The notes under the pieces are model-generated. The model saw only the letters and a list, made by a program, of their open reading frames with translations. It made no database searches and was not told where the DNA came from. A stretch of 8,561 bases of DNA from a virus (lineage: Duplodnaviria > Heunggongvirae > Uroviricota > Caudoviricetes). A program made the position numbers and the translations under genes. Where the stretch lies: IMG/VR virus record IMGVR_UViG_2778261354_000018, positions 1 to 8,561 of that record; one strand, given 5' to 3'. Of this stretch, positions 1 through 8,561 are shown in pieces (positions within the stretch are counted from its first letter, which is position 1; the number at the start of each line of letters is the position of its first letter).

Positions 1-264
1 ATGCTGCCGCAGCATAGCGATATTGAAATAGCCTGGTATGCTTCGATACAGCAGGAGCCGAATGGCTGGAAGACCGTCACCACACAGTTCCACATCCAGG
101 AATTCAGTGAGTATATTGCGCCACTGCAGGATGCTGTAGATCTGGAAATCGCAACGGAGGAAGAAAGATCGTTGCTGGAGGCATGGAATAAATATCGGGT
201 ATTGTTGAATCATGTTGATACAACAGTAGCAGCGGATGTCGAATGGCCAGTAGCCCCACAATAA
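1..264 (+). CDS. tfa: Tail fibre assembly protein (Tfa-like), C-terminal part; 5' end lies outside the window
   Basis: The C-terminal residues ([51 protein letters not shown]) closely match the conserved C-terminus of lambda Tfa / P2 gpG-type tail fibre assembly proteins as I recall them. The ATG at position 1 is probably internal and the ORF is open to the window edge. Stop TAA at 262-264. Confidence 0.8.
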
Positions 265-270
265 AAAGAA

Positions 271-300
271 AAAGCCATCGACAGAAATATCGATGGCTTT
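271..300. terminator. Hairpin between convergent tfa (+) and acetyltransferase (-); likely intrinsic terminator, strongest for the minus-strand transcript
   Basis: Perfect inverted repeat AAAGCCATCGA (271-281) / TCGATGGCTTT (290-300) with an 8-nt loop. On the minus strand the stem is followed by a T-rich run (TTTTCTTTTTATT, complement of 258-270). On the plus strand the tail is only moderately T-rich. Confidence 0.6.
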
Positions 301-307
301 ATGTACT

Positions 308-880
308 CTATTTATACAATACAACACCGCTCTTTTTAGTTATATATGTGCAGTTAGACGGTATATCTTTATTTATGAAGGACATTGCACCAATTTTAAC
401 ATTATCGCCTATGGTGAAACCGGAACCAAGTATAAAACAATGCGCCCCAATGTCCACATTGTTACCAATAATCACGTGGTCATGTTCATTGCATGATTGA
501 CTGCGGCCAATCGTGGTGTTTTGCCTGATTGTTAGATTATCACCGATAATCGCTGTGCTGGTGACAACAATGCCTGTATGATGAAGAATTGTAAGCCCCT
601 TGCCAATTGTTAGCCCAAGGCCAAGATCGCATCCATATTCGTTAAGCAATCTACGATTGATTTTTTTTGCCGCTTTTTTAGTTAATTTACCTCCATGGAT
701 GAACATCTCGTTAGCCAGTCTCCACCAAAAAAGATAATTTCGCGATCGTGATCTTTTCTCTCTTAAAAGCCTCCATATGGTCATATTGTCACGACGTATT
801 ACTTCTGCTTTCCAGAATTTTTTTAAATCAGTAGAGTTTCCAAACAAAACAAAGTGAATAGCCATTAAGTAAGATAACAC
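308..880 (-). CDS. Hexapeptide-repeat (left-handed beta-helix) acetyltransferase, CysE/WcaB/NodL-like; AT-rich moron
   Basis: Tandem [LIV]-G-x-x-x-x hexapeptide repeats (IGDNLT IRQNTT IGRSQS ... IGNNVD IGAHCF ILGSGF TIGDNV KIGAMSF) and an overall WcaB/serine-acetyltransferase-like layout. Stop TAG at 310-308. Start is uncertain: GTG at 880-878 lies 6 nt downstream of an AAGGAG Shine-Dalgarno and is preferred; alternatives are ATG at 865-863 or the ORF-track ATG at 913, which has no SD and sits only about 12 nt from the predicted transcription start. Region is strongly AT-rich compared with the flanking tail genes. Confidence 0.8.
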   Translation of the reverse strand: MLSYLMAIHFVLFGNSTDLKKFWKAEVIRRDNMTIWRLLREKRSRSRNYLFWWRLANEMFIHGGKLTKKAAKKINRRLLNEYGCDLGLGLTIGKGLTILHHTGIVVTSTAIIGDNLTIRQNTTIGRSQSCNEHDHVIIGNNVDIGAHCFILGSGFTIGDNVKIGAMSFINKDIPSNCTYITKKSGVVLYK

Positions 881-931
881 GATAATCTCCTTAATTATTA
901 TTTCAGACCACAAACGTTATAAGGTTAAGAG

Positions 932-960
932 ATTATAAAATCCCGTTATTTGTTATTCAA
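932..960 (-). promoter_or_regulatory. Candidate sigma70 promoter for the acetyltransferase moron
   Basis: Read on the minus strand: -35 TTGAAT (960-955), 17-nt spacer, -10 TATAAT (937-932). Predicted transcription start near 925, upstream of the AAGGAG SD and the GTG at 880. Confidence 0.55.
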
Positions 961-998
961 AAACAATTATCTGATAAGGACAAACAACACTTCACCAT

Positions 999-1020
999 GA
1001 CGCCCTGACATCAGGGCGTC
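999..1020 (-). terminator. GC-rich hairpin immediately downstream of U; possible terminator of the tail operon
   Basis: Inverted repeat GACGCCCTGA / TCAGGGCGTC (999-1008 / 1011-1020), 5 nt after the U stop codon (1028-1026). The downstream U-tract on the minus strand is weak (ATGGTGAAGTGTTGTTTG), so terminator function is uncertain. Confidence 0.4.
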
Positions 1021-1025
1021 TTCAT

Positions 1026-1490
1026 TCACACAAGTACCGAAAGGTTATTAAGCGCCCCTTTAACGTTATTCGCCAGATCGCCAAGTGACGAGGACTGGAG
1101 GCGCTCACGCAAATCTTCATTCACACGCTGAAAGGTCACCGTAAACTCTATCTTCCTGGCCCTGCCATAGCGATCGAGTTCTGAGCGCGTGGTCTGTAAC
1201 GAGGTTATGACGTACATCCCGTAAATCTGCCCGACACCATCAATCAGTGGCCATGGACGCCCCGCATACGCCTGAGTTGTCAGTGCCGTAAGCGAGACTT
1301 CACCGCCTGTTATTTCCGGGTAGAGAAGACCGGAAAGCGTGATGGTATCGTCACCCGCACCGATATACTGCCAGCTTGCCGAGCGGTTGATTCGCTCGTT
1401 CTTTACATGCCGCCAGTTACGGGACTGCTGTATTTGTTGGTGTGGCAGTTTGCTTAGCTGAAAAACAAACATGCCGTAAATCATCATCAT
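1026..1490 (-). CDS. U: Phage tail protein U (P2 gpU family)
   Basis: Translation (MMMIYGMFVFQLSKLPHQQIQQSRNWRH...GAGDDTITLSGLLYPEITGG...) resembles P2 gpU as I recall it. Several clustered starts exist (GTG 1499, ATG 1496, 1490, 1487, 1484). ATG at 1490 is 8 nt after an AGGAG that overlaps the T stop codon (TAGGAG), so it is preferred. Stop TGA at 1028-1026. Confidence 0.85.
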   Translation of the reverse strand: MMMIYGMFVFQLSKLPHQQIQQSRNWRHVKNERINRSASWQYIGAGDDTITLSGLLYPEITGGEVSLTALTTQAYAGRPWPLIDGVGQIYGMYVITSLQTTRSELDRYGRARKIEFTVTFQRVNEDLRERLQSSSLGDLANNVKGALNNLSVLV

Positions 1491-1501
1491 AGCCATCACT
1501 C

Positions 1502-4354
1502 CTAATCACGATCGCGGAAGCTGTTTATGCCACCGGACTGTCTGCGAATTTCTTCACGTACCGCCTCCCCCACCATTCTGGCAAGGTCGCGCGGATTCTG
1601 TGTAACCACGTTATGAAGGTGAACGTGAATTTCCCCATCAAACACAGGCGACGGCGCAGGCGCAGATGCACGCGATGCCGAACCCGATGATGGCGAAACC
1701 GGTGCCCACTGCTTAACCTCCACAGGACGGGAAGTATCCGGGGAAACAACCGGAGACACGGGTGAAAGCGCTGGCACAGGCGGAAGCCCGGGGGCAACAG
1801 TCGGTTCATTCCACTGCCCACGAACGGCCAGCGCGCGGGGGAGATTTTTAAACACGATATCGCCGGGGCCGATACGCTTACGGGCTTCCTGAAGCATACC
1901 CGACGTATTGCCTTCGATACCCTTGAGCCTGCGAAGAACGCCACTGGTACCGTCGTTTATGACAGAAGGCTTGCCGCCATTTTCATCATTACCCCCTTTG
2001 CCTCCCTTATCTCCATTGCCATCAACTGGTTTGGTGATAATGGCATTAACATCACCCTGAAGCAGGGAGAGCTTGCCCTGAAGAAGCGAAGCCCGCTGTG
2101 CATCCTCAAGTTTCCGTCGCGCCCTTTCCGCTTCATCTGGCAACACGCCCAGTTTTTCCAGTACCCAGGCAAGCCCGTCCATCAGCGCCTTCATAGGTGT
2201 AAGTGCGAGCGATATCGCCCCGCTGAGCACGCGACCAAAAGTTTCCCCGGCCGATGTACACCGTTCAAGAGATTCATTACTGGCCTGAACCGGCGTGAGC
2301 AACCGGGTAAACCAGTCGAACACCGTGGACACCGCACCCGATACCAGATCAAACAGCGGCGCAAACTGCGCGATACTTTCACGAACAGGCGCAAGGCCAG
2401 CCCACAGCGCCCGGAATGTGCCGAGCATGAAGGCCTTAACCTGTTCCCAGTGACGCCATATGAGCAGCGCCCCACCGGCAAGGGCAGCAATCACGAGACC
2501 AACAGGACTGAGAAGACCGGCAAGCGCCCCGCCCAGCACCGAAAACGCACCGGATACCATCCCCCACAGTGCCGGAAGTCCGGACAGGCGAAGGACAAGA
2601 CCACTGACGCCGGTTGCAACGGAGGAAAGCCCGCCACCAAGAAGCGCAGAGCCAAGCTGAAGTTTTGCAAAAACCCCCGTCAGCAATCCACCACCGACAG
2701 ACAGCGCGCCTATGGCCGTTGTGGCCGCAAGCACGCCCCCCACGGTAAGGGTCAGTGTGCGTACAAGCTGCGGGTTTTCCTGAATCCACGACCTGAAACG
2801 TTCGCCCACAGAAGCAACAGCCTGTACAAGCTCGCGGATATCATCAGTAACCAGCGACACAACATCACTGCGTATACCGGAGAAGACGCCAGACAGACGA
2901 TCGGCATCACCGCCGAGGTTATCCCGCAGGACATCCCCCATTCGCCGGGCGGTTCCCTGAACCTGTCCCATACGGTCTGATACCGTTGCCAGCGAGCGGA
3001 GAAAATCCGGGATCTGGTCAACGGCAAGATCTTCAATGGGTGTGCCGAACAGCGCTATCGCCGCATTAGCCCGTTCTGCCGGATCCTGAATCTTCAGCAG
3101 CCCGGCAGCCGTTCGCTGCATTGCCTCGCGTGCAGCTGCGCCTCCGCTGGCAATCGCTGACGACATTCTTTCAGCGTTAAGACCAATCATCTCATAGGCT
3201 TCAACGCTTGCTTTGGACATATCCGAACCGCGAATACTGAATTCCTTGACGGCATCGCCGGTTTTATCCAGGGCGAATTTTCCCTGCTGTGCCATGCTGA
3301 CAAGCAGCGTCATGGTTTCAGAGCCGGAAAGCCCCATATTGCGGAAGTGCGTGGAATACTCATGCAGAATTTCAGGAAGTTCAGCGCGCATTTCGGCAGA
3401 CATTTTCTGCATCCCTGCCGCCATCAGGTCGACCGCCTCCCCGGCATTTGCGGCAAGCCCGTTTTTCAGCATGATTCCGGCAGCCTGAACCTGTTCAGCC
3501 ACACTACCGCCGGTGACCTGAGCAAGATCCAGCGCCTGCCGTGTCACCCGTTCGAGCTCTTCAGTCCCCACCGTACCCAGTGAGCCAAGCGTGCTTTGCG
3601 TCGCAGCTGCCGCCTCTGAAATCATCGCAATATCCGTTGCAACACCCGACGCCCGGATATTCTGAATCATCCGGCTGTAGCGCTGCCCGTCATCCGCACT
3701 GCCGCCACTCTGTGCCGCAATAAGCGCGCCCTGCCGTTGCTCTTCAACAACAGGCGCAACCGCATGTCCGGCGGCGTACAGACCAGCACTGCCCGCCGCC
3801 ATGGCAAACGCTCCGCGCTGGCTTAGTTTACCGGCGATATCATGAACACGATCGTAACGTTGCTGTGCCTGCGTGACGCGCGAAAGCTGAGCCTGCTGGC
3901 GTTCAAGCTGATCGTTGTATTCCTGCGTTCGCCTGATTGCTTCCTCCACAGCGCGGTTACTTCCGTCAGCCCGTATGCCGTGGGCTTCCAGTTCGCGACC
4001 GGCCTCCCGTAATCGGGACTGGTGAAGGGAGTACACAGTATTAAGGCGCTCAACCTTTGCGGTCAGCGCCCGGAGAGTTTCCTGCTGCTTTTCCGTCAGT
4101 GCTGTGCCGGTGCGCTGTGCTTCCTGAAGGCGCTGAAGTCGCGCACGCGCATCATTCAGACTGTTTTCAGTCGAAGCGACCTGCTGACGGGCACGGGAAA
4201 ACGCATCACTGCTTCGCTGGAGTGACTTAAGCGCGTTCTGTGTGGACGAAAGGGATTCAGAAAGCGCGCCGGTCATTTCCCGGGCGCGCCTGACAGGTTG
4301 AGTGAGACGGTCGACCGCAGTGAGGGCTACACGTATCTGGAGATTATTACTCAT
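1502..4354 (-). CDS. T: Tail tape measure protein (P2 gpT family), about 950 aa
   Basis: Long ORF with coiled-coil-like N-terminal region, central Gly/Ala-rich hydrophobic segments and a Pro/Ser-rich C-terminal region, sitting between E/E' and U as in P2. Start placed at ATG 4354-4352 (MSNNLQIRV...), which overlaps the end of the E' frame (gATGAGTAA). The ORF-track start at 4408 is an upstream in-frame extension. Stop TAG at 1504-1502. Confidence 0.9.
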   Translation of the reverse strand: MSNNLQIRVALTAVDRLTQPVRRAREMTGALSESLSSTQNALKSLQRSSDAFSRARQQVASTENSLNDARARLQRLQEAQRTGTALTEKQQETLRALTAKVERLNTVYSLHQSRLREAGRELEAHGIRADGSNRAVEEAIRRTQEYNDQLERQQAQLSRVTQAQQRYDRVHDIAGKLSQRGAFAMAAGSAGLYAAGHAVAPVVEEQRQGALIAAQSGGSADDGQRYSRMIQNIRASGVATDIAMISEAAAATQSTLGSLGTVGTEELERVTRQALDLAQVTGGSVAEQVQAAGIMLKNGLAANAGEAVDLMAAGMQKMSAEMRAELPEILHEYSTHFRNMGLSGSETMTLLVSMAQQGKFALDKTGDAVKEFSIRGSDMSKASVEAYEMIGLNAERMSSAIASGGAAAREAMQRTAAGLLKIQDPAERANAAIALFGTPIEDLAVDQIPDFLRSLATVSDRMGQVQGTARRMGDVLRDNLGGDADRLSGVFSGIRSDVVSLVTDDIRELVQAVASVGERFRSWIQENPQLVRTLTLTVGGVLAATTAIGALSVGGGLLTGVFAKLQLGSALLGGGLSSVATGVSGLVLRLSGLPALWGMVSGAFSVLGGALAGLLSPVGLVIAALAGGALLIWRHWEQVKAFMLGTFRALWAGLAPVRESIAQFAPLFDLVSGAVSTVFDWFTRLLTPVQASNESLERCTSAGETFGRVLSGAISLALTPMKALMDGLAWVLEKLGVLPDEAERARRKLEDAQRASLLQGKLSLLQGDVNAIITKPVDGNGDKGGKGGNDENGGKPSVINDGTSGVLRRLKGIEGNTSGMLQEARKRIGPGDIVFKNLPRALAVRGQWNEPTVAPGLPPVPALSPVSPVVSPDTSRPVEVKQWAPVSPSSGSASRASAPAPSPVFDGEIHVHLHNVVTQNPRDLARMVGEAVREEIRRQSGGINSFRDRD

Positions 4355-4894
4355 CGTTATGATTCCCGGCTCTGGCAGCCGCCCGCTCTCGCCAGGCAAC
4401 AACCTCACCAGGACTCATACCGAATATCTCTGCGGGCGACCAGTTAAAAACAACAGCGATATCAGCAACAAGCTCTTCGATATCGTCAAACAGGAGGCGA
4501 ATTACATCACACCCGTATTCATCTTTTTCTTGCCGGGCAAGGCCTTCGGCGCGAAAAAATGCGTGGCCGCCGTGGAAAGCGCCCCGAAATCCTCCGTGCG
4601 CATGGTCGACAACTCCGCTTCAGTGAGACGGGGCTCTGTAACACGAGCGAGATAAACGCACATCGCGTTAAAGTTCAGGTTGTACAGGTGAGCCAGAGAC
4701 AGACCACGCAGCGAACCACTCTGACGGGCACGCTCGCCAATCTTCACATGTGTAATAATCTGTTCGCCACGGATGACCGGGTTTGTTAATTCAATGAGCT
4801 CACCGTTATAGGCAACCTCATTACCATCAGCAGCATCGAAGTCGTCGACGTTATCAGCACCGACAACCGGCATTTCGTTTTGTTTTTTTGACAT
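4347..4894 (-). CDS. E': E+E' fusion made by programmed -1 ribosomal frameshift (tail assembly chaperone, long form)
   Basis: After the slippery site, the -1 frame stays open for about 68 codons (RAEGLARQEKDEYGCDVIRLLFDDIEELVADIAVVFNWSPAEIFGMSPGEVVAWRERAAARAGNHNDE) and ends at TAA 4349-4347, overlapping the T start codon. Frame arithmetic is consistent with a -1 shift. This mirrors the E/E' arrangement known in P2 and the G/GT arrangement in lambda. Confidence 0.65.
4502..4894 (-). CDS. E: Tail assembly chaperone E (zero-frame product)
   Basis: Position between FII and T matches P2 gene E. AGGAG Shine-Dalgarno 9 nt upstream of ATG 4894-4892. Contains the slippery heptamer T_TTT_TTC near its 3' end. 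Stop TAA at 4504-4502. Confidence 0.75.
   Translation of the reverse strand: MSKKQNEMPVVGADNVDDFDAADGNEVAYNGELIELTNPVIRGEQIITHVKIGERARQSGSLRGLSLAHLYNLNFNAMCVYLARVTEPRLTEAELSTMRTEDFGALSTAATHFFAPKALPGKKKMNTGVM
4553..4559 (-). other. Slippery heptamer T_TTT_TTC (X_XXY_YYZ) for the E/E' -1 frameshift
   Basis: Minus-strand codons CAT TTT TTC (4561-4553) in the E zero frame. Plus strand reads gaaaaaa at 4553-4559. Confidence 0.6.
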
Positions 4895-4939
4895 CGTGAA
4901 ATTCTCCTGGCGGCCACACGACCGCCGTCAGTCAGTTAA

Positions 4940-5452
4940 TCAGCCAAGCCCCAGCATGGAGCGGGTGCGGTCAGGCAACACATCCTTGCCATCAACGCGC
5001 CAGATGAAGTTCAGCACGTCGATTTCAATAACATCGCTGTTATCAACGCTGAGCTTGTACCAGGTGCATTTCATCGCGTAGGTATGTTCGGTATCCTCAC
5101 CCTGTTTGGCTTCGCCCTTGTCGATTTCGACAATGCGCCCACGGGCTTCAATATCGACGTACTCAATACCCTCTTCGGAATAGTATTCACCCGAGAAGCG
5201 CACACGTACCGCATCAATTCCGGCAGCATATTTGGCAAAGATGTGACGGTCCACGCCGCCAACCGCAAAGGAGAGATCCAGCGCACCGTCATCAAGACCG
5301 AGATCCACCGCCGCAGAGCCTGGCATACCCGCACCGCGATACGCTTCAGTCTTGCGGGTCAGCTTGGGCGGAGTGAAGGAGGTCACCTTACCCAGCTTGT
5401 TGTCACCGTCCACAAAGACGGTAAACACACGAAGTTTTTTTGGCACAGCCAT
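4940..5452 (-). CDS. FII: Tail tube protein (P2 gpFII family)
   Basis: Translation (MAVPKKLRVFTVFVDGDNKLGKVTSFTPPKLTRKTEAYRGAGMPGSAAVDLGLDDGAL...KQGEDTEH...) resembles P2 FII. GGAGG SD about 7 nt upstream. Its ATG (5452-5450) overlaps the FI stop TGA (5454-5452) as TGATG-type coupling. Confidence 0.9.
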   Translation of the reverse strand: MAVPKKLRVFTVFVDGDNKLGKVTSFTPPKLTRKTEAYRGAGMPGSAAVDLGLDDGALDLSFAVGGVDRHIFAKYAAGIDAVRVRFSGEYYSEEGIEYVDIEARGRIVEIDKGEAKQGEDTEHTYAMKCTWYKLSVDNSDVIEIDVLNFIWRVDGKDVLPDRTRSMLGLG

Positions 5453-6648
5453 CAGTTACCTCCTCCCAGAGATGCAAAAGCAGAACTGAAGAACTCGTCA
5501 GTAAACGTCTGATAAAGTTCCATGCACTCCATAGGCGGAACGGGGGTGTATTTGTAGCGAATACGCACAATACCCTGACGAAGGCTGGTTGTGTCGTTGT
5601 CGATGATATCGAACCAGCATTCCGCCCCGATAAGTTTTCCGGCCGTGACCAGCGCATCCAGTTTTGCCTTGATAGCGCTGATCGCATCCTTCGCGTTGGC
5701 TGGCGTCAACGGTGAATCAACCACCTGAAGCTGCGCCTCTGCGATAGTATCAGCCAGTTGTTGCGAGGTACGGGTGTACACCTCAAAGGTATATTCCGAC
5801 GTATCCGGCGTACGGTTACCCCAGAAACGGAAGGAGCCGTCACCCTGGTGAATAAGCGTGGTCACTTCGCTGTTATTCAGCGTATTGGCATCGCTGTTTT
5901 CATCCTGAAGCGACCAGGAGACAGGCACTGATAACCCAAGAACATTTTTCACAGGCATGTTGGAAAGCGAACGATGCCAGCCCTGTTCGTGGTCCAGTCG
6001 GGCACGAAGGCCGCACGCATACGCCGCAGCAGGGAACGTTTCGTTTTTACCTGACACCGGGTTGAAGGCGATAAAATCAGGCCACAGAAGCATGATTTCA
6101 CGCCCGGAAACCTTTTTGCGGAATGCAATGGCATCAGACGGTTTTGTGCAGCCGGGGCAGCCGGAGTACGCAAAAGCACGCATCTTTCCCGCCACCGTCA
6201 CTAGTGCCGCCGTAACGGCGTCAGATTCAAGGCCGGGCGCGGCAAGAATGCGCGGGCGGTAACCAATACCTTCCATCTGTTCAGCAACAAGAAAGGCCTG
6301 CATCCCTGAATAGCTGCCGTCTTCTTCCGTGGTACCAATGACAAGCTGATCCTGCGTTTTGTTTTCCGGGCCTTCCTGAGCTGCCGCCACGCGAACGACA
6401 ATTACCCGGGTGCTTACCTGGTCAGAAATAGCCTTAAGAGACTTGTAAAGGGTACCTGTTTCCCCGGCCTTGCCCAGAACCGAAGATACGCGGGTAAGCA
6501 GTACCGGCTTGTTAAGAGGGAACTGTTCGGCATCCGCATCATCTGCAACGGCAACAATACCAATGACGCTGGAATCAACGTCATTAATTGCCGTCACCAG
6601 GTCGGTATTTTCCCTGACGCGCACACCGTGAAATCGTGTTTCAGCCAT
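5452..6648 (-). CDS. FI: Tail sheath protein (P2 gpFI family)
   Basis: Translation (MAETRFHGVRV...DADAEQFPLNKPVLLTRV...GLRARLDHEQGWHRSLSNMPV...FRFWGNRT...YKYTPVPPME) resembles P2 FI sheath protein throughout. Start placed at ATG 6648-6646, preceded by GGTGA at 5-nt spacing. In-frame alternatives are ATG 6660 and GTG 6663. Confidence 0.9.
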   Translation of the reverse strand: MAETRFHGVRVRENTDLVTAINDVDSSVIGIVAVADDADAEQFPLNKPVLLTRVSSVLGKAGETGTLYKSLKAISDQVSTRVIVVRVAAAQEGPENKTQDQLVIGTTEEDGSYSGMQAFLVAEQMEGIGYRPRILAAPGLESDAVTAALVTVAGKMRAFAYSGCPGCTKPSDAIAFRKKVSGREIMLLWPDFIAFNPVSGKNETFPAAAYACGLRARLDHEQGWHRSLSNMPVKNVLGLSVPVSWSLQDENSDANTLNNSEVTTLIHQGDGSFRFWGNRTPDTSEYTFEVYTRTSQQLADTIAEAQLQVVDSPLTPANAKDAISAIKAKLDALVTAGKLIGAECWFDIIDNDTTSLRQGIVRIRYKYTPVPPMECMELYQTFTDEFFSSAFASLGGGN

Positions 6649-6723
6649 ACGATTCACCATCACTTGTGTTTAATCTCGCCTGAATAATCCACTACTGGCG
6701 GGCAGCCTTCACGTGATGCGGGT

Positions 6724-6741
6724 TGTGTGGATTTTTTTACA
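6724..6741. promoter_or_regulatory. TGT-N12-ACA dyad resembling the Ogr/Delta activator site of P2-type late promoters, in the divergent FI/D intergenic region
   Basis: TGTgtggatttttttACA at 6724-6741. Its centre (about 6732) is roughly 55 bp from plausible transcription starts in both directions: about 6788 for D, with a -10-like GATGAT at 6776-6781, and about 6677 for FI. A single match of this short motif could occur by chance, so this is a candidate only. Confidence 0.4.
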
Positions 6742-6801
6742 ACATAGCCGGACAGAAACGACAGGGTACGCGTGGGATGATACGCACACGGGAGGGGCAT
6801 C

Positions 6802-8561: not shown

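Follow-up and report, generated by a model that had tools for sequence, protein, structure and literature searches.

The 265-1025 interval of the window (the whole stretch of viral DNA that was analysed, 8,561 nucleotides) is a foreign, AT-rich, single-gene moron of a P2-like E. coli prophage. In the structural model, the product of its gene is a soluble acyltransferase of the left-handed beta-helix (LbH) type whose serine acetyltransferase (SAT)-like architecture is shortened, five N-terminal helices preceding the beta-helix. The reading advanced here, judged about equally likely to be right or wrong, is that this protein is an acetyl-CoA-dependent O-acetylase of an envelope glycan, leading to receptor masking or lysogenic conversion.

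Composition, borders and transcription signals of the island

The island is exactly the gap between the stop of the tail fibre assembly (tfa) ORF (plus strand, 1-264) and that of the gpU ORF (minus strand, 1026-1499). Its GC content is 0.369 (36.9%), against 0.555 (55.5%) for the rest of the window (1026-8561); the acetyltransferase coding sequence has a GC content of 0.379, and its GC3 is 0.36 vs 0.56-0.66 in the tail genes. The gap contains one gene only, on the minus strand like the tail operon. Its start was fixed at the GTG at position 880 because the database homologues are also 190 aa long, a P1-like copy has ATG at the same position, and AAGGAG lies 6 nt upstream. Rfam and tRNA scans of the window gave no matches. 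The features are as follows.

1-264, plus strand: 87-aa C-terminal piece of a tail fibre assembly protein (Caudo_TAP), bordering the island on its left
271-300, minus strand: predicted intrinsic terminator of the acetyltransferase gene, a 13-bp stem followed by a U-run; also closes the convergent tfa ORF
308-880, minus strand: gene for the SAT-like LbH acetyltransferase (190 aa), from the GTG start through the stop codon
887-892 (read 892-887), minus strand: predicted ribosome-binding site AAGGAG, 6 nt upstream of the GTG; identical in homologous loci L003 and L008
932-960, minus strand: predicted sigma70-type promoter TTGAAT-17-TATAAT, -35 at 960-955 and -10 at 937-932, 10/12 matches
997-1020, minus strand: GC-rich hairpin directly after the gpU stop, -18.6 kcal/mol, z = -4.4, without a minus-strand U-run
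1026-1499, minus strand: gpU tail protein (PHROG 76 at 1.5e-69; Phage_P2_GpU in L004); right border of the island

The island thus has its own predicted promoter (960-932) and terminator (300-271) and a differing base composition, and relatives without the gene exist. In 67 related P2-like contigs whose sequence sufficed for the comparison, tfa lies directly beside U in 18, the acetyltransferase gene is present in 5, and other cargo is present in 32; the gene is thus no part of the conserved core. A first-pass annotation of the DNA had described a markedly AT-rich moron between GC-rich neighbours, equipped with a near-consensus sigma70 promoter and a terminator hairpin, and all of this was borne out. 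It had also called the acetyltransferase the only cargo, which was incorrect: a methyltransferase moron is located just outside the left end of the window, in the same prophage.

The left border proved to be less than a whole gene. The 1-264 ORF matched PHROG 2341 (8.9e-57), matched the tfa PHROGs 105, 188 and 136 in their C-terminal parts only, and corresponds to the C-terminal 87 aa of a tfa protein of ~192 aa. In three related loci (L004-L006) an 87-aa Caudo_TAP gene is called likewise, with a full 194-aa tfa further on; in another (L007) a full 192-aa tfa occupies the same place instead of the fragment. On the right, gpU is the last gene of an inverted FI-FII-E-T-U operon; this inversion of the FI-U block with respect to P2 places the acetyltransferase gene against the operon's 3' end. 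The junction of tfa and tail operon named in the first-pass annotation is therefore correct as to the gap itself, with the qualification that its "tfa" is an 87-aa fragment and its tail neighbour is gpU. No inverted repeats were found at the borders of the inverted block. A megablast search of the tail operon against deposited phages returned no close named relative, with 74-76% identity over gpU only.

The promoter, which is of the constitutive sigma70 type, was ranked first among nine promoter-like hits, where 3.7 would be expected by chance in the AT-rich stretch. Its hexamers and spacing, together with the ribosome-binding site, are exactly conserved in L003 and L008 despite the protein being only 70% identical there, which argues that the promoter is more than a chance match. 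Among the homologous loci, the promoter and ribosome-binding stretch is 88-96% identical and the middle of the gene 44-72%. No TGT-N12-ACA late-activator site was found near the promoter. On the minus strand, UUUUUCUUUUU comes after the terminator stem (300-271), which folds at -18.8 kcal/mol (z = -5.0; 0/200 shuffles fold equally well) and whose sequence is 94-98% identical across E. coli and P1-like homologous loci. The 997-1020 hairpin, which the terminator scan did not report as terminator-like, is a weak end of the tail operon. Since the acetyltransferase gene is on the same strand as gpU and downstream of it, and the hairpin between them lacks a U-run, read-through from the late operon is possible. 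AT-rich islands are often silenced by H-NS, and so expression of the gene in the lysogen is not assured.

Fold, active site and nearest enzyme families

The 190-aa protein matched Pfam Hexapep (PF00132) at 37.7 bits (cut-off 27). An AlphaFold model built from a 112-sequence alignment had a pLDDT of 95.2, with short strands spanning residues 84-179; an earlier model from a 23-sequence alignment had a pLDDT of 72 in the LbH part and no significant fold match, and the larger alignment remedied both. The single hexapeptide-repeat gene that had been proposed was thus recovered by profile search and by structure modelling. When the model was searched against the PDB, all of the top 50 matches were SATs (TM ~0.72, E = 1.8e-9), and a sequence search likewise placed SATs nearest among solved structures (5e-15, or 7e-24 when a profile was used). 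A fold search of BFVD yielded no close viral relative (best TM 0.37). Among phage protein families, the protein matched PHROG 2154 ("unknown function") over its full length (E = 2e-70; residues 13-190 on profile positions 3-181 of 185).

The catalytic Asp/His pair (D85, H100) is, from the alignments, retained. H100 is invariant in 112/112 family sequences and aligns with His162 of NgSAT, and residue 85 is acidic (D or E) in 23/23 aligned sequences. This pair, the SAT-like fold and sequence matches, and the database naming of the protein as a serine acetyltransferase would all suit a genuine serine O-acetyltransferase, carried as an auxiliary metabolic gene whose O-acetylserine would raise cysteine synthesis or induce the CysB regulon in the lysogen. 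That reading is very improbable. The score against the cysE equivalog model TIGR01172 was 76.8 bits, below the cut-off of 210.65, and that against PRK11132 was 49 bits, below 397. The serine-binding residues Asp161, Glu170, Arg196 and His197 of NgSAT correspond to L99, S108, D134 and H135; only H135 is retained, and it is not conserved within the family. The low cysE score and the three replacements argue that this is not a serine enzyme.

The remaining comparison with CysE (TIGR01172; PDB 6WYE, 1T3D) points the same way. Both proteins have a helical N-terminal domain followed by an LbH domain, but here the former is ~80 aa vs ~140 in SATs and SATase_N was not matched. SATs bind CysK through a conserved, Ile-ended C-terminal tail, whereas the C-terminus is variable across this family and ends here in YK. 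Two motifs, FLFWWRLANEM and RQNTTIG, are particular to this family. Judged by these sequence features, the database label "serine acetyltransferase" is a misnomer for the 190-aa protein.

Of the named relatives, two exopolysaccharide enzymes score best: EpsC (NF041874, 91 bits, below its cut-off of 150) and WcaB (TIGR04016, 57.2 vs 194.65; PRK10191, 56.7 vs 196). The CysE/WcaB-type assignment of the first-pass annotation therefore survives as a SAT-like fold with EpsC and WcaB scoring best, and fails as a family assignment, these curated cut-offs all being missed. The protein resembles WcaB and EpsC in size (~150-190 aa) and, presumably, in acting on glycan intermediates on the cytoplasmic side; it differs from them in that its gene stands alone in a prophage, outside any colanic-acid/wca or EPS operon.

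Genomic context and proposed role

In related prophages the slot between U and tfa is empty or contains a DNA invertase or surface-sugar enzymes. One such cargo is an LPS N-acetylglucosaminyltransferase (678 bits vs a cut-off of 618), others are GT9-like proteins, and one related prophage (L194) has an Acyl_transf_3 O-acyltransferase in this very slot. The neighbours of chromosomal homologues include NeuB/SAF genes (6), WaaP/Kdo-family kinases (5) and GT9 genes (2), and a Halopseudomonas homologue lies between an MsbA-like transporter and a pseudaminic-acid-type operon; the contexts of enterobacterial chromosomal homologues were mostly uninformative. Together with EpsC and WcaB as best-scoring named relatives, the slot cargo and the chromosomal neighbours suggest a role in glycan modification.

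WcaB, a SAT-like enzyme of colanic acid synthesis, acetylates a glycan under construction at the cytoplasmic face of the inner membrane, and the fibres of P2, P1 and Mu type bind LPS. By the proposed mechanism, the protein would form the usual LbH trimer, use acetyl-CoA and, in the lysogen, O-acetylate a sugar hydroxyl of an envelope glycan during its assembly at the cytoplasmic face of the inner membrane. The leading candidate acceptor would be the LPS core or an O-antigen unit, although other lipid-linked glycans are possible. The modified surface would present an altered receptor to phages whose fibres use the same type of chaperone; superinfection exclusion would be expected to follow, as would reduced re-adsorption of progeny and perhaps serotype conversion. 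Besides its own promoter, the gene may also be served by transcripts from the late tail operon.

A protective role that bypasses surface glycans was also considered, in which the enzyme would detoxify a small molecule, as LacA, Maa, Vat and CatB do, or acetylate a signalling metabolite or some component of an incoming phage. In P2-like phages the region behind tfa is known as a hotspot for cargo of mixed purpose, defence genes among it, P2 fun(Z) blocks T5 from the equivalent place, and weak LbH-level matches to LacA, Maa and Vat were found. Those to LacA (37 bits vs a cut-off of 347) and Vat (17 vs 300) are far below the thresholds of the xenobiotic-acetyltransferase models, PADLOC-DB v2 defence models gave 0 families at E <= 1, and the chromosomal neighbours and alternative slot cargo point to glycan synthesis, not to defence islands. 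Protection of this kind is thus unlikely.

The comparison with fun(Z) itself is positional. Like fun(Z), which is the first gene after G (tail fibre assembly), the acetyltransferase gene follows tfa convergently, is non-essential and varies among relatives. The P2 slot lies between G and FI, whereas here it extends from the tfa fragment to gpU and its cargo is co-oriented with the tail operon; the slot is not bounded by G and FI because the FI-U block is inverted. The previously claimed correspondence to the P2 Z/fun locus accordingly stands for the position relative to tfa and the convergent orientation, but not for the other neighbour, which is gpU in place of FI. Judged by annotation only, Fun(Z) is not an acetyltransferase. 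The P2-like tail-fibre hotspot has been reported to mix fibre swaps, invertases and other cargo (10.1101/2024.10.15.618418), and the cargo found here agrees. Rousset et al. 2022 cover the other P2 hotspot and do not mention an acetyltransferase.

Distribution, selection and known systems

Homologues are present in 533 of 5426 complete E. coli genomes (about a tenth); O157:H7, other Shiga-toxin producers and P1-like plasmids are among the carriers. An acetyltransferase at this site had been called unusual, and these counts, along with the existence of PHROG 2154, contradict that. No functional study of the gene was found in the literature; one paper explicitly calls its presence unexplained (PMC9603915).

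The E. coli and P1-like homologues are almost always tail-to-tail with a tfa gene. A convergent tfa was found within 60 nt at 68 of the 76 viral loci with room for one, and P2-like and P1-like phages are among these, as is, at only 45% protein identity, a Gilliamella myovirus. After de-replication, a tfa neighbour remained in 11/80 clusters at 90% identity and 5/52 at 70%, and sampling one genome per species gave 3/79 loci. A tie of the whole family to tfa was rejected on these figures, and the low adjacency after de-replication implies that the fibre link holds in some clades only. The clusters of the family are for the most part chromosomal and lack phage genes in their vicinity. The link to tfa could reflect co-transfer by recombination within tfa, not shared function.

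Tight adjacency to tfa in the P2-like, P1-like and Gilliamella phages would be explained if the enzyme served the virion by acetylating, in the lytic cycle, a structural protein such as the tail fibre or its chaperone, and its co-orientation with the tail operon, with possible late read-through past the hairpin, would permit this. Such a service is nonetheless highly improbable: most close relatives lack the gene, including the plaque-forming PhiR44_2 with the same layout, and the gene is preceded by a sigma70-type promoter of its own, with no late-activator site. The mainly chromosomal distribution of the family likewise tells against it, and action on proteins is not known for LbH enzymes.

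Alternatively, the gene may be a passenger without benefit, moved along when tail-fibre/tfa cassettes recombine. Its identity profile is mosaic, the ends shared with tfa being near-identical and the centre (401-800) divergent, and the tfa fragment and the stacked methyltransferase moron speak for repeated recombination at the site. The evidence for constraint makes this very unlikely. The dN/dS values were 0.05-0.13 (with dS saturated), of 76 homologous loci 75 retain an intact ORF of at least 185 aa, conservation of the promoter and ribosome-binding site is exact, and the gene is retained even in a degraded, IS-ridden O157:H7 prophage. From these sequence comparisons, the acetyltransferase gene is under purifying selection.

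For the preferred reading, glycan O-acetylation, a precedent exists in NeuO, the K1 polysialic acid O-acetyltransferase of prophage CUS-3 and a phage-encoded LbH enzyme (PMC13001214). NeuO is likewise a prophage-borne accessory enzyme that uses acetyl-CoA and alters a surface glycan and phage susceptibility, and is the best functional analogy for the probable mode of action of the present gene. It belongs to another LbH branch, being absent from the 60 best PDB sequence matches, the best of which were all SATs. The host phage of NeuO is P22-like, whereas that of the present gene is P2-like. NeuO is phase-variable through 5' repeats; phase variation of that kind was rejected here, as there were no tandem repeats and no tract-length variation, an A8 tract at 660-667 being allele-specific and of the same length in 4/4 copies.

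If glycan acetylation is correct, it would explain part of the strain-level variation in phage susceptibility and serology, add a soluble LbH type to the membrane acetylases and glucosyltransferases of temperate phages, and mean that the P2-like tail-fibre hotspot couples receptor recognition to receptor modification. If it is not, this prophage gene is nonetheless common and well conserved, and its wrong name in the databases deserves correction. A wider and more doubtful proposal is that short SAT-like LbH enzymes may be an unrecognised class of receptor-masking phage genes, acetylating LPS core or lipid-linked glycan in the cytoplasm and coupled to fibre/chaperone cassettes in P2-like, P1-like and other myoviruses. 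Fibre specificity and self-protection would then move together, and the divergent centre of the gene would reflect acceptor specificities.

The phage O-acetylases that modify LPS are mostly Acyl_transf_3-type membrane proteins and not LbH enzymes; they are integral to the membrane and act on its periplasmic side. Members such as Oac of Sf6 and OafA bring about lysogenic conversion: they acetylate sugars of the LPS, and adsorption is blocked, the kind of effect proposed for the present gene. The fold and topology are unrelated, the present protein being a predicted soluble LbH enzyme, and yet the L194 prophage has one of the membrane type in the same slot.

Layout of the prophage end and of the AT-rich island

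The window represents the tail end of a P2-like prophage, with the following features.

1-264, plus strand: last 87 codons (C-terminal 87 aa) of a tail fibre assembly gene, tfa
265-1025: island, between the tfa fragment and gpU
1026-1499, minus strand: gpU
1502-4408, minus strand: tape measure T
4502-4894, minus strand: E
4940-5452, minus strand: tube FII
5452-6663, minus strand: sheath FI
6802-7947, plus strand: D
7989-8291, plus strand: ogr
8421-8561, plus strand: hok/gef-family toxin ORF at the prophage end, adjoining serS in the source genomes

An Rfam scan of the window returned no family, Sok included, at threshold. The entire window was matched at 97.6-98.7% identity by draft assemblies of E. 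coli, with the prophage adjoining serS. The window's own copy of the island was absent from the complete RefSeq E. coli genomes, where tail operons reached ~89-90% identity and island copies 71-77.5%. Compared with P2, FI-FII-E-T-U forms an inverted block, with D and ogr still on the plus strand; inverted repeats were sought at the borders of the block and none was found. The plaque-forming phage PhiR44_2 shares this layout. Downstream sequence was inspected in 79 viral contigs whose gpU shares 72-93% identity with the window's, and the nearest complete tfa was convergent with U in every contig in which a tfa was detectable beyond U, so the inversion looks typical of the lineage.

The first-pass annotation had read the island as an AT-rich moron (an autonomous accessory transcription unit) holding a single gene with its own promoter and terminator, and each of these elements was borne out. 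The GC content was 0.369 within 265-1025 and 0.555 in the rest of the window, and third-position GC was 0.36 in the acetyltransferase gene versus 0.56-0.66 in the tail genes. The sole credible ORF (308-880, minus strand) encodes 190 aa from a GTG at 880, six bases past AAGGAG; this start is supported by database homologues, also of 190 aa, and by a P1-like copy with ATG at the same position. The minus strand carries a promoter, TTGAAT-17-TATAAT, at 960-932. Promoter-like hexamers are common in AT-rich DNA (9 were found, with 3.7 expected), but those at 960-932, along with their spacing and the ribosome-binding site, are unchanged even in loci encoding a protein of only 70% identity. The terminator (-18.8 kcal/mol, z = -5.0) is a hairpin with a 13-bp stem at 300-271, after which comes a U-run.

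A second, GC-rich hairpin (997-1020, -18.6 kcal/mol) lies just past the gpU stop and has no U-run on the minus strand. Because the tail operon shares the strand of the island and ends upstream of it, late read-through into the acetyltransferase gene may occur. The island promoter itself does not look Ogr-dependent, since the only intergenic TGT-N12-ACA dyad in the window (6724-6741) is far away. That dyad is midway between the starts of FI (6663) and D (6802), ~70 nt from either, and may be a single activator site serving two divergent late promoters.

The gene is under purifying selection: dN/dS was 0.05-0.13 against four homologues, with dS saturated, and an ORF of at least 185 aa was kept in 75 of 76 homologous loci. 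A functionless passenger would conflict with this conservation and is very unlikely. When the island was compared with the common E. coli allele across 201-950, identity was 94-98% over the 3' end of tfa, the terminator and the last ~90 nt of the gene, 44-72% over the gene centre (401-800), and 88-96% over the gene 5' end, ribosome-binding site and promoter. This mosaic profile suggests that a putative catalytic core has been exchanged between conserved ends, and is consistent with recombination among alleles; it might be speculated that the divergent centres differ in acceptor specificity. An A8 tract (660-667, coding strand, within a KKAAKK segment) is particular to the window's allele, and its length was equal in all four sequenced copies, giving no sign of phase variation.

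The encoded protein

Hexapeptide repeats were detected over the Pfam cut-off in the 190-aa protein. Among NCBIfam models, EpsC (91 bits, cut-off 150), CysE (76.8 bits, cut-off 210.65) and WcaB (57.2 bits, cut-off 194.65) ranked highest, and the score fell short of the cut-off for each, which places the protein outside all three families by curated criteria. A full-length match to PHROGs family 2154, of unknown function, was obtained (2e-70), and a PADLOC search with the protein gave no match. An AlphaFold model built from a 112-sequence alignment (pLDDT 95.2, pTM 0.89) placed five helices (2-82) ahead of a beta-helix (84-179). The best 50 matches in a PDB fold search were all serine acetyltransferases (TM ~0.72, E down to 1.8e-9), as were the best PDB sequence matches, and the architecture is therefore that of a shortened serine acetyltransferase.

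The active site differs. In the N. gonorrhoeae serine acetyltransferase, the catalytic dyad is formed by His162 and Asp147, and the remaining active site by Asp96, Asp161, Glu170, Arg196 and His197; serine is bound through its amino group by Asp96 and Asp161 and through its carboxylate by Arg196 (PMC8786284). A HMMER alignment showed the dyad to be retained as H100 and D85; the histidine did not vary in 112 sequences, and position 85 was D or E across the family alignment. Leu99, Ser108 and Asp134 stand in place of Asp161, Glu170 and Arg196. The family varies at its C-terminus and has distinctive conserved motifs, FLFWWRLANEM (helix 4) and RQNTTIG (beta-helix). A true serine acetyltransferase, the enzyme that the fold matches would imply, is contradicted by these residues and by the model scores and is highly improbable. 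We concluded that the database name 'serine O-acetyltransferase' reflects only similarity of fold, the predicted acceptor being something other than serine. These analyses show that the island is an autonomous, foreign and selectively maintained transcription unit encoding a left-handed beta-helix (LbH) acyltransferase that, judged from its sequence, is not a serine enzyme.

Cargo downstream of gpU and distribution of homologues

The moron reading was also upheld by comparison of the locus across P2-like prophages: the gene is present in only some of them and the cargo varies. Sixty-seven contigs extended 1.5 kb or more past U; among these, tfa followed U directly in 18, the acetyltransferase gene and then tfa in 5, and other cargo in 32; 12 had no recognisable tfa. 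The cargo in the U-tfa slot of related prophages included the following.

DNA invertase with alternative fibre tips: 11 contigs
GT9-like proteins: L228 (5598-6833), L233, L250 and L248
LPS N-acetylglucosaminyltransferase: L191, 5775-6932 (NF012028, 678 bits, cut-off 618)
Acyl_transf_3 acyltransferase: L194, 5923-7062
SASA-domain protein: L181, 6032-7120
NleG effector
DUF1353 proteins

Such variety agrees with a published account of Z/fun as a hotspot of mixed purpose, in which fibres are swapped and invertases occur (10.1101/2024.10.15.618418). In P2 itself the first gene past the tail fibre assembly gene (G) is fun(Z), which converges on G just as the acetyltransferase gene converges on tfa; the work of Rousset et al. 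concerned the other P2 hotspot (PMC9122126). The first-pass interpretation was thus essentially right.

In the source genomes, the tfa fragment beside the gene is followed by a moron for a class-I SAM methyltransferase of 222 aa, encoded on the acetyltransferase strand, and then by a full-length tfa, both beyond the window (L004, 10617-12244), and in the sister genome L007 a full tfa directly precedes the acetyltransferase gene. Accessory genes therefore appear to have been stacked at this site by crossovers within tfa. Another E. coli prophage (Z1323HEC0300; L003, 7671-8573) has a gene for a macro-domain protein interposed between its tail fibre gene and the tfa that precedes the acetyltransferase homologue.

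Of 5426 complete E. coli genomes, 529 carried a homologue spanning at least 80% of the island and 533 had any match; 66 of the places were plasmid-borne. Carriers include an IS-ridden P2-like prophage of O157:H7 and P1-like phage-plasmids, in which the gene sits between a tfa gene and the remnant of an alternative tfa. A Caudo_TAP tfa was convergent within 60 nt in 68 of 76 viral-contig homologues with room downstream, a redundant sample. With one genome per species, the adjacency was seen in only 3 of 79 loci, and after clustering in 11 of 80 clusters at 90% identity and 5 of 52 at 70%; the gene thus belongs to a wider accessory family, of which a few clades, the window's included, reside in phage tail-fibre regions. 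The same tfa arrangement occurs in a non-P2 myovirus prophage of Gilliamella with a protein only 45% identical; in that of Gilliamella sp. wkB112 (L013, 5001-7207), two different LbH acetyltransferase genes are each convergent with their own tfa.

Where chromosomal homologues had informative neighbours, these were surface-glycan genes: NeuB/SAF (6), GT9 (2) and GT17 (2) downstream, and WaaP/Kdo-family kinases (5) and sulfatase/DUF3413 (3) upstream. A Halopseudomonas homologue was flanked by an MsbA-like transporter and a NeuB-GNAT-GT28-aminotransferase operon.

Proposed function

The nearest named relatives are exopolysaccharide acetyltransferases. Together with the glycan-biosynthetic neighbours and the LPS-modifying enzymes in the same slot of sister prophages, this points to a role in envelope-glycan modification. 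The enzyme would be a trimer that uses acetyl-CoA to O-acetylate a sugar of an envelope glycan under assembly at the cytoplasmic face of the inner membrane, altering the receptor or serotype of the lysogen; in our estimate this proposal has an even chance of being correct. Fibres of the P2, P1 and Mu type bind LPS, and the link to their chaperones makes the LPS core an attractive candidate acceptor. That the gene typifies a class of exclusion genes that are linked to fibres and acetylate LPS in the cytoplasm is a tentative extension, and rather doubtful. A protective or detoxifying role without glycan involvement, for which no positive evidence was found, is unlikely. Modification of the virion is hard to reconcile with the dispensability of the gene and with its own promoter, and is very improbable indeed.

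The closest functional analogue of this putative glycan-modifying enzyme is NeuO, a prophage-encoded LbH enzyme that O-acetylates the K1 capsule and influences resistance to phage (PMC13001214), although the window's protein is on a different LbH branch and its gene shows no phase-variation device. No functional study of the gene was found in the literature searched, and the authors describing the P1-like plasmid JL22 stated that the reason for its presence was unknown (PMC9603915). As an accessory gene of prophages it is widespread and listed in databases, though uncharacterised; it is here placed among phage-borne glycan-tailoring or lysogenic-conversion enzymes.

Outside the window, the same prophage encodes, between the lysis genes and gpR, a protein of 642 aa (L004, 17940-19868) that combines DUF1737, SASA (carbohydrate acetylesterase) and DUF6645 domains. 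We take it to resemble NanS-p esterases, which Stx prophages carry, so that the prophage encodes an acetylesterase as well as an acetyltransferase.

Follow-up and report, generated by a model that had tools for sequence, protein, structure and literature searches.

In phage P2 the tail genes are ordered FI-FII-E/E+E'-T-U (GenBank AF063097; Christie et al. 2002, cited through PMC3091744), with a 12-nt spacer between FI and FII, a -1 frameshift at TTTTTTG, an 8-nt overlap of the E' stop with the T start (ATGAGTAA), a 14-nt T/U spacer in which the T stop is fused to the GGAG of U (TAAGGAGG), and a 1-nt overlap of U with D. Both the E'/T overlap and the -1 frameshift are annotated in the P2 GenBank record. 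Long-tailed phages share a conserved chaperone frameshift, whose efficiency in P2 is 2-3 times that in lambda (PMC5009743). In the lambda G/GT-H-M-L genes the frameshift extension T likewise runs 8 nt into the tape-measure gene H, giving spacings of -8 (T/H), -4 (H/M, the tape-measure stop overlapping the next gene) and -1 (M/L). Such distances are familiar from E. coli operons, in which -1 and -8 nt overlaps and +9 to +12 nt spacers rank with the most frequent; 24% of same-strand E. coli pairs are spaced at -8 to +6 nt and a further 7% at +9 to +12 nt (PMC10666635). The E. coli TeRe pairs (Huber et al. 2019, 2023) are co-directional, with TGATG (-1) and -8 overlaps; their ribosome-binding site falls within the upstream gene, and they are enriched for complex subunits. 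The coupling effect in E. coli falls steeply with distance (PMC6728339, PMC10666635).

The window (the whole stretch of 8,561 nt analysed, from IMG/VR virus record IMGVR_UViG_2778261354_000018) carries on its minus strand, from 6648 to 1026, a late tail operon that its sequence identifies as FI-FII-E/E+E'-T-U of a P2-like (Peduoviridae-type) prophage. The genes for sheath, tube, chaperone, tape measure and gpU follow one another on one strand in P2-like order, and were identified by Pfam matches and homology to P2.

5452-6648, minus strand: FI, tail sheath gene, 398 aa (Pfam Phage_sheath_1, 2.9e-22, with sheath N- and C-terminal domains)
4940-5452, minus strand: FII, tail tube gene, 170 aa (Pfam Phage_tube, 3.1e-49, full length)
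4502-4894, minus strand: E, tail assembly chaperone, 130 aa (E+E' against P2 gpE+E', blastp 1e-32)
4553-4559, minus strand: slippery heptamer T TTT TTC in the E frame, predicted -1 frameshift site (aligned with the P2 TTTTTTG annotated at 19685)
4347-4553, minus strand: E', -1 frame extension giving E+E' of 182 aa, stop TAA at 4349-4347 (Pfam Phage_P2_GpE)
1502-4354, minus strand: T, tape measure gene, 950 aa, stop TAG at 1504-1502 (Pfam PhageMin_Tail, 1.1e-18)
1026-1490, minus strand: U, baseplate/tube-initiator-region protein, 154 aa (Pfam Phage_P2_GpU, 4.4e-41)
999-1020, minus strand: 9-bp hairpin GACGCCCTG-ATGT-CAGGGCGTC just 3' of the U stop (direct reading)

In the lineage of this operon, D and ogr diverge from FI. 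Both genes (D at 6802-7947, ogr at 7989-8291) lie upstream of FI and are read from the plus strand, and the FETUD arrangement of P2, with D directly 3' of U and overlapping it, is absent from the window. Since the divergent layout was found in 45 of 94 related loci, it is a sub-lineage marker and not an artefact. The ogr product matched Pfam Ogr_Delta (6.3e-16). An Ogr/Delta-type dyad of consensus TGT-N12-ACA would be expected upstream of the F promoter. A candidate dyad at 6724-6741, 85 nt from the FI ATG (83 nt in P2), has half-sites mostly retained in three relatives, the motif being no commoner in the window than by chance (2 against 2.08 expected). At the other end, the 999-1020 hairpin probably marks the end of the operon; relatives L001 and L002 have clear terminators with a hairpin and T run at this place, and the window's copy is without the T run.

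The nearest DNA was an IMG/VR contig (95%), followed by E. coli prophages (~89%), and the best gpU identity among species representatives was 83%. When the whole window was compared with phage genomes by megablast, no close relative of the tail module turned up, and only short pieces matched, in T/U, in the gene for tail-fibre assembly and in the hok region; the DNA identity to P2 was too low for megablast. The lambda tail genes showed no detectable sequence similarity to the window, and lambda differs also in its non-contractile tail and in its slippery site and junction sequences. In Rfam, nothing in the whole window was above a gathering threshold. The window's gene layout with divergent D-ogr was found in the serS-adjacent prophage of E. 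coli MSB1_4I and in the Escherichia phages Chuche and PhiR44_2, all of which have the FI/FII TGATG with GGGAGG upstream and begin U at the same site, ATGATGATG, which follows the T stop by 11-12 nt. Chuche and PhiR44_2 are ~74-76% identical in DNA, over short stretches only, and have a 14-nt E'/T overlap in contrast to the 8 nt of the window.

The following elements lie at the gene junctions.

5450-5454, minus strand: TGATG, FI stop and FII start, 1-nt overlap (direct reading)
5459-5467, minus strand: GGGAGGAGG, FII ribosome-binding site within the C-terminal Gly codons of FI (anti-SD duplex)
4909-4926, minus strand: 7-bp GC-rich hairpin in the 45-nt FII-E spacer, adjoining the AGGAG of E at 4908-4904 (MFE -13.8 kcal/mol)
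4347-4354, minus strand: ATGAGTAA, T start and E' stop, 8-nt overlap (direct reading; same 8 nt in P2)
1499-1503, minus strand: AGGAG, U ribosome-binding site, with two bases common to the T stop (direct reading)

Three of these junctions had been described as tight in an earlier note on this DNA, namely the FI stop/FII start overlap TGATG at 5454-5450, the E' stop/T start overlap at 4354-4347 and the T stop TAG as part of an AGGAG at 1503-1499, and direct reading of the minus strand bore out all three. The comparison with P2 junctions that the same note proposed gave an identical E'/T and a similar T/U junction; at FI/FII the two differ. The junction motifs alone are short and unremarkable, and the junctions stand above chance because homologous loci conserve them in the same positions. 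The survey covered about 110 related loci, which are not phylogenetically independent, in 23 FII (tube-protein) lineages, with gene starts chosen automatically. Calculated anti-SD energies in the window were -13.4 (FII), -7.4 (E), -6.8 (U), -5.1 (FI) and -4.3 (T) kcal/mol. Termination-reinitiation pairs are co-directional genes with overlaps of 1, 4 or 8 nt or with gaps of a few nt at most. FI/FII (-1) and E'/T (-8) fit this class, whereas T/U (+11) does not; also unlike the E. coli pairs, the E' frame that meets T is reached only by frameshifting, and coupling here is read from geometry. The whole account, that is, a P2-like tail operon with three normal, conserved junctions and the translation behaviour proposed below, is given a probability of about 0.8; its anatomy is observed, and its translation behaviour is what we infer.

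FI ends in ...GGA GGA GGT AAC TGA, with the TGA at 5454-5452 and the FII ATG at 5452-5450. The GGGAGGAGG site (5467-5459) is 6 nt 5' of the FII ATG, its duplex energy was equalled by only 0.1% of random operon 20-mers, and the GGGAGG upstream of FII is kept throughout the lineage; by this calculation the site is predicted to be strong enough to initiate independently. The spacing itself is not conserved. It is -1 or 0 in the window's lineage and in 35 of the 108 related loci, and other lineages have spacers of 42-57 nt with a hairpin; with the 12 nt of P2, this variability means that equal sheath and tube output needs no overlap. Coupling of FI and FII is plausible from the junction geometry. 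A ribosome finishing FI would stop at a UGA that overlaps the FII AUG, with a very strong binding site 6 nt upstream in the last FI codons, so tube protein would come from re-initiation together with efficient fresh initiation, near the level of the sheath. The FII-E junction is the sole junction of the operon that is not tight, and Chuche and P2 have hairpins of other sequence at the same position.

The strength of the FII site and the range of FI/FII spacings (-1 to 57 nt across relatives) would also fit compaction only, in which packaging-size pressure draws the genes together, each gene starts translation by itself and the overlaps play no part in regulation; the fact that -1, -8 and +9 to +12 nt are common across E. 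coli operons (PMC10666635) fits this as well. However, the overlapping E. coli pairs tested were coupled in nearly all cases (PMC6728339), and the E'/T junction argues against compaction on two counts: T lacks an above-background ribosome-binding site in the lineages examined, which makes independent initiation a weak route, and E' and T stay close across lineages with just ~30-45% tube-protein identity, as well as in lambda. Compaction as the entire explanation is possible but somewhat unlikely. We regard translational coupling at the junctions as plausible, judged from their geometry.

E sits between the tube gene FII and the tape-measure gene T, and its Pfam Phage_TAC_7 match (21 bits) is under the cut-off of 25. 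It is longer than P2 gpE (130 against 91 aa), and its heptamer ends in C where that of P2 ends in G; in the first set of 56 loci TTTTTT[GCA] was found at the heptamer position in every locus. The -1 frame is open from the heptamer (4559-4553) through 4347, Phage_P2_GpE (PF06528) matches fusion residues 143-178, the -1 frame part, at 1.9e-13, and E' aligns with P2 E' as far as the C-terminal ...GN(H/T)N(D)E. On these alignments E' is read as a frameshift extension, and not as the separate gene that automated pipelines call in relatives.

At the E'/T junction the T ATG is at 4354-4352 and the E' TAA at 4349-4347. The two genes overlap in 92 of 102 loci (exactly 8 nt in 46), the E' stop is at most 17 nt from the T AUG in 101 of the 102, and four lineages have gaps of 3-17 nt. 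The T duplex energy, which is also the median across relatives (-4.3), was equalled by 29% of random operon 20-mers, and by duplex energy no T ribosome-binding site above background was found in any lineage examined. T translation may therefore depend on ribosomes completing E+E'. Ribosomes that do not shift frame finish at the E stop, which is 147 nt short of T, and only frameshifted ones reach the E' stop, so coupling at E'/T can involve only this minority. In the proposed sequence of events a minority of ribosomes would slip -1 at U UUU UUC, yielding the E+E' chaperone, and would terminate at the UAA, which lies five bases beyond the T AUG. Lacking a binding site, T would have low translation, most of it probably owed to these terminating ribosomes.

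A stricter form of this mechanism would have T made almost only by slipped E' ribosomes re-initiating at ATGAGTAA, with the frameshift rate hard-wiring the E+E':T ratio. In addition to the lack of a T binding site, it is favoured by the E stop being too far upstream for re-initiation (PMC10666635), by the closeness of the E' stop to the T AUG in nearly all loci (101/102) and by the same 8-nt overlap at lambda GT/H. Yet the A/U-rich region around the T start could allow initiation without a binding site, dual coding (T starts MSN, E' ends NE/DE) could alone keep the 8-mer, and the four lineages with E'/T gaps speak against strict gating. Among the papers searched, none was found that tests frameshift gating of the tape measure. 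It is doubtful that T synthesis in P2-like lineages is gated by re-initiation of frameshifted ribosomes. An RNA hairpin predicted over the T start was found in the window clade only (probability unpaired 0.20-0.31, compared with 0.50 in P2 and ~0.5 in the largest clade); it was rejected as a coupling device of the family because it is missing in P2 and the largest clade and its arms are coding.

At T/U, the final two bases of the T stop (TAG, 1504-1502) are the first two of the AGGAG, which lies 8 nt before the U ATG at 1490, so that T stop and U ATG are 11 nt apart. The U duplex is in the top 6% of random operon 20-mers. A stop fused to GGAG was also found in P2, Chuche, PhiR44_2 and many genome loci, and the T/U spacing was between -4 and +26 nt in all 95 loci measured. 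With the UAG embedded in AGGAG, a terminating ribosome would sit on the binding site of U; U could also initiate independently, which is the likely mode for the +11-nt spacer class according to Huber et al. (PMC10666635). The only solved homologue of U is the R2 pyocin 'ripcord' PA0626 (6u5b, 8.6e-05), of which the entry has 6 chains. Tape measures are generally few per tail. A T:U ratio of 1:1 is unlikely. The earlier note had taken the junctions to suggest coupled translation and fixed stoichiometry; this reading found partial support, in that coupling is plausible by junction geometry, whereas the junctions do not show fixed stoichiometry.

This geometry depends on the starts. If T began at GTG 4408, or U at GTG 1499, ATG 1496 or ATG 1484, the junctions would be artefacts of gene calling, and it is true that the longest ORFs in the window begin at GTG 4408 and GTG 1499 and that several in-frame ATGs lie 3' of the AGGAG (the in-frame candidates for U are GTG 1499 and ATG 1496, 1490, 1487 and 1484). 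However, both N-termini match P2 exactly by alignment, MSNNLQIRV of T residue for residue with MSNNVKLQV of gpT and MMMIYGMFVF of U with MMLALGMFVF of gpU, and the starts in PGAP calls and phage records agree with ATG 4354 for T and ATG 1490 for U. GTG 4408, inside E' and with a weaker ribosome-binding site (-3.0), was ruled out by homology and spacing, as was GTG 1499 for U. ATG 1496 and ATG 1484 were rejected on the same grounds: ATG 1496 is only 2 nt from the AGGAG, and L001 and L007, which are close relatives, have GTG in its place; ATG 1484 comes too late by two codons, with 14 nt between it and the AGGAG. Misplaced starts are thus a very improbable source of the observed geometry. U is placed at ATG 1490 because this start aligns with P2 gpU and PGAP picks the same one in E. 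coli MSB1_4I, a placement by homology that cannot separate it from ATG 1487. The FI start agrees with P2 gpFI by alignment and with the PGAP call in relative L001, and the FII N-terminus MAVPKKLR fits the MA[VLM]P[KR]KL of almost all relatives (MSLPRKLK or MLP in the most distant). Homology thus agrees with T at ATG 4354 and U at ATG 1490, the starts on which the earlier note's reading would have failed had they been placed elsewhere. Its claim that the junctions support the gene boundaries holds for FII, T and U, except that ATG 1484, if meant as the U start, is too late.

The three junctions are standard, conserved boundaries of a P2-like tail operon, which confirm the gene calls and add nothing new. 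Their practical value lies in annotation, for the starts of FII, T (ATG 4354, not GTG 4408) and U (ATG 1490), and biologically they show the architecture already known for P2-type and lambda-type tail operons. If gating of T were true, the frameshift would set how much tape measure is made per chaperone in addition to the E:E+E' ratio; a possible tie between the chaperone frameshift and synthesis of the tape measure is a matter general to long-tailed phages and not specific to the window.

Gene content was taken from an ORF listing, direct reading and Pfam, and the window is a P2-like prophage tail module with the following features.

1-264, plus: tail-fibre assembly gene, end only
880-308, minus: hexapeptide acetyltransferase, low GC
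1490-1026, minus: U
4354-1502, minus: T, tape measure
4894-4502, minus: E
5452-4940, minus: FII, tube
6648-5452, minus: FI, sheath
6802-7947, plus: D
7989-8291, plus: Ogr/Delta zinc-finger gene
8421-8561, plus: hok/gef-like ORF

No close DNA-level match to the window was found among sequenced phages. The closest DNA sequences are an IMG/VR contig (95% identity) and E. coli prophages adjoining serS (~89%), and the nearest isolated phages are Chuche and PhiR44_2, with a gpU identity of 74% and the same gene layout. The operon order is FI-FII-E-T-U, compared with FETUD in P2; D and ogr (6802-8291, plus) are divergent from FI (6648-1026, minus), whereas in P2 they are placed after U. The divergent layout is common to 45 of 94 related loci, from genera including Serratia, Salmonella, Enterobacter, Kosakonia, Pantoea, Photorhabdus, Xenorhabdus, Providencia and Citrobacter. 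A TGT-N12-ACA palindromic dyad (by motif count alone, at chance level) is located at 6724-6741, within the 153 bp that separate the divergent FI and D. Its distance to the FI ATG is 85 nt, compared with 83 nt between the FI ATG of P2 and the P_F activator site annotated there. It is also 69 nt from the D ATG, so the two late promoters, pointing in opposite directions, might share it. The half-sites of the dyad are largely retained in three relatives, and the spacer has diverged. The region 308-960 (minus), which separates U from the tail-fibre assembly gene, carries a CysE/WcaB-like hexapeptide O-acetyltransferase of low GC (34-41%), for which every NCBIfam match was below its cut-off; with its own promoter-like site (960-932) and hairpin-plus-T terminator (300-271), it resembles a lysogenic-conversion 'moron'. 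In the region 8275-8561 (plus), a sub-threshold Rfam match to sok (46 bits, gathering score 59) lies just upstream of the hok/gef-like toxin ORF at 8421-8561, and a Hok/Gef protein is annotated at the same prophage end, beside serS, in an E. coli relative. A near-threshold Rfam match to IS009, an E. coli sRNA candidate, lies inside the tail-fibre assembly gene (24-227, plus; 108.9 bits, gathering score 117).

The three tail-operon junctions described in an earlier note, TGATG (5454-5450), TAG/AGGAG (1503-1499) and ATGAGTAA (4354-4347), were correct to the base on direct reading. FI ends in GGA GGA GGT AAC TGA, and the A of this TGA doubles as the A of the FII ATG, giving TGATG. The T stop TAG (1504-1502) shares bases with the AGGAG at 1503-1499, and ATGAGTAA holds the T start (4354-4352) together with a TAA (4349-4347) that ends the -1 frame, whose entry point is T TTT TTC (4559-4553) inside E. 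The T stop is tandem (TAG GAG TGA, 1504-1496, minus), with an in-frame TGA one codon past the TAG; the counterpart in L001, a related locus annotated by PGAP, reads TAG GAG TGG TGA. The overlaps had also been taken to support the gene boundaries, and homology-based starts left T and U in place, in agreement with those boundaries. The T N-terminus reads MSNNLQIRV (MSNNVKLQV in P2 gpT), and that of U, MMMIYGMFVF, aligns with MMLALGMFVF of P2 gpU, which sets the U start at ATG 1490, 8 nt past AGGAG; the equivalent start was chosen by PGAP in E. coli MSB1_4I and likewise in the Chuche and PhiR44_2 records. Two other U starts were rejected: the in-frame upstream ATG 1496, just 2 nt from AGGAG and a GTG in close relatives, and ATG 1484, at the low end of the coordinates given for the earlier finding, which would be 14 nt from AGGAG.

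Tight junctions of this kind have been described before in P2 and lambda, and more widely in bacterial operons. In comparison with P2, as annotated in its record, the E'/T junction is the same (E+E' end 19857, T start 19850), with an identical 8-nt overlap string, whereas FI (17652-18842) and FII (18855-19373) are separated by a 12-nt spacer in P2. P2 T ends at 22297 and U starts at 22312, the 14-nt spacer reading TAAGGAGG..., and P2 U and D overlap by 1 nt. Lambda follows a like logic, with overlaps of 8 nt (T/H), 4 nt (H/M) and 1 nt (M/L). All three window junctions fall within ordinary E. coli spacing classes: the commonest same-strand spacings are -4, -1 and -8, 24% of pairs lie at -8 to +6 nt, and a second peak at +9 to +12 nt holds 7% (PMC10666635).

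Related loci were surveyed using 53 viral contigs found via FII and 55 genome loci found via U, with genes placed by tblastn, spacings measured automatically and loci sorted into 23 lineages at an FII identity of at least 80%; the loci are mutually related, and starts were picked by rule. E' and T overlapped in 92/102 loci, most often by 8 nt (46 loci), then by 14 nt (19), 4 nt (17) and 11 nt (9), with a single 95-nt case in an endosymbiont copy undergoing decay; the remaining 10 loci had gaps of 3-17 nt, and overlap was the rule in 18/22 lineages. All 95 loci measured for T/U had spacings between -4 and +26 nt. FI/FII spacing in 108 loci was -1 or 0 in 35, 3 in 3, 10-16 in 50 and 26-57 in 20, and a hairpin is present in several of the long spacers. 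The spacer of the 11-nt class is TAA GGG GCT AAC TGA TGG, and in locus L030 a single TAA-to-TCA change converts it to the TGATG overlap, so this junction is labile.

The predicted E+E' fusion is 182 aa and aligns with P2 gpE+E' over both parts (38% identity, E = 1e-32), with Pfam Phage_P2_GpE at 1.9e-13 in the -1 frame part. The slippery site TTTTTT[GCA] was present in every locus of a first 56-locus set, the last base being G in 46 loci, C in 8 (the window among them) and A in 2. Three relatives have E' annotated as a separate small gene instead of an extension of E reached by -1 frameshifting: L001 (10058-10213, PGAP, 'GpE family phage tail protein'), L002 (6039-6194, 'tail protein') and L004 (5691-5846, 'hypothetical protein', note 'P2 GpE family protein'). 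E (4894-4502, minus) is 130 aa and its P2 counterpart 91 aa, the difference being due to an acidic extension of ~30 residues at the N-terminus; in the close relative L008, E is ~104 aa by a tblastn-based estimate, with TTTTTTG in place of TTTTTTC. In the FII-E spacer (4942-4904, minus), the cluster TGATTAACTGACTGA (4942-4928) supplies stops in all three frames, and downstream of it a 7-bp GC hairpin (4926-4909) abuts the AGGAG of E. Hairpins of unrelated sequence occupy the same place in Chuche and P2, and the region may act in mRNA stability or attenuation, setting the highly expressed sheath/tube genes apart from the low-copy E-T-U genes.

Ribosome-binding sites were scored by anti-SD duplex energy against random 20-mers from the operon. 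FII was strongest (-13.4 kcal/mol, equalled by 0.1% of 20-mers), followed by E (-7.4, 4%), U (-6.8, 6%), FI (-5.1, ~20%) and T (-4.3, 29%). The T value is at background level, so T is effectively without a ribosome-binding site, in other lineages as well; medians across lineages were -4.3 for T, -6.9 for U and -7.6 for FII. A hairpin over the T start was predicted in the window's clade only, with coding arms, and was not relied on as a general feature.

From this anatomy, the coupled translation proposed in the earlier note is plausible but supported only in part, and the proposed fixed stoichiometry was not demonstrated. Coupling was seen in 13/14 overlapping pairs tested (PMC6728339); E. coli re-initiation dropped by 80-100% at 38-nt spacing and was variable at 2 and 14 nt, and independent initiation is probable for the +9 to +12 nt class according to Huber et al. 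(PMC10666635). At FI/FII, termination at the overlapping UGA beside a very strong internal ribosome-binding site would give high tube output matched to sheath, with re-initiation and fresh initiation both contributing. At T/U, the stop falls within the U ribosome-binding site at a distance of 11 nt from the AUG, which would allow re-initiation as well as independent initiation. R2 pyocin PA0626 'ripcord', the only solved U homologue, has six chains in 6u5b; tape measures are few per tail, so T:U is unlikely to be 1:1. The E stop lies 147 nt upstream of the T start, and most ribosomes would terminate there, a minority slipping -1 into E' and terminating five bases beyond the T AUG; frameshift efficiency in P2 is 2-3x that of lambda (PMC5009743). 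No test of frameshift-gated tape-measure translation was found in the literature searched. With T lacking a ribosome-binding site, its initiation would most plausibly come from the frameshifted ribosomes, and initiation by this slipped minority would keep the T level low; that tape-measure translation is frameshift-gated is a tentative reading, to which we give roughly one chance in four.

Follow-up and report, generated by a model that had tools for sequence, protein, structure and literature searches.

A predicted P2-type E/E' tail-chaperone frameshift site, conserved but ordinary, in a P2-like prophage

The window analyzed here is the whole 8,561-nt stretch that makes up positions 1 to 8,561 of the IMG/VR virus record IMGVR_UViG_2778261354_000018. 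It carries tail genes in the order sheath, tube, E, E', tape measure and U, which matches the F operon of P2, and the flanking tail genes are all intact. The features at the E/E' junction and on both sides of it are as follows.

4940..5452, minus strand: tail tube gene FII, directly upstream of E (Pfam Phage_tube, E=3.1e-49)
4908..4904, minus strand: Shine-Dalgarno AGGAG of E, 9 nt 5' of the ATG (sequence inspection)
4894..4502, minus strand: gene E, tail assembly chaperone, 130 aa, from ATG 4894 to TAA 4504..4502 (open reading frame and homology)
4502..4619, minus strand: stretch read as E in the zero frame and also open in the -1 frame, a 115-nt overlap (reading-frame inspection)
4559..4553, minus strand: slippery heptamer T_TTT_TTC (mRNA U_UUU_UUC); the zero-frame codons CAT TTT TTC place it in X_XXY_YYZ phase
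4529..4523, minus strand: candidate second slip site G_AAA_AAG with in-phase A_AAG at 4526..4523 (from the sequence; function only predicted)
4347..4553, minus strand: E' coding segment, 68 post-slip codons (RAEG...NHNDE) plus TAA 4349..4347; base 4553 is read twice
4362..4469, minus strand: conserved GpE domain, residues 143-178 of the fusion (Pfam PF06528 Phage_P2_GpE)
1502..4354, minus strand: tape-measure gene T, 950 aa, start ATG 4354..4352 (Pfam PhageMin_Tail, E=1.1e-18)

Beginning at 4619, right behind a stop at 4622..4620, the -1 frame runs through 90 codons without interruption up to the TAA at 4349..4347. Exactly 68 of its codons follow the slip, where about 68 had been estimated before, and they bring the fusion to 182 aa. 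The stop of E' lies inside ATGAGTAA (gATGAGTAA) together with the ATG of T (4354..4352); this overlap, recognized in the preliminary description, measures 8 nt, and T begins with MSNN, as does T of P2. The long product is indeed missed by the six-frame ORF track, in which no minus-strand ORF of at least 40 aa ending at 4347 is listed. The three antisense ORFs of the plus strand that overlap the region and were scanned (4302-4655, 4559-4789 and 4298-4447) have no Pfam or PHROG family match, and no promoter-like or relevant terminator-like site was found within 4200-5100.

The start of E is identical to that chosen by PGAP in a 94% identical E. coli locus. The product falls in PHROG 103, 'tail protein' (E=7.8e-29). 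By its sequence it is a sub-threshold relative of the Pfam model PF10109 Phage_TAC_7 (chaperones E, 41 or 14), with which E alone scores 19 bits and the fusion 21 bits, both under the gathering threshold of 25. An NCBIfam scan gave no match, nor did a PDB sequence search at E up to 1. A protein homologue search with E returned two near-identical clusters only, both unnamed or 'hypothetical', and a search of genome contigs for related loci found nothing with E alone as the query; this search succeeded when an alignment of fusion proteins was used instead. In an index of public assemblies, 152 blocks contain the exact E protein. Its conceptual translation provides TEDFGALSTAATHFFAPK as a diagnostic peptide of the zero frame.

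The -1 frame matches Pfam PF06528 Phage_P2_GpE with 52.2 bits (E=4.1e-14, cut-off 23) as well as PHROGs 1756 and 6416. The preliminary description had named dissimilarity of the -1 frame to E' homologues as evidence against its reading, and this is not what the locus shows. The GpE domain is the only part with a DNA-level match to phage genomes, at 73-79% identity. Ahead of the conserved E' domain, the -1 frame has no ATG, GTG or TTG. Across 138 relatives, the entropy at the three codon positions of the E' frame is 0.65, 0.345 and 1.117, and three of the four differences between this E' and that of locus L001 are synonymous in the -1 frame, against none in the other two frames. Over the first 14 post-slip codons, the mean pairwise identity of the 61 relatives with the same spacing is 0.573 for the -1 translation versus 0.426 for the zero frame. 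On these grounds the -1 frame is a real coding sequence, constrained from the slip site onward. Relatives share the linker motif G.W..ER.GDG in the -1 frame after the slip, from which the linker found here, GLARQEKDEYG, departs. Alignment of the 182-aa fusion with E+E' of P2, which had been proposed as a check, gave 38% identity over 149 aa (BLASTP, E=1e-32), colinear through the junction and covering residues 33-113 of the E part. With the same fusion as the query, tblastn matched 380 phage records, and among the matches listed nearly all came in two pieces.

Between the heptamer and the stop of E we counted 16 sense codons, in agreement with the earlier count. The heptamer shares its alignment column with the slip sites of P2, 186 and P88 (codons GGT TTT TTG in P2 and 186), and it is unchanged in all eight close variants. 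An X_XXY_YYZ heptamer lies in phase within the overlap at 130 of the 138 unique related loci; in 18 aligned representatives it occupies the same column or, for AAATTTT and CCCTTTC, a position one codon upstream. TTTTTTG is the commonest form among the related loci and TTTTTTC is rare. In E. coli, U_UU.U_UU.C belongs to the efficient motifs, and the H_HH.U_UU.Y class ranks with the most efficient ones (PMC4066793).

We also looked for elements that could stimulate a shift. The folding energy of the 45 nt that follow the heptamer is -9.6 kcal/mol, which is nothing outstanding relative to shuffled sequences (z=0.05) and bears out the earlier remark that no obvious downstream hairpin is present; the same 45-nt region in 18 relatives gave z values from -1.8 to +2.0 and no common fold. 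No Shine-Dalgarno-like stimulator was found in the 20 nt upstream of the heptamer in this lineage. The fold of a 120-nt stretch is notable (z=-1.96), and in it the heptamer itself is paired with GAAAAAG. We rejected this fold as a classical stimulator because its inner GC hairpin, which begins 3 nt after the heptamer, is too close to it. G_AAA_AAG, the candidate second slip site, exactly complements the heptamer; the minimum-free-energy fold has it paired with UUUUUUC, and the two can form a 37-nt hairpin (4559..4523).

The homology of the -1 frame, the colinear fusion, the conserved heptamer column and the gene order all support the preliminary description's reading of a P2-type E/E' chaperone frameshift. 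The locus thus very probably encodes the two tail-assembly chaperones, E and E+E', of a P2-like (Peduoviridae) prophage, made via programmed -1 ribosomal frameshifting. For slippage at this locus, its ribosomal nature, its efficiency and the roles of both products, we infer the following scheme. Most ribosomes would translate the 130-aa E to its stop at 4502. A minority would slip by -1 on U_UUU_UUC (4559..4553) with one tRNA-Phe on UUU in the P site and another on UUC in the A site, after which both tRNAs would be paired with UUU. The slipped ribosomes would read 68 more codons and produce the 182-aa E+E' with the junction ...THFF|RAEG..., for which the expected junction peptide is TEDFGALSTAATHFFR. 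If the two products work like lambda G and GT, the E part that they share would be what binds the tape measure and the E' domain what brings in the tube protein, and the ratio of E to E+E' would be set by the slip rate.

P2 is the natural reference for this arrangement. PMC3091744 describes a TTTTTTG site in P2, without a hairpin, that yields a 91-aa E and a 142-aa E+E'; there and in PMC3931495, the frameshift in the FETUD tail operon is credited to Christie et al. 2002. In the P2 GenBank record (NC_001895), E+E' is entered as the product of a -1 frameshift that overlaps T by 8 nt, with the note 'essential tail protein', and the 186 record notes that the product is 'probably produced by a translational frameshift'. 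As in P2, the pair found here is located between the tube gene FII and the tape-measure gene T, its E' occupies the -1 frame without a start of its own, the heptamer stands in the same alignment column, the 8-nt E'/T overlap (ATGAGTAA) is identical and no downstream hairpin stands out. The two loci differ in the heptamer, which is T_TTT_TTC here and T_TTT_TTG in P2, and in the distance from the slip to the E stop (16 codons here, 6 in P2). The prophage also has about 10 extra linker residues ahead of the E' domain and a 30-residue acidic N-terminal extension of E (130 versus 91 aa), and it lacks the conserved AAGGTG upstream of P2-type sites. D and ogr are upstream on the other strand here, whereas in P2 they come after U.

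The locus also resembles those of P88-type Peduoviridae (Xuanwuvirus) and related prophages. With them it shares the distance between slip site and ADIAV motif, 29 codons counted in the -1 frame (61 unique loci), a gene order that includes a divergent D upstream of the sheath gene, and a fusion that is about 44% identical. In contrast to this locus, the P88-type loci use TTTTTTG, TTTTTTA, AAATTTT or CCCTTTC, their E' ends at a TGA 14 nt into T, and the tail of their E is acidic where it is lysine-rich here; the linker motif G.W..ER.GDG is degenerate in our copy. The comparison with lambda G/GT made in the preliminary description applies to strategy and gene position, in that a chaperone gene has a second domain fused on through an infrequent -1 shift close to its end. 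It does not extend to sequence similarity, and with hits admitted up to E=0.1 the Pfam scan showed no lambda-type chaperone family. The lambda tail is moreover non-contractile, and its slippery sequence is not the same; both lambda products are needed, in a set ratio of about 30:1, and neither is present in virions (PMC5009743). P2-like prophages of Stenotrophomonas and Xanthomonas carry T7C slippery sites at the E/E' junction (PMC3931495). Like the site found here, these are T runs ending in C, so a C-ending variant has already been described, but they are T7C in distant hosts, whereas this enterobacterial prophage has T6C.

Several other explanations were weighed. E' could be a separate small gene, the 51-aa 'GpE family phage tail protein' that starts from the last base of the E stop. 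It is annotated by PGAP in this way in E. coli SCU-172 and in NCBI assemblies with an identical E, the P88 record holds two separate CDS, and a weak GGGTG is present 7 nt upstream of the annotated start. That start is however an ATT, the frame offers no ordinary start codon ahead of the conserved domain, and conservation of the -1 protein reaches upstream past the annotated start, back to the heptamer. Where exact-E loci come from ENA records, E' has no gene call at all, and PGAP gives the sister allele just a 23-aa fragment. For P2 itself, PMC3931495 reports an E' without a ribosome-binding site. We therefore regard a separate E' gene as very improbable. Slippage of RNA polymerase in the T6 run, adding one U to a minority of mRNAs, would yield exactly the same E+E' protein. 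Homopolymer runs are prone to slippage, A7 and U7 runs being under-represented in E. coli genes (PMC4066793), and T5, T7 and T8 variants exist among the relatives. Yet the run has only six T, and relatives with CCCTTTC (18 loci) or AAATTTT (8 loci), which contain only three or four T, keep the X_XXY_YYZ phase without a long T run. This is predicted by tRNA re-pairing and not by polymerase slippage, and it thus favors tandem tRNA slippage; a transcriptional origin is, in our opinion, highly unlikely.

The exact position of the slip is another matter. Ribosomes might shift mainly or additionally at the downstream A_AAG (AAG AAA AAG, 4529..4523), which would create an isoform with the junction ...ALPGKKK|DEYG... 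and the junction peptide ALPGKKKDEYGCDVIR. No tetramer is more shift-prone in E. coli than A_AA.G (PMC4066793), and the site is in phase where the -1 frame is open and is kept in the 94% relative. Against it, tetramers alone barely exceed background without a stimulator (PMC4066793), all other family members lack the site while the position of the T-rich heptamer is conserved, and conservation of the -1 frame begins at the heptamer. A shift at A_AAG is thus unlikely but is the alternative to which we give some weight, and because this shift-prone tetramer lies in phase in the same overlap we name the heptamer only as the probable slip position. Finally, the heptamer and the open -1 frame could be a chance pattern or the functionless remains of a decayed gene. 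In-phase heptamers are not rare, with 14 in 2500 codons across the genes of the window and a probability of about 0.14 within the last 41 codons in shuffled sequences, and some relatives are visibly degraded (e.g. Symbiopectobacterium loci and loci with T5, T7 or T8 runs). The same shuffles give a probability of about 0.02 for a -1 frame open to 4347 and about 0.004 for the two jointly. By itself this pattern is only suggestive, and the site is convincing because of homology and conservation. The arrangement is unchanged in the close variants, the exact E recurs in the 152 public assembly blocks, most substitutions in E' are silent when read in the -1 frame, and the neighboring tail genes are intact, which leaves chance or decay with almost no credibility. 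Programmed ribosomal frameshifting thus stays the preferred explanation.

The comparisons point to the usual P2-like tail-chaperone -1 frameshift, conserved but ordinary, which public annotation has missed. For prophages of this type, E is listed as a 'hypothetical protein' in RefSeq and elsewhere in public records, and E' appears there as a 51-aa CDS on a forced ATT start, as a 23-aa fragment or not at all. As a consequence of this annotation, the 182-aa product is missing from protein databases. The value of the locus is mainly for annotation, and knowledge of tail assembly and of frameshifting is unchanged by it. There is a slim chance that this lineage sets its E:E+E' ratio unlike P2, through the more shift-prone, stimulator-free U_UUU_UUC combined with the second in-phase site G_AAA_AAG; the outcome could be a pair of E+E' isoforms, or a slip rate modulated by RNA structure. 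The comparative set forms a natural series of heptamers at one homologous site, with TTTTTTG, A, C and T endings next to CCCTTTC and AAATTTT, and this series could serve to relate the choice of motif to the chaperone ratio.

The E/E' region has its genes on the minus strand. The elements of the E/E' site are as follows.

4894..4892 (ATG) to 4504..4502 (TAA), minus strand: E ORF, 130 aa, read from the sequence
9 nt 5' of the E ATG, minus strand: AGGAG, read from the sequence
4559..4553, minus strand: heptamer TTTTTTC, zero-frame codons CAT TTT TTC

Because its zero-frame codons are CAT TTT TTC, the TTTTTTC is phased as an X_XXY_YYZ heptamer, and 16 sense codons separate it from the E stop. An open -1 frame of 90 codons begins just past a stop at 4622..4620 and runs to the TAA at 4349..4347. 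The conceptual E+E' fusion comprises 182 residues (114 + 68; E through TTC, base 4553 then being re-read), with a junction of ...TAATHFF followed by RAEGLARQ.... The E' stop lies within gATGAGTAA, where the ATG at 4354..4352 starts a 950-aa ORF that carries a PhageMin_Tail domain and is the tape measure, T. The preliminary description had placed T_TTT_TTC in phase 16 codons before the E stop and an open -1 frame of about 68 codons up to a TAA overlapping the T start; re-reading of the sequence bore out both, with exactly 68 codons, and found all of its numbers correct. Between the tube gene stop and the E Shine-Dalgarno, a 5-bp GC stem (GGCGG / CCGCC; 4909-4926, minus strand) encloses an 8-nt loop, with no T run 3' of the stem. 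A partial terminator (tI) is annotated at the equivalent position of phage 186.

By sequence, the two halves of the fusion are homologues of P2 E and E'. Taken by itself, the 68-residue -1 segment, whose similarity to E' homologues had been proposed as a check, matches Pfam PF06528 Phage_P2_GpE (E=4.1e-14, 52 bits for a cut-off of 23) and also PHROGs 1756 and 6416. E matches PHROG 103 'tail protein' (E=7.8e-29); Pfam Phage_TAC_7 scores it at 19-21 bits, under the cut-off of 25, and no NCBIfam model matched it. As the proposed likeness to P2 E/E' leads one to expect, the fusion aligns with P2 E+E' at 38% identity over 149 residues (E=1e-32), colinear through the junction, and the heptamer-encoded Phe is invariant when the fusion is aligned with its counterparts from P2, 186, P88 and an E. 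coli prophage (five sequences). A tblastn search with the fusion returned 380 phage records, mostly Peduoviridae, with two-piece matches in nearly all among the matches listed. The P2 GenBank record gives E+E' as a joined CDS noted '-1 frameshift; essential tail protein', with the T start 8 nt before the E+E' end, identical in the window, and the phage 186 record describes orf52 as 'probably produced by a translational frameshift'.

By itself, the pattern of heptamer and open frame is only moderately unlikely by chance. In-phase X_XXY_YYZ heptamers number 14 per 2500 codons across the genes of the window. In shuffled sequences, such a heptamer in the final 41 codons of E arose with P ~0.14, the open -1 frame with P ~0.02 and the two jointly with P ~0.004. 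The decisive evidence for this predicted site is homology together with conservation.

We gathered 160 related loci from viral contigs and species-representative genomes and analyzed them by script. An in-phase slippery heptamer is present within the E/E' overlap in 130 of the 138 unique E/E' loci. As sole heptamer, TTTTTTG occurs in 68, CCCTTTC in 18, AAATTTT in 8, TTTTTTA in 6, TTTTTTC in 3 (the window, its E. coli relative and an Edwardsiella locus) and TTTTTTT in 1; about 26 further loci have at least two, nearly always including TTTTTTG. Across 18 aligned representatives, roughly 30-45% identical to each other, the heptamer codons occupy one column, with AAATTTT and CCCTTTC one codon upstream. 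The eight loci that lack an in-phase heptamer are one that is cut off, Symbiopectobacterium copies in a degraded state and loci whose T run is T5, T7 or T8. The T-run length at the slip site differs among relatives (L007, T7 at ~1436; L009, T8 at ~1436; L159, T5 at ~1491), and the T7 of L007 places E and E' in a single continuous frame, a natural in-frame fusion. Either they stem from sequencing error or the frameshift site has undergone genuine slipped-strand mutation.

In P2/186-type loci (L004, L006 and about 50 among L109-L166), the codons 5' of T_TTT_TTG are biased: all 49 Lys codons are AAG, against a background of 23% for Lys in these genes, and 53 of 54 Val codons are GTG (background 39% of Val). 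The outcome is an SD-like TAAGGTG(A/G)T, conserved among these loci, whose last base lies ~5 nt 5' of the slip site, and which shows synonymous-site constraint. The element is absent from the window's lineage.

PGAP annotates E' as an independent gene. Such a gene would need an ATT start, and no ATG, GTG or TTG is found in the window's -1 frame upstream of the conserved domain. It would also leave conservation upstream of that ATT unaccounted for: over the first 14 codons past the slip, the -1 translation is conserved at a mean pairwise identity of 0.573 versus 0.426 for the zero frame, with the motif G.W..ER.GDG, in the 61 unique loci that share the window's spacing of 29 codons from slip to the ADIAV motif. 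Therefore, E' cannot be an ordinary free-standing gene. Within the E' domain, column entropy at -1 frame codon positions 1, 2 and 3 is 0.65, 0.345 and 1.117 bits (138 loci). The E'-only stretch differs from the 94% relative at 4 positions, 3 of them synonymous in the -1 frame and 0 in the other two frames. These patterns indicate that the -1 frame is translated from the heptamer onward.

Transcriptional slippage as the source of the fusion is disfavored, given that the T run is short and that relatives have non-homopolymer heptamers. Lineages with just three or four T retain the X_XXY_YYZ pattern, as tandem tRNA re-pairing would predict, unlike polymerase slippage on a homopolymer. A minor isoform could come from a further in-phase site, A_AAG in AAG AAA AAG, which is specific to the window's lineage.

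Under -1 frameshifting, a small fraction of ribosomes would shift on U_UUU_UUC to yield E+E', the remainder producing E. UUU and UUC are both decoded by the one tRNA-Phe of E. coli (anticodon GAA), so both tRNAs would pair fully again once slipped. Motifs of the H_HH.U_UU.Y type, including U_UU.U_UU.C, C_CC.U_UU.C and A_AA.U_UU.U, were among the most efficient when assayed in E. coli, and the A-site tetramer U_UUC ranks above U_UUG (PMC4066793). A heptamer ending in C should thus be no less slippery than that of P2. By analogy with lambda G/GT, the shared E part would bind the tape measure and the E' extension the tail tube subunit; the two lambda products are needed at ~30:1 and neither is in the virion (PMC5009743).

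No obvious stimulatory hairpin had been seen 3' of the heptamer, and indeed the following 45 nt fold no better than shuffles (z=0.05). Post-heptamer folds of 18 relatives are likewise not above shuffles and have no common structure, in agreement with the literature on P2 and relatives (PMC3091744). No SD-like sequence lies within 20 nt upstream of the heptamer. A 120-nt fold (z=-1.96) pairs UUUUUUC with GAAAAAG (4529..4523) around a short GC hairpin, which was rejected as a classical stimulator since it begins 3 nt past the heptamer, too close. The UUUUUUC is exactly complementary to this GAAAAAG, 23 nt downstream and itself an in-phase G_AAA_AAG / A_AAG shift-prone site, and the two close a 37-nt hairpin (4523-4559, minus strand) around the GC stem (4550-4532). 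The hairpin is kept in the 94% relative and in no other lineage.

The window's site is a predicted member of the P2 E/E+E' system, with all the sequence-testable defining features present. Relative to P2, the heptamer ends in another base, the slip site lies 16 rather than 6 codons ahead of the E stop, the linker leading into the E' domain is longer and E is extended at its N-terminus; the AAGGTG element found 5' of P2-type sites is missing. C-ending T-run sites have already been reported from P2-like prophages of Xanthomonas and Stenotrophomonas (PMC3931495). The finding, though correct, is an ordinary one.

Directly after gene U, 308-913 (minus strand) encodes a 201-aa hexapeptide-repeat transferase (Pfam Hexapep, E=1.7e-9), where the E. 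coli relative has a DUF4376 gene; the product may be a cargo (moron) acetyltransferase. The ORF at 1-264 (plus strand) matches the C-terminal half of a tail-fibre assembly protein model (Caudo_TAP, E=7.9e-22) and is overlapped by an Rfam IS009 match (24-227, plus strand; 108.9 bits, a little short of the 117-bit gathering score). The genes D (Phage_GPD) and ogr (Ogr_Delta) lie at 6802-8291 (plus strand), divergent from the sheath gene and upstream of it, as in P88, whereas P2 has them after U. At the prophage edge, 8275-8561 (plus strand) is a hok/sok-type toxin-antitoxin, with an Rfam sok match at 8275-8431 (46 bits, short of the 59-bit gathering score); the 46-aa ORF at 8421-8561 is the counterpart of a gene that the E. 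coli relative has annotated as Hok/Gef.

The window was not found in the complete E. coli RefSeq set, where the best whole-window match is ~89% identical; the closest E/E' copies (94.4%) are in two E. coli prophages adjoining serS. A prophage of the same type in E. coli G1/2 (L174, 797-1332), with flanks ~90% identical to the window, has a quite different E allele of 126 aa, named 'phage tail assembly protein', with T_TTT_TTG 14 codons before its stop. There, E has been exchanged as a module, with E' and the T start retained.

The exact E protein occurs in 152 blocks of an index of public assemblies. Among the records inspected, what comes after it is a 51-aa CDS with an ATT start, or else no E' gene is called; public annotation names E itself 'hypothetical protein'. 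The 51-aa CDS is a PGAP 'GpE family phage tail protein' whose ATT start is on the last base of the E stop (6459-6614 in the E. coli SCU-172 locus, L001; 3393-3548 in L167-L169 and L171). In L174, PGAP calls as E' just a 23-aa 'hypothetical protein' (1261-1332), and in ENA records among the exact-E loci the E' gene is uncalled. Public handling of E' is inconsistent, and the practical value of the finding is the correction of this annotation.

Follow-up and report, generated by a model that had tools for sequence, protein, structure and literature searches.

Some siphophage tail tape measure proteins (TMPs) carry a peptidoglycan hydrolase, a peptidase or a receptor-binding module, and an initial annotation of the 8,561-nt stretch of phage DNA analysed here (the window) had hinted that the low-complexity tracts of one long reading frame, gene T, might likewise contain extra domains. 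We ask whether gene T encodes more than an ordinary TMP, and what its compositional biases represent.

Identity and genomic context of gene T

The ORF listing and translation give gene T a product of 950 aa plus stop (ATG at 4354-4352, stop codon at 1502-1504). An upstream in-frame GTG at 4408 could lengthen the ORF; the start at 4354 is supported because the TAA of the E+E' frame overlaps this ATG, as in P2. The protein matches PF10145 (PhageMin_Tail; 68.3 bits, cutoff 33.2, aa 239-437, nt 3044-3640), TIGR01760 (the TP901-family TMP model; 46.9 bits, cutoff 28.8, aa 212-545) and PHROG 28 (phrog_28; E 1.8e-120, spanning aa 1-948), and beyond these three TMP models only coiled-coil families are hit. 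The identification as a TMP made at the outset is thereby upheld, and we found no evidence that contradicts it. T is identical to a protein on record in GCA_002461255.1 (GenBank), and ten E. coli proteins are 97-98 % identical to it, seven of which their sources annotate as 'phage tail tape measure protein'. Gene T almost certainly encodes the TMP of a P2-like temperate myophage (a prophage) of E. coli; as an ordinary P2-like TMP, it is already known. Six ORFs of 91-176 aa overlap T on either strand; they have no Pfam match and were dismissed as spurious products of high G+C.

T occupies the canonical slot in the order sheath (FI), tube (FII), chaperone E/E+E', T and gpU (Table 1). The E' frame, read after a -1 frameshift, matches PF06528 (Phage_P2_GpE, E 4.4e-14) and ends at TAA 4347-4349, and gpU is given in GenBank as a protein of 154 aa, equivalent to a start at ATG 1490. 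A one-strand FI-FII-E-E'-T-U-D operon is absent: FI to U lie on the minus strand, and D and ogr, on the plus strand, diverge from FI. Unlike P2, in which all of these genes share one strand, this lineage does not co-transcribe D with T, and the same inversion of the FI-U block relative to D/ogr is seen in Escherichia phage PhiR44_2 and in prophages of E. coli, Klebsiella and Dickeya. Neither Rfam nor a tRNA scan matched anything in the window. An acetyltransferase moron and a hok toxin were also noted outside T.

Table 1. Positions of gene T, its segments and neighboring genes in the window
Feature	Protein positions (aa)	Window positions (nt)	Strand	Basis
Gene T, tail tape measure protein	950 aa	1502..4354	-	ORF, family models, P2 gpT alignment
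N-terminal coiled-coil region, predicted head-proximal end	~20-180	3815..4297	-	periodicity, AlphaFold
Central compact helical domain, holds PhageMin_Tail match	~200-470	2945..3757	-	Pfam, AlphaFold
Gly/Ala/Leu-rich hydrophobic core, membrane-type helices	531-640	2435..2764	-	hydropathy, conservation
Amphipathic helical region	641-765	2060..2434	-	periodicity, predicted helices
Gly/Lys/Asn-rich spacer (core GNGDKGGKGGNDENGGKP, nt 1967-2020)	766-812	1919..2059	-	composition, AlphaFold
Conserved linear motif block, ...NT..L.E..KRIGPGDIVFKNLPRALAVRG	813-848	1811..1918	-	conservation
Pro/Ser/Val-rich spacer	849-905	1640..1810	-	composition, AlphaFold
Conserved C-terminal end, FxGEIHVHLHNVxTQNPRELA...SFRDRD	906-950	1505..1639	-	conservation
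E, tail assembly chaperone gene		4502-4894	-	
E+E' (combined with E), -1 frameshift at slip site T_TTT_TTC 4553-4559		4347..4894	-	-1 frame translation
gpU tail protein, directly downstream of T		1026..1499	-	PF06995 Phage_P2_GpU, E 4.7e-41
gpD baseplate hub protein		6802..7947	+	PF05954 Phage_GPD, E 1.1e-16

P2 gpT (NP_046782, 815 aa) likewise follows E/E+E' and precedes U, and the E/E+E'/T layout is that of P2 (PMC3091744). It aligns with T aa 1-743 at 25 % identity (E 6e-44), a value inside the 25-42 % range reported for P2 gpT compared with TMPs from phages accepted as P2-like (PMC3091744). The two proteins share an N-terminal MSNN..., a hydrophobic segment (aa ~533-616 in P2 gpT) and the W/F/C/G motifs that follow it. 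Alignability ends at aa 743, within the amphipathic region; the last ~207 aa of T are unaligned, and P2 gpT, which is 135 aa shorter, lacks the G/K/N spacer, the GPGDIVFKNLP block, the P/S spacer and any counterpart of the EIHVHLH...SFRDRD end, save for an aligned Pro-Gly. The gpT of the isolated phage PhiR44_2 (XSB42730, 935 aa) is 38 % identical to T, and this phage shares T's gene order and the position of the hydrophobic segment. Its two C-terminal motifs are 72 % (aa 813-848) and 69 % (aa 906-950) identical to those of T, whereas identity drops to 22 % in the central domain (aa 191-480), where PhiR44_2 gpT is nearer to P2 gpT (36 %). Judging from these identities, T is a mosaic, with its central domain exchanged relative to PhiR44_2. 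To the same family belong TMPs from prophages of E. coli, Citrobacter, Dickeya, Klebsiella, Raoultella and Erwinia, which share the C-terminal motifs and the placement of the hydrophobic segments but differ in spacer length.

Architecture of the protein

T is predicted to be mostly alpha-helical, with helices across nearly all of aa 4-765. The AlphaFold model of the full-length protein has a mean pLDDT of 57, and its confidence is low except at aa 30-130 and 200-470, as expected because a TMP is structured only inside the tube. In the N-terminal coiled coil, hydrophobicity has a power of 146 at period 3.5 over aa 20-180 (9 +/- 9 in shuffles), long helices are modelled at aa 4-81, 88-124 and 133-180, and the length of the region is near constant (178-181 aa in 27 relatives). 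This region gives weak matches to SMC, Rad50 and other coiled-coil families, including HmpF in NCBIfam (aa 13-178); PF28019, which is listed for some T homologues, turned out to be a weak HmpF match. The central domain consists of many short helices with pLDDT mostly 74-91, a level reached elsewhere only in part of the N-terminal coiled coil. It is the best conserved part of the family, with the length of aa 181-530 steady at 349-350 aa among the 27 relatives, and Foldseek gave no significant match in the PDB.

The initial annotation had described a protein of roughly 950 aa with three low-complexity tracts; all the peptides that it quoted are present, and the biases exceed chance. The first tract contains GGVLAATTAIG...GVSGLVL (aa 539-588). 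Of the 97 residues in aa 536-632, 80 are G/A/L/V/S, as against 50 % in the whole of T (binomial p 5e-11), and only two are charged. Minima of entropy in 25-aa windows, at aa 567-593 and 605-632, lie below the 5th percentile for minima in 500 shuffles, and a hydropathy scan places Kyte-Doolittle 19-aa windows of >= 1.6 at aa 533-559 and 603-634. All 27 relatives, PhiR44_2 T and P2 gpT have matching hydrophobic segments at this position. A 27-sequence profile of T also matches, marginally, the hydrophobic part of TMP chains in phage structures (9m8o_M, 2.6e-5; 8kea_G, 6.9e-5). By all these signs, the Gly/Ala/Leu core is the conserved membrane-type segment usual in TMPs. Its length varies from 96 to 170 aa across the family, with a dN/dS of 0.23. 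The amphipathic region behind it (period-3.5 power of 110 over aa 640-760, against 9 +/- 9 in shuffles) has a dN/dS of 0.02, and W636, F642, G645, W681, F682, C699, G703 and F706 are invariant.

The remaining 185 aa are two spacers alternating with two motifs. In the first spacer, where GNGDKGGKGGNDENGGKP lies at aa 779-796, G/K/N/D account for 17/20 residues of aa 777-796 (p 9e-10), and both AlphaFold runs give coil with pLDDT 24-46. The segment aa 746-812 measures 50-91 aa in relatives, and the spacer holds three of the four indels that separate T from a 92 %-identical homologue, including the loss of GKGGND. The motif block that follows has a column conservation of 0.81, with T817, P830, G831, D832, I833, F835 and P839 invariant among the 27 relatives, and P830 and G831 remaining so when P2 gpT is added; dN against the 92 %-identical homologue is 0, and neither AlphaFold run gives the block a confident fold. 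The second spacer is rich in proline and serine (24/53 residues of aa 852-904, p 1.5e-9) and is modelled as coil, with pLDDT of about 26-33 when the whole protein is modelled and 46-54 when the C-terminal part is modelled alone. It ranges from 19 to 103 aa in relatives, its column conservation is 0.38-0.43, and its dN/dS of 0.43 is the highest in the gene. The C-terminal end measures 45-50 aa in all complete relatives, has a dN/dS of 0.06, and is predicted to be helical at aa 921-940, where pLDDT reaches 87. AlphaFold places disorder at aa 766-803 and 827-915, and the G/K/N and P/S tracts are predicted to be disordered, indel-tolerant spacers that part two conserved short motifs.

Variation and selection along T

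Among the 27 relatives, all length variation of the family lies within the three flagged tracts, the first 530 aa being constant, and the tracts are also the least conserved segments. The expectation that low-complexity parts are where TMPs diverge therefore describes this family exactly. The tracts remain in frame in 27 homologues, and the pairwise dN/dS of T against its 92 %-identical homologue is 0.09 overall, which indicates that they are coding and not artefacts of sequencing or frame. Purifying selection acts along the entire gene and is relaxed in the P/S tract.

The differences in length could be read as more than neutral drift of spacers, namely as hot spots of an arms race with superinfection-exclusion proteins that target the TMP or with inner-membrane factors of the host. 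Close relatives do vary, both in the hydrophobic region and in the spacers, T is a mosaic by its central domain, and T4 Imm is reported to bind the T4 TMP and to block infection. However, every segment has a dN/dS below 1, so that positive selection in the tracts is unsupported, no meaningful tandem or dispersed DNA repeats underlie them, no targeted mutagenesis machinery is associated with them, and the indel tolerance of disordered linkers is a simpler explanation; we consider the arms race unlikely. It is doubtful, too, that the length polymorphism reflects selection for escape from TMP-binding superinfection-exclusion proteins or for the matching of different inner-membrane entry factors; were it so, the C-terminal module, meaning the lineage-specific GPGDIVFKNLP and EIHVHLH...SFRDRD motifs, would be a way of docking in the hub unlike that of P2.

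The C-terminal ~210-360 aa might instead be separable from the rest of T, stemming from a downstream gene fused to it, from internal initiation or from proteolytic release. Two PHROG families, with profiles 233 and 388 positions long, span only aa 724-950 and 587-950, respectively, and most of the 38 representatives that match aa 741-950 are short (72-323 aa). The short matches, however, hit arbitrary sub-ranges of the query, as would be expected of genes cut at the ends of short metagenome contigs, and the full-length matches are TMPs of 929-1004 aa. Complete relatives are all one unbroken ORF with the same order of blocks, and purifying selection runs across the junction, which makes a separable C-terminus very unlikely. 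C-terminal processing of T after assembly may nevertheless occur.

Search for additional domains

Neither an enzymatic or other extra domain nor, in particular, a recognisable hydrolase or peptidase domain was found in T with Pfam, NCBIfam, PHROGs, PDB sequence and profile searches, Foldseek and AlphaFold. A PDB sequence search with the single protein gave no matches, and all matches of the 27-sequence profile were marginal and fell on coiled coils or on TMP chains in solved phage structures. Foldseek of the full-length model against the PDB returned nothing at E <= 0.001, the best matches, to designed helical proteins, having an E-value of 0.067. Neither P2 gpT nor any solved structure shows detectable similarity to the C-terminal 207 aa, and aa 741-950 modelled alone give four short helices, the rest coil, with a pTM of 0.21 and no globular fold. 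An exhaustive HMMER search with aa 741-950 against 1.84 billion representatives yielded 38 matches, all of them TMP C-termini or fragments, which indicates that the module occurs in no other protein context. That T carries a peptidoglycan hydrolase, peptidase or receptor-binding module in or beside its low-complexity tracts is extremely improbable: T does exceed P2 gpT in length, chiefly at the C-terminus, and the PHROGs on its last 210 aa (phrog_17114, phrog_5431 and phrog_38463) are all of 'unknown function', but every functional match in Pfam, NCBIfam and PHROG falls within TMP and coiled-coil families, the structural searches agree, and the added length is scattered over indel-prone spacers. 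The initial annotation, which had recognised nothing enzymatic by eye, was correct on this point; its hint of extra domains was not borne out, the scans having given standard TMP architecture only. These compositional oddities are normal for the TMP family.

Proposed function and significance

The layout of T resembles that of TMPs dissected in other phages. Dissection of the TMP of lactococcal phage TP901-1 showed its first 154 aa, its first hydrophobic region and its last 60 aa to be essential, and tail length to scale with the remainder (PMC5099701); the conserved ends and hydrophobic region of T agree with these parts, although TP901-1 is a siphophage that infects a Gram-positive host and its TMP has tandem repeats, which T lacks. 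T4 gp29 starts with a coiled coil that lies next to the end of the genome, and further has a transmembrane segment by prediction, a helical domain and a loop at its C-terminus that is bound at the distal tube/hub (10.64898/2026.03.06.709160). Its functional layout is like that of T, but there is no detectable sequence similarity, T is much longer, and the order differs in that the compact helical domain of T precedes the hydrophobic segment.

By analogy with these systems (the TP901-1 dissection, PMC5099701, and the T4 gp29 cryo-EM preprint, 10.64898/2026.03.06.709160), several copies of T would be kept soluble by E and E+E'. The two C-terminal motifs would dock, in an extended conformation, within the baseplate hub and distal tube (gpD, gpU, gpV), with gpD the presumed docking partner of the C-terminus. 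Tube and sheath would then polymerise around the helical T rod up to its N-terminal end, which would set tail length. Upon contraction T would be expelled, and the hydrophobic segment may enter the inner membrane and help to form a conduit for DNA. Under this inferred mechanism, the low-complexity tracts would be a membrane segment and flexible spacers and not extra domains. P2-like phages with TMPs of 842, 920 and 1075 aa have tails of 140, 150 and 160 nm (PMC3091744), and interpolation between such values suggests that the tail would be about 150 nm long.

The result for T matters little and opens no new question. What it provides is a confident gene assignment and a residue-level map of a P2-lineage TMP, and such a map could help in engineering tail length or building cryo-EM models for this prophage group.

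Identity and gene context of T

Genes in the window were called from its ORFs and from family scans; together they make up the tail-gene end of a P2-like prophage. T is a member of the tape measure protein (TMP) family, and the analysis shows its identity, synteny and architecture. PF10145 (PhageMin_Tail, aa 239-437) is the only Pfam family above threshold; NCBIfam places TIGR01760 ('phage tail tape measure protein') at aa 212-545, with sub-threshold coiled-coil families at aa ~12-180, and phrog_28 ('tail length tape measure protein') of PHROGs covers the whole length (1.8e-120). The alignment with P2 gpT spans T aa 1-743 at 25 % identity (E 6e-44), a typical value given the 25-42 % TMP identity between P2 and accepted P2-like phages (PMC3091744), whereas the last ~207 aa are lineage-specific. 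A protein database search returned ten E. coli proteins at 97-98 % identity, seven of them carrying the source name 'phage tail tape measure protein', and extended the family to Citrobacter, Dickeya, Erwinia, Klebsiella, Raoultella and Pectobacterium. The exact protein is present in GCA_002461255.1, where the prophage adjoins pgsA, uvrC and sdiA, and in an isolated phage, Escherichia phage PhiR44_2, the genes are laid out alike, with a gpT 38 % identical to T. With identical and near-identical proteins and an isolated-phage homologue on record, T is therefore already known and annotated; nothing is new at the level of this finding, as GenBank has the protein under the right name.

Translation from ATG 4354 gives 950 aa, and a possible upstream start lies at GTG 4408. 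Gene E contains the heptamer T_TTT_TTC (4553-4559), where a -1 shift opens a 70-aa frame that matches Phage_P2_GpE (PF06528, E 4.4e-14) and stops at TAA 4347-4349, within ATGAGTAA, overlapping the start of T. The PF06528 match is limited to this E' part, and the 0-frame E product has no Pfam or NCBIfam match. The order E, E+E', T is the same as that documented for P2 (PMC3091744), although the P2 slip site is TTTTTTG and its E has 91 aa, against 130 aa in the window. Because the E+E' frame ends over the T ATG, as in P2, the start of T is fixed at 4354, and T occupies the position that is canonical for a tape measure gene.

Genes of the window (nucleotides) and segments of T (aa, numbered from ATG 4354)
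Feature	Position	Strand	Evidence or property
Tail-fibre assembly protein, C-terminus	1-264	+	
Hexapeptide acetyltransferase	308-913	-	
gpU	1026-1499	-	
T	1502-4354	-	
Chaperone E	4502-4894	-	
Tube FII	4940-5452	-	
Sheath FI	5452-6663	-	
Hub gpD	6802-7947	+	
Ogr	7989-8291	+	
Hok-family toxin	8421-8561	+	
Coiled coil	aa ~20-180		period-3.5 hydrophobic power 146 vs 9 +/- 9 in shuffles; long helices predicted
Compact short-helix bundle	aa ~200-470		AlphaFold pLDDT mostly 74-91; most conserved region
Gly/Ala/Leu-rich core	aa 531-640		Kyte-Doolittle segments aa 533-559, 603-634
Amphipathic helices	aa 641-765		invariant aromatic, Cys, Gly positions; dN/dS 0.02
G/K/N-rich tract	aa 766-812		predicted coil
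Strongly conserved block KRIGPGDIVFKNLPRALAVRG	aa 813-848		dN 0 vs 92 % homologue
P/S tract	aa 849-905		predicted coil; 19-103 aa in relatives
Conserved end GEIHVHLHNV..NPRELA...SFRDRD	aa 906-950		one confident predicted helix

Anatomy of T and its low-complexity tracts

The initial annotation had described a hydrophobic core, a G/K/N-rich segment and a P/S/V-rich tract, and all three quoted peptides are present in T (aa 539-588, aa 779-796 and aa ~852-904), as translation and composition statistics confirm. Their compositional bias is far beyond chance (binomial p 5e-11 to 1.5e-9), two entropy minima are lower than the 5th percentile of the minima obtained from shuffles, and no DNA repeats were found beneath the tracts. 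The view that such low-complexity parts are places of divergence is quantitatively correct, with 4/4 indels relative to a 92 %-identical homologue falling in the two spacers, the G/K/N-rich and P/S tracts.

The anatomy of T is based on a 27-sequence alignment, per-segment statistics and AlphaFold, whose confident parts are confined to aa ~200-470 and part of the N-terminal coiled coil (aa ~31-130, pLDDT 64-89). Length is constant in the coiled-coil region (178-181 aa) and in aa 181-530 (349-350 aa in relatives); it ranges from 96 to 170 aa in the hydrophobic core and from 50 to 91 aa in the segment at aa 746-812. The core has 2/97 charged residues. Its hydrophobic segments have equivalents at this position in P2 gpT (aa 533-616), PhiR44_2 and all relatives, and among solved phage structures the family profile picks out TMP chains at their hydrophobic parts (9m8o_M, 8kea_G). 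The Pro-Gly of the aa 813-848 block is invariant, P2 included, and the P/S tract has the gene's highest dN/dS (0.43). That the tracts were diversified by an arms race is improbable, as the data do not need this explanation and the tests weigh against it.

When 1.84 billion cluster representatives were searched exhaustively with aa 741-950 (HMMER), 38 matched, each being either the C-terminus of a TMP of 929-1004 aa or a short fragment covering an arbitrary sub-range. This module is therefore lineage-confined, and no other protein context contains it. Modelled alone, it reaches a pTM of 0.21, with four short helices and the rest coil. Overlapping ORFs within T, on both strands, have no family match. 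A separable product from the C-terminal part of T is very unlikely; it too is not needed to explain the data, and the tests weigh against it. The initial annotation had recognised nothing enzymatic by eye, and the domain searches likewise gave the standard tape-measure architecture and nothing else: T as a single sequence found no match in the PDB, the family profile found only TMPs and coiled coils there, and Foldseek with the full model returned no PDB entry at E <= 0.001, the best being designed helical repeats and coiled coils. That T embeds an enzyme or an extra domain is very unlikely: the data do not call for one, and the Pfam, NCBIfam, PHROGs, PDB, Foldseek and AlphaFold results weigh against it.

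Inversion and mosaicism in the P2-like lineage

Relative to P2, the FI-FII-E-E'-T-U block (1026-6663, -) is inverted with respect to D/ogr (6802-8291, +), so that D is not co-transcribed with T and two divergent units take the place of the single 'FETUD' operon of P2. Because PhiR44_2, the 89 %-identical E. coli prophages beside serS, and prophages of Klebsiella and Dickeya are all arranged in this way, the layout is a trait of this P2-like lineage.

A TGT-N12-ACA dyad, TGTGTGGATTTTTTTACA, lies at 6724-6741, midway along the 138 bp that separate the divergent FI and D genes, and is retained in the E. coli SW070917 relative. Ogr-family activators bind this type of element at P2 late promoters, and the candidate dyad could serve both divergent late promoters. 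The pattern shows no excess over chance across the window (2 found, 2.1 expected), so its location alone is suggestive.

Compared with PhiR44_2 gpT (L003:9433-12237, the PhiR44_2 locus), the ends of T are 44-72 % identical, whereas the central PhageMin_Tail domain (aa 191-480, 2915-3784) is 22 % identical; the central part of PhiR44_2 gpT is nearer to that of P2 (36 %). On sequence comparison, this divergent centre between similar ends indicates that T is a mosaic, with recombination inside the tape measure gene.

Accessory genes and chromosomal sites

A low-GC (0.36-0.41) moron at 271-960 separates gpU from the tail-fibre assembly gene. It encodes a 201-aa hexapeptide-repeat acetyltransferase with sub-threshold matches to EpsC, CysE and WcaB, and has its own predicted sigma-70-like promoter (960-932, TTGAAT-17-TATAAT) and a predicted strong terminator hairpin (300-271). 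The 89 % relatives lack the moron. Window 105-412, a stretch comprising the tfa 3' end and ~105 nt of the acetyltransferase gene's 3' end, is matched at 89 % identity by phages vB_EcoM-Ro157c2YLVW and JL22, in which a serine acetyltransferase is annotated there. Surface-polysaccharide modification or lysogenic conversion is a possible role of the moron.

At the prophage end, shortly after ogr, a 46-aa Hok/Gef-family type I toxin ORF runs up to the window's last base and shares 88 % identity with the 'MokW-like host killing' regions of Stx phages; an Rfam scan of the window found no Sok and no other match. Closely related prophages of this type occupy differing chromosomal sites, at pgsA/uvrC/sdiA in the window's own genome (GCA_002461255.1, NJZR01000032.1) and at serS in the 89 % relatives (NZ_CM129862.1), and the window-bearing contig ends ~140 bp past tfa.

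Proposed role in tail assembly and ejection

By analogy, T would act as P2 gpT does and, at a greater distance, as do T4 gp29 and the TP901-1 TMP. Drawing on mutational work on TP901-1 (PMC5099701) and on a structural preprint on T4 gp29 (10.64898/2026.03.06.709160), we propose that chaperones E and E+E' would keep T soluble, while its conserved C-terminal motifs, carried on flexible Gly- and Pro/Ser-rich spacers, would take an extended peptide form on docking into the hub and distal tube (gpD, gpU, gpV). The helical rod would then be the track for tube and sheath polymerisation as far as the N-terminal coiled coil, which would end beside the DNA. Interpolation from P2-like phages (842 aa/140 nm, 920 aa/150 nm and 1075 aa/160 nm; PMC3091744) predicts a tail of ~150 nm. 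Upon contraction, T would be expelled, and its hydrophobic segment would enter the inner membrane and help to form the DNA channel.

Follow-up and report, generated by a model that had tools for sequence, protein, structure and literature searches.

The closest described precedent for the locus analysed here is the region between the P and O operons of phage P2, where a single site, labelled 'activator binding site; pO, pP promoters', is entered at positions 3057 to 3087 of the GenBank record. The mapped starts of the P operon (3016, minus strand) and the O operon (3127, plus strand) lie 55.5 bp to either side of the dyad centre (3071.5) of this shared box, 111 bp apart, and the starts of the P2 promoters PF and PV lie 56.5 to 58.5 bp from boxes of their own. 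The -10 hexamers of P2 begin at +44 (PO, GAAACT; PP, TAGCCT) or +45 (PF, GAAAAT) from the box centre. Genetic work on P2 established that activation by Ogr works through the alpha subunit of RNA polymerase. In P4, boxes are found at 9133 to 9150 for PLL and at 9493 to 9510, with a second box at 9531 to 9548, for Psid, and the role of Delta at these late promoters is well established. A single TGT-N12-ACA site of Smp131, read on one strand or the other, has been listed as both PP' and PO' (PMC3931495). The sharing of one dyad by a divergent pair of late promoters is well established in P2, and what is new in the case presented below is only its location. It calls for no new mechanism, since the P2 pP/pO pair already works in this way.

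Gene layout and the inverted F block

The window, by which we mean the whole stretch of 8,561 nucleotides that was analysed, is the right end of a P2-like prophage (Table 1). Its nearest matches are prophages of 16 complete E. coli genomes, which are about 89 to 90% identical, are inserted beside serS, and carry the genes in the same order together with a complete P2-type head, lysis and baseplate region. FI and D are divergent and are separated by a gap of 153 bp (6649 to 6801). As judged from the ORFs and Pfam, the box in this gap has late morphogenetic genes to both sides, the sheath, tube, E, T and U genes to its left and D to its right. Since the F block, on the minus strand, stands between D and the plus-strand tail genes further upstream, D needs a promoter of its own, and it is the predicted target of a rightward promoter, here called PD. 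The Ogr_Delta gene follows 41 bp downstream of D.

Table 1. Genes and promoter features of the window, in order of position
Feature	Position	Strand	Basis or remarks
U	1026-1499	minus	ORF list
Tape measure T	1502-4408	minus	ORF list
E	4502-4894	minus	ORF list
Tube FII	4940-5452	minus	ORF list
Sheath FI	5452-6648 (ATG 6648)	minus	ORF list; Pfam Phage_sheath_1; annotation of the E. coli relative
Leftward operon FI-FII-E-T-U, FI first	6648 down to 1026	minus	ORF list
Predicted PF start	6677 (+/-1-2 nt)	minus	From the -10 and the mapped P2 starts
PF -10, GATTAT	6689-6684	minus	-44 to -49 from box centre; spacing conserved
Weak PF -35-like element, GTGAAG	6707-6712	minus	17 bp upstream of the -10; putative -35
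Ogr-type activator box, GTTGTg-N10-tACAAC	6722-6743 (centre 6732.5)		Sequence, uniqueness, conservation, P/O co-variation, matrix
PD extended -10, TGgGATGAT	6773-6781	plus	TG 6773-6774, g, GATGAT 6776-6781; +44 to +49 from box centre
Predicted PD start	6788 (+/-1-2 nt)	plus	From the -10 position and P2 geometry
D (tail/baseplate hub, 'late control D')	6802-7947 (ATG 6802)	plus	Pfam Phage_GPD; relatives' annotations
Candidate ogr promoter -10, TAGAAT	7945-7950	plus	Overlaps the D stop codon
Ogr/Delta-family zinc-finger gene, 100 aa	7989-8291	plus	Pfam Ogr_Delta PF04606, E = 6e-16
hok-type toxin ORF	8421 onward	plus	Pfam

Both ends of the window also carry other genes. A hexapeptide-repeat acetyltransferase ORF (Pfam Hexapep; 311 to 913, minus strand) is cargo between the tail-fibre assembly gene and the U end, and the overlapping segment 105 to 412 is 89% identical to tfa-adjacent DNA that bears a serine acetyltransferase annotation in other coliphages. 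Downstream of ogr, the Hok/Gef-family toxin ORF (8421 to 8561, plus strand) and the sequence upstream of it (8254 to 8420) share about 88% identity with the 'MokW-like host killing' loci found in Stx phages. A search against Rfam found no RNA family in the window at the gathering score, hok/sok included.

Homologues of D were sought in 185,579 species genomes and in IMG/VR. Wherever D reaches 61% identity or more, FI lies upstream of it in divergent orientation, and at all loci where identity is about 50% the genes follow the P2 order, U preceding D on the same strand. By this comparison of sequences, a large Peduoviridae clade has the inverted FI-FII-E-T-U block as its normal layout, and the window is no special case. 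Among the members of the clade are isolated phages that belong to different ICTV genera, P88 (Xuanwuvirus), phiT5282H (Novemvirus), ST16-OXA48phi5.4 (Reipivirus) and 3LV2017 (Reginaelenavirus), and it also takes in PhiR44_2, a fragment of Serratia KSP20 and many prophages. An earlier sequence-only reading of this DNA had spoken of a rearranged layout, to which one activator site for both FI and D would be a compact solution; on the layout and on the special nature of that solution it has to be corrected, since the inversion is found across the clade and P2 pP and pO already share one site at +/-55.5 bp. In P88, opposite-strand alternative tail-fibre genes and a DNA invertase (25416 to 27564) adjoin the U end of the inverted F block; the paper describing P88 discusses neither promoters nor gene orientation.

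The activator box and its surroundings

The sequence-only reading had singled out one TGT-N12-ACA dyad between FI and D, and the coordinates that it gave were all correct when the sequence was read again. The minimal motif occupies 6724 to 6741 (TGT at 6724 to 6726 and ACA at 6739 to 6741, 12 nt apart), and the dyad symmetry extends to a perfect 5+5 arrangement, with GTTGT at 6722 to 6726 and ACAAC at 6739 to 6743. A warning had been attached that so short a motif might match by chance. This was justified for the minimal motif, which occurs twice in the window against 2.08 matches expected and, being no more frequent than chance predicts, was rejected as evidence. It does not carry over to the 5+5 dyad GTTGT-N12-ACAAC, which occurs once in the window against 0.01 matches expected (1 of 200 shuffles has a match) and is conserved in relatives. 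The dyad is indeed single, as no second box was found in 6649 to 6801 even with up to two mismatches, and it does lie midway, as had been proposed, both -10 hexamers beginning exactly 44 bp from its centre at 6732.5. In an E. coli relative (L001), dyad matches with zero or one mismatch occur in 47.5 kb only in two gaps between divergent late operons. The spacer inside the inverted repeat of the window is T-rich.

No canonical -35/-10 promoter was found in the FI-D gap. The only -35-like element in it is the GTGAAG on the FI side, and the D side is without any -35. Placed about 7 nt past their hexamers, the two predicted starts would each lie 55.5 bp from the box centre and 111 bp from each other, giving a predicted leader of 29 nt for PF, up to the FI ATG, and one of 14 nt for PD, with a Shine-Dalgarno sequence, GGAGG, at 6791 to 6795. 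Comparison with the mapped P2 late promoters, which had been named as a check on the proposed arrangement, agrees with it in the position of the -10s: the P2 -10s begin at +44 or +45 and the starts lie at 55.5 to 58.5 bp, and the -10s of the window begin at 44.

To describe conservation, 77 distinct FI-D regions were anchored without gaps on their best box, and redundancy was cut to 22 regions sharing less than 85% identity. Each of these 22 non-redundant relatives has the box; its ACAAC (+7 to +11) and two T residues (-9 and -7) never vary, although partly by construction, as these positions were used for anchoring. The strongest conservation elsewhere falls on the FI-side -10, where A, T and T at -49, -48 and -45 are invariant and C at -44 is 82% conserved. 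On the plus strand, TCACG at -24 to -20 is conserved in the 22 relatives, with an invariant C at -23, and lies within the -35-like cGTGA. In all 22 relatives, a hexamer with A at its second and T at its sixth position starts at -44 on the FI side and another at +44 or +45 on the D side, whereas at any other offset such a hexamer occurs in at most 9. The sequences between the box and the -10s are only 41 to 42% identical in pairwise comparison, and the outer distances vary, with indels common: the box centre lies 78.5 to 88.5 bp from the FI ATG and 67 to 85 bp from the D ATG. Spacing is thus constrained between the box and both -10s and nowhere else, as would be expected of a box that acts on both promoters.

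The box of the FI-D gap also has an equivalent elsewhere in the same genomes. In five complete genomes the P/O gap likewise contains one box with the same geometry, and the variable half-site of the FI/D box agrees with that of the phage's own P/O box: GTTCT and GTTCT in P88, GGTCT and GGTCT in both ST16-OXA48phi5.4 and phiT5282H, GTTGT and GTTGT in 3LV2017, and GTTGT and GCTGT in the E. coli relative. We considered whether the FI/D gap might be a recent copy of the P/O gap, or the product of gene conversion from it, and rejected this, as identity outside the box is 0.28 to 0.40 within a phage against a mean of 0.33 and a maximum of 0.41 between phages. Since the flanks are no more alike within phages than between them, the agreement of the half-sites reflects common recognition and not recent duplication.

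With a weight matrix built from FI/D boxes only, the P/O box was the best other match in four whole genomes, either strand being considered. It scored 18.5 to 30 bits, against 8.2 to 9.6 bits for the next-best non-self match in three of the genomes and 17.3 bits in P88. The window's own box scores 14.8 bits with the clade matrix, below a coding-region match of 16.5 bits at 5396 to 5422, a low score that is explained by the A/T-rich box spacer of its lineage and by its divergent Ogr. The P/O box of this lineage was judged from the E. coli relative, which is about 90% identical to the window; that box (GTTGT-N12-ACAAC) and the perfect half-sites of the window support the window's box independently of the matrix.

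Other box-like sequences were seen in these genomes. Matches of the GTCTT-N12-ACAAC type, at 16.5 to 17.2 bits, lie in coding regions at 5396 to 5422 of the window (minus strand, inside FII) and at 24370 and 19770 of the E. coli relative, and all are probably false positives. A third box-like match in P88 (18639 to 18665, minus strand, GTTCT-N12-ACCAC, 17.3 bits) lies in a lysis-region gene about 450 bp upstream of R and could be a PV-like internal late promoter or a chance match. No third Ogr box was found before the R-S-V tail genes of the E. coli relative (13700 to 14150). Between its lysis genes and its R-S-V-W-J-I-H tail genes, at 11765 to 14137, that relative carries two inserted cargo genes, of DUF6645 and DUF1378 type, and beyond them a strong terminator-like hairpin.

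A putative two-way late promoter and its alternatives

We consider it probable, at about 0.7, that the FI-D gap is a bidirectional, Ogr-dependent late promoter of the P2 type, PF/PD. That one Ogr-type site may serve both FI and D had already been suggested by the sequence-only reading, and the suggestion gains support from the position of the box, the spacing of the -10s on both sides, the co-variation with the P/O box and the nearby Ogr_Delta gene. Ogr would bind 6722 to 6743, a box with its centre some 55.5 bp upstream of each of two weak sigma-70 promoters without a good -35, and from this symmetric box it would recruit RNA polymerase to either side, presumably through the alpha-subunit contact assumed from P2. 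PF would then read leftward into FI-FII-E-T-U from near 6677, and PD rightward into D from near 6788, with PD transcripts probably continuing into ogr. Geometry and conservation are what point to activation of PD by Ogr.

A chance match without function seems barely credible as an explanation of the dyad. Although TGT-N12-ACA taken by itself is as frequent in the window as chance predicts, the ten-position dyad is expected far too rarely for this. In addition, its ACAAC half and the two T residues of the other half stand at the same place in every non-redundant relative, and in the E. coli relative near-perfect matches keep to the two divergent late-operon gaps. As far as sequence comparison can go, conservation refutes such an origin. 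The inverted repeat, with its T-rich spacer in the window, could also suggest a DNA or RNA hairpin, serving as a terminator or processing site, or a site for a protein other than Ogr. We regard this as very unlikely: both genes diverge from the repeat, so that no transcript is expected across it, and the T-run is specific to the window's lineage, the spacers of relatives being G+C-rich. Position -8 is C in most relatives while +8 stays C, which breaks the stem without compensation, and a left half-site that has either G or C at -8 with no matching change at +8 points to an asymmetric protein site rather than a hairpin. The same motif, moreover, forms the P/O box, whose P2 counterpart is annotated as an activator binding site.

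The box might instead serve PF only, as in P2, with D transcribed from an Ogr-independent extended -10 promoter (TGnGATGAT) that lies at the mirror position by coincidence. Neither a -35 nor an activator is indispensable to extended -10 promoters, and the D side of the window would have to manage without any -35; among the relatives, the TGn extension is found on the D side in 21 of 22 and on the FI side in 0 of 22. Set against this, the distance from the box to the D-side -10 is +44 or +45 in all 22 relatives, though the intervening sequence is 42% identical and indels are free further downstream, and the O-side promoters of relatives have the same TGn and the same spacing. P2 PO, in turn, is an Ogr-dependent late promoter that is annotated as using one box together with PP, and D is a late structural gene needed along with FI to U. 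On balance, we judge service to PF only to be unlikely.

The TGn extension was seen on the O side in four of the five clade phages examined; P2 pO is without it. Across L159 (P88) to L162 and L001, the TGn extended -10 belongs to the rightward promoters (O and D) and to none of the leftward ones (P and FI). In several phages a CGCGCGCG run was noticed that directly precedes the D-side and P-side -10s.

Returning to a box that serves both promoters, the FI/D box is most simply explained as the ancestral PF box, which we infer moved together with the F block when that block was turned round in the clade's ancestor; the FI-distal half-site is perfect in most relatives, as at P2 PF, which fits this origin. 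D would have lost its upstream operon at the inversion and gained a -10 at the mirror position. Only tentatively do we propose that the inversion made a one-way Ogr promoter into a second two-way promoter of the pP/pO style by re-use of its box, and that TGn gives the rightward promoters of D and O a built-in asymmetry. Such an asymmetry might allow basal or earlier, partly Ogr-independent expression of D, and of ogr by read-through; if this were true, it would be a regulatory difference from P2 that has so far gone undescribed.

Ogr is presumed to be the protein that binds the box. Its finger in the window reads C4-X2-C7-X24-C32-X4-C37 and is 46% identical to P2 Ogr over the finger. The protein is unusually long, at 100 aa against 72 aa for P2 Ogr, and with most clade relatives the alignment covers only about 82 residues. 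Its finger is of the form CX2C-X24-CX4C, compared with X22 in P2, and it is only 48 to 61% identical to the Ogr of most clade relatives, although D is 70 to 76% identical. In the same lineage the half-sites are perfect and the box spacers A/T-rich.

By comparison of sequences among relatives, ogr probably keeps a promoter of its own, as in P2: in 17 of 19 members of the clade, a near-consensus -10 hexamer that overlaps the D stop codon ends 33 to 42 nt upstream of the ogr ATG and, relative to the ATG, sits where the P2 ogr -10 is annotated. The D-ogr gap spans 7948 to 7988 in the window and measures 38 to 59 bp in the inverted clade, whereas in P2-order phages it is mostly 62 to 82 bp and A/T-rich, one locus (L033) having 38 bp. 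The shortness of this gap had led us to consider PD as the only source of Ogr, in a closed positive loop started by the TGn promoter, an idea that was dropped because of the separate -10 in 17 of 19 members. A hairpin occluding the ribosome-binding site of ogr was likewise rejected, as the fold is no better than that of shuffled sequences (z = 0.13).

A shared box between FI and D would explain how D remains under late control in the many P2-like phages and prophages in which the sheath-tube-tape-measure block is inverted, that is, in P88-like phages and their relatives in Escherichia, Klebsiella, Salmonella, Enterobacter, Serratia and others. It makes a precise prediction of two start sites and one operator. 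It would also provide a natural example of an operon inversion that was tolerated because the activator site is symmetric.

Comparison with P2, P4 and Smp131

The arrangement most like that of the window is P2 pP/pO. Each has one dyad between back-to-back late promoters, putative in the window, that have poor -35s and -10s beginning 44 bp out from the dyad centre; the starts, known from mapping in P2 and predicted in the window, lie 55.5 bp to each side, 111 bp apart. Both phages encode an Ogr_Delta zinc-finger activator. The P2 site, however, serves packaging and head genes, whereas the box of the window would serve tail genes (the FI operon and D), and an FI/D box exists only in phages with an inverted F block. 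The half-sites differ as well, being GTTGT and GATGG in the P2 dyad (written on equivalent strands) and a perfect GTTGT and ACAAC in the window, and P2 pO is without TGn, whereas the rightward promoter of the window has a TGn extended -10.

P2 pF, the promoter of the FI-FII-E-T-U-D operon, is homologous to PF and has the same first gene, FI. The distance from its box to the FI ATG is 82.5 bp, close to the 84.5 bp of the window and inside the clade's range of 78.5 to 88.5 bp. Like most clade relatives, P2 pF has a perfect GTTGT in the FI-distal half-site and a degenerate proximal half, whereas the window is perfect in both. P2 pF also transcribes D and reads into ogr, with nothing divergent close by; in the window, by contrast, D is cut off from the F operon and lies on the other side of the box.

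P4 Psid and PLL resemble the window in having TGT-N12-ACA boxes about 55 bp upstream of the expected starts, in divergent late units, but their boxes are separate, about 400 bp apart, with no common site. Smp131, from Stenotrophomonas, has one TGT-N12-ACA site on both strands for divergent late promoters, PP' and PO', as is proposed for the window; its site, however, is at the P/O position, its tail operons are rearranged in another way, and a common FI/D site is not described for it (PMC3931495).
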